Positions 1 to 64,000 of a stretch of DNA of 64,000 bases are shown piece by piece. Source of the stretch: Bacillota bacterium (GTDB lineage: Bacteria > Bacillota > DTU025); NCBI GenBank assembly GCA_050951805.1, contig JBMNJT010000002.1, positions 800,001 to 864,000 on the forward strand, in the 5' to 3' direction. The notes under the pieces were generated by a model. It was not told the DNA's origin and searched no databases. It saw only the letters and a list, made by a program, of their open reading frames with translations. Position numbers and translations under genes: made by a program. Each line of letters begins with the position of its first letter. The stretch's first letter is position 1.

Positions 1-1686
1 CGCTTCGACCTTGGATCTTGTTTCTGCAGGTACTTTGTCGCCCATTTCCCGCAGCGTCTTCTCTGTCACGTAGACGAGACTGTCGGCGGAGTTTTTGAGC
101 TCCACTTCCTCACGGCGTTTCTTGTCCTCTGCAGCAGCCCGTTCCGCTTCTCGAACCAGGTTTTCAACTTCATCCTTCGACAGCTGCGTTGATGCAGTGA
201 TCGTGATGCGTTGCTCTTTCCCGGTTCCAAGATCCTTGGCTGCGACATTGACTATTCCGTTGGCGTCTATATCGAATGACACCTCGATCTGCGGAACTCC
301 GCGAGGCGCCGGCGGGATGCCCTGCAGTGTAAATCGACCCAGCGTCCTGTTGTCGCGCGCGAATTCGCGCTCGCCCTGAAGAACATGAATCTCTACCGAG
401 GTCTGCCCGTCCTCTGCTGTCGTAAAGATTTGGCTCTTCCTCGTAGGTATCGTAGTGTTTCTCTCGATGAGCTTGGTGGAGACTCCGCCAAGGGTCTCGA
501 TCCCAAGGGAGAGGGGGGTGACGTCCAGCAGGACTACGTCCTTGACTTCACCGGCTAAGACGCCTGCCTGGATTGCCGCTCCGACAGCCACTACTTCGTC
601 TGGGTTCACTCCTCGGTGAGGCTCCTTGCCTGTAAGCCTCTTGACCAGTTCCTGAATGACTGGCATACGCGTGGCGCCACCCACGAGAATCACTTCATCG
701 ATGTCGTCTAAGGAGAGCTTTGCATCACTTAGCGCTTGCTTGAACGGCCTAGTGCATCTCTCTGTAAGGTCCGATGTGAGCTCTTCGAACTTTGCGCGAG
801 TGATCTTCGTTTCCAGGTGTTTTGGACCCGTCTGGTCTGCCGTGATGAACGGAAGACTGATATTGGTCTCATAAACCTGTGAAAGCTCGATCTTCGCCTT
901 CTCCGCCGCTTCTATCAGCCTTTGAAGGGCCTGACGATCCTTTCTCAGATCGATGCCCTGGTCGCGCTGGAATTCGTCGGCAATGTATTCGACCAATCTT
1001 TGGTCGTAGTCGTCTCCGCCCAGGTGAGTATCGCCTGCGGTAGACTTTACCTCGAATACCCCTTCGCCCACCTCAAGAATGGAGACGTCGAATGTGCCTC
1101 CGCCAAGGTCCCAGACGAGGATCGTCTCGTTTTTCTTCTTATCGAGCCCATATGCAAGCGCTGCGGCTGTTGGCTCGTTTATGATCCTCAGCACTTCGAG
1201 CCCGGCGATGCGTCCCGCGTCTTTGGTTGCCTGCCTCTGTGAATCATTGAAGTAGGCAGGGACTGTAATTACCGCCTTGGTAATCGGTTCGCCCAGGAAT
1301 TTCTCTGCATCCGTCTTCAGCTTTTGAAGTAACATCGCAGAGATTTCTTCAGGAGAGTAATCCCTGCCAGTTGCCGGCACGTCGATTTTGATGCCGTAAT
1401 TTGAGGAGGCTTTAACGTGGTAAGGTACGCGATTGCGTTCCTCCTCGACCTCGTCGAAGCGACGTCCCATAAATCTCTTGATAGAATACACAGTGTTTTC
1501 GGGATTCATAACAGCTTGTCGGCGTGCAAGTTGACCGACGAGCCTTTCGCCGCTCTTGCTGAAGCCGATTACCGACGGGGTTAATCGGGCTCCTTCCGAA
1601 TTCACTATTACCGTGGGGTTCCCACCCTCCATCACAGCAATTACTGAGTTTGTTGTGCCGAGGTCAATGCCAACAACTTTCCCCAT
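1..1686 (-). CDS. dnaK: Molecular chaperone DnaK (Hsp70), 3' end runs off the window
   Basis: Minus-strand ATG at 1686 reads [14 protein letters not shown]...; further motifs [45 protein letters not shown]. Not in the ORF track because no stop lies in the window. Confidence 0.97.
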
Positions 1687-1742
1687 TGTGATTCTCCCCT
1701 TCCGTTGCTCAACTAGAAAACTGGAACAATGGAAACCCTAAC

Positions 1743-2075
1743 TCAGGAGTTGCCGTTGCCTTCTCCAGGCTTGGCTTCGCGGGGAACGCTCTGCGTAACC
1801 TCGCGATACCTGATTGTTGTGTTCCCTTGTTTTGATTCAATCTCGAGGATCATTTTGACCCCCGCGAGGTTGACGCCCTCTTCCCGAACCAAGAAACAGA
1901 TTCGCTGCAAGAGCAGCAGGTCGTTTTCGGAGTAAAGCCTCGTGTTTGCTTCGGTTCGGGCAGGTTCAAGCAACCCTTCACGCTCGATCATCCTTAGGGT
2001 TTGCGGGCTTACTCCTAGCAAACGAGCAGCTACGCCAATGGTGTAGACTGGTTCATCAGGGCCGTGTAGCCTCAA
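1743..2075 (-). CDS. hspR: MerR-family heat-shock regulator, HspR-like
   Basis: PVYTIGVAARLLGVSPQTLRMIEREGLLEPART..RLYS..GVNLAGVKMIL is a typical HspR HTH; gene lies directly upstream of dnaK. Confidence 0.8.
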   Translation of the reverse strand: MRLHGPDEPVYTIGVAARLLGVSPQTLRMIEREGLLEPARTEANTRLYSENDLLLLQRICFLVREEGVNLAGVKMILEIESKQGNTTIRYREVTQSVPREAKPGEGNGNS

Positions 2076-2110
2076 CTTCGGTCACCTCGGATACTTTGGG
2101 TTCCTGTTAC

Positions 2111-2140
2111 ATTATAGATGAACTACAGCATCGGTGTCAA
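2111..2140 (-). promoter_or_regulatory. Sigma-A-type promoter of hspR-dnaK
   Basis: Minus strand TTGACA (2140-2135), 18-nt spacer, TATAAT (2116-2111). Confidence 0.75.
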
Positions 2141-2527
2141 GCGACTTGTCACAAAAATATAAGAAAGTTATATCGAGTGTGTTAATAAAGCTTACCCATA
2201 CGATTTAGATTATATGGCAGAGCCATTCCATATGTGGATTCTGTCATAGTGTCGTTTCCTGCAGAACAGAACGGTCTCTACGAGCTTGTGCAGGACACGG
2301 GTAAACCCGTCCTTGCGTCTGTCGTGCCCACAAGCGCATTGAGTTATCGAAAACTGCCTAACACAGCAAGCTTGGATAGGTGCTGCGCAATTATCGGATC
2401 TGTATTACTTGTAGCTGAAGCTCTTCTAGTTTGATTGGGCCAAGATATTCTTGCGAGTTGCTTGGGCAGCATAGGGCTTGGGGCTATTGGCAGCCATCTG
2501 CTTCATGCGGAACGTGGGAAGGAATAT

Positions 2528-2557
2528 GCCAGGCCACGCGCATGCGTGTGGCCTGGC
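2528..2557. terminator. GC-rich hairpin, probable terminator of the 2653-4359 gene
   Basis: Near-perfect inverted repeat gccaggccacgcgcatgcgtgtggcctggc. Confidence 0.5.
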
Positions 2558-2652
2558 GGGGTTGGGGGTGGGATGAAAGCACGATGAATGTGCCAAAATA
2601 CCATTTCCCCGATGTCAAAGGCAGCAGTTGGTGAGCATACCCGTGCTGCTGA

Positions 2653-4359
2653 TCACCAAGAAACCCCCAACTTGATTCGGTTGGGGTATTCCCATTCGAG
2701 AACCACGCCGTTTTTTGCCTCAAACCGCAGTGTCGAAGTTGACTTCCGGCATCCATCCGTCAAGGCTATTGTGTTTCTGTGGTCGTAGGTGAGCGGGCCA
2801 AAGTAGATGTCTAGCCTCAAGGAGGCGACCGGTGTTAGCCCTCCGGCAAGGCTTTTATCAGAAGCAAGGCCGAGTCCTGCCCGCACTTGTGTGATAAAGG
2901 ATCGCGCAATGGTTGTCTCGCCGATAAAGGTCCATTCCTGTGGACCTATTGACAACGCGGTGTTATTTCGGAACGCGGAGAGTTGCAGATCAATTCCGCC
3001 ATCTGAAACCATGAAGAAGTTTTTAGCTCTGTCGGCCTTTGTCGGGTTCTGTGGATCTATCTTCAATACTTGGCTGTACATTTCATACAGCCAGAAGGTG
3101 TCGGGAATTTGCGAAGGGTCAATATCGGGGCCTTTCATCAGAACGCCAACTACGCAATCGGTATCTACAAACCCTGTATGACATCCGCAAAATCCCACCG
3201 TGGTCCTGAGCCCCTTCGGTGGATTCAAAACGGCTACGATGTCGCCGGAAAGGGCATTGTCCATGTATCTGACTATCTGAACTGGCACGGCTGGGTAGCG
3301 CGAGGTGCATGTCATTTCCAGCCAATCTTGATCGGACAGAGGCCGCCCCAAACAGCCTAAATCGGCGTATCCGAAAGGATCTGGTCCTTCGCAGGAATAC
3401 GTTATCAGGTTGCCTTCAGATCTGAACATCACCTGGCCCTCTTTGTGAATGCCTATTATAAGGAACTCATCTGCGCGGTAGAAGGCAAAGTCGATTTCGT
3501 CCCGATTGGCGAGTTGCTCTGCCGTAGTCGCGGCAAGTGTTCTGTCCTTCAGATACAGGTTAGGGTAGTACACGAATTGTTCATTGTCACCCGCAGTTTC
3601 AGCCATGGCGCTTTCGGCATCATATGTCCGTTCGAACATCGACATGCCGTGGTCAGCATAGATAACCAGGTTAACAGGCTTCGAACCCAGCTGCTTCATT
3701 AGAATTCCTAGAAACTCGTCGAGTATCAGCAGACTTTCTCTTTGGGCTTCTTCACCGAAGACATGGCCATAAGAGTCGGTTATGAACCAAAAGAACTCGA
3801 CGATGTCATACTCATCGAGCAGCCGAGGAGTGTTAAGCAGAGCCCAGCCAGACAAATAGTCCATTCCGGGGATGCCATGGATGATCTGCGTGAGCGAGTA
3901 TGTGGGCAAGTGGGAAAAGAGTATTACTTGGGTTTCAATGCGCGATATGTGCCGTCCCGAGTTGCGGTCGTACATTTCCCACGTGATTGGAAGGGGTTGA
4001 TCTGGGCCTGCTCCGGTTTTAAGCCTTGGATAAAGCATTTCTGTGCCTGCGAAAAAGGGCGAGACCGCATAGCGGACCAATTTGCCGTCGTCGAAAACTG
4101 CCTTGATGTTCGGCAAATGGCCCGCATCGTATTCTTCGAAAAACAGTCTAGACGGTACGGCATCGACGTGGATTATGAGATAAGGTGCATGTAATCCGGA
4201 TTCGGCTCCCGCTGTTGCACTGCCGAAGAATATGAATATGCAGGCGACGGTGAGAACAGCAAAGGAGATCGTCTTTCCGTTTGAAGGAGCTGCAACTGAT
4301 GTCGGGCGATTCGTTTTCAAATAAGTCATCCTCCCAGCGTGGGACCGAGAATATCCCAT
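2653..4359 (-). CDS. Exported alkaline-phosphatase-superfamily (phosphodiesterase/nucleotide pyrophosphatase-like) protein with a beta-rich C-terminal domain
   Basis: Signal-like hydrophobic stretch; metal-site motifs IIHVDAV, TDSYGH, YADHGM, GCHTG; C-terminal alternating strands ending KLGVSW. True start probably slightly downstream of 4359. Confidence 0.7.
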   Translation of the reverse strand: MGYSRSHAGRMTYLKTNRPTSVAAPSNGKTISFAVLTVACIFIFFGSATAGAESGLHAPYLIIHVDAVPSRLFFEEYDAGHLPNIKAVFDDGKLVRYAVSPFFAGTEMLYPRLKTGAGPDQPLPITWEMYDRNSGRHISRIETQVILFSHLPTYSLTQIIHGIPGMDYLSGWALLNTPRLLDEYDIVEFFWFITDSYGHVFGEEAQRESLLILDEFLGILMKQLGSKPVNLVIYADHGMSMFERTYDAESAMAETAGDNEQFVYYPNLYLKDRTLAATTAEQLANRDEIDFAFYRADEFLIIGIHKEGQVMFRSEGNLITYSCEGPDPFGYADLGCLGRPLSDQDWLEMTCTSRYPAVPVQIVRYMDNALSGDIVAVLNPPKGLRTTVGFCGCHTGFVDTDCVVGVLMKGPDIDPSQIPDTFWLYEMYSQVLKIDPQNPTKADRAKNFFMVSDGGIDLQLSAFRNNTALSIGPQEWTFIGETTIARSFITQVRAGLGLASDKSLAGGLTPVASLRLDIYFGPLTYDHRNTIALTDGCRKSTSTLRFEAKNGVVLEWEYPNRIKLGVSW

Positions 4360-4679
4360 TATGCTCTATTTTATACTATATCTCTTATATGACGCTTGTA
4401 CGAGATAAATGCGAGTACAGCCTGAACCAATAATCAGTGGAGATTGTTCGGGTACCCCTGATTTGCATGATGGCGATCTGCGTAGTCGATGTATGCATCG
4501 AAGCCATGCTGTTTCAGATCAACGTGGCGGCAGTGGGCGAATGACAGGAAACAGTAGAGCATTGGAAAAGCTGCCGGGGAATATGGGGCAGTGTTGACTG
4601 AGCAATGTATGTGCGTTAGGATTAAATCAAAATGAATCCGACTAGAGACTGCATACCTGAAGGTTTTTGACATGGTTCA

Positions 4680-4768
4680 CTCAGAGCAGGCGATCCCCCT
4701 AGGTGGAATGGGGGGTGGGGCCGGGCCTCTAGGCAGCGAGTGCATTCCGCGGCGCTCGTGGGACTGAG
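4680..4768 (+). ncRNA. NiCo (czcD) metal-sensing riboswitch aptamer
   Basis: P1 CTCAG/CTGAG encloses the conserved GAGCAGGC...GCCGGGC...GGCAGC...GTGGGAC elements; lies upstream of a CDF exporter. Confidence 0.85.
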
Positions 4769-4835
4769 ATCATCGTAGAGTCCCGCGGGTGCCGTTTCGC
4801 TTCGGTCGGGGAGACTGCTTGCAAGGGGTGTTATT

Positions 4836-5846
4836 GTGAGAACAGAGAATTCTTCGGAAGACAGGTTCAAGATAGGGGCGAGGGTGTCATGGGGCAATAT
4901 GATTGCCAACTTGGGCCTCGTGGCGTTCAAGCTAATTGCGGGTATTGTGGGCAAAAGCTCGGCTATGGTGGCTGACGCCGCCCACTCAGCTTCTGATCTG
5001 TTGGCTACGGCTGTCGTCATTATGAGCCTCAGAGTATCGAAAAGGCCTGCCGATGTGGATCATCCCTACGGTCACGGCAAGGCTGAACCGGTAGCCGCCA
5101 AGATTGTTGGTTTGATCCTGATCATTGCAGGGTGTGCCATCGGATCGAATTCGGCTAGGAAGATCGCGGTGGGCGGGTATACAGAACCGGGCAAGATTGC
5201 CCTTGTGGCCGCCGTGGTGTCAATAGTTGTAAAGGAAGCCATGTATCGCATCACGGCTGCCACTGCAAAGGCAATAGAGAGCAGCGCAGTCATGGCGGAA
5301 GCACTGCATCACCGCTCTGATGCATATTCCTCAGTTGGAACATTCATAGGCATCCTCGGCGCCCGACTTGGAGTGCCTGTGCTCGATCCCATAGCCGGGA
5401 TAGTGGTAGCCGCCCTCATAGTCAAGATGGGCTTTGAGATCACGAGGAAGTCTTCTGACGAGCTCATGGATGCGCAGGCTGATCCGGACACGCTCCGTGC
5501 TGTGCAGGAGGCTATCGATTCTGTGGAAGGCGTAAGCGACGTGCATTACATGGCCGCGAGGCGCTATGGAGGCTATGCACACGTAGACTTGCGCATAGGA
5601 GTTGATCCTTCTTTGTCGGTGGTGGAGGGACACAACATAGCAGTGGCAGCTGAGAAGGCCATCAAAGGCGTGTGTCCACACGTAATAGGGGTCATGGTAC
5701 ATGTGGATCCGGAGTCTGTCCACGAGGATGATCCCATTGGTCACGGTTATGCCGATGTCTTTCAGCCGGAAAGCCCGCAGCGAATCGCTCAACCAAATGC
5801 TGCAGAAATGACAAGTGTGGTCGAGCCAAGCCATATTCGGGAGTAA
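4836..5846 (+). CDS. Cation diffusion facilitator (CzcD/FieF-like) metal efflux transporter
   Basis: ADAAHSASD, HPYGHGKAE, HHRSD, C-terminal VHVDP dimerisation domain. Confidence 0.95.
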   Translation: MRTENSSEDRFKIGARVSWGNMIANLGLVAFKLIAGIVGKSSAMVADAAHSASDLLATAVVIMSLRVSKRPADVDHPYGHGKAEPVAAKIVGLILIIAGCAIGSNSARKIAVGGYTEPGKIALVAAVVSIVVKEAMYRITAATAKAIESSAVMAEALHHRSDAYSSVGTFIGILGARLGVPVLDPIAGIVVAALIVKMGFEITRKSSDELMDAQADPDTLRAVQEAIDSVEGVSDVHYMAARRYGGYAHVDLRIGVDPSLSVVEGHNIAVAAEKAIKGVCPHVIGVMVHVDPESVHEDDPIGHGYADVFQPESPQRIAQPNAAEMTSVVEPSHIRE

Positions 5847-5976
5847 GTGTCTTATCGCCGCCCCCTCTCTTAAGTAGGACTGATGCTCTCATCTGTCGAA
5901 TACGCTTAGAGAGGGGCGCGGCACTGTCCCATCCAGACAATGCTCTTCATGCTCTCCTCTTAAAGGGTGTCTTCGA

Positions 5977-6744
5977 ATGAGGCTTTTCCTTTCGCGCAAA
6001 CAACATATGTTCGTATTGATGGTGGCATGCATTGCGTGTGTCATATTGGCCTATGCAGGCGTGGTCGGCGACAACGAGATGCCCGCTTCCCAAGGTGCCG
6101 CGGACTTTATATCTGCTGTAGACATGCCGGCGGCAGGAGCTTGGGATGTACTCTCGGAGCTTAACATGGTAGGTGTCTCAAACGTGGAAGGCCCTGTGAT
6201 TGCCATTGCGCGGGAGTGTGTGGCCCTCTCCGTTCGGGGGCAGCCTGTTCCATCAGCGACCGAGCTGATCAGGTCGGTCAGCGCGATTCCAGAGGTGGAA
6301 CAGGCTTTAACGCGTCGTTCTGCAGGGGCTTTTGTTACCGTTGTCAGGAACAACTCTGTTAGGGCCTGCGTCGGATCGATATGGCCAAGATGCGCCAATC
6401 TGGCGGAGGAGATAGCGCAGTCAGCTAGGGAGGTTGCAGCTCGCGATCTCAGGCGTCCTCCCATAGAACCCTGGGAGCTTCCGACTTGCGAATATGCAGT
6501 CTCTGTTGTGGGTCGACTTGAGAGGGTTTCCCCCGACGCAAACTGGGATCCGCGTGCTTTTGGGGTTTTTGTTAGAGCAGGTCACAGGTCTGGCGTGATT
6601 TTGCCTGGAGAGGCCTTGACACACTCTAAGCAATTGAGTTGGGCGAGGGATGAGGCAGGCATAGAGCTCGACGAAGAATGCGAGATTTATAGATTCCAGA
6701 CGGTCAAGTTCGGTTGCTCATTGGATTTGGGACGTGGCCGATAG
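5977..6744 (+). CDS. AMMECR1-domain protein with N-terminal signal/TM segment
   Basis: GAFVTV..RACVGS..DLRRPPI..SGVILPG; hydrophobic N-terminus. Confidence 0.8.
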   Translation: MRLFLSRKQHMFVLMVACIACVILAYAGVVGDNEMPASQGAADFISAVDMPAAGAWDVLSELNMVGVSNVEGPVIAIARECVALSVRGQPVPSATELIRSVSAIPEVEQALTRRSAGAFVTVVRNNSVRACVGSIWPRCANLAEEIAQSAREVAARDLRRPPIEPWELPTCEYAVSVVGRLERVSPDANWDPRAFGVFVRAGHRSGVILPGEALTHSKQLSWARDEAGIELDEECEIYRFQTVKFGCSLDLGRGR

Positions 6745-6762
6745 GGCTTGGAGGTAATGATT

Positions 6763-9700
6763 ATGCGTTGTCTAGGAAGATCAGCCCGCGTTAGCCATGC
6801 AATTGTTTTGGCCGCGCTTCTTGCCTTGTTTATGGCTCCAGCGGCGATGAGCGCGCGGGAACCGCAGGTGTGGCTTTTTGCAACGGCAAGGAATTACTTG
6901 CCCGAAAACGAACCTGAACTCGGAATCAGGGGCTACGGTGTAAAGGAACTTTGGCTTGATATTTACAAATTTGATGGCTTCCGGCACTTCAAGAATGGCG
7001 ATTGGAGTGCTCTGTGGAATGTGAACTACAAGGATCTGCCGGGGCGGGAAAAGGTGCGCTCTGTCCGTGTCGACATAGCGAGGCCAGGCGGCACGCTTGA
7101 TGCAGCCGTCAAACTTAAACCTCTGCCTCCAGGACAATACGTGGCAGTTGCCAGATCCGGGCAGCTCAAGACGGAGGAAGCGGCTTGGTTTGCCGTGAGC
7201 GAGTTGGGGCTGATCTCAAAGCAGTACTCGCGGGGGCTTGTAATCTATGCCGTCAACCTCAGAACAGGCGAACCCATGCCCAACGTGTCGGTATATGCTA
7301 AACTCTCGAGCATGAGCGGTTCTGATGCGTCTGAGCGTTTTGACCAAGAGACGGTGGAGTCTGGAGAAAAGGGCGATATCGGCGGGGCTGCTGTGGTGAG
7401 TGTCGGCTCCGTTTCTGTTCCAGGCGAAGTTTACGGGATGACAGACAATCGAGGGCTATTCACTATAGACCTGGCCGATTCTGCAGATTCGGCCTTTGTA
7501 GTGGCAGCAAAGGGCGATGACTTCGCCGTGCTCAACTCGTCTTACTGGTGGGATGCACGGACGCAAAAGGTTTATGTGTATACTGATAGACCTGTTTATC
7601 GGCCGAACAACGTTGTTTATTTCAAGGGAATCGCCCGGGGCATTACCAATTCGGGTTATGAAGTATTGGCCCGTCGACCTGTCAGGGTAGAAGTGCGCGA
7701 CCCTCGCAACAATGTCGTCTATAAGCAAGATTTGCTCACCAACGATTGGGGTTCTTTTTCGGGCGAGTTCAAGCTCGGAGCTGAACCGCCATTAGGCCAT
7801 TACTGGATATGTGCAATTGTTGACGGAGAGCAGCATGAAGGGAGCTTTCAGGTAGCGGAGTATCGAAAACCTGAATGGGTTGTGGAGATCGAGTTCGACA
7901 AAGAGATGTACATTGCCGGCGATCGTCTCGATGCCACGTGCAAAGCTCTTTACTATTTTGGAGCTCCTGTAAGGAATGCCCGGGTGGCCTATCGTGTCTA
8001 TCGCCAGCCCATGGGCTTTTTCGGCCCAACTGCGGAAGATTCGGGCTACGATTATGACCAGTATGGCGGCGTAGATGACATGGTTGGGTTGTATTATGGG
8101 GATTTTGTTCTTTCAGGCGAAACTCGGACCGACTCAGATGGCTTAGCGCGGATTTCCTTCGAGTCACCTGCAGCCGATGGCCATAATTACAGATATATAG
8201 TGGAAGCAGACGTCATTGACGCAACAAACAAGAGGGCATATGGAAGAGGATACACCGATGTTGCCAGAGGCACAATTGACGTCGACGTTTCGACTGACCG
8301 TTACGTAGTCCGGGAGGGAGACAAATTTGAAGTATACGCGAAAGCGGTCGATCTCGACGGCAACGGAGTGGTCAGGGACATCGATATTATCGTGCTCAAA
8401 CGGAGTTACAGCAAGAAAGGCTACACTGACACGCCTGTCCACTCAACCCGAATCACAACTGCTGCATCGGGCGATGGCTTCATTGAGCTGGAAGCAGGAA
8501 AACCCGGAGATTACGTAATTCAGGCCAAGTCCGAGGATGAACGTGGCAATGCCATAATCGCGGAGACCTATATTTGGACGACTCCGGACAATGGATCGTG
8601 GGCCGACATGTTCCGGACTGACCTGGGTATTGTGTGCGACCGAGGCAGATACGACGTAGGCGATGTTGCGAAGGTTCTGATTACTGCGCCGCCTGAGGTA
8701 AGCTCTGTCCTTCTTACAGTTGAGGACAGAGAAGTTCGGGATGTGCGCGTCATTAGGCTCGAGAACGGGTCAGCAGAGGTGGAACTGGCGATTAAGCCGG
8801 AATATGCCCCAAATACGTATGTGAGTGTTGTTGCAATAGTGTCAGGTGTTATGCAGACAGCGGCGCGCCAGATCGTGATCCCTGTTCCAGAACGTCTACT
8901 CAATGTCGAGATAAAGCCGAACAAAGACTCGTACCGTCCCGGGGAGACTGCAACGTATCTGATCGTGACTGAGAATTCTGATGGAGATGGTGTTCCAGCT
9001 GAAATATCCTTCGGTTTGGTGGACGAATCGATCTACGCGGTCAGGCCCGACACCACGCCTGCAATCGACAAGTTTTTCCACGGACGTCGCGAACGGACTG
9101 TCTCAACGGAGAACTCTTTTCCGGTGACTTATTATGGCGGCGCCGAGAAAGAAGGCGGCACAGAGGCGACACGCAAGTACTTCCCTGATACAGCCGCATG
9201 GTTTCCGTCTGTTGTGACAGACAGCAATGGTCATGCAGTGGTTCGGGTTAAGATGCCTGATTCGCTTACCACGTGGCGAGCTACGGTAAGGGCACATACG
9301 CGTTCCACCATTGTTGGGCAGGCCCAGGAAAAGGTGACCGTGAGCAAACCGCTTTCAATAAGACTTGGAATTCCGCGCCACTATACCATGGGCGACTGTG
9401 GGCGTGTAACGGGGGTTATTCATAACGAGACCAAGTGGCAGCGGATAGTCTTCGTGAACCTCAACGCGAGCGGCGCTAAGATCGTGGGCTGCTCATGGCA
9501 GTGGGTCAAAGTGCCTGCCAGTGGAGAAGCTGTGGTGGAATGGGAGGTAGAGCCGGAGACCGTGGGCGATGTGGTCTTCAAGGCAAATGCCTGGTCCTGG
9601 TTTGTTGGAGACAAACTCGCGTTGTCTGTCCCGGTTCTTCCGTTTGGAGAGAAGTGCGATGAAGTCTGGGCCGGCGAGGTGCGCCCTGACGGAGGGCGCG

Positions 9701-11322
9701 GGGAGAATGACATCGAGTTTGATTTGCCCGATGACATAGTGCAGGGAGCTACGTCGCTATCAGTGGATATCTCTCCAGGGTACGCTGGTGTTGTGGAGTC
9801 TGCCCTCGAATTCCTGGTCAATTACCCGTATGGATGTGTTGAACAGACGATGAGTGCTTTCCTCCCCGACATATTGGCACACCGCGCTTTTGCTTGTATG
9901 GGGATCCCCATGCCAAGGACTGAGGAGGAGCTTGCCGACATGGTCAATTCCGGACTTGCGCGCCTCTACAAGTTTCAGCATTGGGATGGTGGGTACGGTT
10001 GGTGGGAGCACGACGACAGTGGCCTATGGATGACTTCATACGTGCTCTACGGCTTGGAAAGGGCGAGGCGGAGCGGGTTCTGTGTAAGTGAAGAGGCAAT
10101 GGCAAGAGCCGCCGATTACCTGAGGGAAGCAGTATGGGATGAGAAGAGCGATACGAACCGCGCATTTGCCTGTTACGTCCTGGCGGAGCAAGGCGCCTTG
10201 GGCGCAAAGGGCATGAAGGCCCTTGAACAGCTTGCCGCGAAACTCCCGGCGTACCCCAATGTGGAGCATGGAAGGCGGGTTGCAGCTGAATCGCAATCGC
10301 TGAAACCATTGACTGTTGCATATGTAACACTGGCGGCGTCGGCTGCAGGACGCGACGACATGGCATCGGCAGGCGCGGAGACTCTGAGGAATATGGCGAC
10401 TGTGATTTCAGGGCAGGCGTTTTGGGAGACTGAGGATAAGGAAAATTGGTGGAGGAATGAAACTGGCGAGACCACTGCATGGGCCATGATGGCTTTGCTC
10501 GAGGCTGAACCTTCCAGTCCGCTTCTATCGCAGGCTGCCCGACATCTTGCTATGACAAGAGACGGGTCACAGTGGAGATCAACGCGGGAATCCGCTGCAG
10601 CAATCATGGCGTTGGTAGAGTACATGACCGCTATGGAGGAGGATGTCAGACAGCGAAGGCAAGTGACGGTGGAGGTCAACGGGCGGCGTATTGCCAAGGA
10701 ATACTTGGGAGGAGATTCAGGCTACGAGGCCGCAAACTTGTGTGTCAAGATCGACCCCGAATTTCTAATAGTCGGGAGAAACTCGGTCAAGATATCGGCC
10801 GAGGGAGGTCCTGTTTACTACAGCATTAACGCATCATGGCATGAAGCCCGTGATCGCATTGAGGCGGCAGGAGAGTGCGCAGACATTGTCCGCACATATT
10901 TTGTCATAGACAGAAATGCCGAGGCCCCGGAGGGCGAAGAATATGCGCTGATTCCTGTGGATGAGGATACTCCTGTCATGTGCGGACAGGAGCTCCTTGT
11001 GAGGGTCGCCATTGATGCCAAGCGCGACATGGATTACATGATTTTCGAGGATCCTGTTCCGTCTGGGTTCGAGATATCCGAAGGCTTTACTGATCCATGG
11101 TCTTGGAATTACTGGTATGATAGGCGAGAAGTTAGGGACGATAGAATGGTTTTCTTTGCAACATGGATCAAAGCGGGCGAAAGCATGGTGTTTGACTATA
11201 TTCTCAGACCTGAGCGACTGGGACGCTACATGGTGATGCCTACTCGAGCCTGGTCAATGTACTATCCTGGATTAAGAGCGAATGGGGCGAGCAGGGTGAT
11301 CGAGGTGGCTGATGGGGAATGA
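6763..11322 (+). CDS. Bacterial alpha-2-macroglobulin
   Basis: YTDRPVYRP, EYRKPE, MPDSLTTW, thioester YPYGCVEQ (GCVEQ codons at 9832-9846), DPVPSGFE; GGAGGT RBS favours ATG 6763 (ORF track starts at 6748). Confidence 0.95.
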   Translation: MRCLGRSARVSHAIVLAALLALFMAPAAMSAREPQVWLFATARNYLPENEPELGIRGYGVKELWLDIYKFDGFRHFKNGDWSALWNVNYKDLPGREKVRSVRVDIARPGGTLDAAVKLKPLPPGQYVAVARSGQLKTEEAAWFAVSELGLISKQYSRGLVIYAVNLRTGEPMPNVSVYAKLSSMSGSDASERFDQETVESGEKGDIGGAAVVSVGSVSVPGEVYGMTDNRGLFTIDLADSADSAFVVAAKGDDFAVLNSSYWWDARTQKVYVYTDRPVYRPNNVVYFKGIARGITNSGYEVLARRPVRVEVRDPRNNVVYKQDLLTNDWGSFSGEFKLGAEPPLGHYWICAIVDGEQHEGSFQVAEYRKPEWVVEIEFDKEMYIAGDRLDATCKALYYFGAPVRNARVAYRVYRQPMGFFGPTAEDSGYDYDQYGGVDDMVGLYYGDFVLSGETRTDSDGLARISFESPAADGHNYRYIVEADVIDATNKRAYGRGYTDVARGTIDVDVSTDRYVVREGDKFEVYAKAVDLDGNGVVRDIDIIVLKRSYSKKGYTDTPVHSTRITTAASGDGFIELEAGKPGDYVIQAKSEDERGNAIIAETYIWTTPDNGSWADMFRTDLGIVCDRGRYDVGDVAKVLITAPPEVSSVLLTVEDREVRDVRVIRLENGSAEVELAIKPEYAPNTYVSVVAIVSGVMQTAARQIVIPVPERLLNVEIKPNKDSYRPGETATYLIVTENSDGDGVPAEISFGLVDESIYAVRPDTTPAIDKFFHGRRERTVSTENSFPVTYYGGAEKEGGTEATRKYFPDTAAWFPSVVTDSNGHAVVRVKMPDSLTTWRATVRAHTRSTIVGQAQEKVTVSKPLSIRLGIPRHYTMGDCGRVTGVIHNETKWQRIVFVNLNASGAKIVGCSWQWVKVPASGEAVVEWEVEPETVGDVVFKANAWSWFVGDKLALSVPVLPFGEKCDEVWAGEVRPDGGRGENDIEFDLPDDIVQGATSLSVDISPGYAGVVESALEFLVNYPYGCVEQTMSAFLPDILAHRAFACMGIPMPRTEEELADMVNSGLARLYKFQHWDGGYGWWEHDDSGLWMTSYVLYGLERARRSGFCVSEEAMARAADYLREAVWDEKSDTNRAFACYVLAEQGALGAKGMKALEQLAAKLPAYPNVEHGRRVAAESQSLKPLTVAYVTLAASAAGRDDMASAGAETLRNMATVISGQAFWETEDKENWWRNETGETTAWAMMALLEAEPSSPLLSQAARHLAMTRDGSQWRSTRESAAAIMALVEYMTAMEEDVRQRRQVTVEVNGRRIAKEYLGGDSGYEAANLCVKIDPEFLIVGRNSVKISAEGGPVYYSINASWHEARDRIEAAGECADIVRTYFVIDRNAEAPEGEEYALIPVDEDTPVMCGQELLVRVAIDAKRDMDYMIFEDPVPSGFEISEGFTDPWSWNYWYDRREVRDDRMVFFATWIKAGESMVFDYILRPERLGRYMVMPTRAWSMYYPGLRANGASRVIEVADGE

Positions 11323-12128
11323 GGCGTCAGTGGGTGGCCGTATCTATAGCTGTAGGTGTCATAGCTGCATCTGTTCTTCTCTGTGCATCCGGGGGCCGTG
11401 CGCCATCTGAGACCACGCCTGTCAATAAAGCAACCGGGCACGTGCTGGGACGCTGTATCACGCTGCTCAACGCCGATGAGAAGGAGAGAAACGCCAACGT
11501 GGCCCTTGGCGCAAGGAAGCTCGATGGAACGGTTATTGATGCCGGAACGGAATTTTCCTTCAACGCGTCCATAGGGGAGCGCGGCGTCGAACAGGGGTAC
11601 AAACCTGCCAGGGTTATTGTAGATGGCAAGAATGAGTCAGGCATTGCAGGAGGCATATGCCAGCTATCATCTACGCTGTATAATGCCGTGTTGCTGTCGG
11701 GCATGGAGGTAACCGAGCGACATGCTCATTCGCGGCCTGTGCCGTATCTTCCTGCAGGGCTTGATGCGACGGTGTCGTATGGTGCGCGGGATTTGAAATG
11801 GGTCAACACCAGCGGTTCGCCAGTGACAATTAGAGCCGAGGCAAGTGGGGACCGCTTGGAGGTCTGGCTGGAGGGCGAAGGGCCAGCGCCAGATATAAGG
11901 CTGTTTACCGAGGTTGTTGAGACAATACCCTCGAGGCCGATGTCGCCTCCGGATGCCACAGGAAGATCTGTAGCCCCGCCGCGCCCAGGAGCGTCAGACA
12001 AGATAAGACGTGGGGTTGAGGGATACCGGGTGAGGGTATGGGCCGAAATGCCCACGCCCGGAGGGGGGCGCGTGCGCGAACTCGTTTCTGAAGACCTATA
12101 TGAGCCGGTCCATGCTATTGTCGACTAG
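11319..12128 (+). CDS. VanW-family protein (membrane-anchored)
   Basis: FSFNASIG..GGICQLSSTLYNA..ERHAHS..YLPAGLDATVSYG; overlaps the A2M stop by 4 nt. Confidence 0.9.
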   Translation: MRRQWVAVSIAVGVIAASVLLCASGGRAPSETTPVNKATGHVLGRCITLLNADEKERNANVALGARKLDGTVIDAGTEFSFNASIGERGVEQGYKPARVIVDGKNESGIAGGICQLSSTLYNAVLLSGMEVTERHAHSRPVPYLPAGLDATVSYGARDLKWVNTSGSPVTIRAEASGDRLEVWLEGEGPAPDIRLFTEVVETIPSRPMSPPDATGRSVAPPRPGASDKIRRGVEGYRVRVWAEMPTPGGGRVRELVSEDLYEPVHAIVD

Positions 12129-12150
12129 TGTCGAATTGATGATGCGCACA

Positions 12151-13065
12151 TCAAAGCGCACCCTCCTCAGTCGGCTCTCCGCAGCTTTTGCTGTCTTCGT
12201 GACCGAGCAGACCTCTGCGCGCCAGTGATTCAATGACTACCGCTACACCGTCTTCGTCATTTGTGGGGGCGACAAGGTCTGCAAGCTCCTTCAATTCGTC
12301 CGGAGAATTGCCCATAGCAACCCCAAGGCCTGCATGCGCTATTAGTTCTTCATCGTTCAGAGAATCCCCGAAAGCTATTGTTTCGGACGGCCTGATGTGC
12401 CACATATCAGCCAAGAAGCTAACCCCCATCCATTTATGTACCCCGGCGGCGAACACATCCACTACGCGAAAGCCGTCCTCCAAAACCCCGTAGTCGAAAA
12501 ACGAGACCTGATTCGAAAAACCAGCATCTATCTTGTCCAGAAACCTGTCCACGGCGTCGATGTTGCCCTGGATGCACAACTGGACAGGATCTGATGTGCA
12601 AGCCTCGTCATAGGTGGCAACCTCACGGCATTCTGGCAGCGTGCGGGGCCAGAGCGGCTGGGCGCAGTCAGAGATCGCAAATGGCGTTACGTAAAGCGCC
12701 CGTCCCTTATACACGCTTTCAAAGACAGTGACATCAACTCCGCAATTTTCTGCTATATGACACACGTGCAGCGCTGTATCGCGTGGAATCTGCTGTGCCA
12801 TTAGAATACTCTCGGAGCCGGGTTGCAACACAACAGCTCCGCAGTGGACCACGGCAGGATGCACCATTCTGAACGCGTCGATTACTGGCATGGCGGATAT
12901 TATCCTTCTGCCAGTGGCTATCGATACCTTTGCCCCGCACGCCTGGGCAAGGCGGATGGCCTTGATCGTTCTTGGACTGGTGCTGCCATCACTTCGAAGG
13001 AGCGTTCCGTCTATGTCGCAAGCTATGAGTTTGTACACTGGGCGCTCATCCTCCGTTGAGTTCAT
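12151..13065 (-). CDS. Cof-type HAD-IIB hydrolase
   Basis: DIDGTLL, ATGR, FGDSLND, AMGN..NDEDGVA. Start at 13065 (ATG) or 13038 (GTG after GGAGG). Confidence 0.9.
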   Translation of the reverse strand: MNSTEDERPVYKLIACDIDGTLLRSDGSTSPRTIKAIRLAQACGAKVSIATGRRIISAMPVIDAFRMVHPAVVHCGAVVLQPGSESILMAQQIPRDTALHVCHIAENCGVDVTVFESVYKGRALYVTPFAISDCAQPLWPRTLPECREVATYDEACTSDPVQLCIQGNIDAVDRFLDKIDAGFSNQVSFFDYGVLEDGFRVVDVFAAGVHKWMGVSFLADMWHIRPSETIAFGDSLNDEELIAHAGLGVAMGNSPDELKELADLVAPTNDEDGVAVVIESLARRGLLGHEDSKSCGEPTEEGAL

Positions 13066-13777
13066 TCTACTTGAAGACTGTTCACCTAAGATTATTGCAG
13101 TGCCGATTACGCCGAGGACAGGAACGAATAGTCGTCGGAGCGCAAACAGGCAAAGCACTTATGCCAAGAATGAACAGGCAATGCCGAGATAGGCCGAGGT
13201 TGAGAGCTATCTGTGGCCTAGCTACGACGGATTTGGGCGGCGGGCCGTCGGGAACGACAAAACATGCCATGACTATCGTCGCTAGGCCTGCCTGGCAAGC
13301 ATTTGTTGCCAATGTGCCGTAGGGGTCCGTTGAGGACTGTATACATCGTCCATGCCAAAGAAGAGGTGAGTGGGATTGGAACGTTGCGAAGACAATGGGC
13401 GTCTCATACGCCCTGGCCTACACTTCCTGCGACGACAACCCAGCCCCTTGCTGCGGATAGAAGTATACCTGCCAAGCGAGAAAATGGCAAGAGGCCGTTA
13501 TCGTCCAGCCCAACGCTGCGGGAATGTAAAGCCCGGCAGTGTTCTCACGATACAAGTCGGTCGGTATTTCGGTAAAGGGGCGATTCGGTCTAATAGGGCC
13601 TTGGTGCTCACAGAGGCAGCTAAAATGCTAGTCTTTACCGCCCGGGGCGACACCTCAATTATATTTCATGGTTGTTTCGGAATTGAAGGGATTTGGCTTG
13701 CGGAGTCGAATTCAAATCCGAAGTTATCGGAGTGTTGCAACGGCGGCAATGGTCCGATGTTCTTGGGGGGTATTCGG

Positions 13778-14425
13778 GTGTCTGATGACAGAAAGACGCG
13801 ATTGGCTAAAGCAGAAGGGCGCATGCGCCTATTGCCTGGAGTCACCCGAGTGCGGATTCTTGAGTTGGCGGATGGAGATGAGATCCATGTAATGGTTGAG
13901 GGCTGTTATGACCAGGATGAGATCAAAAGGCTCAAGAAGGATATTGAGACCGTCTACTTGCTGGAAACTGGCGAGAGCATTGATTATCGTAGAATCAGCA
14001 TAGCACAGATCAGGGAGAAACATCCGGATGACCACGCCGGTTCCAACGGCAGGCCCGTTCTCAGCAGGATCTCCGTCGAATATGGGCAGGGAGGCGCAGT
14101 AGTTGCCTATGTGGACATAGAGTTTGGCGGAGAGTGTTACTCAGGTTCGGCGAATGGGAGAACGATTGAAGAACCGCTGAGTAATATAGTCAAGCGCGCC
14201 ACGTTGAAGTCCATTGAAAAGTTGTTGGGCGAAAAATATGCGTTGCAGGCCGATTGTGAGATAGCAGATGGAAGGGTGATTTCCGAGATTACTCTCATAG
14301 ATAGCAGCTCCGGGCAACGCCAAAGGTATTTGGGGGCTGCCTACAAGAGGGATGACATTTCCACGGCGGTTGCCAGATCTATTCTTCAGGCTTTAAACCG
14401 CCAATTTGAGCTCCTAGTAGACTGA
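13778..14425 (+). CDS. Conserved hypothetical protein (EIHV...DIET...IDYRRISIAQ; C-terminal GAA..D...AVARSILQALNR)
   Basis: G-rich RBS before GTG 13778, in frame with ORF 13370-14425. The C-terminal part resembles a LeuA allosteric-type small domain (by eye). Confidence 0.7.
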   Translation: MSDDRKTRLAKAEGRMRLLPGVTRVRILELADGDEIHVMVEGCYDQDEIKRLKKDIETVYLLETGESIDYRRISIAQIREKHPDDHAGSNGRPVLSRISVEYGQGGAVVAYVDIEFGGECYSGSANGRTIEEPLSNIVKRATLKSIEKLLGEKYALQADCEIADGRVISEITLIDSSSGQRQRYLGAAYKRDDISTAVARSILQALNRQFELLVD

Positions 14426-14514
14426 GCAGAAGAATTACCCGTCGCGGCGCGAGATGAGAGTGAGAGATGAGCTGAGCCTCCCAGGTTAATTACGACCGAT
14501 GGGTGGTGAAGCGA

Positions 14515-14607
14515 GTGAAGAAATTTGCTCTGTCGGCATTGATAGCTACAGCCATGACGCTGCTGATGTCAGTCATGGCTTTTGCTGACACATTTCTGAT
14601 GAAGTAA
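14515..14607 (+). CDS. Small secreted pre-peptide MKKFALSALIATAMTLLMSVMAFA|DTFLMK (30 aa)
   Basis: RBS GGGTGGTGA at 14501-14509, GTG start, basic n-region, hydrophobic h-region, A-F-A cleavage motif, TAA at 14605-14607. Below the ORF-track size cutoff. Confidence 0.75.
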   Translation: MKKFALSALIATAMTLLMSVMAFADTFLMK

Positions 14608-14613
14608 CAAGAT

Positions 14614-14676
14614 AGGCGCCGTTAAAACTTCGCCAAGCGCCGCCAATAGCGGCTTGCCGCGGCGGGCCTTTTGTTT
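14614..14676 (+). terminator. GC-rich structured element with U-tract between the peptide and HD-GYP genes
   Basis: aggcgccg...cggcgggcct pairing with an internal hairpin, followed by TTTGTTT. Confidence 0.4.
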
Positions 14677-14714
14677 GATGGGGATGGTGTGATTGCGATC
14701 AAAGCATCGGGGAC

Positions 14715-15986
14715 ATGGCGGGAGTGATAGGATTGCCTCGGGACAGGCACGTTTTGCATGATGTTTATGTGTGGTCGCTTGTAGCTCTCTCAGTTGTGCT
14801 AGTAGGACGCTTTATTGAATGGGATATGCCGCTCGGATCAGCGCTGGCGTTTATCGGATTGCTTTGGGCATCATCGCTGTCTGTCATAAACCTGAGAAAC
14901 ACCGTGGTCTTGATGCTCCTTCCCATAATGATGACGCCTGTTGTCAAATACAACCCTGGGGCCACTGCAGTTATTGCAGCCATTGGGAGTGTGAGCATCC
15001 AGGAGATCCGGATCTTGAGGGAAAACAATTCGCCGTATCTTTTCATCCTCAAGGTTTTGGGGAACCGGGCAAGCATCATGCTGTGTGCCCTATTGTCCGG
15101 ATTGGTATTCCATTCGCTTTGGCCCGCAGCCACTGTGGATTTTGGAGATGTCAGATTCCTGGCAGCGTTTGCAATTGCTGGTCTATCATGGGTGATGTTG
15201 TCAGGAGTCATAATCAACTTCCAGATCCTGCTCTCGGAGCCCAAGTTCGAGGCGAAGATCGATCCTGCCGTGATCATCGGCTCATCGCGCTCGCTGGTGC
15301 CGTCTGTGATCATGGGATTGATGGCAATGGCCATGTACGAGTATGGGGGCCTTATTCTATTTACCTTAGCTCAACTCTTTTTTATCTCGAACAAGAACTA
15401 CACACAGCGAGCCCTTGTAGATAAGGAAAATGCTGAACAGATCAACTTGGCCCTGGCAAGAATCATCGATTCCAAAGATCACTATACCGGAGGCCATTCT
15501 GAACGTGTGGCGATATTAGCCCGTCAGCTTGCAGAGGCATGTAGACTTCCCGGAGCAGATGTGGACAGAATAGAGTATATCGCCAGGCTTCACGATGTGG
15601 GCAAGGTTAACCTCCCCGATGAAATACTCTCGAAACCCGGCCGGCTTACTGGCGAGGAATATGACGCGGTAAAGAGGCACCCAGAATGGGGGGCTGAGCT
15701 GATTCGAGGCATGGAAAGGATATACAGTGATCGCGATTACAGAGCTATTCTTGAGCATCACGAGAGATATGATGGCGCCGGATATCCCTATGGCAAGAAA
15801 GGCGAGGAGATATCGCTTTGGGGGCGCATCCTGGCGATATGTGATGCTTATGATGCAATGACGAGCGAGCGCGTTTATAGAGAGGCGCTTCCTGTCGAAG
15901 CAGCCAGGTTCGAGCTTAAGCGGAATTCAGGAACTCAGTTCGATCCTGAGTTGGTAGATCTGTTTCTGTCAAACGTTCAGGAGTGA
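14715..15986 (+). CDS. Multi-TM membrane protein with HD-GYP cyclic-dinucleotide phosphodiesterase domain
   Basis: About 7 hydrophobic helices, then KDHYTGGHSERV, LHDVGK, HHERYDGAGYP, DAYDAMTSERVYR. Confidence 0.93.
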   Translation: MAGVIGLPRDRHVLHDVYVWSLVALSVVLVGRFIEWDMPLGSALAFIGLLWASSLSVINLRNTVVLMLLPIMMTPVVKYNPGATAVIAAIGSVSIQEIRILRENNSPYLFILKVLGNRASIMLCALLSGLVFHSLWPAATVDFGDVRFLAAFAIAGLSWVMLSGVIINFQILLSEPKFEAKIDPAVIIGSSRSLVPSVIMGLMAMAMYEYGGLILFTLAQLFFISNKNYTQRALVDKENAEQINLALARIIDSKDHYTGGHSERVAILARQLAEACRLPGADVDRIEYIARLHDVGKVNLPDEILSKPGRLTGEEYDAVKRHPEWGAELIRGMERIYSDRDYRAILEHHERYDGAGYPYGKKGEEISLWGRILAICDAYDAMTSERVYREALPVEAARFELKRNSGTQFDPELVDLFLSNVQE

Positions 15987-15990
15987 TGAA

Positions 15991-17634
15991 ATGGAACGCA
16001 GCATGATATTTGGCATTATAGGCGGTTTGGGCTTGTTCCTGTACGGTATGAATCTGGCTGGAGATGGCCTCAGGCGCGCTGCTGGTGACAGAATGCGCAA
16101 CATATTGGAGGTTTTAACCTCTACTCCCTTGAAGGGAGTCCTGGTTGGTATGCTTGTGACGGCCGTCATGCAAAGCAGCAGCGCGACTACTGTCATGCTT
16201 GTGAGCTTCGTGAATGCAGGGTTGATGACGTTGCGGCAGGCGCTTGGAGTCATTATGGGTGCGAATATAGGAACGACTATCACAGCACAGCTAATCGCGT
16301 TTAACTTGGCTGATTACGCTTTACCCGCAATCGGCATCGGTTTCTTGATCCATATGGTGGCTCGTCGCAAGGTCTGGAAAAGTGTAGGCCAAATAGTGTT
16401 GGGCTTTGGGATCTTGTTTCTCGGGCTTTCACTGATGTCGACGTCTGTTATACCACTCCAAGATAGTCCGGCTTTTGGTAAGGCGATGAGAACCTTTGGC
16501 ACGAATCCGGTCTTAGGTGTCGTGATAGGGCTTGTGACTACTTTAGTGGTGCAAAGTAGTGCGGCTACCATAGGTATGCTGATGGCGTTGGCCATCTCAT
16601 CGCCGGACCTTGTTACTCTTGAGGTGGCAATCCCCATTCTTTTGGGCGACAATATAGGCACTTGCATAACTGCGATTCTTTCGGGGATAGGCGCCAGTGT
16701 GACTGCCAGGCGCACCGCCATGGCTCACTTGATGTTCAATGTTTTCGGAGCGCTCATATTCCTGCCATTCATAGGCCCGTTTAAGTGGGTTGTAGAGGCG
16801 TTCACCCGGTCAGGTGATATTCAGCGGCAGATCGCCAATGCTCATACCCTGTTCAACGTTGCAAACACAGTCATTTGGCTTCCCGCGACCGGTTTCTTGG
16901 AGCGGGTGGTTTCATGGCTTGTACCCGGAGAGGACACGGTAGTGGAGATCGGACCGAAGTATCTCGACCGCAGGATGCTTGGTACGCCTCCGATTGCGCT
17001 GGATCTTGCCGTTGCGGAGACTGTTAGGATGGGCGAGATTGTCCAGGAAATGCTCGACTATTCCCGAAAGGCCCTGACCCAGGGCTATACATCGCAACTC
17101 GATTCGGACCTCGAGTCCCGCGAGCAGCTCATTGACGACCTCAACAGAGAGGTCGTGCTATACCTATCCATGGTGGCCCAGTCATCCCTTAACGAGGCGG
17201 AATCTCGTCGATTGGCAGGTTTGATGCATGCGGTCGGCGACGTTGAGCGGATTGGTGATGTTGCGGAGCAACTCATGTTCTACGCACGCGAGAAATTCGA
17301 CCAGGGGCTGACATTTTCCGAAACTGCGATGAAGGAACTGGAGGGCGTATTCGATCTGGCTGAACAAATGCTTGCCAGGGGTGTAGTGGCCCTGCGCGAC
17401 AATGATATGGAAGCCGTTGAAGATGTTTACAATATCCATAAGAAGCTGGACGAGACCACGAACATGCTCAGGGCCAACCATATAGGCCGTCTCAATGAGG
17501 GCAAATGTGTTCCCGGCTCTGGTGTGATCTTTGTGGAGCTGATGAACAGCCTTGAGAGGATGGGCGATCTATCCGTCAATCTGGCCGACGCGGTCTCCGG
17601 CAAGAAGAGTCCGCGTGTGGAGCCAAGATCTTGA
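15991..17634 (+). CDS. Na/Pi cotransporter family protein with PhoU domains
   Basis: Duplicated QSSSATT/QSSAAT and GANIGT/GDNIGT motifs; C-terminal PhoU-like ERIGD and ERMGD. Confidence 0.93.
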   Translation: MERSMIFGIIGGLGLFLYGMNLAGDGLRRAAGDRMRNILEVLTSTPLKGVLVGMLVTAVMQSSSATTVMLVSFVNAGLMTLRQALGVIMGANIGTTITAQLIAFNLADYALPAIGIGFLIHMVARRKVWKSVGQIVLGFGILFLGLSLMSTSVIPLQDSPAFGKAMRTFGTNPVLGVVIGLVTTLVVQSSAATIGMLMALAISSPDLVTLEVAIPILLGDNIGTCITAILSGIGASVTARRTAMAHLMFNVFGALIFLPFIGPFKWVVEAFTRSGDIQRQIANAHTLFNVANTVIWLPATGFLERVVSWLVPGEDTVVEIGPKYLDRRMLGTPPIALDLAVAETVRMGEIVQEMLDYSRKALTQGYTSQLDSDLESREQLIDDLNREVVLYLSMVAQSSLNEAESRRLAGLMHAVGDVERIGDVAEQLMFYAREKFDQGLTFSETAMKELEGVFDLAEQMLARGVVALRDNDMEAVEDVYNIHKKLDETTNMLRANHIGRLNEGKCVPGSGVIFVELMNSLERMGDLSVNLADAVSGKKSPRVEPRS

Positions 17635-17649
17635 TCAGGATGGAAGGTG

Positions 17650-17830
17650 CATGCAGAATACAATGAAGCCCCGTGGAAGCACACTTTGCTACTTCGATGT
17701 TCATCGGCAATCTGCTGCAAGCGATTTATTCCACTGTCGACAGTATGGGGCGGGGCGTTCTCCATTAGTGGGCCGAGAGATCTCGCGTTGATAGCGATGG
17801 CTTTGGGCTTTAAGCGATGGTCGCAACCAC
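17650..17830 (+). pseudogene. Frameshifted fragment of a MATE efflux transporter N-terminus
   Basis: Pieces in different frames (EAPWKHTLLL / MFIGNLLQAIYSTVDS / FSISGP..LIAMALG) match the MATE start pattern PMFIGNLLQQLYNTVDS. Confidence 0.55.
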
Positions 17831-17971
17831 CCCCATCTCCCTGCATTGGGGGCTAGGGCAGTATCAGCAGGCAGCAGAGGCAGTCGCCAACCCGGTTCTT
17901 ACTGAGCTCGGGTGGAACGGGCACTCTGGCACTGGCGGATTCAAAGTATGTCGAAATCGGGAGATGATTGA

Positions 17972-19795
17972 ATGTCTGTTTCTATGCCGGATGGTTCAAT
18001 GGAGATTCCGGAACGAAAGGATGTTCCTGCTGAACTCAAGTGGAAATTGGAGGACATCTATGCATCAGATGAGTTGTGGGAGGCGGATGTAGCTAGTCTC
18101 CTGGGGAGACTGCCGGAGCTAGCCTCCTTGCAAGGCAGGATCGGACAAAGCGCTGAAGATCTTCTGAAGGGCCTTGATTTGCTCAATGAGATCAATATGA
18201 TCGCGGCGAAGATCTATGTATATGCCCGCATGCGGAAAGACGAGGATAACGCGAATTCCAAGCATCAGGCTATGTACGAACGGGCAGCAAGCCTTGTGGT
18301 GCAGGTCAGTTCCACTGCATCCTTCATCAGGCCTGAGTTGCTTGAGGTTGACGAAGACACGTTGGAAGAGTATATGGCGGAGAACGCAGAGCTCGAGCTA
18401 TACCGGCATTTCTTGCATGACATATCACGCATGAGAGCACATACGCTTTCTGCTCCGGAGGAACGTCTGATCGCCATGGCTGGGGAGGTTGGCGAGGCTG
18501 TTTCCTCCATATTCACCATGCTCAACGACGCCGATATCAAGTTTGGATCGATTGTGGATGAAGAGGGCAATACCGTAGAGCTGACCAAGGGAAGATATAC
18601 AAGGTTTATGGAAAGCCCGGACAGACGTGTGCGCAAGGAAACGTATGACGCATTGTACTCGTCGTACGGGTCTTTGATAAACACAATAGGATCCACTTAC
18701 TCTGCGTCTGTAAAGAGCGACGCGTTCAACGCGAGGGCGCGCCGGTACGATACCTGCCTCGAGGCTGCGCTCGACAAAAACAACATACCTGTCAATGTCT
18801 ACAGCAACCTGTTGGAAGCGGTCAGGGACAGGCTCGGATTGATGCATAGGTACGTCGCCCTGCGAAAGAAGGCTCTGAAGCTCGACGATGTGCACATGTA
18901 TGATATATATGCACCTATAGTTCCGGATATCGAATGGACGGTCACATACGAGGAAGCAAAGAAGACTGTCTGTGAAGGCCTTGCGCCGCTGGGCGATGAA
19001 TACGTGAGCATCCTTGGGGCAGGTCTCGAGTCGGGGTGGGTGGATGTCGTCGAAAGCAGGGGGAAGACATCTGGGGCTTATTCCTGGGGCGAGTATGGAA
19101 CCCATCCATATGTCCTCTTGAACTGGCAAGACAACTTGGACAACATGTTTACTTTAGCCCATGAGATGGGCCATGCCATGCATTCACATTATTCCTGGAC
19201 AACACAGCCCTACGTATACTCTGATTACTCCATATTCCTGGCCGAAATCGCCTCTACAGCTAATGAGGTGTTGCTTATGGAACATCTGCTCGGCCTGACG
19301 GAGGATCAAGTGCGCAGAATGTACTTGCTCAATCACCTCCTTGAGCAGTTTAGGGGCACACTTTACAGGCAGACGATGTTTGCTGAGTTCGAGAAGATAG
19401 CCCATGAGAGGTATGAGGCAGGCCAAGCCCTGACCCCGGATGCGCTCAACGACATCTATCTGCAGCTCAACAGGGATTACTATGGAGACGAGATAGTGCT
19501 CGATGACAGGATCGCCCTCGAGTGGGCGCGAATCCCGCATTTTTACAGTGCTTTCTATGTATACCAGTATGCTACAGGGTTTTCGGCAGCGGTTGCATTG
19601 GCCGAAAGTATACTGGAGCATGGAGACCCGGCGAGGGATCGATACATCGAGTTTTTGAGAGGTGGAAGGTCGAAGTATCCCTTGGACCTTCTGCGTGACG
19701 CTGGAGTGGACATGACATCGCCGGATCCTATTCACCGAGCGCTGGACGTGTTCGAGAAATCTCTGGAAGAGATGGAAACGTATTTTAGAGGATAG
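17972..19795 (+). CDS. pepF: Oligoendopeptidase F (M3B)
   Basis: KWKLEDIY, GKTSGAYS, HEMGH, AEIAS, WARIPHFY..FYVYQYATG. Confidence 0.96.
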   Translation: MSVSMPDGSMEIPERKDVPAELKWKLEDIYASDELWEADVASLLGRLPELASLQGRIGQSAEDLLKGLDLLNEINMIAAKIYVYARMRKDEDNANSKHQAMYERAASLVVQVSSTASFIRPELLEVDEDTLEEYMAENAELELYRHFLHDISRMRAHTLSAPEERLIAMAGEVGEAVSSIFTMLNDADIKFGSIVDEEGNTVELTKGRYTRFMESPDRRVRKETYDALYSSYGSLINTIGSTYSASVKSDAFNARARRYDTCLEAALDKNNIPVNVYSNLLEAVRDRLGLMHRYVALRKKALKLDDVHMYDIYAPIVPDIEWTVTYEEAKKTVCEGLAPLGDEYVSILGAGLESGWVDVVESRGKTSGAYSWGEYGTHPYVLLNWQDNLDNMFTLAHEMGHAMHSHYSWTTQPYVYSDYSIFLAEIASTANEVLLMEHLLGLTEDQVRRMYLLNHLLEQFRGTLYRQTMFAEFEKIAHERYEAGQALTPDALNDIYLQLNRDYYGDEIVLDDRIALEWARIPHFYSAFYVYQYATGFSAAVALAESILEHGDPARDRYIEFLRGGRSKYPLDLLRDAGVDMTSPDPIHRALDVFEKSLEEMETYFRG

Positions 19796-19878
19796 CAACG
19801 AAATATGCCATGCCTGGGTGGACACTGAAGAACGAGATACTGTATTATATAAGCAGCAGCTAGAATGCAGTTTCGTGG

Positions 19879-21831
19879 ATGGTGAAATGTATGGGAAGGG
19901 AGACATCTTCCGTCGTCGCCGTAGGCGGCCAGGAAGTGTTCGAGCTATATTACCCAGGCGACGATCTCGGGGCTGTTTATTCCAAAGAATCAACGACGTT
20001 CCGCGTGTTTGCCCCTACAGCTCTCGGCGTGTCGGTGGCTCTTTACTCGTCGACCGCGGCGACTGTCGCTGATGCGATCGAGATGGCGCCGGACTGTGAC
20101 GGGACTTGGCGGGCCACTGTCCCCGGCGACCTTGAGGGAGTTTGCTATACGTACCGCGTCGACCTAGGGGGAGTGGTCAACGAGGCCGTCGATCCATATG
20201 CTCGTGCGTTGACTGCAAACGGGGTTCACGGCGTTGTTGTGGATCTGGATATGACTGACCCAGAAGGCTGGGAGAATGATGTACGGCCGCCCTTTGGTGC
20301 AGCGACAGACGCGATCATATACGAAGTGCACGTACGGGATTTCACGAGTTCTCCTCATTCGGGGGTGCGTTATCCCGGAAAATACTTGGGCATGGCTGAT
20401 AGGGGTTCTAGAGGTCCTGCCGGAGTTTGCACCGGCCTCGATCACCTGGCGGAGCTGGGAGTCACCCATGTCCAGCTGATGCCCATACAGGATTTTGCTT
20501 CCGTGGACGAGCTGGACAAGGATGGCTATAATTGGGGCTATGATCCGTACCATTTCTTTGTTCCCGAGGGGTCGTACTCTATTGCGCCCGAGTGCGGAAT
20601 TGCCAGAATCATAGAAGTCAAGAAGATGATTCAAGCTATGCACTCGGCGGGCCTACGTGTGATCATGGATGTCGTGTACAATCACACGTGGTCTGTGGAA
20701 GACTCGCCGCTCCATATGATTGTGCCGTCTTATTATCACCGCGCTGACTGCGCGGGCAGGTACACAAATGGATCAGGATGCGGGAACGAGTTGGCAACGG
20801 AGAGGCCGATGGTTCGAAAGTTGATTCTCGATTCTTTACGATACTGGGTCGAAGAGTACCATGTAGACGGCTTCAGGTTCGATCTCATGGCGCTGATGGA
20901 TTACGAGACAGCGAGGGAGATTGAGTTGAGGTTGCATGCAATCGAGCCGTCGCTGTTGCTTTACGGGGAACCCTGGGCCGGTGGGCTTTCCGGGCTGTCA
21001 TCTCACAGAATGTTCACAAAAGGCAGACAACGTGGATTGAAGATAGGTTTTTTCAACGATGGATTCAGAAATGCCATAAAAGGCGATAATGACGGAGTCA
21101 GGCGTGGGTTTGCAACTGGCGCTGGTGGATGTGGACGTGCAATTGAGAGGGGCGTAGTTGGGGGAATACCTTACTCGGCCGACATAGCTGATTTTGCGAC
21201 AGAGCCGGGTGAGTGCATAAACTACGTATCGTGCCATGACAACCTCACATTGTGGGACAAGATTGCCCGGTCGGTGCCGTTAGATTCCGAAGAGGACAGA
21301 ATCAAGATGGACTTGTTGGCGCAGGCGATTGTAATGACGTCTCAGGGCATTCCATTTATTGAGGGAGGCGCTGAGATGCTCAGGACAAAAGGCGGACACT
21401 GCAATAGCTACCGTGCGGGCGATGCGATTAACCGCTTCGATTGGGTGCGGAAGTTGGATTATGCGGAGGTTTTCGACTACTACAGAGGGCTGATACAGCT
21501 TCGTCGGGCACACCGCGCATTCCGAATGTGCTCTGCAGAGGCAATCAGGCGTTCACTCAGATTCCTGCCGGCTCCTGCAGATAACGTTGTGGCGTTCATG
21601 TTGGATGGGGCTTCGTGCGGAGACGAGTGGGATAAGATTGTCGTCGTTTACAACCCCAACAGGCAAGATGTTAGGATAGATCTGCCGATCGAGGGCGAGT
21701 GGAAGGTTGTTGTCGGGGGAGCTTCGGCCGGAGTGGAGCCGCTCGACCCTGATCTGTTCGGACTGCGAACCTATGAAGGAGGGGCTGCTGTGGTGGCGAA
21801 AGCCATATCAACAACGGTCCTACATACGTAG
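19879..21831 (+). CDS. pulA: Type I pullulanase (GH13)
   Basis: YNWGYDP, DVVYNH, DGFRFDLM, YGEPW, YVSCHDN. Confidence 0.95.
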   Translation: MVKCMGRETSSVVAVGGQEVFELYYPGDDLGAVYSKESTTFRVFAPTALGVSVALYSSTAATVADAIEMAPDCDGTWRATVPGDLEGVCYTYRVDLGGVVNEAVDPYARALTANGVHGVVVDLDMTDPEGWENDVRPPFGAATDAIIYEVHVRDFTSSPHSGVRYPGKYLGMADRGSRGPAGVCTGLDHLAELGVTHVQLMPIQDFASVDELDKDGYNWGYDPYHFFVPEGSYSIAPECGIARIIEVKKMIQAMHSAGLRVIMDVVYNHTWSVEDSPLHMIVPSYYHRADCAGRYTNGSGCGNELATERPMVRKLILDSLRYWVEEYHVDGFRFDLMALMDYETAREIELRLHAIEPSLLLYGEPWAGGLSGLSSHRMFTKGRQRGLKIGFFNDGFRNAIKGDNDGVRRGFATGAGGCGRAIERGVVGGIPYSADIADFATEPGECINYVSCHDNLTLWDKIARSVPLDSEEDRIKMDLLAQAIVMTSQGIPFIEGGAEMLRTKGGHCNSYRAGDAINRFDWVRKLDYAEVFDYYRGLIQLRRAHRAFRMCSAEAIRRSLRFLPAPADNVVAFMLDGASCGDEWDKIVVVYNPNRQDVRIDLPIEGEWKVVVGGASAGVEPLDPDLFGLRTYEGGAAVVAKAISTTVLHT

Positions 21832-21864
21832 TGCAGCCGGGCCCCTGGAAAAGGAGGAGCACGC

Positions 21865-22812
21865 ATGCCCGCCAACCTCACCCCGCAGTACATGGAGGCG
21901 GAGGAGGCGTACAAGCGCGCAACCACCGCAGATGAAAAGATAGCCGCTGTCGAAGAGATGCTTAGGACGATTCCAAAGCACAAAGGCACTGAGAAGTTGC
22001 AAGCTGATCTCAGGAAACGTCTTGCTAGGCTTCGGGCGGAAGGCCGGGAATTGCGAAAAAAAGGCAAGGCCGATCCCTACTGTGTGCAAAGAGAAGGGGC
22101 GGGTCAAGTATTCGTTGTTGGCCCGCCTAATTCCGGCAAGTCGGCGCTGGTTGGGGCACTTACCAATGCTAAAGTAGTGGTGGCGCCCTATCCTTATGCC
22201 ACACCTCTGCCTGTCCCGGGAATGATGAAATTCGAGAACATACAGATCCAGTTGGTGGATTGCCCGCCTATCTCTGCTTCAAATTGTCCCCCTGCATTGA
22301 CTGCCTCTATGCGGACGGGTGACGGGGTTATGATCGTTTTGGATGCCAGTTCTGATTCATGCCTCGATGATCTCGACGAGCAGCTTGCGTTGTTACGGGA
22401 ACGAAAAGTGATTGAAGATGCGAAACGCTTCCTAATAGTTGCATCCAAGATTGACCTGCCCGACGCTGCCATCAATGCAGATATCTTGGCTGAGGCTTGT
22501 GGAGAAGCACAGCTTGTTCGCGTCTCGACCACTTCGGGGCATGGCATTTGCGAGTTGCCAGAGATCATATTTGCCATGCTCGGGATTATCAGGCTCTATC
22601 CCAAGCCGCCCGGCAAGGAGGAGCCCGACCAGAATTCGCCGGTAACGCTGCCGGCCGGGAGCACAGTGGCTGATTTGGCCGAAGCCATCCATCGCGATTT
22701 GCCGCAAACCATGAAGGGTGCCAAAGTATGGGGTTCTACGCGGTTTGGCGGCCAGCTTGCTCCGCGCGAATGGGTGCTTGAAGACGGCGATATCGTCGAG
22801 TTTCGAACCTGA
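21865..22812 (+). CDS. DRG/OBG-family GTPase with C-terminal TGS domain
   Basis: MPANLTPQY..PKHKGTEKL, GPPNSGKS, QIQLVDCP, LEDGDIVEF. Confidence 0.88.
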   Translation: MPANLTPQYMEAEEAYKRATTADEKIAAVEEMLRTIPKHKGTEKLQADLRKRLARLRAEGRELRKKGKADPYCVQREGAGQVFVVGPPNSGKSALVGALTNAKVVVAPYPYATPLPVPGMMKFENIQIQLVDCPPISASNCPPALTASMRTGDGVMIVLDASSDSCLDDLDEQLALLRERKVIEDAKRFLIVASKIDLPDAAINADILAEACGEAQLVRVSTTSGHGICELPEIIFAMLGIIRLYPKPPGKEEPDQNSPVTLPAGSTVADLAEAIHRDLPQTMKGAKVWGSTRFGGQLAPREWVLEDGDIVEFRT

Positions 22813-22931
22813 TGCTGATGCTTTGCCGCAAAGAAGGGGAAAGGCATTCCTGAAGCGAATATTAAAAGGTTAAAGTTGGCTATATGGAGTGTTTGCGGAC
22901 AGAGCCATGCTGCGAGAAGGAGGATCTGCCG

Positions 22932-23435
22932 GTGAGAGCTTTGCTTGTATATCATTCACGAACAGGTGCAACTGAGAGATTGATTAAGTCTATAGGACGG
23001 GCATTGGAAGGGCGTGGCCACCGCGTGGAATATCACAAACTCGAGGCCAAGCGTCCGATGGGGTGGTTTGCTTCAAGTTGGGCTGCGTTCCGAAAGAGGG
23101 AAACCGACTTAGCCGAGGATATGCCGAAAAGCTTGCGCATGTATGAGTTGGTTTTGATTGCGGGCCCCGTAATCGCGGGCAAGACGTCTGCGGAGCTGAA
23201 CGCTTTTCTCAACAACATGCCTGACGGCATCGGCCGCCGGTTTGGAGTTTTTGCGACATCAGGCAGTGGGGCTGCTGAAGGACCGCTTCGCTCCATCAAG
23301 TCCAGGGTTGAACATGTGGGTGGTTTCATAATCTACGAGGATGTTGTGAAAAGGCAGATAGCGATGGATCCCGAGGCATGCACCAGACGCGCGGAGGAGA
23401 TTGCCGAGCAGCTGGTTAGGCCGTGGGTCTGGTGA
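22932..23435 (+). CDS. Flavodoxin-like protein
   Basis: LVYHSRTGAT flavodoxin loop; AAGGAGG RBS before GTG 22932. Confidence 0.75.
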   Translation: MRALLVYHSRTGATERLIKSIGRALEGRGHRVEYHKLEAKRPMGWFASSWAAFRKRETDLAEDMPKSLRMYELVLIAGPVIAGKTSAELNAFLNNMPDGIGRRFGVFATSGSGAAEGPLRSIKSRVEHVGGFIIYEDVVKRQIAMDPEACTRRAEEIAEQLVRPWVW

Positions 23436-23449
23436 GGGGGCGGCGATGA

Positions 23450-24694
23450 ATGAATAAAGACGCACTGATGCAAGAAGGCGTCGCGGAGAAGTTCATGAGA
23501 TATGTCAGGGTCAACACCGAGAGTTCGGATGAGACCGATACGACTCCTAGCACGGAAGGACAATGGGATCTCGCCCGCATGCTGGCGGAAGAACTTCGTG
23601 CACTTGGGCTTGAAGATGTTGCCGTGGACGAACACTGTTTTGTTATAGGCAGATTGCCGTCAAATCTGGACAAGCCTGCGCCGGCAGTCGGTTTCATGGC
23701 TCATCTCGACACTGTTCCGGGAATTCCGGGAGAAGGGGTAAAACCCGTAATGCATAGAGGATATGCGGGCGGAGAGATTGAGATCGGTCATGGCGTCATT
23801 TTGAGCCCAGAGGATTCGCCAGCACTTGCTGCTGCAATAGGCTGTGACATAATCACCTCAGACGGATCTACCTTGCTAGGCACGGATGACAAGGCCGGCA
23901 TCGCCGGTATAATGCAGGCCTTGGTTGAGCTCATCCGAGACCCTGATATCCCTCGACCCGATGTATGGATAGCCTTTACGCCTGATGAAGAGATAGGGAA
24001 GGGGGTAGCCAGATTTCCCTATGATAAGTGGGGCGCGAAATACGCTTACACACTAGACGGGGGATATCTCGGGGAGCTTTCGGAGGAGACCTTCAACGCA
24101 ATAAATGGTGTTGTAACTATAGAGGGAGTGTCGAGCCATACCGGAACTGCTAGGGGAAAGATGGTGAATGCAGTCCACATTGCGGCCGAACTGATTTCTG
24201 CAATCCCCGCCGACTGGCGGCCTGAAACCACGTCAGGCAGGGAAGGCTTTACGCATCCCAACGAAATCGAAGGCAATGTGGAGAAGGTATCGATAAAAGT
24301 CATCATCCGCGATTTCGATGCCAAGCTTCTGGAAAAGAGGGAGAGCGCTTTCATCAAGACATTAGAGGCGCTGGAGGCGAACTACCCTGGATGCAGCATC
24401 AAGTGGGCTCATACCGGGGGCTATCGCAATATGAAGGAAAAACTGGATGAAGATCCCCGAGTCGTGAGGCTGGCGTTGGAAGCTATGGAGATGGCCAATG
24501 TTGATCCTGTAGTTGCGCCTATAAGAGGGGGCACTGATGGCTCGAGGCTGACTTGCGAAGGCGTCCTCACGCCTAACCTTTTCGCAGGCGGCGGCGACAT
24601 GCACAGCAGGCGCGAGTGGGCGTGCGTACAGTGGATGGAGAAGGCTGCTGAAGTAGTAGTCAACCTGTGCAGGTTGTGGGCAGAGGAGGAATAG
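23450..24694 (+). CDS. pepT: Peptidase T (tripeptide aminopeptidase)
   Basis: PSTEGQ, AHLDT, LGTDDKAG, FTPDEEIG, PIRGGTDG. Confidence 0.96.
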   Translation: MNKDALMQEGVAEKFMRYVRVNTESSDETDTTPSTEGQWDLARMLAEELRALGLEDVAVDEHCFVIGRLPSNLDKPAPAVGFMAHLDTVPGIPGEGVKPVMHRGYAGGEIEIGHGVILSPEDSPALAAAIGCDIITSDGSTLLGTDDKAGIAGIMQALVELIRDPDIPRPDVWIAFTPDEEIGKGVARFPYDKWGAKYAYTLDGGYLGELSEETFNAINGVVTIEGVSSHTGTARGKMVNAVHIAAELISAIPADWRPETTSGREGFTHPNEIEGNVEKVSIKVIIRDFDAKLLEKRESAFIKTLEALEANYPGCSIKWAHTGGYRNMKEKLDEDPRVVRLALEAMEMANVDPVVAPIRGGTDGSRLTCEGVLTPNLFAGGGDMHSRREWACVQWMEKAAEVVVNLCRLWAEEE

Positions 24695-24802
24695 CTGACT
24701 GCAAGTTCCCTCCAATGTACCTTGTGGGTTGAGGCATGCTTGCCTGGGGCAAGTTGCGTAATCCTGACTCCCCATATTGATTCCAATCGTGTCGTTCTGG
24801 TT

Positions 24803-24829
24803 ACCCGTGTGGAAGCGCACGGGTTTTTT
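24803..24829 (+). terminator. Rho-independent terminator
   Basis: acccgtgt-ggaa-gcgcacgggt stem followed by a T-tract. Confidence 0.75.
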
Positions 24830-25019
24830 CATGCCTGTTAGGGTCCTTTTGCTACGATGCCGTTTTTTCGGATCCGGACCGCTGCTCGGGTAAAGCGGAT
24901 CAACCCCGAAACTGCTTCTTCTCTAGCCCTTGCCACTTTCAGCCGATATCAGCGCTTCGCCTGACTTTATGGCAATGCTAGTCGAGTGGGACTAGCCAGA
25001 TGGTTAATCCATTAAATGG

Positions 25020-25048
25020 TTGACTATCCTGATTTATGATATTACAAT
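25020..25048 (+). promoter_or_regulatory. Sigma-A-type promoter of the ABC exporter
   Basis: TTGACT, 17-nt spacer, TACAAT, then RBS GGGAGG. Confidence 0.6.
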
Positions 25049-25082
25049 TACAGGTAGTGATGGCCGCAGGGAGGTGGTATTC

Positions 25083-26099
25083 TTGTCCGATTTGGTCGTT
25101 GACATGAAATCAGCTCGCAAGGTATTCAGGCGTCGGCGATGCGATAAGCCCGTTGTTGCCCTCTGCGATCTTTCATTGGCAATTCCTAAGGGAGAGGTTT
25201 TGGGCCTGCTTGGTCCCAATGGAGCGGGGAAGAGCACCGCTATCCGGATGATGTCGGGGCTTGTTACTCCCACATCCGGCACGATACTTATTGGAGGGTA
25301 TGATGTGGTGGAGCAAAGGCCCGAGGCTTTGAGCTGTGTGGGTGTGGTATTGGATCGCGCACGCACCCTTTACCCTCGGATGACGCCATGGGAGAACATA
25401 CAATACTTTGGCATCATGAAAGGTCTGCGGGATACTGAGAGGCTTCGAATTCGCGCCGGCGAATGGCTGGACTTTTTCAACATTGCAGAAGTGGCCGATA
25501 GGCCTGTGAATGACCTATCCATGGGCACAAAGCAAAAGGTTTCCCTGGCGGTTGCCCTTGCGGCAGAGCCTCGGGTTGTTCTTCTCGATGAGCCCACTGT
25601 GGGCCTTGATGTCATGTCCTCTCTGGAACTGCGCAAGGCGATCAAGCGCATGGCCCATGAAGAAGGGTGTACTGTGATCATGACTACTCATCAGATGGAT
25701 GTGGCAGAGGATGTATGTGATAGAGTATGTATCTTAAATGAAGGCAGGGTGTTGGCGCTCGATACAGTCAGGCGCCTTCTGGACGTCTTCGCTTTCAGAG
25801 CTTATACCTTGACCCTAGCAGGGTCATTGACCGAAGAGGTTCGAACCGCTTTGAGCGGTTTGGGGCAGGTACAGGTGAGGGAAGAATGGCTGGATGGCTT
25901 CGGTGTCAGCCATTCCGGATACACGGTGATCGATATCGATGTTCCTGACGAGCGTGGATTCTTCGATGTTATGGGGGTGTTGGAGTTGGCAGCAGTGGGG
26001 GTCGAGTCTGTAACCAGGCGAGAACCTTGTCTGGAGTCTGTGTTTCTGAAACTTGCCGGAAAAGAAGATGTCTCTTTTCGCCAACCTTCCTACGCCTGA
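25083..26099 (+). CDS. ABC-2 type exporter ATP-binding protein
   Basis: GPNGAGKS, LSMG, LLDEPT, TTH; TTG 25083 follows GGGAGG. Confidence 0.92.
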   Translation: MSDLVVDMKSARKVFRRRRCDKPVVALCDLSLAIPKGEVLGLLGPNGAGKSTAIRMMSGLVTPTSGTILIGGYDVVEQRPEALSCVGVVLDRARTLYPRMTPWENIQYFGIMKGLRDTERLRIRAGEWLDFFNIAEVADRPVNDLSMGTKQKVSLAVALAAEPRVVLLDEPTVGLDVMSSLELRKAIKRMAHEEGCTVIMTTHQMDVAEDVCDRVCILNEGRVLALDTVRRLLDVFAFRAYTLTLAGSLTEEVRTALSGLGQVQVREEWLDGFGVSHSGYTVIDIDVPDERGFFDVMGVLELAAVGVESVTRREPCLESVFLKLAGKEDVSFRQPSYA

Positions 26100-26798
26100 A
26101 GCCGGGGCATATGCGCCTTAGACACTGCGGGTGATGGCCAAAGAGTTCGATGGGCAACTTGCTGCGAGAGGACGAAGCATGCGGATACTCGTCAAAATCA
26201 TGGAGCCCTTAATGATTCAGCCCAAGAAAGGCAAGGGTTCTGTTGGCTCAGGGGAAGTGGTGAAGCAAGACAGTTTATGCTCTTCAGGGTGGATGCAGGG
26301 CCACAAACGACTGGCATCTCTGGTGCAACCTATGGCTAGATCCTATTTGAAGCAGAGGTCGTAGATACCGAAAGAACTGAAACCTGATGGATGGCTTGCT
26401 CCGTCGGTACAGAGCAAGTTAGGCACTCGCCTCAAGGTAGTTGCGGCCCGCTTCTGATAACCAGCATTACCACGGATGGCGCAGAAAGGGTCTGCCACGA
26501 TGTGGCGTGCATGGGAACAATGCTGCAGGAGTTATATCCAAGTGTTTACGGAGGCCTATGGGTACATCACCAAGCAGCGAGCGCAGGAGAGCTGGGTATA
26601 TTCACGGGTTTGGCCTGTTTTGCAAGGTTGGGTATAAAGGCTAGGAGTGCTTTATCTTTGGAAATACATGTTACAGGCTGTTTTAACCTGTGCAACTTGG
26701 ATGGCAAAAGGATCTCGGCATCGGCCAATGCTGTGCGAGAGGAGGGAAAACGCTACTTTCCCCTGTAATTGAAGGAGAAGGAGGGGGTTTACGTAGCG
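26080..26798 (+). mobile_element. Decayed IS200/IS605-superfamily IscB (OMEGA) element: pseudogene plus omegaRNA and end remnants
   Basis: Ordered frameshifted IscB motifs: EPLM, SPRKARVLLAQGK, RVDAG..TGIS, ILFEAEV, DGWLAPSVQSK, ITSIT, YGYITK, HGFGLF.KV.Y, ECFIFG, GCFNL..LDG; IS-end-like sequences at both flanks. Confidence 0.8.
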
Positions 26799-26807
26799 TG
26801 ATATCTG

Positions 26808-27590
26808 ATGAATGTGCAAGCGGTATGGGTTGAGATCAAGAAGGGACTGATCCGAAAGATCAGAAGTCCTGTGGAACTGATTACTGAGACACTGGCAGCA
26901 TATGTCTTTCTGACTGTGGCGATTATGGCTGCCTCGGGACGGGCTGTTACCTCCGGGGACGCTGCCGATGAGCTCCTGTTTTCCCTTGCATGCGTCTTTT
27001 TTTGTATGGGGGCCTTGCAGGGAGTGGTGCGAATTGTCACGGAGGAGCCGGGGTCAGGCGTGGTTGAGCAGCTCAGTTCCTCTAGTATTCCACTTTGGCG
27101 TATTGCCCTTATACGGGATATCGCGTCGCTTGCGAATTTCCTGCCCAATATCGCCGTCATAATACTGGCGGTGTCTCTTACAACAGGCGCCCGCATGCCT
27201 CCTCCGAAACTGTCTGCGCTCGTGCCGCTGATCTTGATGCGCTTAGGAATGCTGGGAATAGGCTATGTTCTGGGCGGGATCGCCCTCCTAGCAAAAAGAA
27301 TAGGGGGACTTGTCAACTTGATCTCTATGGGTCTGTTCGCTGTGGCATTTGTCCCGGTGGATGCGAAGAAGGGTTTAGTAGCTGCGGTCAGCAGATTCCT
27401 GCCATACGGGGGATGCTACTACATGGCTCGCGAAATAACCTTCGGCGGAGTCGGCCTTGGAGAATTCGTGGCTGGAGGGGATTTGGCGTCCGCGGCAATT
27501 CTTGCGGGAGTATACTTCGTGATAGGCGTTTTCGCTTTCAACAAGGCTTTTGAGGCGGCGCTAGATGGCGGGTTCCTCGGCAAGTCGTAG
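26808..27590 (+). CDS. ABC-2 type exporter permease
   Basis: About 6 TM helices, E..SGVVEQL..S motif; partner of the upstream ATPase. Confidence 0.85.
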   Translation: MNVQAVWVEIKKGLIRKIRSPVELITETLAAYVFLTVAIMAASGRAVTSGDAADELLFSLACVFFCMGALQGVVRIVTEEPGSGVVEQLSSSSIPLWRIALIRDIASLANFLPNIAVIILAVSLTTGARMPPPKLSALVPLILMRLGMLGIGYVLGGIALLAKRIGGLVNLISMGLFAVAFVPVDAKKGLVAAVSRFLPYGGCYYMAREITFGGVGLGEFVAGGDLASAAILAGVYFVIGVFAFNKAFEAALDGGFLGKS

Positions 27591-27661
27591 TTATGGAGGG
27601 AACTACGCTGCGTTGTCGAAAGATATTAGGTACGTCTGCCCGCAACAAGGGGAGGATAACC

Positions 27662-29335
27662 ATGGAGAGTTCGATAAGGGTAACCCTGCCGGACGGCAGC
27701 GAGCACAACGTGGCTTCAGGCATTTCTCTTGAGGAACTGGCGAAGATCATTCCCCATGGACTCCGCTGGCCTGTGATGGCTGCTAAGGTCGACAATAACC
27801 TTAAGGAACTGACGTATGTCCTTGACACGGACGCGCATGTGGAGTTTGTTGACATGGGCGATTCAGATGGCATGAGGGTGTACACCCGGACTGGAATCCT
27901 CGTGTTGGTGATGGCCGCCCGTGAAGTGCTCAAGGATTGCCGCGTAATCATACAGCATTCGCTCTCGAACGGCCTGTATGGCGAGATCAAATGGACAAGG
28001 CCGCTTACTGAGGCGCACGTTCGCGCGATTGAACAGCGGATGCGGGAGATTGTTGAGGCCGACAAGCCTATAAACAGAAAGCGTATGCTCGTGGAAGATG
28101 CCATAGAGCTATTCAGAGTAGATGGACAGATGGACAAGGCTCGGTTGCTTCGGTATCGGAAGGCCGACACGGTCAACATATACGAATGCGGTTGGCTAAG
28201 CGATTACCTATATGGGTACATGGCGCCTAGCACGGGATATTTCGGCACTTTCAGGCTTCGACATTATTTGCCAGGGTTTATCTTGGAACTGCCAAGAAGG
28301 AGCAACCCGCTGGAATTGCCCGAGTACGTTGAGCAGGGTAAGCTTGCCAATGTTTACTTTGAGGCGGAGAAATGGGGGCGGGTCCTTGGAGTAAACGATG
28401 TGGCATCCCTCAATGACGTGATCCGCGCGGGCAATATCGATGCTTTAATTCAAATCGTGGAGGCGCTCCACGAGAAAAAGGTTGCCCAGATTGCCGACGT
28501 TATTGCTCAGAACCGGGACAGGATAGCGGTAGTGCTCATTGCCGGCCCTTCATCCTCGGGAAAGACCACTTTCGCTCAACGCCTGTGGGTCCAGTTGAGA
28601 GTGAATGGGCTGAACCCTGTTCCACTCTCTCTCGACGACTACTTCGTCGATCGCGCGAATACCCCCGTCGATGAAGAGGGCGAATACGACTTCGAGACCA
28701 TAGAGGCAATCGATATTCCGTTGCTCAATGAGCACATTACCCGCCTGATTCAGGGCGAAGAGGTCGAAGTTCCTGTCTTTGATTTTATCGAAGGCAAGCG
28801 GTCCTCGAAGGGTCGTCCCATCAAACTTGGACAGGATCAGATGCTCATCATTGAGGGGATACACGGGCTCAACGATGAGTTGACTAGATCTATTCCGATG
28901 GGCCGAAAATTCAAGATATATGCATCGGCCCTTACTCATCTCAATATTGATGATCACAACCGGATACCAACGACTGATGTGAGGATCCTGAGGAGGCTGG
29001 TGAGGGACAATCTCTTCCGTGGGCACAGCGCGAAGGACACCATAAGGATGTGGCCTAAGGTTAGGGCTGGAGAGGAAAGGAACATTTTCCCTTTCCAAGA
29101 GACTGCCGATGTGATGTTCAATACGGCGTTAGCCTATGAGCTTGCGGTGTTGAAGCCATATGCCGATCCGCTGTTGGCCGCGATTGGACAGGAGGATCCC
29201 GAGTATATAGAGGCTAAGCGTTTGCGCAAGTTCCTTGCGTACATCCTTCCGGTAGAGAGGGCTGATATTCCTCCTAATTCCATCATGCGGGAGTTTCTTG
29301 GAGGGTCCTGTTTTGGAAGAATGCGTGACGCCTGA
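27662..29335 (+). CDS. Nucleoside (uridine) kinase-family protein with N-terminal TGS/ThrRS-like domain
   Basis: N-terminal ThrRS-like region, AGPSSSGKTT, SLDDYF, IIEGIHGLN, GEERNIFPFQ. Confidence 0.88.
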   Translation: MESSIRVTLPDGSEHNVASGISLEELAKIIPHGLRWPVMAAKVDNNLKELTYVLDTDAHVEFVDMGDSDGMRVYTRTGILVLVMAAREVLKDCRVIIQHSLSNGLYGEIKWTRPLTEAHVRAIEQRMREIVEADKPINRKRMLVEDAIELFRVDGQMDKARLLRYRKADTVNIYECGWLSDYLYGYMAPSTGYFGTFRLRHYLPGFILELPRRSNPLELPEYVEQGKLANVYFEAEKWGRVLGVNDVASLNDVIRAGNIDALIQIVEALHEKKVAQIADVIAQNRDRIAVVLIAGPSSSGKTTFAQRLWVQLRVNGLNPVPLSLDDYFVDRANTPVDEEGEYDFETIEAIDIPLLNEHITRLIQGEEVEVPVFDFIEGKRSSKGRPIKLGQDQMLIIEGIHGLNDELTRSIPMGRKFKIYASALTHLNIDDHNRIPTTDVRILRRLVRDNLFRGHSAKDTIRMWPKVRAGEERNIFPFQETADVMFNTALAYELAVLKPYADPLLAAIGQEDPEYIEAKRLRKFLAYILPVERADIPPNSIMREFLGGSCFGRMRDA

Positions 29336-29439
29336 TGTAATGTTTTATTCTTCTGTAGGATCGTGGAAATGGATAAAGAAATGAGCAACCCTTCGTTAGG
29401 ACGAGGCTTGCGAGTAGACAACGAGAAGGTGCAGGTTGT

Positions 29440-30534
29440 ATGAGAATTGGCATAGTGGGCATGCCGGGAGCGGGGAAGACGACCCTATTTCGTCTCCTGA
29501 CCGGAGTTGCCCCGTCGCGCAAACAGGATGCGAGCATCGGGATGGCTCGAGTTCCGGATGCTCGTATCGATCTTTTGAGCAAGATGTATCAGCCTAAGAA
29601 GACTACTTATGCACAGCTAGAGGTAGTGGACTTGGCAGGAAGGGCATCATCTGGATCAACGTTCGACGACTTTAGCTCGAACAAACGTGGAATTGCACGG
29701 GGGTTAACACTGCTCATCAACCATATGAGGAATGTTGATGCTCTTGTAAACGTAGTCCGCACATTCGACTCCTTGGAGCTGGGAGAACCCAATCCCCTTG
29801 CAGATGCGTCGGCGCTGACCGACGAGCTAATCCTGGCTGACATGGCTATTGCAGAAGCCCGGATAGAGCGGTTGAATTCCTCAAGAAAGCGTACAGAAGA
29901 GGAAGATAAGGAATTGGCCCTCATGGAGCGATTGGACGAGGAGTTTGGCGCTGGGCGCAGCCTCAGGGATATCCAGCTCGAGCCGGAGGAAGCTGCGGGA
30001 CTTCGAGGATACGGACTGCTGTCGGTGAAGCCCATTGTGGTAGTTGCCAACATGAGTGAAGAGCAATTCAGAGAAGGAAAGTTTCCTCGAGACAGTCAAC
30101 TTCAAGAGTATTGTTGCGAACGAAGCATACCCCTGATCAGATTGGCGGCGGAGATAGAGGCGGAAATTGCGGAGCTCGATTCTGACGACAAAGATCTGTT
30201 CATGGCTGCTTACGGAATAGAGGTTAGCGGTATTGAGCAGGTATCGCGCGCAGTCTATGATAGCCTGGGACTTGTCTCTTTCTTCACTGTCGGTGAAGAT
30301 GAGGTTCGCGCGTGGCCGATTGAGAACGGGACCACAGCAAAGCGTGCGGCGGGGAAGATTCATTCCGACATTGAACGAGGTTTTATCCGGGCGGAAGTCG
30401 TTGCGTGTGACGACCTCATGTCAGCCGGATCTCTAGCCGATGCCAGATCAGCCGGGAGTGTGAGGCTTGAGGGCAAGGAATATGTGATGGCCGATGGCGA
30501 CATTGTCAACTTTCGTTTCAGCCCTGCCCACTAG
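29440..30534 (+). CDS. ychF: YchF-family ATPase/GTPase
   Basis: GIVGMPGAGKTTLF, VPDAR, FFTVGEDEVRAW, AAGKIHSDIERGFIRAE, RLEGKEY. Divergent, possibly a paralog. Confidence 0.88.
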   Translation: MRIGIVGMPGAGKTTLFRLLTGVAPSRKQDASIGMARVPDARIDLLSKMYQPKKTTYAQLEVVDLAGRASSGSTFDDFSSNKRGIARGLTLLINHMRNVDALVNVVRTFDSLELGEPNPLADASALTDELILADMAIAEARIERLNSSRKRTEEEDKELALMERLDEEFGAGRSLRDIQLEPEEAAGLRGYGLLSVKPIVVVANMSEEQFREGKFPRDSQLQEYCCERSIPLIRLAAEIEAEIAELDSDDKDLFMAAYGIEVSGIEQVSRAVYDSLGLVSFFTVGEDEVRAWPIENGTTAKRAAGKIHSDIERGFIRAEVVACDDLMSAGSLADARSAGSVRLEGKEYVMADGDIVNFRFSPAH

Positions 30535-30625
30535 CATACTGATGGTCCAACGAATACCTATGCCCCAGTCGCGGGATGATACGTATAGCGATACGTCCGT
30601 TATTCCATCGGAAGGGGGTGCGGGA

Positions 30626-30844
30626 TTGGTTCAACAGCAAGGGTTGACGCCTCGCGAGGTCTTGTATGCTCAAGACCAGCTCAGCAAGGAGCAGCTGTGT
30701 TTGAAGAAGTGTAGCATCTATTCGAACCAGATCCAAGATCCGCAGCTGAAGGGTAGCGTTCAGAGGATGATGGAGTCATGCCAACGCCATGTCAATGCCC
30801 TTTCGGGGCTTGTGGGTCAGTCAGGACAGATGCCAATGCAATGA
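30626..30844 (+). CDS. Small spore-coat-associated ferritin-like protein
   Basis: LTPREVLY..D.L..EQL..KKC..Y..QIQDPQLK; TTG after GGGGG RBS. Confidence 0.7.
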   Translation: MVQQQGLTPREVLYAQDQLSKEQLCLKKCSIYSNQIQDPQLKGSVQRMMESCQRHVNALSGLVGQSGQMPMQ

Positions 30845-30879
30845 TCTTAGAATGGTCCGAAACCGAAAGGAGGAGAACT

Positions 30880-31113
30880 ATGGACCAGAACAGGCTGAGC
30901 GACAGGGATATTGCTGCTGATCTGTTGAGTGACCTCAAGGAGTTGGCGCTGGGATATCACATGGCTACAGTGGAGGCGTCAAACCAGAGCGTGCGCGAAA
31001 CCTTCAAGAACAGTCATGATGACTGGATGAATGAGCAACGCGGGCTCTGGCAGACTATGTATTCAAAAGGCTGGTATCAATTACCTCAGACCGGACCAGG
31101 CAAGGGAATGTAG
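30880..31113 (+). CDS. Coat F domain spore coat protein
   Basis: LSDRDIA.D.L...K.....Y.....EASN..VR..F.......M..KGWY; AGGAGG RBS. Confidence 0.8.
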   Translation: MDQNRLSDRDIAADLLSDLKELALGYHMATVEASNQSVRETFKNSHDDWMNEQRGLWQTMYSKGWYQLPQTGPGKGM

Positions 31114-31184
31114 TCTCAATTTCAAGGCGGATTGAGTGTGACGGAATCGGGCTGCATTGATGTGTGCAGTATCTGAATATGTAA

Positions 31185-31215
31185 ATGGCGGCCGGAGAAG
31201 TATCCGGCCGCCGAT
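31185..31215 (+). terminator. Terminator stem-loop serving as intron target
   Basis: ggcggccgga-gaagta-tccggccgcc directly before the intron 5' end. Confidence 0.75.
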
Positions 31216-31217
31216 TC

Positions 31218-33309
31218 GTTCGCCCGGCATGTTTGTTGAGCCGATGGACTGAAAGAAGTCCTGTCACCTAACCAGCGGGAAGACAACCCCAAGGCAAGGG
31301 CGTCGCTGAAAGCGGCGGGGTCTGAAGGAAGCTTTAAGGGGGAACACGGAACGTAGCGAAAGCGAACCGAAGTTGGCCTGTCAGGTGGGTAACCTTGCGA
31401 AGTATGGGAAAGCCCGAAAGCTGGATAACCTGGGGGGTTAGGACGGACGGGTTCGTGTTCAGGCAGACAAACTTAACCGGGGAAGCCCTGCATCATCCAG
31501 ATAGCTGGTAAGCCCAAACAAGCGGAGACGCAAGGATGGGAATATGTGGTGTGGGGTGGCAGATGAGTCCGTAGTAGTTATGAACCCTCAGCCCATGAAA
31601 GCTGGCAACAGACCGGAGGATAAAACTGAGGGGACAGCGGCCGGGAGCTGCTGGGCTGCATAGGCCAAAAGCCTGTGCAGTTGCGAAGGGACGAAGGCAA
31701 ACCAAAGCGTGCAACCTAGTTACAGGCAAGCATGGGAGAGAGATAACAGAGGCTGAAATGCCGATGGGAACGGGGGAGCCGGGGGCGACGAGTCTGCTGG
31801 TCCCTGCGCCCGCTCAGCAGAGTATCAAAGTTTCGCGGGGTAGATTGCCTTAGAGCTAGAGACGCCTCGCAAGCCTTGGGAAGAAACTGCAACCATGCAA
31901 GCTTGATGGCCAAGGAAGCACGGCGAGATGAAGGAGCTAATTGATGAAACACTACAGCTTGATCGATAAGGTTTACCGGATGGATAACCTTAGAGCTGCA
32001 TACAGGGCCGTCAGGGCCAACAACGGGGCTCCCGGGATAGACGGTGAGACCGTGGACGCCTTCGGCGAGAACCTGGAAGCCAGGCTGGCAGAGATTTATC
32101 AGGAGCTCAGATCAGGATCTTACGAACCAAGTCCGGTGCGGCGGGTAGAGATACCGAAGCCAGACGGAAGCAAAAGGCCTCTTGGCATACCCACCGTTGG
32201 CGACAGAGTAGTGCAGCAAGCGCTGCTCAATGTGGTTCAGCCAATCTTCGACCCCGAATTCCATCCATCAAGCTATGGGTACCGACCCGGGCGATCCTGT
32301 CATCAAGCAGTGGCAAAGGCAGAGAGGTTCATTAATCGCTACGGTCTCAAGCACGTAGTGGACATGGACTTGTCAAAATGCTTTGACCGACTCGATCATG
32401 ACCTGATCATTGAGTCTGTGAACCGAAAGGTCAGCGACGGAAGCATACTTAAGCTGATCCGGAAGTTCCTTGAAGCAGGAGTCATGAAAGACGGGGCCTG
32501 GGAGGAAACAACCATAGGCAGTCCGCAAGGCGGAGTAATATCGCCTCTTCTTGCCAACATCTATCTTGACTACTTTGATCAAAAGATGAAGTCAAAGGAC
32601 ATCAGGATAGTGAGGTACGCTGACGATATACTCATCTTTGCGCGGACAAGGCGACAGGCGGAAAAGTTCTTGGAGATAGCGTGCGAGATCCTTGAGGGCG
32701 AGTTAAAGCTCGTTGTGAACAGGGATAAAACGCACATAACCAGCGTCTATAAGGGAGTGCCCTACCTTGGGTTTGTCATATACCCTAAGGTAGTAAGCAT
32801 ACACCCCAAGAAGCTGGCGAAGTTCAAGGACGCCGTCCGCAAGCTGACTCCCCGCAATCATGGGATGAGTGTTGAGCAGATGGTGAAGCGACTGAACCGA
32901 TTCCTTCGTGGATGGATCAACTACTTTCGAATTGCGAACTGCAAGACGATAGTAGCCAGCCTGATGGGGTGGATAAGGCGGCGTCTGAGGATGAAGCAGA
33001 TGAGGGAGTGGAAGAGCTGGAGGGGCCTGCATAAAGCACTTCGAAGGCGAGGCTACTCAGGCGAATTCCTGAAGATATCCATGAGACGATGGAGGAACTC
33101 GGCAAGTCCTCTGGTCAACATGGCGCTTCCTCAGGCTTGGTTCAGTGAGATAGGACTGATTGACCTCACGAAGTATGAGGTCGGCGTCTTGCATCTCTTC
33201 TATGAAGCGAAGTGACTAAGGTTTGCCAGGAGCCGTGTACGGGGCCCGTACGCACGGTTCTGTGAGAGGGATGACGCCAGGCTGATTACCTGGCGCCACC
33301 CTACTCGAT
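31218..33309 (+). mobile_element. Intact group II intron, class IIC-like
   Basis: 5' GTTCGCCCGGCATG after a hairpin; domain V GGAGCCGTGTACGGGGCCCGTACGCACGGTTC (33229-33260); domain VI and 3' end CTACTCGAT. Confidence 0.92.
31944..33215 (+). CDS. ltrA: Group II intron reverse transcriptase/maturase (no endonuclease domain)
   Basis: GAPGIDG, RPLGIPTVGDR, SYGYRPGRS, PQGGVISPLLANIYL, RYADD, GWINYF. Confidence 0.96.
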   Translation: MKHYSLIDKVYRMDNLRAAYRAVRANNGAPGIDGETVDAFGENLEARLAEIYQELRSGSYEPSPVRRVEIPKPDGSKRPLGIPTVGDRVVQQALLNVVQPIFDPEFHPSSYGYRPGRSCHQAVAKAERFINRYGLKHVVDMDLSKCFDRLDHDLIIESVNRKVSDGSILKLIRKFLEAGVMKDGAWEETTIGSPQGGVISPLLANIYLDYFDQKMKSKDIRIVRYADDILIFARTRRQAEKFLEIACEILEGELKLVVNRDKTHITSVYKGVPYLGFVIYPKVVSIHPKKLAKFKDAVRKLTPRNHGMSVEQMVKRLNRFLRGWINYFRIANCKTIVASLMGWIRRRLRMKQMREWKSWRGLHKALRRRGYSGEFLKISMRRWRNSASPLVNMALPQAWFSEIGLIDLTKYEVGVLHLFYEAK

Positions 33310-33377
33310 ACTCAGGCGCATAAGGGCTTTTCAGATCGACGCGCAATCAGTTGATGGAGACGGAGTGTGGGTGAAGG

Positions 33378-34079
33378 ATGGGCATGAAGCTAATAGCGTT
33401 TGACATGGACGGTACTCTGACACAGGAACCGAGCTCGTGGGAATACGTACATCGCCGCTTCGGGCTATGGACAGGCCGTGCTGAGGCGCATATGATGCGC
33501 TTTCTGTCAGGGGAAATCACATATGAGGAGTTTTCTATCCTGGATGCGCAGGAATGGAAGGGGATGTTGCATGCGGAGATCGAGCGCACGCTCGGCGAGA
33601 TTCACTATGCTAGATGTGCGCAGGAGGTAGTAGATGCCGCACGATCTCATGGAGCATTCACGGCTTTGATATCGTCTGGCATCTTAGCGCTTGCTCGACG
33701 CGTCGCCAGTGATCTTGGCATAGATCGCGTTTTCGCAAACGAGCTGGTGGCAAGGGAGGGTGTGATGACAGGCGATGTAGTGATAAATGTTTCAATTGAT
33801 GAACCGCATATGACAAAAGGTGCTGTCTTGAGAAGGCTCAAAATGGAGCTCGGAGCCGATACAGACGAGACGTGGGCTGTCGGTGACAACTGGGGGGACA
33901 TAGGCATGTTCCGCGAAGCAGGGACTGCCGTATTGGTGGCGCCTACACCCGAGGATAGGGAGAAGGTCGTCGTGGCAGTCCCGAACGTCGTATGTGTGCC
34001 AAGCTTATGCCATGTCGTCAGTCTTATCAGCCGAATCGGAGCTGGCGATTCCTGCAGTCCCGGCGCAACCGGCGGCTGA
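33378..34079 (+). CDS. HAD-IB phosphatase (phosphoserine phosphatase-like)
   Basis: FDMDGTL, ISSG, FANEL, K, VGDNWGD. Confidence 0.85.
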   Translation: MGMKLIAFDMDGTLTQEPSSWEYVHRRFGLWTGRAEAHMMRFLSGEITYEEFSILDAQEWKGMLHAEIERTLGEIHYARCAQEVVDAARSHGAFTALISSGILALARRVASDLGIDRVFANELVAREGVMTGDVVINVSIDEPHMTKGAVLRRLKMELGADTDETWAVGDNWGDIGMFREAGTAVLVAPTPEDREKVVVAVPNVVCVPSLCHVVSLISRIGAGDSCSPGATGG

Positions 34080-36206
34080 GGTGTCCTGCATATCCAATTC
34101 GGGCTCTGGCATGAGTTCGTCCTTGTATTGGAGGCGGTAAAGATCATAGTATAGCCCTCGCTTGGCGAGGAGTTCCTGGTGGGTGCCTTCCTCTCGAATG
34201 CGGCCCTTATGGATCACGATGATCTTGTCGGCGTGTTGGATCGTCGACAGTCTGTGGGCGACCACGATCGTTGTGCGGCCTGCGATCAGCTTTGGCAAAG
34301 CGTCTTGTATGAGCAGCTCAGTCTCGGTATCGATATTTGCTGTCGCCTCGTCGAGAACGAGTATTGACGGATCAGAGGCGAGGGCTCGAGCGAACGCAAG
34401 CAACTGTCTTTGGCCGGCAGACAGTGTCGAGCCGCGCTCAGTGACGGGCTCGTCGTAGCCATTGGGCAATTTGGAGATGAAATGGTCGGCATTTACGTAG
34501 CGCGCCACTTCTTTGATTTTTTCATCTGAGATATCCACGTTGTTCAGCCTGATGTTGCTCTTTATGTCTCCAGCGAACAGGAACACGTCTTGGAGCACTG
34601 CTGCGATATTGCGCCGAAGGTCTGCGACCCTGTAACTGCGAATATCGACTCCGTCTATGAGTATTTGCCCTTTCTGGATATCATAGAGCCGGTTTATCAA
34701 GCTTGTTATTGAGGTTTTGCCTGCGCCGGTAGCGCCAACGAACGCCACTACTTCGCCTGGTTCGATGGTGAAGTTGATGTCGCGAAGCACCCAATCGGCA
34801 TCGTTGTAGGCAAACCACACATTCTTAAACTCTATTCGACCGTCCAACCGATCAACAGAAACGGGATTCTCGGGGTCTTTTACCATGATCTCGGTGTCCA
34901 TCAGCTGGAATAGGCGTTCAGATGCTGCCATCGCCGCTTGCATGAGATTGTATTTCTCGGTCAGATCGTTTATAGGGCCGAAGAACATGCTGACGTAATT
35001 GATGAAGGCATAAACCATGCCAAACTGCATAGTCCCTGAGATGACGTTCCTGCCGCCGTACCATACGACCAGAGCTAGCGCGCCCGTTCCTATGAGCTCC
35101 ATTATGGGTCTGAATATCGCATATACCATCATCTCACCAATGCCCGCGCGATAGTATTCGCGATTGACATTTACGAAATCGTCATAGTTCCTTTGCTGCC
35201 GATTGAAGATCTGAACGATCTTCATGCCAGAGATGTTCTCAGCCAATGTCGAGTTGATCCGCGCCAGCGCAGTTCGGACTTGCCTGTATGCCTGTCTGGC
35301 CTTGGTACGGAAGATGATGGTCGAGACGATTATCAGGGGCAAGGCTGCAAGGGACAGGAGAGCGAGCTGCGTATCGAGACGGAACATCACAACGATTATC
35401 CCGACCAGCATGAACACGTCCTTGAAGAGGTTAACGATTACGCTGGTATACATCTCATTGAGAGTCTCGGTATCATTTGTCACCCTGGTCACCAGGCGGC
35501 CCACGGGATTCGTGTCGAAGAACGCTACATCCATGTGCTGAAGATGTGTGAATACCTCTTCGCGAATTTCATATATTATCCGTTGGCCGGCTCGTTGCAG
35601 CAGGACTGTTTGCCCGTAGTTGAGGATGAATGCCAGGGCGCCGACTAGGAGCAGAATAATGGCTAATCTTGATACTGCGGCAAGGTCTTGCTCCCGAAAG
35701 ATGCCGATATTCTCGTGCCCTTCGATTATTTGGGCCGGGTGTTCGACCTCGTCTACGATGAGCACTAGGCCTGAATCCGTTGTTGCCAATTGAGCGGGGC
35801 CGTGATCCGGCGGGAGCGCTCCAGATATGAGAACATACTGATCGGAGATGTTCAGAAGCTGGAAAAGGGCTTCCGGCTCGTATTCATCCGCATGGTTGCT
35901 GGGCAAGTCTTTGATGCGGACGTAGACGTGCCCATTGTAATGTATCATGCGATTATCTCGAATACCTGCGGGAACCGCCTCAGGTTCATAGCGAGCCATA
36001 GGGGCATCGTATCCAGAGATGTAATCGTCCATAGCAGTCTTGATAAGGTATGGCCTGACTAGATCTGTTCCCGCGATTATCATGATAACTATTATTCCTA
36101 GCACGAACGTTTTGCGGTATGGTGCGGCGTACGACATTAGTCGCCGTATAAGCTGTGAATCGTACACTTTTCCGATGATTTGTTCCTCTTCCTCATAACC
36201 GTTCAC
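34005..36206 (-). CDS. ABC exporter ATP-binding/permease (heterodimer subunit, YheH-like)
   Basis: TMD plus GATGAGKT, LSAGQRQ, LDEATA; large loop after TM1. Confidence 0.93.
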   Translation of the reverse strand: MNGYEEEEQIIGKVYDSQLIRRLMSYAAPYRKTFVLGIIVIMIIAGTDLVRPYLIKTAMDDYISGYDAPMARYEPEAVPAGIRDNRMIHYNGHVYVRIKDLPSNHADEYEPEALFQLLNISDQYVLISGALPPDHGPAQLATTDSGLVLIVDEVEHPAQIIEGHENIGIFREQDLAAVSRLAIILLLVGALAFILNYGQTVLLQRAGQRIIYEIREEVFTHLQHMDVAFFDTNPVGRLVTRVTNDTETLNEMYTSVIVNLFKDVFMLVGIIVVMFRLDTQLALLSLAALPLIIVSTIIFRTKARQAYRQVRTALARINSTLAENISGMKIVQIFNRQQRNYDDFVNVNREYYRAGIGEMMVYAIFRPIMELIGTGALALVVWYGGRNVISGTMQFGMVYAFINYVSMFFGPINDLTEKYNLMQAAMAASERLFQLMDTEIMVKDPENPVSVDRLDGRIEFKNVWFAYNDADWVLRDINFTIEPGEVVAFVGATGAGKTSITSLINRLYDIQKGQILIDGVDIRSYRVADLRRNIAAVLQDVFLFAGDIKSNIRLNNVDISDEKIKEVARYVNADHFISKLPNGYDEPVTERGSTLSAGQRQLLAFARALASDPSILVLDEATANIDTETELLIQDALPKLIAGRTTIVVAHRLSTIQHADKIIVIHKGRIREEGTHQELLAKRGLYYDLYRLQYKDELMPEPELDMQDTSAAGCAGTAGIASSDSADKTDDMA

Positions 36207-36228
36207 TTACATCTCACCTCTCCCCCGG

Positions 36229-37980
36229 TCAGCTTCTGCTGGCCAGCTCCTCTTCCAGCAGCTGTTTCTCATAGATCTCACTGTAAAGCCCTGCCTGGGC
36301 CAGCAAGGACGCGTGGGTTCCACGTTCGATTATTTTGCCGTCATCAAGCACTATTATCTCGTCAGCATCCTTTACAGTGGAGATGCGGTGAGAGATGATT
36401 ATGCTTGTTCTATCATGCATGAATTCGCTAAGCCCACGAAGTATACTTTCCTCTGTCTGAGTGTCTACGGCTGACAACGAGTCATCAAGAATGAGGATCT
36501 TAGGCTCTGTTATAAGGGCCCGCGCTATGGAGATCCGTTGCTTCTGACCGCCTGACAACGTTACTCCGCGTTCGCCGACTTTTGTGTCGAAGCCTTCAGG
36601 GAAGCCCATTATGTCATCGTATACATGTGCTATCTTTGCGTAGTGGCATATCTCCTCGGGCGAGAAGTCCCTGTCTGCGAAGGCGATGTTCTCCCCAATC
36701 GTGCAGGAGAACAGGAACGTGTCTTGCGGCACACATCCGATCTGGTTGCGGAGCGAGCTCAGTGTAACGTTGCGGATGTCGTGACCGTCTATGAATACTG
36801 AACCTTCAGGTGGATTGTAGAGTCTGGTCAATAAGTTGACTATAGTCGTCTTGCCGCTTCCGGTCCGGCCCACTACTGCCAGGGTCTTTCCTGCGTCTAT
36901 CTTGAAGGAAATATCGGAGAGCGCCGGAGGCACCCCGTCTCGGTAGGAGAAGGTCAGATTCCTGAACTCAATGGTCCCTGTGACGTCCTCTAGCTCAATT
37001 GCGCCGGGCTCATCCGCAACCTCCGGGACCTCGTTCAGCACGGCGTTAAGCCTGTCGAGGGCGGTGAACCCGCGCTCCATGACGTTTATGACCCATCCAA
37101 GCGCTATCATTGGCCATACCAGCATGGCTAGGTAGCTCGTGAAAGCTACAAAATCTCCGAGAGAGATCTGTTGGTACATTATCATTGACGAACCATATCG
37201 AAGGACAACTGCGTAGGCGAGCGCAGTTGCCAGACCGCTCAAAGGCGACATGAGCCCCCATATCTTCACAAGGTCTATGTTTGCGTCAACATTCTTCTGG
37301 GCTACAGCCATGAATTTCGCAATCTCAGCGTCTTCCTGCACAAAAGATTTTGTGACCCGTATGCCTGCTATGCTTTCTTGAGCTCGATCCGAGAGTTCTC
37401 CAAAGGCCTCGTGCACAGCTAGATGCCGTGGATTTATGATCTTGCTAAAAGCCGCGGTAGACACAGCCAACAGCGGAAATGGAAGCAAAGCGAAGATTGC
37501 CAGACGAATGGGGACCGTTCTGAACAGGATTATCAGTGTCGCCGTGGTCATGAATATGGAGTCGGTAATGAGTATGAAGCCTTGCCCGAAGGCTTGCCTC
37601 ACCGATGGGATATCGTTCGTTGCATGTGCCATGAGCTCGCCGGTCTTGTGCTCGGTGTAGTAGCGGGCGGGCAGCTTCTGAAGGTGGGCGAAGAGCTTAT
37701 TGCGTAGCTCGAAATCGAGCAACCTTGCAGTGCCCATAATGAAGATGCGCCACAGGAATCTTCCTATTGCTATGCCGCACGCTATTGCAAGAATAATGAG
37801 AACATGTTTTTTGAGGCCTTCCGGTGTAAGGGAACCTTCGCGGAGTGCATCAGTAACATTTCCGAGGATCTTTGGAACCACAAGCTGCAGAGCGTCGACG
37901 ATAATAAGAGTGAGTATTCCTAAGACATAGCGCCACCAGTACTTGGCAAAGAAATCCTTCAAGTGTTCTGTCCGCTTCAA
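36229..37980 (-). CDS. ABC exporter ATP-binding/permease (YheI-like)
   Basis: GRTGSGKT, LSGGQKQR, degenerate LDDSLSAVD site typical of heterodimeric exporters. Confidence 0.93.
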   Translation of the reverse strand: MKRTEHLKDFFAKYWWRYVLGILTLIIVDALQLVVPKILGNVTDALREGSLTPEGLKKHVLIILAIACGIAIGRFLWRIFIMGTARLLDFELRNKLFAHLQKLPARYYTEHKTGELMAHATNDIPSVRQAFGQGFILITDSIFMTTATLIILFRTVPIRLAIFALLPFPLLAVSTAAFSKIINPRHLAVHEAFGELSDRAQESIAGIRVTKSFVQEDAEIAKFMAVAQKNVDANIDLVKIWGLMSPLSGLATALAYAVVLRYGSSMIMYQQISLGDFVAFTSYLAMLVWPMIALGWVINVMERGFTALDRLNAVLNEVPEVADEPGAIELEDVTGTIEFRNLTFSYRDGVPPALSDISFKIDAGKTLAVVGRTGSGKTTIVNLLTRLYNPPEGSVFIDGHDIRNVTLSSLRNQIGCVPQDTFLFSCTIGENIAFADRDFSPEEICHYAKIAHVYDDIMGFPEGFDTKVGERGVTLSGGQKQRISIARALITEPKILILDDSLSAVDTQTEESILRGLSEFMHDRTSIIISHRISTVKDADEIIVLDDGKIIERGTHASLLAQAGLYSEIYEKQLLEEELASRS

Positions 37981-38309
37981 ATGGGCTTCCCCCCCGACTC
38001 TTGAAGCTCATAAATAGAATACCATACCATTATACTCTACAGATATTGCGGTTGAAAGAGCGCAAAATCCCGAGGCATCTGCGTTGTAGCCGATTTCTCG
38101 CACACGCCAGTTACACAATTTAGCGAGAGCAACTTCCTTCCTGGCAATAAAGGAGCCTCATTTGCCGAGATAGGCGGCAGCAGGCTGCTTTTATACAGCA
38201 TGTATAAGGCCTATTATCCTACCGAGTTATCGAGAATCTCGTCAACCTCTTTTTAGTGCTTCATGAGATTGCAAAAAGATCCGGTGTGCGCCGATGATCA
38301 GGGGACTTC

Positions 38310-38490
38310 CTCCACAACCAGCGTAATGTCGAGATTGCAAACCTGGCGGAGCTGTCCGTTTTTCATTAGCTCTGACGAAGACCCTTGGTAGTCTTATGTT
38401 GAGAGGCGACGCCTGCCATTACCCCTTTCATCCTCTAGCGCTTGCATCAACTCAGTCACGTCTTCGCTAGATGATTCCAGATACTCCGCA
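38310..38490 (-). pseudogene. Transposase N-terminal fragment (DDE IS relic)
   Basis: Frameshifted ELMQALEDERGNGR / QHKTTKGLR / ELMKNGQLRQVC resembles the Firmicutes transposase start 'LEKERGxGR..QH.S.ESLRREL.RNGQLR..C'. Confidence 0.5.
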
Positions 38491-39485
38491 ATTGCCGGCG
38501 TGTATGGGGACGCCAGGACTCCAACGAGTCTGTGAGAAGCATGTCAAAAGGTAAATCTCAAATAGGCTGCCAGGCTTAGGCAGCCGTGCGAATCTGTGCC
38601 GGAGACAAGTTTGGGCAGGCCGAATAAACCACCCAGATGTGTAGGCGTCTTCGCGAAAGTCGGGTTCGGTTACGGCTGAGGCGCTCAGCCAAGTTCTGTG
38701 AGCGTTCAAGTCACATTGCATCGTTTGTGGCGTTGAACGTGTGGAGGCATGCTGGACTATAGGATGTAAGCCCTTTTCGACGTAGAAGCATTTGATCACA
38801 TTGTAGGCATCGAAAGCATCATCGGTCGACCGGTTTTTGCGCATCACAAGTAGCTTTGAAAAGTAGTTCAGTGCTTTCAAACAGCTTTCACATGGGCACG
38901 TGTATAAAGCTCAGTTCGAAGTCGCTTGGTGGGCGTAGATTGAATTGTTGCCGAAAACAGGCTTATTCGGAGTAGCTCTATCGACACGCGTTGGACTGCT
39001 TTTTGCGAGTGAGGGTCGGTTTATGCAGTGAACATATCCATAAAAAGGTATCAGCTAGTTCGCCTCAATTGGATGTGACTAGAAGTTAGCCAGGTTCGTT
39101 GCCAACCTCTGATTTTCCTCGCAGCAAACCTTGGCCATCGCCATACACTTCTTGTCCGGGCCTCAAAGGTCAGCTCAGTCTTCCGGCGGCGTTTGCGCGA
39201 CTGATTACTATTTGGCGTAAGGGGTTTGGCTGCTTCAGGGAGCGCTCAAATGCCTTTTAGCGCATACCTGAGCAATCACCTTGTCAAATCAAGTGGTCTA
39301 GATTTGAACCGCAGGCAGTACAGACTCCAAGGTCGCGCAGAAACTTATCGAGACCTACTTAGAACGCGGGTGCCCCCTGTTTTGGTTCAGCCCTATCTGT
39401 GGGCATTTCCTCATGATGTAAAGGCGATACACAGTTTCGAAAAGCGTGTCAGCCATTAGCGTGGGCAACCATTCGTATGCGAGTT

Positions 39486-39512
39486 GGGCGGGACCGTGCA
39501 CGGTCCCGCCCG
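39486..39512. terminator. Terminator-like hairpin downstream of the DUF1540 gene
   Basis: Perfect palindrome gggcgggaccgtgcacggtcccgccc. Confidence 0.65.
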
Positions 39513-39532
39513 GTGTAACGCAGGGACTCCTA

Positions 39533-39784
39533 TTACATTCGAGTAGTTCGATCCGAGCGTACCGTCGTATCTGACGTTCCCTTGGGAGCGAATGTCTTGC
39601 AGCAAGTCTCGCCGATGTGGGCAGCCGGCCTTGGCTCAGCTATGGAAGCTTGCAACGCGTCGTAACTGTCTGGAAGTTGATTTGCGATTGAATCGGACGT
39701 CACCATGATCTGTGATGCATGGCAATAGTTGCCTTCATTCCAGTAATGGCAGTTGTTTACCGAACACCTAACCCTGTTATCCAT
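39533..39784 (-). CDS. DUF1540 domain small Cys-rich protein
   Basis: VRCSVNNCHYW..GNYCHASQI...TCCKTF. Confidence 0.85.
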   Translation of the reverse strand: MDNRVRCSVNNCHYWNEGNYCHASQIMVTSDSIANQLPDSYDALQASIAEPRPAAHIGETCCKTFAPKGTSDTTVRSDRTTRM

Positions 39785-39832
39785 ACCTGTTCTTTTCTCC
39801 TCTCAAAGAGACTGGCTATGAAATGCCTGCGT

Positions 39833-39863
39833 TAGTATGCCCCGATGGAACGGGGTAATAAGC
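39833..39863 (-). promoter_or_regulatory. Forespore sigma-G/F-like promoter
   Basis: Minus strand GCTTA, about 19 nt, then CATACTA (preceded by GGGG) upstream of the DUF1540 gene. Confidence 0.4.
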
Positions 39864-39974
39864 GCAGAGGGGAACGGGCGCTTTGTAACACAATAAAAGA
39901 GCACGTTCGCATCGCTGTGAGCGAAAGACGAACGCGCTCTTTTCGCTTGTGAAAGCGCCATGTTGATTGGCCAG

Positions 39975-40973
39975 CTAGTGCCAGTAGCGGGACCAGGCTG
40001 ATGTGAGAATCCACTTCACAAGATCGTCATACGTCATTCCAGCCGCCCGGGCCTGAAGCGGAAGCAAACTGACTTTGGAGAGCCCGGGCAGAGGGTTTAT
40101 CTCCAGGAAATGCGGTCGTTCTTCTGCATCGAGCCTGAAGTCGATCCTTGCCACGTCCCGACATTCCATTACCTCGAATACGGAGACGGCCATATCTGCG
40201 ATCTCCGATGCCAGGTGCTCTGGAATAGGCGCAGGAACCCTGAAGCGCTCAAGGTTTCCTGACTTGGTTTCGTATGAATAGACGAATTCGCAATCGGCTG
40301 AGTCACGATTGCCGGGGCATACTTCCATTATAGGGAGGACGTGTGGTCGTCCGTTTCCGATGATTCCGACGGTGAATTCCCTTCCTGGAAGAAACTCCTC
40401 AACAATCGCAGGCTGTGAATATGTCTCCAGTATCCACCTGACTTTTTCAGTCAGCTCATCCATGTTCCTGACGCGCGACGAATTACGTATTCCCTTGCTC
40501 GATCCTTCGTAGTTGGGCTTGACGAATACAGGAAAGTCCATATTCATGGAGGACAGATCCTCTATGGAACTGACTTTGATGTAACGGGGAGTCCTGACAC
40601 CTACAGTCGATGCCACACGTTTGGCCATGGCTTTGTCGAGGGCAATGCCGAGCGTTAAGGCATCGGAGCCAGTGTACGGGATCTCGAGCAGCTCAAGCAG
40701 TGCCGGAATAAGGGACTCCCGATTCCGCCCAGCCCAGCCTTCAGCTATGTTGAAGACAATGTCAGGCCGCGCCTCGTCCAATCTCTCCAAAAGGTCAGAT
40801 TTGTGCGGAAACAGCATCACCTTCTCACCGATCTTGGCCAGAGAGGATGAGAGCATGTCAACAGTCTCCTCTTCCTCGCATTCCGCAGCCAGATCGGGAA
40901 CGCTGTTTGCTTTCCCGACAAGGCCGGGGAAGTCCTTCTTCAGATTGAAGACAACCCCTATTGTATGCATCAT
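39975..40973 (-). CDS. D-Ala-D-Ala ligase-family ATP-grasp protein
   Basis: VFNIAEG, IPYTGS, FVKP..EGSSKGI, EEFLPGREFTVG, RIDFR, LEINPLPGL. Confidence 0.88.
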   Translation of the reverse strand: MMHTIGVVFNLKKDFPGLVGKANSVPDLAAECEEEETVDMLSSSLAKIGEKVMLFPHKSDLLERLDEARPDIVFNIAEGWAGRNRESLIPALLELLEIPYTGSDALTLGIALDKAMAKRVASTVGVRTPRYIKVSSIEDLSSMNMDFPVFVKPNYEGSSKGIRNSSRVRNMDELTEKVRWILETYSQPAIVEEFLPGREFTVGIIGNGRPHVLPIMEVCPGNRDSADCEFVYSYETKSGNLERFRVPAPIPEHLASEIADMAVSVFEVMECRDVARIDFRLDAEERPHFLEINPLPGLSKVSLLPLQARAAGMTYDDLVKWILTSAWSRYWH

Positions 40974-41278
40974 TCTTAATGACCATCCTCCGCATCATCA
41001 AGTCTTTGCCTAGGTCAAGCTGATAATATCTCCACTATTCTCCTACGTCCAGAACGCTGGAAGGCCCGTTCAATCACCAGGGGACCTAGGCGAGGGTTTC
41101 TGCAGATCATGTGAGGCATGACATTGTTTTTCATGCTCTAGCGTGGTTGCACGCGCTATATTGCGGTTTCAGCCTTAGCTTCCGGCTTGTCTTTGTCCGT
41201 GCATATCCATGGAACAGTGCTGAGAGAATAATACCAGCACGTTGTGCGAGCCAACCAGGACAGGAGTGTAACTGATCG

Positions 41279-41989
41279 ATGAACCTGAAAACACCGATTA
41301 TGGGTTTGACTGTAGGCGCCATGATCTTCATTGTGGTGCTTTTATGCGCTGCAACCCCTGCTAAAGCCGAGACAAGGCCGACGCTGTACTGGGGTTCCAG
41401 AGGGCGTTCGGTTAGACTCGTTCAATGGAAGCTTTCCGATTGGGGTTATTACCGAGGGTGGGTAGATGGCGTTTTCGGCGCCAATACCCACAGAGCAGTT
41501 TTGGCATTTCAGCGCAAAAACGGGCTGAAGGTGGACGGCCTCGTTGGACCGCAGACATGGAGGGCTCTTGGCTTCGGCTACACGGTGGCTGCTGAGGCGC
41601 CCGCGGCCTACAAGCCGGCGCCAATGGCATCTAGGTCGGCGTCGGTAGATTTGGTTGCCCGCGCGATAGCCGCTGAGGCCAGGGGAGAGCCTTACCGTGG
41701 CCAGGTTGGAGTGGGGGCGGTTCTAATGAACCGATTGAAAAACCCCAAGTTTCCACACTCGCTGTCAGCTGTGATCTTTCAGCCGAATGCCTTGGAATCT
41801 GTGTCCAACGGGCTGTACTGGCGAAGAACACCAGATCAAATTGCGTACAGCGCCGCTCGAGATGCGATAAACGGGTTTGACCCTACCTACGGATCCCTTT
41901 TCTTCTGGAACCCCGCAAAGCCGGTATCTGGATGGATTTGGACTCGGAATATCATTGTCAAAATCGGTAAGCATGTTTTTGCCCGCTGA
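41279..41989 (+). CDS. sleB: Spore cortex-lytic enzyme SleB (signal, PG-binding, hydrolase)
   Basis: DGVFG..T..AV..FQ..NGL.VDG.VGP; AEARGEPY..QVGVGAV..NR; IGKHVF. Confidence 0.93.
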   Translation: MNLKTPIMGLTVGAMIFIVVLLCAATPAKAETRPTLYWGSRGRSVRLVQWKLSDWGYYRGWVDGVFGANTHRAVLAFQRKNGLKVDGLVGPQTWRALGFGYTVAAEAPAAYKPAPMASRSASVDLVARAIAAEARGEPYRGQVGVGAVLMNRLKNPKFPHSLSAVIFQPNALESVSNGLYWRRTPDQIAYSAARDAINGFDPTYGSLFFWNPAKPVSGWIWTRNIIVKIGKHVFAR

Positions 41990-42027
41990 TGCAAAGCGGG
42001 GTTTTGATCGGAAGGAGGTATGCCAAC

Positions 42028-42477
42028 ATGAGAATGCCCAACGCACGGATCCTTGTCTTTGTAGTGCTTGCAGTTGCCGTCGTTATTGGAACGGTTGCGC
42101 ATATTGGTCGAGCTCAAAGCCGTAGCGGCGACGTCAACCTTCTTGCCCGCCTGATTGCAGCCGAGGCTGAAGGTGAGCCATACCAGGGGATGGTAGCTGT
42201 CGGCGCTGTCATGCTCAACCGAGTGGCGAGTCCCAAATTTCCCAATTCAATATCTGGATGTGTATTCCAACCTGGAGCATTTGAATCTGTCTCAAACGGA
42301 TTGATATGGAGGCGCTCTCCGAGCAGACAGGCGATATCTGCCGCAAGAGATGCTATGAACGGTTACGATCCTACATATGGGTGCGTATTCTTCTGGAACC
42401 CTGCCAAACCCGTATCAGGATGGATATGGAGCAGAAGCATTGCTGTAAAAATAGGCAAACACGTGTTTGCCAGGTAG
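42028..42477 (+). CDS. Second SleB-like cell wall hydrolase (catalytic domain only)
   Basis: LLARLIAAEAEGEPY..VGAVMLNRV..FPNSI..; ends KIGKHVFAR like the upstream gene; AGGAGG RBS. Confidence 0.88.
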   Translation: MRMPNARILVFVVLAVAVVIGTVAHIGRAQSRSGDVNLLARLIAAEAEGEPYQGMVAVGAVMLNRVASPKFPNSISGCVFQPGAFESVSNGLIWRRSPSRQAISAARDAMNGYDPTYGCVFFWNPAKPVSGWIWSRSIAVKIGKHVFAR

Positions 42478-42487
42478 AAAGGGGACA

Positions 42488-43906
42488 ATGCAAATGACCG
42501 ATGGGACAAGCGGAGCGCGCGGGCAGATGCGCAATTGGCCACAGGCGCTCCTACTAGTAATTGTAATTGTGAGCCTTGTGTTTGCCTATTCGCAATGGGC
42601 CGCCAAGCAAAGGCTGGAAGTGGCGGTGGGGAACCAGTATTTTCGGTCATTCTTCGATCTTCTGGGAAATGTAGACAATGTCCGAGTAGCGCTATCCAAG
42701 AGCCTTGCATCCGGTTCTCCCAGACTCCGCGTGGGTGCGCTCTCTGATGTTTGGCGGGAGGCCAGCAATGCGCAGGCGAATCTGAACAACCTTCCTGTAA
42801 CCCACAAGGTTTTGGCGCGGACTTCAGCCTTCCTGACACAGGTAGGCGACTTTGCGTTTACAACTGCGCGCAAGGTAGCGAACCAGCAGGTGATGAGCGA
42901 GGATGATTGGAACAAACTTGTCGACATGAAGAAGCAATCGGAAGACCTGGCGCGTGGACTCGCCGACATGCAGGCACAGGTATCTACAGGTAAGGTGAAT
43001 TGGGTTAGAGTAGCCGAACAGGCAAAATCAGAAGTGAAACCGAAACCAGGCACAAGCGCTACTCCAGATGTGGTTAAGGACGGCTTCACTAGAGTCGACG
43101 AACAGGTTCAGACTTTCCCGACTCTGATATATGACGGACCTTTCTCGGATCATATCGAGCAGATCAGGCCAAGGGGAATCACTGGCGCGGAGATCACCGC
43201 CGATCAGGCCAAAGAGGTGGCTCGCAGATTCGTTCCATTTGACGCCTCATCCCATTTTGCAACGGTGGAAGAGAATATAAAGGCCAAAGGGGACATTGAC
43301 ATCTACAGGGTGCGGCTTGACGCCCCGAAGAGGAGCGGAAAGCCGGACGCAGTTGTTGACGTGACGAAGAAGGGCGGACACGTTGTGCTGATGAACGTGG
43401 CGCGGGATCTTGACAAAAAGACGATAGATCTGGCTGAGTCTGTCAAGCGTGCTAGCGCCTTCTTAAGCAAAGTTGGAATGGTCAATATGACTCCCACATT
43501 TGCATCTGAGGTTGGTGATGTCACTATTGTCCCGTTCGTATACACGCAGGATGGTGTGGTGATCTATCCGGACCAGGTCAAAGTGAAGGTGGCTTTGGAC
43601 AATGGTGATATTCTCTCCTATGATGCATTGGCCTACCTAACCTCCCACACTATGCGCCGACTTCCCAAACCTTCGATCGATGCAGATGAGGCACGGGAAC
43701 TCCTCAGTCCGGCGCTTACGGTAACCGAGTCGGCCCGTCTTGCGGTGATCCCAGTGGAGACAGTTGACACGCCCGAGGCGTTCTGCTGGGAGTTTAGGGG
43801 TACATCCTATGGAGAACAGTTTTTTGTTTACATCAATGCTGAAAAAGGAACCGAGGAGAAAGTACTGCAGCTCATTACCACGTCAGAGGGGAGTCTGACC
43901 ATGTAG
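42488..43906 (+). CDS. ypeB: Germination protein YpeB
   Basis: N-terminal TM, FLTQVGDF, PTLIYDGPFSDH, IYPDQVKVKVALDNG, PepSY-like C-terminus; follows sleB. Confidence 0.93.
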   Translation: MQMTDGTSGARGQMRNWPQALLLVIVIVSLVFAYSQWAAKQRLEVAVGNQYFRSFFDLLGNVDNVRVALSKSLASGSPRLRVGALSDVWREASNAQANLNNLPVTHKVLARTSAFLTQVGDFAFTTARKVANQQVMSEDDWNKLVDMKKQSEDLARGLADMQAQVSTGKVNWVRVAEQAKSEVKPKPGTSATPDVVKDGFTRVDEQVQTFPTLIYDGPFSDHIEQIRPRGITGAEITADQAKEVARRFVPFDASSHFATVEENIKAKGDIDIYRVRLDAPKRSGKPDAVVDVTKKGGHVVLMNVARDLDKKTIDLAESVKRASAFLSKVGMVNMTPTFASEVGDVTIVPFVYTQDGVVIYPDQVKVKVALDNGDILSYDALAYLTSHTMRRLPKPSIDADEARELLSPALTVTESARLAVIPVETVDTPEAFCWEFRGTSYGEQFFVYINAEKGTEEKVLQLITTSEGSLTM

Positions 43907-44019
43907 TGGCACGGCTTAAGTCGCGCCATATGGGACCTGGCGAAAGGAAGACGGGTGAGGCCTGTGGAATTACTCAGACCTGTGTGGCCCAAAAGGCCTA
44001 AAACAGGGAGGTGTGTGCA

Positions 44020-44622
44020 CTGTCTGAACACTATTTCACGACCTCACCCACATCTCCGCACGAGCGCCGAATCATACCCTATACTCCGAGAGGTGGCAGG
44101 GAACTCAGCTTTGAAACGGATGCCGGGGTTTTCTCGAAGACTCGTGTGGATCGAGGCACAGACCAGCTTATACAGGCTATCCGGATTAGTCCGGGTCAGT
44201 CCCTCTTGGATCTAGGATGCGGTTACGGAGTTGTTGGGATCTCCATCGCCTCACTTCATCCGGAATGTGAGATATGGATGACTGACATCAATGAACGCGC
44301 TTGCGAGCTTGCCCGGGCCAACGCCCGCAGAAATGGAGTGGAGCGCGTGACGGTTGTGTCAGGAGATGGTTTTGACCCTGTTCGGGGCAGGATGTTCCAT
44401 GTTATAGCGACCAATCCGCCTATCCGCGCCGGCCGGGCGGTCCTGTATCGTTTGATTGAAGAGGCCCATGATCACCTTGAGCCTGGTGGAAGCTTCTACG
44501 CAGTAGTTCGCACCAAACAGGGGGCTGCTTCTCTCAAAGCATTTATTGCTCAAACCTACGGCAACGCTGATGAGCCTGAAATAGGCGGGGGCTATAGAGT
44601 GATAAGGGCTTTCAGGGAGTGA
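44020..44622 (+). CDS. Class I SAM-dependent methyltransferase (MTS/RsmC-like, YbxB type)
   Basis: SEHYF, GVFS..VD.GT, LDLGCGYG, TNPPIRAG, KQGA; start CTG 44020 or GTG 44011. Confidence 0.9.
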   Translation: MSEHYFTTSPTSPHERRIIPYTPRGGRELSFETDAGVFSKTRVDRGTDQLIQAIRISPGQSLLDLGCGYGVVGISIASLHPECEIWMTDINERACELARANARRNGVERVTVVSGDGFDPVRGRMFHVIATNPPIRAGRAVLYRLIEEAHDHLEPGGSFYAVVRTKQGAASLKAFIAQTYGNADEPEIGGGYRVIRAFRE

Positions 44623-44708
44623 CCAGTCAGTCTTGCGCATTTTGGAGCAGGTTGTCAGGCCGGACAAAAGCTGTGGGCAGCACGGAGCTTAGGCATATCG
44701 GACACAGG

Positions 44709-44737
44709 TCATTTGGAGGGTGCCTCCGGCATATTCT
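44709..44737 (+). promoter_or_regulatory. Sigma-E-like sporulation promoter of cwlD
   Basis: TCATTTG, 14-nt spacer, CATATTCT. Confidence 0.4.
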
Positions 44738-44792
44738 GTTTAGGAGCTGAGGCCGCATAAGTCGCGAGCCTTGCCGCCTGGAGGCCTGCGAA

Positions 44793-46049
44793 ATGAAAAG
44801 ACCTGTGATCTTTATCGCGTTGCCGGTGCGCACAGCTGTCTTGATTGGTATAGCAGTGCTGATTGGTGTTGTGATCTATGCTGTGCAGGTCCTTGTTGTC
44901 ACTACATTGGCGCCGGTCCGCGATGTCGTCTCCGGAAAGACAGTGGCTATAGACGCCGGACATGGCGGCCCGGATTCTGGCGCCCGCGGAAAAAGTGGAA
45001 TCATAGAGAAGGACATCAATCTTCACATCGCATTGGAGCTAAGGCAATTGCTAGGGCGCGTAGCTGTGTATACTGTGATGACCCGGGAATCAGACCATGG
45101 CCTGATCGCAGACGGAGAGGACATCACAGGATCCAGAAAGCGCATGGAGCTGGAACGGCGGGCGAATCTCGTGAACGCCAACTCTCCAGACATATTCGTC
45201 ACGATACACACCAACAGCTTTCCTGAGCCGCAGTGGTCCGGCGCACAGGTCTTCTATAATGCCGCGTCAGCGGAGGGCAGGAAACTGGCTGTACATATCC
45301 AGACTGAGCTGGTAAACCGCCTCGGACCCAACACTCGGAAGGCTCGCCCAGCCGACATATACTTGCTCAAGAAGGTAAAGGCGCCTTCTGCCCTTGTAGA
45401 GGTAGGGTTTCTGTCGAACCCGCGCGAGGAAAGGCTTCTTGCAGATGCCGCCTATCGCGTGAAAGTTGCAGAAGCAGTATTCCATGGAATTATGGCCTAT
45501 TTCATGGACAGCCAGGGTGAAGCAGGCAATGTTCTTGCGCCAGACGATGATTCGGATGAAGCATGGGGCCTTGTTACGAAAGTAGGCACTGCTACATCTC
45601 AGCTTACTCCTGATTCCACCATCCTCTACTTTGGTGGCCCCACGAATCTCGATGATTCGCTGATGCCTGAGGCCAGGGAGATACCGGGACTGAAAAGCCT
45701 CAACAAGATTGAAGCCCTCGCCGCAGTTGTGCGAGCGACAATAGCAGGGCCGGGCAAGGACAGCATACTCCAGCCGACAATTCCGCGGGGCACGGTATTG
45801 CGTTCAGTTAGACTGCAGGGAGACACAGCTGTGGCCGACTTCAGCGCTGAGCTGGTAATGAATCACTGGGGAGGCAGTCGTTCAGAGGAGATGACGGTGT
45901 ACTCGATTGTCAATGCCCTGACCGAGTTTTCGTATGTAAAGAAGGTTGAGATTCTGGTAGAGGGGAAGCCTCTCCAGACTATCTCGGGCCATATGCAGAT
46001 AGAGGGCCCTCTGGAACGAAACCTGTCAATTGTCCATTTTAGAACGTAG
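44793..46049 (+). CDS. cwlD: N-acetylmuramoyl-L-alanine amidase CwlD fused to a GerMN domain
   Basis: IDAGHGG.D, EKDINL, IHTNSF, LVEVGFLSN; C-terminal IPRGT.L...ADFS..GS..E...YSIVNALT. Confidence 0.88.
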   Translation: MKRPVIFIALPVRTAVLIGIAVLIGVVIYAVQVLVVTTLAPVRDVVSGKTVAIDAGHGGPDSGARGKSGIIEKDINLHIALELRQLLGRVAVYTVMTRESDHGLIADGEDITGSRKRMELERRANLVNANSPDIFVTIHTNSFPEPQWSGAQVFYNAASAEGRKLAVHIQTELVNRLGPNTRKARPADIYLLKKVKAPSALVEVGFLSNPREERLLADAAYRVKVAEAVFHGIMAYFMDSQGEAGNVLAPDDDSDEAWGLVTKVGTATSQLTPDSTILYFGGPTNLDDSLMPEAREIPGLKSLNKIEALAAVVRATIAGPGKDSILQPTIPRGTVLRSVRLQGDTAVADFSAELVMNHWGGSRSEEMTVYSIVNALTEFSYVKKVEILVEGKPLQTISGHMQIEGPLERNLSIVHFRT

Positions 46050-46148
46050 TCAAGGTGAAGTTGGAGCACAAGGATAAAAGGCGCCGGATGAAGAATAGCT
46101 ATTTATAGGCGCGCATTGGAAATGCAAGGTGCCCTGGAGGTCGGAACT

Positions 46149-47447
46149 GTGGAACTAGTTATAGCAGGTGGCAAGCGGCTTGTGGGGTCGGTTCGCGCTG
46201 GTGGAAGCAAGAACGCTGCAATCGCGATAATGGCAGGATCACTCTTGGCTGAAGGCGATACCATTATCGAGAACGCGCCTGGCGCCAGGGATGTCTCCGT
46301 GATGTCGGCAGTGCTTCGAGAGATGGGGGTCAGTATCAGGAGGGCGGGCCCCTCAGCTCTGCGTGTTCGCACACATCGCTTGATTCATCATGAACCACCG
46401 TATGAGCTCGCCAAGACGCTCAGGGCTTCCAGCCTTTTGCTAGGCCCTCTCCTAGCAAGAAAGGGGAAGGCGAGCATTCCATTGCCAGGCGGCGACAGTA
46501 TTGGATCGAGGCCTATGGACTTGCACATTAAGGGGCTCCGCGCCCTTGGCGCTGACATCGAGGTTGAACACGGATACATCGTGGCCAAGGCTCCTCGCCT
46601 GGAAGGAGCTAGAGTTTATCTTGATTTTCCCAGCGTTGGCGCCACAGAAAACATCATGATGGCTGCTTGCCTTGCAAATGGGACAAGCATCATAGAGAAC
46701 GCCGCTAAAGAGCCTGAAATTGTAGATCTTGCCAATTTCCTCACCTTGATGGGCGCAAACATACGTGGGGCTGGGACTGATACGATTCGCGTCGACGGGG
46801 TCGATTCATTGAGAGGAGTTGCTTACTCCGTAATTCCCGACAGGATTGAGGCCGCCACTCTTCTGGCAGCGGGAATAATCACCCATGGGCAGGTTAAAGT
46901 CGGCAATATCATCCCTACGCATCTTGAGTCTGTGCTTTCCAAGTTTAGCGAAATGGGCGCTTCCATAACAGTTGGCGATGACTATGTTGAGGCAGCAATG
47001 GATGGCCCGATACAGCCATGCGACACAAAAACCCTTCCTTATCCAGGATTTCCTACTGACATGCAGCCACAGCTTTCGGCTGTCCTGTCCGTCGCATCAG
47101 GGGTGAGCGTCATTACTGAGTCGGTGTTTGAAAGCCGTTTCTTCCACGTGGACGAGCTCAAGAGGATGGGGGCTGATATTCGCCTTGAGGGCAGGAGCAT
47201 CATAGTCGAGGGGGTACCTGGCCTCACTGGCGCTAGGGTACATGCTGGCGATCTAAGAACAGGTGCGGCGCTGATCTTGGCAGGGTTGGCTGCGGAGGGC
47301 GAAACAGTGATCTCTGGGGCGGAAAATATCGACCGCGGACACGATGACCTCTGCTCGAAGATGAATTCTCTGGGCGCCCGTGTGAAGCGGCAGGATTCTC
47401 AGAGGTGTGTCGCGGCAGGGGAGGAGAATGAGACATGGGTGAACTAG
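46149..47447 (+). CDS. murA: UDP-N-acetylglucosamine 1-carboxyvinyltransferase
   Basis: GSKNA, RAS, LPGGDSIGSRP, SVGATEN, EPEIVD, PDRIEA, PGFPTDMQ. Confidence 0.95.
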   Translation: MELVIAGGKRLVGSVRAGGSKNAAIAIMAGSLLAEGDTIIENAPGARDVSVMSAVLREMGVSIRRAGPSALRVRTHRLIHHEPPYELAKTLRASSLLLGPLLARKGKASIPLPGGDSIGSRPMDLHIKGLRALGADIEVEHGYIVAKAPRLEGARVYLDFPSVGATENIMMAACLANGTSIIENAAKEPEIVDLANFLTLMGANIRGAGTDTIRVDGVDSLRGVAYSVIPDRIEAATLLAAGIITHGQVKVGNIIPTHLESVLSKFSEMGASITVGDDYVEAAMDGPIQPCDTKTLPYPGFPTDMQPQLSAVLSVASGVSVITESVFESRFFHVDELKRMGADIRLEGRSIIVEGVPGLTGARVHAGDLRTGAALILAGLAAEGETVISGAENIDRGHDDLCSKMNSLGARVKRQDSQRCVAAGEENETWVN

Positions 47448-48838
47448 TCCTGGCAGCTCTTGCTCCACATCCCCCAATAATCGTTCCGGGAGTGGGAGGG
47501 CGTGAGGCTGCAAAGGCTCAGAAGACCATCGATGCAATGGAGGAGTTGGCCAGGGAGTTCGCTGCAGCGAGGCCGGACACGGTGGTGGTGATCTCGCCTC
47601 ATGCTCCGGTATTTGCAGACGCTATAGCCATAGATGGTCGTCCGCATCTTTCAGGCGATCTGGCCCAATTCGGCGCCGATGTTGAGTTAGACTTTTACAG
47701 CAATCTAGAGCTTATGCAAGCCATCGAAGATGAAGCGCACGCCGCAGGTATTTCTGTGGCCGTACTTGAGCCGGCGCTTGCTAGGCGTTACAGGGTGCCG
47801 TCAGGGCTCGACCATGGCGCGGTTGTCCCACTGTATTTTCTCGCTAAGGAACATTATCCGTTCAGATTGGTTGCAGTATCGATGGGTGTGGGCGCATTGA
47901 ATGAGCTTTACACGTTCGGCATGTGCATGGCTTCTGCCATAGACAAGTCACAATACCGCGTTGCCGTGATTGCCAGCGGTGACCTGTCGCACCGGCTAAG
48001 CCCGGATGCACCGGCAGGATACGCCCCTGAAGGCAAGATCTTCGACGAGGCGGTAGTCGGCGCCCTTGGGGCCATGGACGTTGCAGCCCTAGCTCGGCTC
48101 GATGATGCACTAATCGAGGCTGCCGGCATGTGCGGCCTCAATCCGATTATCATGATGCTAGGATCGCTGGACGGTATTGAAGTGGAATCGGAAGTGCTCT
48201 CCTATGAGGGTCCTTTTGGGGTAGGGTATGCTGTCGTTGCCCTGCGCCCAAAGGGTAGATCAGAGGAAGCCCGCCGTTTCCATGAGCTTGTTGAAGGCGG
48301 AAAAGAGAAAACGAGGAAGCTGAGGCACTCGGAGTCAGCTTTTGCAGCATTGGCTAGGAGAGCTGTGGAGGCCTATGTTCGCAGAGGTGTAGTTGTGGAA
48401 CCTCCTGATCCGCTCCCTGAAGGCATGCAGGGGAGGGCGGGCGTGTTCTGCACGCTCCACAAAAGGGGCCAGCTGCGCGGCTGTATAGGGACTACAGAGC
48501 CGACGCGCCGGAACATTGCAGAGGAAATCATCTTCAATGCCATAGCCGCGGCTGTGCGCGATCCTCGTTTCGAGCCGGTTGCTCCTCACGAGTTGGATGA
48601 CATTGTATACTCTGTGGACGTTCTTTCCCCTCCGGAACCTGTCTCCGGTCCTGAGGAACTGGATCCCCAAAGATATGGAGTCATTGTGAGGAATGGGGGA
48701 CGGGTGGGGCTTCTCCTTCCAAACCTCGAGGGGATTAACACAGTAGAGGAGCAGATCTCTATTGCGCGGCGTAAGGCCGGTATAGGTCTGAATGCGCCTG
48801 TAGAACTTGAGCGGTTTGAGGTGACTAGATACGAATAG
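47435..48838 (+). CDS. amrA: AmmeMemoRadiSam protein A (LigB/Memo-like plus AMMECR1 fusion)
   Basis: PHPP, SPH, LDHG, SGDLSH, YEGPFGVGY; GVFCTL..LRGCIGT..DPRF..GLLLP. Confidence 0.92.
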   Translation: MGELVLAALAPHPPIIVPGVGGREAAKAQKTIDAMEELAREFAAARPDTVVVISPHAPVFADAIAIDGRPHLSGDLAQFGADVELDFYSNLELMQAIEDEAHAAGISVAVLEPALARRYRVPSGLDHGAVVPLYFLAKEHYPFRLVAVSMGVGALNELYTFGMCMASAIDKSQYRVAVIASGDLSHRLSPDAPAGYAPEGKIFDEAVVGALGAMDVAALARLDDALIEAAGMCGLNPIIMMLGSLDGIEVESEVLSYEGPFGVGYAVVALRPKGRSEEARRFHELVEGGKEKTRKLRHSESAFAALARRAVEAYVRRGVVVEPPDPLPEGMQGRAGVFCTLHKRGQLRGCIGTTEPTRRNIAEEIIFNAIAAAVRDPRFEPVAPHELDDIVYSVDVLSPPEPVSGPEELDPQRYGVIVRNGGRVGLLLPNLEGINTVEEQISIARRKAGIGLNAPVELERFEVTRYE

Positions 48839-48845
48839 AGAGGCT

Positions 48846-49853
48846 ATGCATGTCAGGGTAGAAGATTCGCTCGGTATTTGTGAGCTGTGTCCCCGTAGAT
48901 GCAAGCTTCAAGAGGGTGCAACGGGAGCATGCCGGGTTCGGACCATGATCGGGGGACGGATCATTCCGAAGAACTACGGCGCTATCACTTCTATGGCGAT
49001 AGACCCTATAGAGAAGAAGCCTCTGTATCATTTCATGCCAGGCTCGGGAGTCTTGTCTGTGGGGACGTTCGGTTGCAACCTGTCATGTAGATACTGCCAA
49101 AACTGGGCAATATCGCAACGACACGCAGAATCCAGATTCTTTACTCCCGACCAGTTGGCGGACTTGGCAGAAAGCATGCGGGAGCAGTCAGTTGGTGTTG
49201 CTTACACCTACTCTGAGCCTTTCGTTTGGTACGAATTTGTGTATGATTGCGCTAAACTCGTGCACGAGATCGGGCTTTCCAATATCCTCGTCACAAACGG
49301 CTACATCAACCCTGAGCCATTGGCGGGAATATTGCCTTACGTTGATGCGATCAATGTCGATCTCAAAGGATACGATGATGAGTATTACCGGAAAGTGTGC
49401 GGAGGAACTCTCGCGCCGGTAATCTCAACGATTCGTGCTGTGTACGAATCAGGTTGCCATCTCGAATTGACTACGCTGGTAGTGCCAGGCTATAACGATT
49501 CTCCAGAAGAGATGGAACAACTTGCTTCGTGGGTTGCAAGCCTTTCGCCGGAGATTCCGTTGCACATATCGAGGTATTTTCCTAGCTATAGGATGAACGA
49601 GCCGCCAACGCCCATGGCAACAATGGAGAAATGTGTGGAGGTGGCCAAGAGACGACTGAATTATGTGTATGTAGGGAATGCCAGCATCCCTGGCGGCAGC
49701 GATACGGTCTGCCCCAACTGCGGAGAGTTACTAATAGAGAGGCGCGGATTCGCCTGTGTCACTGTTCGACTTGAAGGAGTCTCGTGTCCCAAATGTGGCC
49801 ACAAGATTCCTGTTAGGCTTGCTGGGGGCGAGAGCGCCGGAAACAAATATTGA
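48846..49853 (+). CDS. amrS: AmmeMemoRadiSam radical SAM enzyme
   Basis: CELCPRRC, DPIEKKPLYHF, GCNLSCRYCQN (CxxxCxxC), C-terminal CPNC/CPKC. Confidence 0.95.
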   Translation: MHVRVEDSLGICELCPRRCKLQEGATGACRVRTMIGGRIIPKNYGAITSMAIDPIEKKPLYHFMPGSGVLSVGTFGCNLSCRYCQNWAISQRHAESRFFTPDQLADLAESMREQSVGVAYTYSEPFVWYEFVYDCAKLVHEIGLSNILVTNGYINPEPLAGILPYVDAINVDLKGYDDEYYRKVCGGTLAPVISTIRAVYESGCHLELTTLVVPGYNDSPEEMEQLASWVASLSPEIPLHISRYFPSYRMNEPPTPMATMEKCVEVAKRRLNYVYVGNASIPGGSDTVCPNCGELLIERRGFACVTVRLEGVSCPKCGHKIPVRLAGGESAGNKY

Positions 49854-49866
49854 AGGCGGTGGAAAG

Positions 49867-50835
49867 ATGACAAAGGCTCATCAACTACTCTACGACGAGC
49901 TTGGGCGCAGCTTTTCAGGGAAGGACTTCCTATCAATTCATGATTTCACTAGTGAGCAGATAATGCGGGTCATGGAATTGTCGGCGCTTCTCAAGGCAGA
50001 GCAGAAGGCGGGGGTGCGCCATCATCTCCTCGAGGGAAAGACGTTAGGCATGATATTCTTGAAACCATCGACGCGAACGAGGGTCTCGTTTGAGACGGCC
50101 ATATGGCAGCTGGGCGGTTATGGCCTTTTTCTCAGTTCAAACGATCTTCAGATCAAGCGGGGTGAACCTGTGCCTGACACAGCGCGGGTGTTGTCGCGCT
50201 ACCTTGACGCCATAATGATCAGGACTTTTGGCCACGATGAAGTTGTTGAATTGGCTGAATGGGCATCCATTCCCGTCATCAATGGACTTACCGACTTGCT
50301 CCATCCGTGCCAGGTGATGGCCGATGTGTTTACCGGAATCGAAAGATTTGGGGATCTCAGAGGCCGCAAGCTTACGTATATAGGCGATGGAAACAATATG
50401 GTTCATTCCTTGATGTACGCCGGCGCCAAACTGGGGATGCATGTTACGTGCGCATGCCCCGATCAATACCAGCCCGATGCTGCCGTAATGGAGGCTGCAA
50501 AGGCCGATGCAGTTGCCACCGGTGCTAGGCTCGAGGTTGTGCGCGATCCGAAGGAGGCGGCTCGAGGAGCCGATATCCTATATACGGATGTATGGGCGAG
50601 CATGGGGATGGAAGCGGAGCAGGAAAAGAGAAAGAAGGACTTCCAAGGATACTGCATCGATCAGGAAATTGTGGATGCAGCCAATCCTGATTGTATTGTG
50701 CTGCACTGCCTTCCTGCACACCGTGGCGAGGAGATCACCCATGAGGTTATGGAGGGGTCTCATTCGGCTATTTGGGACGAAGCCGAAAACAGATTGCACG
50801 TTCAGAAAGCCATACTTGCGTTGGTTATGAGCTGA
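49867..50835 (+). CDS. argF: Ornithine carbamoyltransferase
   Basis: PSTRTR, HPCQ, GDGNN, DVWASMG, HCLP, AENR. Confidence 0.97.
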   Translation: MTKAHQLLYDELGRSFSGKDFLSIHDFTSEQIMRVMELSALLKAEQKAGVRHHLLEGKTLGMIFLKPSTRTRVSFETAIWQLGGYGLFLSSNDLQIKRGEPVPDTARVLSRYLDAIMIRTFGHDEVVELAEWASIPVINGLTDLLHPCQVMADVFTGIERFGDLRGRKLTYIGDGNNMVHSLMYAGAKLGMHVTCACPDQYQPDAAVMEAAKADAVATGARLEVVRDPKEAARGADILYTDVWASMGMEAEQEKRKKDFQGYCIDQEIVDAANPDCIVLHCLPAHRGEEITHEVMEGSHSAIWDEAENRLHVQKAILALVMS

Positions 50836-50858
50836 TCTGGTGTTTGAGAAGGATAATC

Positions 50859-50899
50859 GGGGCGCGGATCCCTATCGCCGTAGCAGGGGTCCGCGCTTT
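50859..50899 (+). terminator. Terminator after argF
   Basis: gcgcggatccct...aggggtccgcgc followed by TTT. Confidence 0.65.
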
Positions 50900-51931
50900 G
50901 TCGTAGGGGCGAGACCGTGGCGGCCCGGGTTGGATAGGGCGCTCCAAACGAGATAGGGTGGGACGGCTGCAGAAAACCGTGCTGACGCTGGGTAGGGGTC
51001 AGGCCCATCTTTCGTTGCAGGCGAAACGACCCGTGGAGCATTTGAGCACCCCCAAATGGCTGTAGCCCGACAGGTGGGATGCGAGTGTGGCGATAGCGCA
51101 AAACTTGACCAGGGGTTGCCTTCAGATCGTATGATTGGCTTGCGCCGATTCTAAGGCCAAAGAACCGGTACAACGCTGCCTTTCTGGTCAACCGGACGCT
51201 CAGCCCTTTTCATTATTTGCAGAACGCACAGGCCCTGCTGCATGTTCTCTTCCTCAAGGTATTTCCGAGATCATCGACACTTGCTTCAAAGATTGACGAT
51301 TTCCAGCTACGTCTTTGCTCCGTCAGCGTAACGGCAATTGTGCCATATTCCCCAGCGCTGCAACAGGAGACCAGGCGGTGCCGAGCAATTCCCGAGTATC
51401 CTCTGCGTGGCCAAGGAGTCTTTGTTGCGTATGGCTCAGACCCTAGCTGCCGAAGAGGGGTCAAGCACTTTTTGAGCCTTGTTTTTACCAGCTGACGCGA
51501 AGAATTTTGCCAATACGCAGCAATATATGTCCCAGATACCTCCGTACCCACAACTTACACCTGTTCAAACCCGCCTTTACCTGCAGGAACAACGCTCACA
51601 AACTAGAATTGATATTGCAGAACAGGCGATGATGCCGAGGCGAATACCGCGACCCCGCCTGTTCGCGACCGCAATATGATGCCTTTGCCATGGTGAGGGG
51701 CGAGAAAGGAGGTGCACCCCCGATAGCTCGAAAGCCCATGTTCCAGGGCGCCATACTAAGCAGCAACGCTGTGTATGCAGAGGAAGGCAACATGGACACT
51801 TCCCCGGCTAACAGCGAGACGCAGCACACATCGGAGCAACTATATGTGCCACAACAATGAGACGCAGCTATAGACGAACACATCATAACAGCAAATGCGG
51901 CACTATACGAAGTAACCAAGGGGGAACAAAC

Positions 51932-53254
51932 ATGAAAAAGCTTGCAGTGATACTTGCAGCAGCTATGATTGCAACCGTGGCACTGCCTGTCGCAGCCGCG
52001 AACGTCAGTGTCGGCGGGAAGCTCGACAGCAAGATGATGTATGACTTTGGCGCCGATACTCCCAGCGCCGAGACGAATCTCAAACTCAACTTGAACGTTG
52101 GGCCCATAGGCAGCCAGACTATCACCGGCGTGATTGAATTCAATCCGTGGCTGATAGCTGAGAAGAACGGCTGTGGCATGGCGCCTAAGCCCGTAGAGAA
52201 CGGTGATCCAGTACCGGGAGCGATAAGAAGGGCGTATCTCGAGGCAGTCGGTCCTTACTGGACTGATGGTCCAGCTGTAACAAGCAGGCTTGGAGATCTG
52301 GAACTTGCATACTCTCCGTTCATACTCTCTACGGAGGCTCTGAACGGGATGTCAGTTTCTGGCATTGCTTACGGACCTGTCGAGGCTGGCGTGTTCCACG
52401 GATTCGACAAGGGAATCCGCGCCAGGGGCGCTCGCGTAGCGGCTGGAGTAGCCAACGTGGCTGTTGATGCTTCAGCAGTGAAGGTCGGAGACGATGAACT
52501 GGATTACGCAGCCTACGCCATTGCGACGCCGATTCCGGGCCTCGCGCTTGACGCAACCTATGCTGCACAGACCAATACGAAGGCAGCGGCAATCAGGGCC
52601 AATGCGGCCGCTAAGGTTCCATATCTTCCGCTGGATGTGATAGCCACGGCTGGTTATCGCAGCACAGACCTTGCCTTCAATCCCACTTACAGGTGGATGG
52701 AAGAGGGCAACCCAGTCGACGGTGAGCAGGGGAAAGCCGCTGTCACCGCTGGCCTTGCCACATCATACGCCGGATTCGACGTGGCTCTTAACGGCGAGAT
52801 TCTCGGCGATGACGACGACGGCAAGCTCGATGACGGGCGTTCCATCGGCGCCACGGTAGGAACTGCTATCTCGGGGTTCGATCTTACAGCCGGCCACAAG
52901 GTGACACAGACCATGGGAGAGAAGATCGAGACCCACAACACCACTACGCTCGGCATAGCCATGAAAGAGCGCGAGGTGCTGCCCAATATGCTGATAAGCG
53001 CCAGCTATAATGCAGCGATGCCTGATTTTTCACTTGCGGAAACCAGGCATATTGCGAAAGCCTCTGTGGACGCAGATGTTTCAGTGTTGAAGGGCATAAA
53101 GGTGTCGGCACTGTACGATACGAAGCCTGCGACTGGAAAGCCTGGGCGCGAGTTGGGCATCGAGTATGGCGCGCCATGCGGTGTCAAGCTCGGCTACTCG
53201 TGCAACGACCTCAACACCAACATGGTCTACGCCGGTATGGAAGTGGAGTTCTAG
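51932..53254 (+). CDS. Secreted porin-like outer-membrane beta-barrel protein
   Basis: MKK signal peptide (AxA site), alternating amphipathic beta-strands throughout, C-terminal YAGMEVEF with terminal Phe. Confidence 0.65.
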   Translation: MKKLAVILAAAMIATVALPVAAANVSVGGKLDSKMMYDFGADTPSAETNLKLNLNVGPIGSQTITGVIEFNPWLIAEKNGCGMAPKPVENGDPVPGAIRRAYLEAVGPYWTDGPAVTSRLGDLELAYSPFILSTEALNGMSVSGIAYGPVEAGVFHGFDKGIRARGARVAAGVANVAVDASAVKVGDDELDYAAYAIATPIPGLALDATYAAQTNTKAAAIRANAAAKVPYLPLDVIATAGYRSTDLAFNPTYRWMEEGNPVDGEQGKAAVTAGLATSYAGFDVALNGEILGDDDDGKLDDGRSIGATVGTAISGFDLTAGHKVTQTMGEKIETHNTTTLGIAMKEREVLPNMLISASYNAAMPDFSLAETRHIAKASVDADVSVLKGIKVSALYDTKPATGKPGRELGIEYGAPCGVKLGYSCNDLNTNMVYAGMEVEF

Positions 53255-53307
53255 TATCGATCACCGGCAAGCTTCGTGATCCGCGGACTGCGCGGAATCA
53301 CTGAAGA

Positions 53308-53725
53308 ATCGAGTAGGGGGGCGGTCTGTCCGCCCTCCTCCCTCGCCGGATAAGCTTGAGCAGTCTCTTGTCCATCGCTCTGCGAAATCAACATCCGTAT
53401 TTACAACCCCATGTGTATCCCTTTGCTTTTGGCCCGTTCAATGGCGCGGAAGCCGTAGCTTGAATCTGAGGCCTCCGGGCTGAAGGCGGATGTAAGAATC
53501 TAGTGAATAGGCTGGTCCAAAACCGTTGGGACGCCAAACAGCATAAAACTCCTGTAGTCTCTCCAGAGTCATTCCATCCACTTTGGGAGTGCTGCAAAGA
53601 TGTTCTGCTGATCTACGATCAATCCCATCAGCGGATGCCCTGCTTGTCCGCGGGAGTGCTCGTCGGGTTGTGCCGAAGAAACGCTCTGCTTCCCCATACC
53701 ATTGCGAACTCACCGTATCACTCGT
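53308..53725 (-). mobile_element. Internally deleted group II intron relic (RT fragments plus domain VI and 3' end)
   Basis: Minus strand: PKVDGMT, FGVPTVLD, SDSSYGFR, GYTW.VVNTD, MDKRLLKLIR, then GAGGAGGGCGG-ACAGA-CCGCCCCC-CTACTCGAT. Confidence 0.8.
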
Positions 53726-53734
53726 TTGCTCCTT

Positions 53735-54973
53735 TTATGGCATACGCAAGAGCTGGCCGGGGTATATGTCGCTGCTGATCATGGTATTTGCTGCGATTAT
53801 TGCCTCCACTGGAATGCCGAATGCTGCCGATATTGAGTGCAATGTGTCTCCTGGCTGAACGACATATTCGGATGCTCCGCTCTGAGCTCTCATCTGCGCG
53901 GCAGTCCGCGGACCTCCGGGTATGCGAAGTCTCTGTCCAACATATATGTTCGTGCTTGTCAGGTTGTTTGCAGACATAATTGCCTGAACTGTTGTGCCGA
54001 ATCTCCGGGCAATCAGGAAAAGCGTGTCGCCTGGCTGTACAACGTAATCTGTGCCGATTATGGGTGGAGCTCCTGTCGGTCCAGGCAAGAACAGAACTTG
54101 GCCTACTGAGATAATGTCGGTAGTCAAGTTGTTTGTCCGCCGTATTGCCTCCACTGTCGTGCCGAATCTACGGGCGATGAGATAGAGCGTGTCGCCGGAC
54201 CTTACAATATATGTTCCCGGGGCAGGGGTCGGAAAAGGGACTCCCGCGTCAATCACGACCGGGGTACCCACCGATACCTGGGTAAAAAGGGCTTCTACGT
54301 CCGGAGTATACATTCTGATGCAGCCATTAGAAACGGCATGTCCGATGGACTGTGGTTGATTTGTGCCGTGTATGCCGTGCCCCTGTCGAGTGAAGCCCAT
54401 CCATCTTGTGCCAAAAACCCCGCCGGGGTTGAGGGCTTTGTTCAATATGCTCCAGTTGCCCACGGGAGTTGGGGTTGCTGGTTTGCCTATGGCCACAGGA
54501 TACTGTGCCGACTCCCTTTCGCTCTGCAGGAGTGTGAGTCTGCGTTGGGATAGGCTGACATGGATTGATGGGCCCTGCCGACTCTTTGAGCTAGCGGAAA
54601 GGGCGAGCTCAGACCCGCCGTTTGTGGATTTGTCTTTATCTGCTGAAATACACATTCTGCCTGCGGAGGACCGATCGGAATATCCACGGTAATCCACAGT
54701 ATTGTCATAGCGAAGTGAGTCATCGGGACAGAATACCTCGTCCGGAAGGGGAAGGCCGTCAAAGAGGAGTCTCCACGTCTGGGCGTCTACGATCCCGGTT
54801 TCTGGCAGGCCCACACTAGCCTGGAATTGCTTTACTGCGAGTTCAGTTCGTATTCCGAACACGTTGTCCACTTCGCCCAAGGGGAAACCCTTGAAGGCGA
54901 GTTGTTCCTGGAGATTTCCCACGGGTATGGCTATCATCCCGCGCATAAGCACGAGCGGCTTGCGTTCATCCAA
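53735..54973 (-). CDS. PG-binding + L,D-transpeptidase (YkuD) + 3 LysM domain protein
   Basis: FQ...GL..TG.VD; YPVAIGK..TPTP; HGIHGT..IG..VSNGCIRM; three YxVxxGDTL LysM repeats. Confidence 0.92.
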   Translation of the reverse strand: MDERKPLVLMRGMIAIPVGNLQEQLAFKGFPLGEVDNVFGIRTELAVKQFQASVGLPETGIVDAQTWRLLFDGLPLPDEVFCPDDSLRYDNTVDYRGYSDRSSAGRMCISADKDKSTNGGSELALSASSKSRQGPSIHVSLSQRRLTLLQSERESAQYPVAIGKPATPTPVGNWSILNKALNPGGVFGTRWMGFTRQGHGIHGTNQPQSIGHAVSNGCIRMYTPDVEALFTQVSVGTPVVIDAGVPFPTPAPGTYIVRSGDTLYLIARRFGTTVEAIRRTNNLTTDIISVGQVLFLPGPTGAPPIIGTDYVVQPGDTLFLIARRFGTTVQAIMSANNLTSTNIYVGQRLRIPGGPRTAAQMRAQSGASEYVVQPGDTLHSISAAFGIPVEAIIAANTMISSDIYPGQLLRMP

Positions 54974-55117
54974 TTTCCATCACCGCCTATTGCCTTTCTG
55001 AGGTATTATACGCGCTCAGGCACAAATAGGTTGAAGGATTCCTGCGACGCTTGTTGAATATCAGAAGTTAGCAGGTGGGCTCATATGCCACCGATTAATA
55101 TAAAGGGAGGTTACACC

Positions 55118-56224
55118 ATGGCTGGTGTCACATTAGAGCATGTGACCAAGAAGTTCGGAAACGTAGTCGCAGTAAACGATGCAGACTTGGAGATCAAGGA
55201 CAAGGAATTCTTAGTGTTGGTTGGGCCTTCTGGATGCGGAAAATCGACCACCCTCCGAATGGTGGCGGGACTTGAGGAGATAACCTCGGGCAACATATAC
55301 ATCGGAGACACGCTGGTCAATGATATCCCTCCAAAAGACCGCGATATCGCAATGGTATTTCAGAACTACGCGCTCTACCCTCACATGGACGTCTACAACA
55401 ACATGGCTTTCGGCCTGAAGCTTCGCAAGTTTCCAAAAGAGCAGATTGACGAGAGAGTCAAAGATGCCGCGAGGATACTCGGCATAGAGAATCTCCTCGA
55501 TCGCAAGCCGAAGGCGCTCTCAGGAGGCCAGAGGCAGCGTGTGGCTGTGGGCCGCGCCATCGTCCGCGAGCCCAAGGTGTTTTTGATGGATGAACCGCTA
55601 TCCAACCTCGATGCGAAGCTCAGGGTCCAGATGAGGTCAGAGTTGTCAAAGCTCCATAACAGGCTGCAAACGACTATCATCTATGTGACGCACGACCAGA
55701 CTGAGGCCATGACCATGGGCGACCGCATAGTAGTTATGAAGGATGGTTTCATCAAGCAGGTCGGTGCGCCGCTGGAGATATATCAGTATCCAGACAACAT
55801 GTTCGTCGCAGGCTTTATTGGAAGCCCGGCGATGAACTTCATCCCTGGCGTTCTGCGCAAAAAGGGTGATGGTTACATCATGGATTGCGAGAGCTTCCAA
55901 ATAACGGTGCCAGGGAACAGGTTCAAGGATCTCGGCAAGTACGTTGACGAGAGAATGGTTCTTGGAATTCGTCCTGAGAATATCCAGGATGCGGATTTCG
56001 TGGAAGATGCGCCTGCAGACAGGACGGTCAAGTGCATGGTTGACGTGGTTGAGCCTATGGGCGCAGAGGCCTACCTGTATTTGACGGTGGGCCCGCATTC
56101 CTTTGTGGCAAGGGTCAACCCTCGGACAACGGCGCGAGACGGGGAACCGCATGCAGTCGTGTTGAATATGGAAGAGTGCCATCTCTTCGAAGCAAGCACG
56201 GAGAATGCCATCGCCATTAAGTAG
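55118..56224 (+). CDS. msmX: Sugar ABC transporter ATP-binding protein (MsmX/MalK/UgpC)
   Basis: GPSGCGKST, VFQNYALYPH, LSGGQRQR, DEPLSNLDAKLR, C-terminal TOBE domain. Confidence 0.93.
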   Translation: MAGVTLEHVTKKFGNVVAVNDADLEIKDKEFLVLVGPSGCGKSTTLRMVAGLEEITSGNIYIGDTLVNDIPPKDRDIAMVFQNYALYPHMDVYNNMAFGLKLRKFPKEQIDERVKDAARILGIENLLDRKPKALSGGQRQRVAVGRAIVREPKVFLMDEPLSNLDAKLRVQMRSELSKLHNRLQTTIIYVTHDQTEAMTMGDRIVVMKDGFIKQVGAPLEIYQYPDNMFVAGFIGSPAMNFIPGVLRKKGDGYIMDCESFQITVPGNRFKDLGKYVDERMVLGIRPENIQDADFVEDAPADRTVKCMVDVVEPMGAEAYLYLTVGPHSFVARVNPRTTARDGEPHAVVLNMEECHLFEASTENAIAIK

Positions 56225-56238
56225 ACATGGGGATAATA

Positions 56239-56267
56239 ATGCCGGGGCCTCTCTTTGGCCCCGGCAT
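56239..56267 (+). terminator. Hairpin after msmX
   Basis: atgccggggcc-tctcttt-ggccccggcat. Confidence 0.6.
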
Positions 56268-56305
56268 GCTATTGTACGGACTGATATTGGACAGGGGGCG
56301 CTGAA

Positions 56306-57298
56306 ATGAAGAACAAGATTGAGCATGGAAAACGCCATTTCATCGGTGTAGATTTGGGCGGCACAAAGATCGCTTCGGTGCTGGTCAATGAGGATAACCT
56401 TCCGCTAGCCAATGTTCAGATGCCAACATGTCCCGAAGAGGGGCAGGATGCTGTAATGGAGAGGATTATCGCTTCAATTAGCGAGCTTGCGTCGAAACTT
56501 CCAGGGGGAATCGATGATGTTGAAGCCATAGGCATTGGGTCGCCAGGCCCTCTTGATAAGGAATTGGGTATGGTAGTGGATGCGCCAAACCTCAAATGGA
56601 AAGATGTCCCAGTCACATCAACGATACATGTTGCGACCGGACTTCCGGTATATCTCGAAAACGATGCCAATGTGGCCGCACTGGCTGAGAACCGTATGGG
56701 AGTGGGCCGCGGGACGAAGAACATGGTCTACATAACGGTGAGCACTGGTATTGGAAGCGGACTTATCCTCGATGGCAGACTTTATTCGGGAACCACGGGC
56801 GGTGCAGGCGAACTAGGTCACGTTACCGTGGTGCCTGACGGTCCTATGTGCGGGTGCGGCAACAGAGGTTGTCTTGAGTCCTTGGCTTCGGGGACAGCGA
56901 TTGCCAAGCGTGCGCGGGAGGCAGCTACCCGTACCGCTGGCAGCGGAATTCTTTCGGCAGCCGGTGGCAAGATCGACAATATCGATGCGGTACTCGTGTC
57001 CTCTTGTGCTGAAGCAGGAGATCCTATGGCGACAGCAATATTGCGGAACGCTTTCGAATATCTTGGTATTGTGGTCGCGAATATGGTGAATTTGCTCAAC
57101 GTGGAGATGGTGGTTATCGGCGGGGGGGTATCCCAGATAGGCGGCATGCTTTTCGACACGGTCAGACGGGTAGTGGATTTGCGCGCTTTTCCGTTCATGG
57201 CTAAAGATGCCAAGATCGTTCCTGCTGCTTTAGGGGTAGATGCGGGGATGTTGGGCGCGGCGTGCTACGCCATGGAGAAGCAGTCTGGGGAAGATTGA
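56306..57298 (+). CDS. ROK-family glucokinase
   Basis: GVDLGGT, ENDANVAALAE, STGIGSG, GELGH, CGCGNRGCLE. Confidence 0.92.
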   Translation: MKNKIEHGKRHFIGVDLGGTKIASVLVNEDNLPLANVQMPTCPEEGQDAVMERIIASISELASKLPGGIDDVEAIGIGSPGPLDKELGMVVDAPNLKWKDVPVTSTIHVATGLPVYLENDANVAALAENRMGVGRGTKNMVYITVSTGIGSGLILDGRLYSGTTGGAGELGHVTVVPDGPMCGCGNRGCLESLASGTAIAKRAREAATRTAGSGILSAAGGKIDNIDAVLVSSCAEAGDPMATAILRNAFEYLGIVVANMVNLLNVEMVVIGGGVSQIGGMLFDTVRRVVDLRAFPFMAKDAKIVPAALGVDAGMLGAACYAMEKQSGED

Positions 57299-57337
57299 GC
57301 CCAGAGCGGTAGGATATGATTATCCGGGGGGAAGACT

Positions 57338-58267
57338 GTGAAAAGACTATGCCTGGCACTTATCATTGTGCTCTTGCCGGCGCTGGCGGTGATGATGTGG
57401 TCAGCGCGCACGTCCGCGGCGCATTTCCCGGCAGGGGTGGGGCAGAGGCTTATCTGGGAAGCTGATGATCCAGAAGGCGATGATTATGGACCGGGAACAT
57501 ATGTTTATCCCACCAACCCGGCATTCGCCCCGTTCTCCGGATTATTCGACCTAATAGGGTTCAGGGTTTCCTGCGATGATGAGAATGTTTACTTCGACAC
57601 CAAACTGGCCAAGATTTCTAACACTTGGAACGCGCCCGAGGGCTTCAGTCATCAGCTCATCAATATATATATCGACACAACCTCTGGCGCTGGCCGAACC
57701 GATACTCTAAGGGAGGGAGCCTTCGTCTCTTTCGCGCCGGAGTATGCATGGGATGTGAATATCAAGATAATGGGGTGGGGCGGCAGCCGGGTATTCTTCG
57801 CATCTGATAATCCGGCATCGGCTGGTATCATCGAAGGATTGTCAGTTGAGGCTCTTCCCGATGGAAATACTATACGCGCCACCGTGTCGCGACAAGTGAT
57901 CGGAGAACCTCTTGACTCCTGGAAATACTACGTGCTCGTTTCTTCTCAGGATGGCTATGGGCTCGACAACTTCAGGCCGGTCATGGGGGAAGCGGGTCCG
58001 TGGGTTTTTGGTGGAGGTTCTGATCTCAACATCAACCCCAACGTAATAGACATGCTCGCCCCGGAGAGTGGTGTATATTCCCAAGAAAATCAACTAGGTT
58101 CATGGGATCTGTCTGAGCGTCGATACGCCAGGATTGTGCCGGCCAATGCCCAGCTGCACAGGAGGCACCTAACCGTCAGAACCATCATCCTCATTATCGC
58201 TGTGGGCGGCGCTGCGGCGCTGGCATACATCTACTTTAGGGGCAGGAGCAACGTTGGAAGGGGTTAA
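57338..58267 (+). CDS. Glucodextranase-type DOMON-like carbohydrate-binding protein, exported, with C-terminal TM anchor
   Basis: DPEGDDYGPGTYVYPT, FDL, NTWNAPEGFSHQ..IYID, SQDGYG; signal peptide and C-terminal hydrophobic helix plus basic tail. Confidence 0.88.
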   Translation: MKRLCLALIIVLLPALAVMMWSARTSAAHFPAGVGQRLIWEADDPEGDDYGPGTYVYPTNPAFAPFSGLFDLIGFRVSCDDENVYFDTKLAKISNTWNAPEGFSHQLINIYIDTTSGAGRTDTLREGAFVSFAPEYAWDVNIKIMGWGGSRVFFASDNPASAGIIEGLSVEALPDGNTIRATVSRQVIGEPLDSWKYYVLVSSQDGYGLDNFRPVMGEAGPWVFGGGSDLNINPNVIDMLAPESGVYSQENQLGSWDLSERRYARIVPANAQLHRRHLTVRTIILIIAVGGAAALAYIYFRGRSNVGRG

Positions 58268-58281
58268 GGGGGAGCACGCCT

Positions 58282-60813
58282 ATGTACGCTAAGTCTACTT
58301 CAAGGATCTGTGCATTCGCAATCGCCTTGTTTGTGCTGATGTTTGGTGTGCCTGCGCAGTCCAGTCTAGGCTGGCCGATCTGGGAATGGGACTGGGATAC
58401 GGAGCCGGCAGAACCTGGCGAACCGCATGTGCCTGCTGAGGCCATGCTCAGTGAGGAGGATCCCTCTGAGGATGACACAGAGCGGATCTTGGATGTTGTA
58501 TTTGCTTTTGGACTCATGGGGAACGTATCTCCTGACAGCGCCGGCCAAGCATCTGCGACCTGTGAAAGGTTGCTCGACGTCCTCCTTTCATATCCTGATA
58601 TGAGGTTTTCGGTTGGAATATCCGGGACGCTTCTGACAGGGTTGGCATGGGAAGGTAGTCGCGCAGTCCAGCTGTTGCGTGATGGGATCGGCAGAGGAGT
58701 CATAGAGCCGCTTGGCGCCACATATTCCGAGGGAGTCTTGGCATCCATGGAACCCTGGGATGCTCAGCTTGCGGTATCATTGGGGTCTGAGGCTGTAAGC
58801 AGCTTCCTGGGCGAAAAGCCCACCGGGTTTTGGAATCCTCAAGGAGTGTGGAGACAGGACGTGATTGTGCCTGTGGCCATCGGCGGATACACCCATACGA
58901 TATTGGAGGATACGATAGTCGAAGCCAGTGGACTTGGAATGCTGCCTCCAAATGCTCCAATGCGCGTCTCATGGGGCGGAAGGGAAGCAGTGCTCTTTCA
59001 GGCAGATACTGATTTCGGTCGGTTAGTTGACAATGCGATTCGCACCGGATCCACACGGCCGGTCATCGACTATCTTCAGCAACTTTATGAAGGGGACAAG
59101 CAGGACTCTGCGGTGGTGGTGTACGCCAAGGAGCTCATGGTGACTGAGGACAAGACTGAATGGGAAGGGCTCTCGCTTCTTCTCAGAGCCTTGGCGGATG
59201 AGGAATGGATCAGGGTGACTACATTGAGAGAAAGAGTGGAAGCTGGTCCTCCGCCAGGCAGCGTGATTCAGATAGCAGATGGGGTGCCCCGGGGATTTCA
59301 GAAGGCTCTGTCGGATGAGGGATTTTCGGATTGGGCGGCGTTCAATTCTTCTCGTAATCTTGAGGCGTTGCGCGTTCTCTATTCTGACATTAGAGCCAGA
59401 ATTCATTCTGTAGAAGCGGCTGTCAGAAAAGCTGAAGCATCCGGGAAAGACACGTCTTCGGCTCAAAGGCTGCTCGACGATGCAAAGATGGTCTTTATAT
59501 CATCCCAGTACGGGTTCGGTCGCCCTGGTTCTGCAGGGGCGGTTTCCGGGGATGCCAACTGGGAGATGGGCAGGGCCGCATACGTGTCAGCTCTCGCCGC
59601 GTGGCAATGCGTAAACCCCACAGTTTCAGCTTATCAAGAGGACATCAACCGCGATGGTGTAGAAGAGGTTATCATGATCACCGATACAGACATGTTCGTT
59701 CTCTCGCCCATAGGCGCAAAACTTTTATATTGGTATGATTTAGAGAACGGCGAGGAGCTTGTAGGAAGCGCGGTACAGCAGTATCTTGGGGAGATATTTG
59801 TTAACGAATCCATGGCTGGCGGCGGCCGTCAAAGAGCACTGGTTGATTCGATTTCAGGTCCTGCTGCGGTCGGGATTGATCTCTCTTCAGCCGAATTTGG
59901 TGTCGAGATAGGTGAGGATTCTCCCAGCGCGACGTTTGTTTTCAAGGATGGCGGCACCGCAATTGAAAAATCGGTGGCGGCAAAAGAAGGGGCTCTCGAA
60001 GTCGACTACACCGTCAGATCGCGTGGTCGCATCAGCTTTGCTGTATCGAATGGCTTATGCCCGGATGCGCATTGGACTAGGATAGGCGGTAAGGATTCCC
60101 TCGTTTACTATGATCCCAATGGAGCAGTGGCAAGTTCTCTTAGGCAGGGGAAGAGTTTTGGCCTGATGAACGTGGTTACCGGAACTGTCGTGAGACTCAC
60201 TGTCGGTGGTGATCGCGACGATGGTGTGCCCCTATCCCGGGTCTCTTCCACGTTGGACAGCTTTGTCAGACGTCTCGATCTTGAGTATAAATTCGCCATG
60301 GCGCCAGGTGCTTCTGCGAATTTCGGCTTTGAACTTCAGCGGAGCAAGGCATGGCCTTCTCCATCTGCGGTCCTTTGGATTCAGGAAGTAGACAATGAGA
60401 TAGTTGTCGGGCTTCCCACCTATACGAGGGCATGCGCGATTCGTCAGTTTGTCGACGGATATGTTACTGATACGCCAATGGTGGCTTTTTCCTCGACGCT
60501 CAAGAAGGCAAGGAAAGGGCAGGAGAAGTCAGCGTTGGAAGTTGGGGCGCCCTTGCCAAAAGGCAGATATGATCTGGTTGCAGTCTTGGTTACAGACAGA
60601 AAGGCTTTGATCGAGAATGCAGGTTCTTATGTCAGTGGCACGGGCAAGCACGAGTTCTTTCCCGAAGTGCGCGATTCTGTGGTGGAGATAACGCCTGGTT
60701 ATACCAGAGTCGGCGGGACAGTTGTGATGTGGGTTGCCATTGGCGTAGGTGCCGGAGTAGTGGTGGCGGGTGTAATAGTCTACCTTCGAAGACGCAAGGT
60801 TTCCGGCGCATAA
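58282..60813 (+). CDS. GH57-like (4-alpha-glucanotransferase/amylase architecture) exported protein with C-terminal TM anchor; catalytic residues appear lost
   Basis: ISGTLL, IEPLGATYSE, GFWNPQGVW, EDINRDGVEEV (DUF1926-like), C-terminal TM plus RRRK. Confidence 0.75.
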   Translation: MYAKSTSRICAFAIALFVLMFGVPAQSSLGWPIWEWDWDTEPAEPGEPHVPAEAMLSEEDPSEDDTERILDVVFAFGLMGNVSPDSAGQASATCERLLDVLLSYPDMRFSVGISGTLLTGLAWEGSRAVQLLRDGIGRGVIEPLGATYSEGVLASMEPWDAQLAVSLGSEAVSSFLGEKPTGFWNPQGVWRQDVIVPVAIGGYTHTILEDTIVEASGLGMLPPNAPMRVSWGGREAVLFQADTDFGRLVDNAIRTGSTRPVIDYLQQLYEGDKQDSAVVVYAKELMVTEDKTEWEGLSLLLRALADEEWIRVTTLRERVEAGPPPGSVIQIADGVPRGFQKALSDEGFSDWAAFNSSRNLEALRVLYSDIRARIHSVEAAVRKAEASGKDTSSAQRLLDDAKMVFISSQYGFGRPGSAGAVSGDANWEMGRAAYVSALAAWQCVNPTVSAYQEDINRDGVEEVIMITDTDMFVLSPIGAKLLYWYDLENGEELVGSAVQQYLGEIFVNESMAGGGRQRALVDSISGPAAVGIDLSSAEFGVEIGEDSPSATFVFKDGGTAIEKSVAAKEGALEVDYTVRSRGRISFAVSNGLCPDAHWTRIGGKDSLVYYDPNGAVASSLRQGKSFGLMNVVTGTVVRLTVGGDRDDGVPLSRVSSTLDSFVRRLDLEYKFAMAPGASANFGFELQRSKAWPSPSAVLWIQEVDNEIVVGLPTYTRACAIRQFVDGYVTDTPMVAFSSTLKKARKGQEKSALEVGAPLPKGRYDLVAVLVTDRKALIENAGSYVSGTGKHEFFPEVRDSVVEITPGYTRVGGTVVMWVAIGVGAGVVVAGVIVYLRRRKVSGA

Positions 60814-60833
60814 TTCATCCTTCATAGCCAATT

Positions 60834-60870
60834 ATAAGACTGCGGTTTGAAGTTCAGACCGCAGTCTTGT
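60834..60870 (+). terminator. Terminator stem-loop, target of the intron relic
   Basis: ataagactgcggtttgaa-g-ttcagaccgcagtcttgt. Confidence 0.75.
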
Positions 60871-60871
60871 G

Positions 60872-61265
60872 GTTCGCCGAACATGTTTTGCGAGCCGAAG
60901 TTGGCCTGTCAGGTGGGCAACCCTGTGCTGAGTGGAAAAGCCTGAAAGCGGGATAACCTGAGGGTTCGGGCGGACAGACTTAACAAGGGGAGCCCTATAT
61001 CATCCGGAACGCTACAAATCATAAACAAAGAGGGATGCAAGGACAGGAAGACATGGTGCATAGCGGCAGATGAGGCCGTGGTAGTTATTGATCCTAATGC
61101 TGATAGGAACGGGGGAGCCGGGCCTGTTCAGTAGAGCACCAAAGCCTGGCGGGGTAGATTCCCTTCGAGCTAGAGATGCCTCACAAAATACGAGGTCGGC
61201 ATCTTGCATCTCTTCAATGAAGCAAAGCGACCAAGGGTTGCCTACCTGGCGCCACCTTACTCGAT
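60872..61265 (+). mobile_element. Miniature ORF-less derivative of the 31218-33309 intron family
   Basis: Starts GTTCG; shares blocks such as ccgaagttggcctgtcaggtggg, ggaacgggggagccggg, gcggggtagatt, gaggtcggc.tcttgcatctcttc; ends cctggcgccacc.tactcgat. Confidence 0.9.
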
Positions 61266-61291
61266 CTATGTCCTTCAAAGAGGGGTGTTTT

Positions 61292-62488
61292 ATGCGTATA
61301 CTGATGTTTAGCTGGGAGTATCCGCCTCGTGTTATTGGGGGACTGGCCCGCCATGTATGTGAGCTTGCTCGCGCTATGGCGCGTTGCGCCGAGGTTCACG
61401 TAATCACGTGCAGTGCGGAAGGGGCGCAATCCATGGACCGCGATCGCGGAGTGTGGGTACACAGAGTTGATCCCGTAGGTCCCTGCACAGATGATTTTGT
61501 AACATGGGCAATGCAATTGTCCTATGGAATGCTTGCCCGGGCTGCGTGCCTTGTTTCCGAGGGCGGCGCGTTCGATATAGTGCACGCACACGACTGGATG
61601 ACGTCGTTTGCCGGTGTCGGCATGAAAAGAGCCTATGCCACGCCTCTCGTAGCCACGATTCATGCTACCGAGTGGGGAAGGAATGGCGGCCTTCATAACG
61701 CCACTCAACGACGGATATCCGACATAGAATGGTTCCTCTGTTATGAAGCGTGGCGAGTCATTGCATGTTCACGCCATATGCAGGCTGAACTTGCGGGCAT
61801 ATTCGGCATTCCCGCCGATAAACTGCGAATCATTCCTAACGGTGTTTATTCCGAGCAGTTTCAGGATGCTGATGCCGATATTGCGCGGCGGATGTATGGG
61901 CTTTCGGAAGAAGACAGCGTGATTCTCTTTGTCGGGCGGCTTGTGAATGAGAAGGGCGTTCAGGTATTGATCGAGGCCATGCCGAAGATCCTGAGCTACC
62001 AGCCTACTGCTGTGTTGGTCATTGCAGGTCAGGGTCCATGTGAGGGCGATCTTCGCGAGCTTGCGGCCAACATGGGGTTGGGCGGCAAGGTTAAAATGGT
62101 GGGTTTTGTCTCAGATGAGGCAAGGAATGCGTTGTACAGGCTTGCCAGGGTTGCTGTCGTGCCGAGCTTGTATGAGCCGTTCGGGATAACTGCTTTGGAG
62201 GCAATGGCAGCAAAAACACCTCTTGTCTCGTCTGATATCGGTGGCCTTTCTGAAATAGTCAGGCACGGCGAAAACGGATGGAAATGTTACGCCGGCAATG
62301 CGAACTCGCTTGCCGATGCGATTTTGCACGTGCTTTACAGTCCCGAGCTTGCCAGGCAAATGGCAGAGACGGCTTATAGAGACGTGCAGACTATCTATGA
62401 CTGGCGCGCCATAGCTGATCGTACCCTCAGGGTGTATGAAGAAGTGCTCAGAGAGGCCAGACATGCGGAGGAGGCCATGGTCAGGTGA
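61292..62488 (+). CDS. GT4 glycosyltransferase (glycogen-synthase-like)
   Basis: MRILMFSWEYPP..GGLARHV, HAHDW, FVGRLV.EKG, PSLYEPFGITALEAMA. Confidence 0.92.
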   Translation: MRILMFSWEYPPRVIGGLARHVCELARAMARCAEVHVITCSAEGAQSMDRDRGVWVHRVDPVGPCTDDFVTWAMQLSYGMLARAACLVSEGGAFDIVHAHDWMTSFAGVGMKRAYATPLVATIHATEWGRNGGLHNATQRRISDIEWFLCYEAWRVIACSRHMQAELAGIFGIPADKLRIIPNGVYSEQFQDADADIARRMYGLSEEDSVILFVGRLVNEKGVQVLIEAMPKILSYQPTAVLVIAGQGPCEGDLRELAANMGLGGKVKMVGFVSDEARNALYRLARVAVVPSLYEPFGITALEAMAAKTPLVSSDIGGLSEIVRHGENGWKCYAGNANSLADAILHVLYSPELARQMAETAYRDVQTIYDWRAIADRTLRVYEEVLREARHAEEAMVR

Positions 62489-64000
62489 AAGCTGTGATAA
62501 TGGCAGGAGGAAAAGGAACTAGGTTGAGGCCTTTGACGTGCAGCATGCCCAAGCCGATGGTTCCGGTTGTAAATAGGCCCATGATGGAGCACGTCGTGGA
62601 TCTACTTGTCGCCCATGATTTCCGAGATCTGGCATGTACCCTCTGTTACATGCCAGAGGCAATACAGGAACATTTTGGGGATGGGTCGTCTGTGGGGTGC
62701 ACAATGACCTATTCAGTAGAGAATACCCCTCTAGGCACTGCTGGAAGCGTGAGAGCTCTTGGGGATTTTCTCGACGATACTTTTTTGGTCATAAGTGGCG
62801 ATGCTCTCACTGACATCGATCTCACTTCCGCGGTTACCTTTCACCGAGAGAGGGGGGCGGCAGTTACCATCGTTTTGACACGGGTTGCAACTCCATTGGA
62901 GTATGGAGTCGTAATAGTGGACGGCGATGCGCGAATCACCAGGTTTCTTGAGAAACCGAGCTGGGGCGAGGTGTTCAGCGACACTGTAAACACCGGCATT
63001 TATGTTCTGGAACCTGAAATTATGCAGAGGGTGGACCCATCCTGCGAGTTTGATTTCAGCAAGAATCTTTTTCCGCTTCTACTTGCTGAAGGATATCCGA
63101 TGTATGGCTACATAGCTGATGGATACTGGTGCGATGTGGGCAACTTGGATCAGTATCGGAAGACGTCCCAGGATATCTTGGAAGGAAAGGTCCGAGTGAA
63201 GATCCCCGGAGACCTCGTCGATGAGGGAATCTGGGTTAGCGAGGGCGCTGAGATAGGGAACATCGCTGCCTTGCGTCCGCCTGTAGTGATAGGAGCGGGA
63301 GCAAAGATCGAAGCTGGCGCGGCAGTCGGGGAATACTCGGTTGTTGGGCCGTCTTGTATCATAACAGAAGGGGCATCTGTCCGAAGATCGATACTGTGGA
63401 CAGGTTGTTTCATCGGACAAAATGCGGAGGTGCATGGCGCAATCCTTGGAAGTAGGGTGAGCGCCAAAGCAGGTGTACTAATACAGGAAGGAGCGGTTAT
63501 AGGTTCCGGCTGCTCCATGGGTGAACGAGCACAAGTGCGCCCCGGCGTGAAGATATGGCCTGACAAGACATTAGATGGCGGCGCACAGATCAGCGCTAGC
63601 CTAGTGTGGGGAGCCTCCTGGTCGAAGCGCCTGTTTGGGCGTCTTGGTGTGACCGGACTTGCTAACATCGAGATCACTCCGGACTTTGCGGCCCGGCTAG
63701 GCGCTGCCTATGGCTCGTGTTTATCCAGCGGGGTAGTGGCGGTGTCCTGCGATGCTCATCCCGCGTCCGACATGATAAAGCGGGCATTGGCGTCAGGGAT
63801 CCTTTCCTCAGGCATCTCAGTGGCCGACTTAGGCTCAGGCTCAACCGCTGTTACCAGATATGCGGTTCCTGCTATTGGGGCTAGTGGGGGAGTGCATGTG
63901 CGCGTGTCTCCAACTGGCGGGAACGCGAGTCTCATAGAATTCCTGGATGCTAGCGGGATCAATATAGACAAGGCAACTGAAAGGAAAGTAGAAAATGCCT
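62485..64000 (+). CDS. Sugar-phosphate nucleotidyltransferase (mannose-1-P guanylyltransferase-like) fused to a phosphomannomutase-like domain; runs off the window
   Basis: GTG 62485: KAVIMAGGKGTRLRPLT..PKPMVP, PLGTAGSV, FLEKP, YWCDVG, hexapeptide repeats, then LFG..GVTGLAN. Confidence 0.92.
   Translation, partial: MKAVIMAGGKGTRLRPLTCSMPKPMVPVVNRPMMEHVVDLLVAHDFRDLACTLCYMPEAIQEHFGDGSSVGCTMTYSVENTPLGTAGSVRALGDFLDDTFLVISGDALTDIDLTSAVTFHRERGAAVTIVLTRVATPLEYGVVIVDGDARITRFLEKPSWGEVFSDTVNTGIYVLEPEIMQRVDPSCEFDFSKNLFPLLLAEGYPMYGYIADGYWCDVGNLDQYRKTSQDILEGKVRVKIPGDLVDEGIWVSEGAEIGNIAALRPPVVIGAGAKIEAGAAVGEYSVVGPSCIITEGASVRRSILWTGCFIGQNAEVHGAILGSRVSAKAGVLIQEGAVIGSGCSMGERAQVRPGVKIWPDKTLDGGAQISASLVWGASWSKRLFGRLGVTGLANIEITPDFAARLGAAYGSCLSSGVVAVSCDAHPASDMIKRALASGILSSGISVADLGSGSTAVTRYAVPAIGASGGVHVRVSPTGGNASLIEFLDASGINIDKATERKVENA

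Follow-up and report, generated by a model that had tools for sequence, protein, structure and literature searches.

A small open reading frame (sORF) for a hydrophobic micro-peptide lies between a conserved gene (gene A) and a gene for a membrane HD-GYP protein in the window, the whole 64,000-nucleotide stretch of Bacillota DNA that was analysed. The data support that the peptide and the membrane HD-GYP protein belong together, and it is probable that the peptide serves this enzyme as an encoded ligand of its own. The three genes lie on the plus strand at the positions given by the first-pass annotation, and its overall observation, a small ORF between gene A and the membrane HD-GYP gene, was confirmed. 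The cassette is not lineage-specific: it is conserved in Bacillota related to Thermincola, Desulfosporosinus and Phosphitispora, and its carriers include the cultured anaerobes Thermincola potens and Desulfosporosinus orientis. The features of the locus are summarized in Table 1.

Table 1. Features of the gene A, sORF and HD-GYP locus (positions within the window)
Feature	Position	Strand	Description
Promoter-like element	13687-13711	+	AGGGATT-N13/14-GAAT, conserved upstream of gene A
Gene A	13778-14425	+	215-aa cytoplasmic protein (predicted); alternative ATG at 13757
Gene A domains	13778-14425	+	Predicted N-terminal alpha/beta part; predicted C-terminal LeuA/citramalate-synthase-type regulatory-domain fold (AF2 and Foldseek)
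Long-range helix, 5' arm	14438-14448	+	Pairs with 14656-14666; brackets the sORF cassette
Leader	14450-14482	+	Three (A/C)UGAG repeats; ends in anti-SD GCUGAGCCUCCC (14471-14482)
sORF Shine-Dalgarno region	14501-14512	+	Predicted sequestered; RNAalifold pairs columns 39-50 with 69-80
sORF	14515-14607	+	30-aa hydrophobic micro-peptide: n-region KK, 21-residue hydrophobic stretch ending A-F-A, tail DTFLMK
3' arm and U-tract	14656-14676	+	Arm 14656-14666, U-tract 14669-14676; resembles an intrinsic terminator (terminator scan, covariation with the 5' arm)
Membrane HD-GYP gene	14715-15986	+	423 aa
Membrane sensor domain	14715-15449	+	Residues 1-245; probable divergent MASE9 (by homology); about eight hydrophobic segments; invariant N117
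HD-GYP catalytic domain	15453-15986	+	Predicted c-di-GMP phosphodiesterase; Pfam HD_5 at residues 247-413

The sORF, its distribution and its neighbours

The program-made list of ORFs starts the sORF at GTG 14503 (34 aa). The true start is GTG 14515, and the preceding codon varies freely among relatives. In the 12 loci tabulated column by column the start codon is GTG in 11 and ATG in one; L010, kept out of this table by an extra codon, also reads GTG. The sequence GGGAGGTG stands 8 nt upstream of the start in relatives, and with these start codons it bears out the 30-codon ORF that had been claimed from 14515. The sORF was found in 13 of 13 orthologous close loci, where pairwise differences at codon positions 1, 2 and 3 amount to 437, 286 and 894, and where 570 of 1191 codon changes are synonymous when read in frame (the two alternative frames give 136 of 1205 and 98 of 1217). 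Because of this third-position and synonymous excess, and of its presence in all the close loci, the sORF is, as judged by its pattern of substitution, a real coding gene. It is present as a single copy in its own genome.

The product of the sORF is MKKFALSALIATAMTLLMSVMAFADTFLMK, in which A-F-A precedes the last six residues. A basic MKK and a hydrophobic run are followed by A-F-A in 12 of the 13 close loci and by A-L-A in L010, which has an extra G. In the N-terminal two thirds hydrophobicity is kept while the sequence is free, and the strongest residue conservation is found beside the stop codon. The tail is FADTFLMK here, with D/E, F/C, M/V/I and K/R exchanges among close relatives, and of the type AGGA-x-[WFY]-[KR]-W in most relatives; identical tails are shared across several genera. 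An A-G-G-A-like motif occurs in most distant peptides, and a small-x-small motif before a tail of 4-6 residues, compatible with signal peptidase, is general in the family (60 of 68 peptides have 4-6 residues after the alignment anchor). The earlier description of the sORF as almost wholly a Sec signal peptide ending in A-F-A agrees with the basic n-region, hydrophobic h-region and small -3/-1 residues seen here. The hydrophobic run past the last N-terminal K/R comprises only about 15 residues in most relatives.

A scan of homologous loci for short hydrophobic ORFs, proposed in the first-pass annotation, found one at 13/13 close and 60/60 distant HD-GYP loci; in the latter, a hydrophobic sORF of 20-31 aa lies directly upstream of the orthologous membrane HD-GYP gene. 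Among 42 gene-A loci without a recognised HD-GYP, it was found only in L049, L137 and the cut contigs L053, L068 and L114, and L137 is a MASE9 ORF without the GYP pattern used to recognise HD-GYP. Loci collected by means of Pfam MASE9, independently of gene A, carry the sORF in 23 of 30 cases, including L169, which has it though no upstream ORF of at least 150 aa was found in the scan; it is absent from two MASE9-HD-GYP paralogs (L161, L162), three longer MASE9 proteins and L170. The sORF-enzyme cassette is strictly syntenic in every family with a gene-A-linked enzyme. Close relatives are syntenic throughout, from an alpha-2-macroglobulin-like gene to a Na/Pi cotransporter, and since the whole region is syntenic, adjacency in these genomes was not counted as independent evidence.

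The gene A protein of the window matches no Pfam or NCBIfam model. Its AF2 model (pLDDT 83.7) resembles the LeuA and citramalate-synthase regulatory domains of 3fig and 3f6g (Foldseek, E 4e-5 to 1e-4, target-normalised TM at most 0.55). PF08502 (LeuA_dimer) is matched by one of 10 remote homologs (E 2.9e-6), and is also carried by one homolog among the gene A matches listed. The model therefore predicts a LeuA-type regulatory fold; the part played by gene A in the cassette is putative. The gene A profile recovers 949 cluster representatives and has matches in 157 of the 401 genomes sampled from the phylum. Homologs also occur without sORF and enzyme, beside SecA-like, SpoVS-like or sigma-factor-like ORFs, so the suggestion that the upstream protein is a partner or effector keeps its conserved linkage to the cassette, but the linkage is not obligatory. 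The neighbouring ORFs that were examined comprise alpha-2-macroglobulin-like, VanW, HAD, Na/Pi cotransporter and PepF-like ones, with SecA-like ORFs in other genomes; no RRNPP receptor or AgrBCA-type gene was found among them (short flanks of related loci).

RNA structure and transcription

The sORF sits in a structured RNA cassette outside Rfam, with covarying helices. Leader-trailer pairing was sought with a contiguous-helix finder; RNA.duplexfold was dropped for its huge interior loops and uninformative z-scores. The closing helix keeps 11 of 11 pairs in 13 sequences, with compensatory changes at two pairs, and at distant loci a helix of other sequence is found at the same place in 56 of 60 (median 14 bp). 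Across loci the long-range helix is 8-24 bp long and covaries, and 14 of 19 consensus pairs show double changes. The MFE fold at this locus in the window has -97.6 kcal/mol (z -4.5), and none of 200 shuffles was equally stable.

The leader is nearly invariant across the 13 loci, and its anti-SD pairs with 14501-14512. The "good RBS" noted earlier stands as far as GGGAGGTG in relatives is concerned, but the site is predicted to be paired with the upstream anti-SD. In other lineages the leader carries AGCGG repeats and a covarying hairpin; all seven pairs of the leader hairpin covary, and 82.9% of cells are paired, a level that none of 500 shuffles attained (70.1% in shuffles). A model of this leader, R1, gives exactly one site each in 27 of 151 genomes, always at the sORF-enzyme locus, and on this ground a general riboswitch was rejected. 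R1 does not match the lineage of the window, whose repeats differ. The AGCGG repeats were likewise rejected as a target of gene A, being absent from gene-A loci without the sORF. In Rfam, no match at the gathering score was found in the window (chance-level matches only, at E <= 5), and none on the cassette in 20 distant loci.

The terminator-like element consists of a stem plus TTTTGTTT; an RNA contig ends at 14673 in one metatranscriptome run, and three runs show read-through. At least five T within 12 nt after the helix are found at only 38 of the 60 distant loci. The 3' arm begins about 48 nt past the sORF stop in the window's lineage; in many relatives it begins 0-20 nt past the stop and ends 2-30 nt before the enzyme start. 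RNA structure around the sORF was absent from the earlier reading.

In all 13 close loci the promoter-like element precedes gene A by 64-89 nt; it presumably resembles the SigH-type consensus. As a family-wide feature a SigH-like promoter was rejected (4/22 distant loci versus 4/103 control windows). Metatranscriptome contigs, which carry no strand information, start at 13743-13753 and cover the sORF in four of four runs (three studies). Three of them span the locus from gene A across the sORF to the enzyme gene. The X17 contig stops at 14673, and those of X15, X16 and X19 continue into the HD-GYP gene. No RNA contig covers 13591-13687 in any of the four runs, which together with the contig starts gives a weak hint of an RNA 5' end there. 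The sORF contig is deeper than that of gene A in X17 and X19, although contig depth cannot rank genes.

The membrane HD-GYP protein and predicted peptide docking

The enzyme is a predicted c-di-GMP phosphodiesterase. Its HD-GYP domain is intact, as had been reported: HD_5 (PF13487) matches with E 4.1e-36 over model positions 3-170 of 170 and HD (PF01966) with E 3.3e-19, and the translation contains LHDVGK and HHERYDGAGYP, i.e., the HD dyad and the HHE..DG.GYP motif. In place of the approximately seven TM segments given by the first-pass annotation, hydropathy indicates about eight hydrophobic segments. By homology, the membrane domain is probably a divergent MASE9. PF20972 (MASE9) is matched by 16 of 27 aligned homologs (best E 8e-13); residues 1-245 of the window's own protein give no match to PF20972 at E <= 1, and a scan of the whole genome at E <= 0.01 also yields none. 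In the nearest Atlas clusters, 13-35% of the members carry MASE9. Hydropathy and K/R counts over 27 sequences show the traits of MASE9, with about eight hydrophobic segments, short ones included, polar residues in the membrane and the invariant N117. In the available text of its description, MASE9 has about eight segments, polar Asn/Ser in the membrane and poorly conserved periplasmic segments, and ligand binding inside the membrane is proposed (10.1101/2021.11.05.467447). Against solved structures the membrane domain gave chance-level matches only (E about 0.09).

Co-folding of the peptide with its candidate receptor, an earlier suggestion, scored 0.64 for the membrane domain versus 0.01 for the best of three controls, which were unrelated natural proteins, possibly not hydrophobic, in a model that contains no membrane. 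Among reference cases, this mark was attained in 58 of 80 solved complexes and in 2 of 110 mismatched pairs, counts that are approximate because own alignments were used. The runs share at least 72% of contacts, with a partner pLDDT of at least 55. On the peptide side, confident contacts are limited to residues 23-30 (FADTFLMK), the C-terminal eight, which include the proposed hexapeptide. The tail is predicted to dock in the membrane domain, where a conserved and polar pocket surrounds the invariant N117 (residues 57-70, 113-124, 159-170 and 186-200). K/R-rich loops and the inner halves of helices carry the pocket residues, and the positive-inside rule assigns these parts to the cytoplasmic side. 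A generic affinity of the greasy peptide for the membrane domain may underlie the co-fold score.

Covariation of tail and receptor had also been proposed as a check. Mutual information between tail and receptor columns is higher at predicted contacts (1.78 versus 1.49; Mann-Whitney p 6e-7, phylogeny uncorrected), but inseparable from phylogeny, and it was set aside as evidence because it is confounded by the two-clade structure of the family. A pairing of the peptide Asp with receptor Arg118 was rejected, since R118 is found alongside tails lacking an acidic residue as well.

Proposed mechanism, alternatives and known systems

In the explanation preferred here, gene A, the micro-peptide and the MASE9-HD-GYP phosphodiesterase would form one transcription unit, and the micro-peptide would serve the MASE9 domain as a genetically encoded ligand or subunit. 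The hydrophobic N-terminal part would retain the peptide in or at the producing cell's membrane, and the conserved C-terminal tail would dock in the polar intramembrane pocket around N117 and so set the activity of the cytoplasmic HD-GYP domain. Peptide supply would be under RNA control through the long-range helix, the SD/anti-SD pairing and the repeated leader motif; in the lineage of the window, the U-tract after the helix might in part end transcription ahead of the enzyme gene. We infer the same-cell action, the effect on phosphodiesterase activity and the regulatory logic of the RNA. As a whole, an RNA-controlled micro-peptide acting in the same cell on the MASE9 domain is rated somewhat short of an even chance. 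By its charge the peptide should lie N-in/C-out, which conflicts with the cytoplasmic side predicted for the pocket: either one of these inferences is mistaken, or the tail arrives at the pocket by another route. The hydrophobic run of about 15 residues in most relatives is short for a membrane span and more signal-peptide-like, and MASE9 proteins without the sORF exist (L161, L162, the three longer ones and L170).

The signal-peptide-like features would also fit an exported pre-peptide, cut after small-x-small, of which the released 4-6 residues (DTFLMK here) are sensed by the MASE9-HD-GYP protein of neighbouring cells as a quorum signal. The n-h-c layout with small -3/-1 residues is kept family-wide (A-F-A here, A-G-G-A in most relatives, A-L-A in L010), as are the short tails in 60 of 68 peptides and, in most relatives, a hydrophobic core of signal-peptide length; the tail varies among close relatives (D/E, F/C, M/V/I, K/R), and the co-fold contacts are exactly those of the C-terminal eight residues. 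Precedent is given by hydrophobic Firmicutes pre-peptides of 22-24 aa with signalling C-terminal 7-8 residues (SHP, PrgQ, ComS). We nevertheless consider export unlikely, given a pocket on the K/R-rich loops and inner helix halves of the cytoplasmic side, and the same tails in several genera, where pheromones would typically have diversified. In the short flanks, none of the ORFs examined was noticed to be an export or processing gene, although general Sec and signal peptidase would suffice. The periplasmic segments of MASE9 are, moreover, described as poorly conserved in the available text (10.1101/2021.11.05.467447). The proposal of the first-pass annotation that the HD-GYP protein is the receptor of the peptide thus keeps its peptide-enzyme link (60/60, 23/30 and the co-fold) and loses ground on cell-to-cell signalling, in view of the predicted cytoplasmic pocket, the tails shared by genera and the tight RNA-level control.

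The position of the sORF in a structured leader just upstream of the enzyme, between terminator-like helix arms, invites a reading in cis: as a leader or arrest peptide without a target, its translation or C-terminal stalling would remodel the cassette and set read-through or translation of the HD-GYP gene. TnaC, SpeFL and classical attenuation are the models. The most conserved residues adjoin the stop codon, terminated and read-through RNA contigs are both present, and in many relatives (3' arm 0-20 nt past the stop) a terminating ribosome would overlap the 3' arm; in the window's lineage, however, the arm at about 48 nt lies beyond it. Conserved hydrophobicity with free sequence marks a membrane or signal segment rather than a tunnel-arrest peptide, and the co-fold with the enzyme's membrane domain (0.64 versus 0.01) also speaks against a purely cis role, which we rate as rather improbable; cis and trans roles are compatible. 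Pairing of 5' and 3' ends together with SD sequestration is a hallmark of type I toxin mRNAs (hok, aapA1), and the cassette has both the long-range pairing of its ends and the sequestered SD, around a small hydrophobic peptide with charged ends. A membrane-damaging peptide silenced in this way, with the adjacent enzyme incidental, is nevertheless very improbable: type I modules are patchily distributed and often multicopy, whereas the sORF is single copy in its own genome and the leader model has one site per genome, synteny is strict in every family with a gene-A-linked enzyme, the sORF accompanies the enzyme in 60 of 60 distant loci, and no antisense RNA was identified, though the RNA contigs carry no strand.

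We know of no ligand for MASE9. The conserved micro-peptide beside the enzyme, which could be synthesised and tested, is a concrete candidate. For most membrane sensor domains described before c-di-GMP enzymes the ligand is not known, according to the available text (10.1101/2021.11.05.467447). As to reach, 157 of the 401 sampled genomes have a gene A homolog, and the peptide gene is present at all 60 HD-GYP-linked loci examined; a widespread micro-protein family missed by gene callers and an RNA architecture absent from Rfam are added. If the peptide gates the phosphodiesterase, this would be a new means of setting second-messenger levels, and release of the peptide, should it also occur, would tie c-di-GMP turnover directly to cell density. 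A broader proposal has, in our estimate, an even chance of being correct: MASE9 domains would be receptors for genetically encoded micro-peptides, the enzyme would be the first peptide-gated c-di-GMP phosphodiesterase, and its ligand would come from a new class of structured RNA, bracketed by a long-range helix and with an AGCGG- or UGAG-repeat leader, that meters peptide supply and read-through.

In the literature searched, no described system with the layout gene A, peptide and membrane HD-GYP was found, in agreement with the earlier statement that no characterised system of this kind is known. MASE9-HD-GYP proteins include TM1467 of T. maritima and HdgA of S. venezuelae (Galperin and Chou, 10.1101/2021.11.05.467447), the available text of which names no ligand, partner or upstream small ORF. 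As described there, these proteins resemble the present one in having about eight hydrophobic segments, polar residues within the membrane and an HD-GYP domain behind them; the window's copy is too divergent to match the Pfam model. In C. difficile, multicopy small membrane proteins of 58 aa are controlled by, and encoded behind, class I c-di-GMP riboswitches, and in the available text they are said to lack homologs outside C. difficile (PMC13724677). As far as that text goes, they share with the sORF peptide a small size, membrane association (here predicted), a tie to c-di-GMP, occurrence in Bacillota and a structured leader with premature termination (here putative); the peptide differs in its 20-31 aa, its single copy, a leader without Rfam match and a phosphodiesterase as neighbour.

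The order hutP-terminator-hutHUIGM, with antitermination of the TRAP/HutP type by binding of repeats, is similar in having a small upstream gene, an intergenic terminator RNA (here terminator-like) with short repeats and then a further gene. Here, unlike in hutP, the repeats go with the sORF and not with gene A (where gene A occurs without the sORF, they are absent), a peptide is encoded in the intergenic RNA, and binding of RNA by the gene A protein, as for HutP and TRAP, finds no support. The peptide pheromones of Firmicutes (SHP/Rgg, PrgQ-iCF10/PrgX, ComS-XIP/ComR, Phr/Rap) come from precursors of 22-45 aa with a basic N-terminus and a hydrophobic core; the active C-terminal 5-8 residues often begin with D or E, and prgQ lies in a structured RNA with a conditional terminator. 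The sORF is likewise a short precursor with basic N-terminus, hydrophobic core and a D-initial tail. Such pheromones are read by cytoplasmic RRNPP-type receptors after re-import, whereas the candidate receptor here is a membrane phosphodiesterase, with no RRNPP gene among the adjoining ORFs examined.

Small membrane proteins that modulate membrane sensor enzymes are known from MgrB-PhoQ, SafA-PhoQ, PmrR-LpxT and Prli42-stressosome. To our knowledge, no sequence relationship exists between these and the sORF peptide. Common to all are fewer than 50 residues, one hydrophobic segment, a gene near or co-regulated with that of a larger membrane signalling protein, and binding, predicted in the present case, to a membrane domain. 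The sORF peptide differs in that its candidate target is a MASE9-HD-GYP protein, in the predicted contact of its C-terminal tail with a polar intramembrane pocket, and in the position of its gene directly upstream of that of the target, inside a dedicated structured RNA.

Gene content and distribution of the locus

The first-pass annotation reported a small ORF (sORF) between gene A, a conserved hypothetical gene, and a gene for a membrane HD-GYP protein, and this observation was correct. The close set comprises the HD-GYP orthologs of 12 further genomes (same and sister family) and the window, and the sORF occupies this place in 13/13 loci. Its product is MKKFALSALIATAMTLLMSVMAFADTFLMK, and it is single copy in its own genome. 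The start codon is the GTG of the table (GTG in 11 and ATG in one of 12 column-aligned loci; GTG also in L010, a related locus outside that comparison). The preceding codon is unconstrained, and GGGAGGTG lies upstream of the sORF. Differences at codon positions 1, 2 and 3 number 437, 286 and 894, and 570 of 1191 differing codon pairs are synonymous in frame; the two alternative frames give 136 of 1205 and 98 of 1217. With this conservation and coding signature the sORF is a gene.

Coordinates of the features of the locus and of other elements in the window
Feature	Position	Strand	Basis or remark
NiCo (nickel/cobalt) riboswitch	4672-4768		Rfam, 54.8 bits
1524-aa ORF	6748-11322		signal-peptide-like start; alpha-2-macroglobulin-like as read from sequence
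Conserved non-coding element CAATTATA	13656-13663		13/13 close loci, upstream of gene A
Conserved non-coding element AGGGATT-N13/14-GAAT	13687-13711		13/13 close loci, upstream of gene A
Gene A	conserved part from GTG 13778; ends 14425	+	ORF
Long-range helix, 11-14 bp	14438-14448 with 14656-14666	+	alignment of 13 window-lineage sequences
Anti-SD with SD	14471-14482 with 14501-14512		predicted consensus fold, window lineage
sORF	GTG 14515; ends 14607	+	small ORF
HD-GYP enzyme	14715-15986	+	ORF, 423 aa
607-aa ORF	17972-19795		two genes past HD-GYP; oligoendopeptidase F (PepF)-like as read from sequence
Group II intron	31302-33309		D1-D4 at 31302-31472; catalytic domain 33228-33309

The HD-GYP domain is complete (PF13487, E 4.1e-36, residues 247-413) and is preceded by about 245 hydrophobic residues, which have no Pfam match in the window copy. 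Gene A has no match in Pfam or NCBIfam. In its AF2 model (pLDDT 83.7) the C-terminal half resembles, by structure comparison, the regulatory domains that bind leucine or isoleucine in LeuA and citramalate synthase, and one of ten remote homologs tested matches PF08502; gene A may sense a small molecule. The upstream protein had been proposed as a partner or effector, and no mechanistic tie of gene A to either peptide or RNA was found. PepF degrades Phr peptides in B. subtilis.

Eleven related MAG loci are collinear (alpha-2-macroglobulin-like, VanW, HAD, gene A, sORF, HD-GYP, Na/Pi cotransporter); VanW (PF04294), which follows the alpha-2-macroglobulin-like ORF, is syntenic in relatives. Because the whole region is collinear, adjacency in close loci is no independent evidence, and wider sampling was done. 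Among 5.8 billion proteins, just 14 clusters are close to gene A. Its profile matched 949 cluster representatives and is found in 157/401 genomes and 112/277 genera of the phylum; named carriers include Phosphitispora sp., Thermincola potens, Desulfosporosinus orientis and Acididesulfobacillus, all annotated as hypothetical protein.

Homologous loci were scanned for short signal-peptide-like ORFs, a check proposed with the first-pass annotation, in a distant set of 102 gene-A loci (22 from the phylum-wide profile survey and 80 more). In 60 of these, a gene for a membrane HD-GYP protein lies behind gene A, with a hydrophobic ORF of 20-31 aa between the two in 60/60. In the other 42, gene A is followed by a SecA-like ORF, SpoVS-like and sigma-factor-like ORFs (all named by eye from N-termini), a second gene A or the contig end; sORF or leader occurs there only in L049, in L137 (a MASE9 ORF without the GYP search pattern) and in the cut contigs L053, L068 and L114. 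Starting from Pfam MASE9, the sORF was found in 23 of 30 loci, among them L169, whose scan showed no upstream ORF of at least 150 aa. Six lack it (three with longer MASE9 proteins, two with HD-GYP paralogs and one more), and one had no upstream sequence. By these three counts the peptide travels with the MASE9-HD-GYP enzyme, not with gene A.

L014, L020, L049, L067, L097 and others have a SecA-like ORF, recognised by its N-terminus, immediately behind the cassette (the sORF with its folded RNA and, where present, the enzyme gene) or, at loci lacking sORF and HD-GYP, immediately behind gene A. On this pattern, sORF and enzyme appear to form a single unit that is acquired or lost at the gene A-secA junction. 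L049 (genome G334) has the sORF and an AGCGG leader, and the roughly 840 nt up to its SecA-like ORF hold no HD-GYP ORF; its enzyme gene may have decayed. In L063 (G284:C48) two gene A paralogs stand in tandem, the second followed by sORF and HD-GYP (L056). Other gene A paralogs are followed, in place of sORF and HD-GYP, by a SpoVS-like ORF with a SigH-like sigma factor ORF behind it (L065, L076, L089, L109-L111, L115-L117, L124, L127, L129; ORFs named by eye from N-termini), an arrangement hinting at a link of the family with sporulation.

Structured RNA and RNA-library cover

A terminator-like hairpin with TTTTGTTT follows the sORF. The long-range helix keeps all pairs in the 13 sequences, with compensatory changes from G-C to A-U and from A-U to G-C, and has a U-tract on its 3' side in the window lineage. 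The fold of the window cassette is more stable than 200/200 shuffles (z -4.5). At distant loci a helix of 8-24 bp (median 14), quite different in sequence and spanning 167-390 nt, occurs at the same two places in 56/60, and double changes are seen at 14/19 consensus pairs of a 36-sequence alignment. Its 3' arm often ends just 2-30 nt upstream of the enzyme start and a T-rich tail follows in only 38/60, so its role may vary by lineage between terminator, processing stem and coupling device.

Distant leaders carry AGCGG repeats (at least three copies in 49/60; 2.29 per 100 nt versus 0.28 in gene A) and a common hairpin in which 7/7 pairs covary. Their covariance model finds exactly one site per genome in 27/151 genomes, always this locus; it does not match the window leader, which has (A/C)UGAG repeats in place of AGCGG. 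Rfam searches of the cassette were negative, both in the window and at 20 distant loci. Near the cassette of one distant genome, a cspA thermoregulator (RF01766, 86.4 bits) lies at L060 3072-3469 (-).

The stretch is present in six metatranscriptome runs, of which four from three studies were compared. In 4/4 runs, 13591-13687 has no RNA contig cover and contigs start at 13743-13753, one beginning with adapter sequence at 13743. These starts lie about 30 nt downstream of the AGGGATT-N13/14-GAAT element, which resembles the SigH-type promoter consensus. In runs X15, X16 and X19, contigs extend through the helix and on into the enzyme gene; contigs prove no single transcript, end or strand. One contig of run X17 (14458-14673) ends in the U-tract; contig ends do not prove RNA ends.

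Membrane domain, peptide and predicted binding

PF20972 (MASE9) is matched by 16 of 27 aligned enzyme homologs (best E 8e-13). The window copy, too divergent in sequence, has no match, and the nearest language-model neighbours of its membrane domain carry MASE9; the domain is read as a divergent member of this family. The available part of the MASE9 description proposes intramembrane ligand binding and names no ligand (10.1101/2021.11.05.467447). Hydropathy and K/R counts of the 27 sequences give an N-in/C-in domain of about eight segments, in which loops 52-66, ~105-116 and 172-196 are placed in the cytoplasm because they are K/R-rich.

Two peptide types were distinguished. Most peptides have 24-29 aa and an ending of the kind ...L-A-G-G-A-x-[WFY]-[KR]-W; the second type, with an A-[FL]-A-[DE]-T-... 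ending, occurs in the window's lineage, L051 and L018. Both have a small-x-small motif ahead of the tail, which is 4-6 residues long in 60/68 peptides.

The peptide-receptor co-folding proposed by the first-pass annotation was run with enzyme residues 1-245 and the peptide, each with a separate alignment. It scored 0.64 versus 0.01 for the best of three controls; this mark is reached by 58/80 solved complexes and 2/110 mismatched pairs, counts that apply only approximately because custom alignments were supplied for this co-fold. At least 72% of contacts agree between runs, with a partner pLDDT of 55 or more. Confident placement is confined to peptide residues 23-30, in a predicted pocket around the invariant N117 formed by enzyme residues 57-70, 113-124, 159-170 and 186-200. 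The model lends support to a putative physical peptide-enzyme link. Covariation tests between peptide tail and receptor are confounded by phylogeny.

Possible functions and comparison with known systems

The earlier proposal was an exported hexapeptide sensed by the membrane HD-GYP protein. Comparative genomics and the predicted complex give good support to its pairing of peptide and enzyme. The outside signal fared less well: K/R topology over the 27 sequences puts the pocket residues on the cytoplasmic side, which conflicts with such a signal and with the N-in/C-out orientation suggested by the charges of the peptide. Secretion and quorum sensing are possible, and a released signal, against which the predicted pocket position partly speaks, is considered rather unlikely. 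The favoured reading, held tentatively and at somewhat under an even chance, is that the micro-peptide would be a same-cell ligand of the MASE9 domain. Ranked below both, the sORF could be a cis-acting leader peptide, which is improbable, or a toxin-like module, which is very improbable.

The first-pass annotation knew of no characterised system of this layout. Literature searches on MASE9, and on small proteins or microproteins associated with HD-GYP, likewise found no such partner described, supplements aside, and the passages found of the Streptomyces HdgA paper mention no small ORF. The riboswitch-controlled small proteins of C. difficile, as far as the accessible part of their report describes them, belong to a different family from the sORF peptide (PMC13724677).
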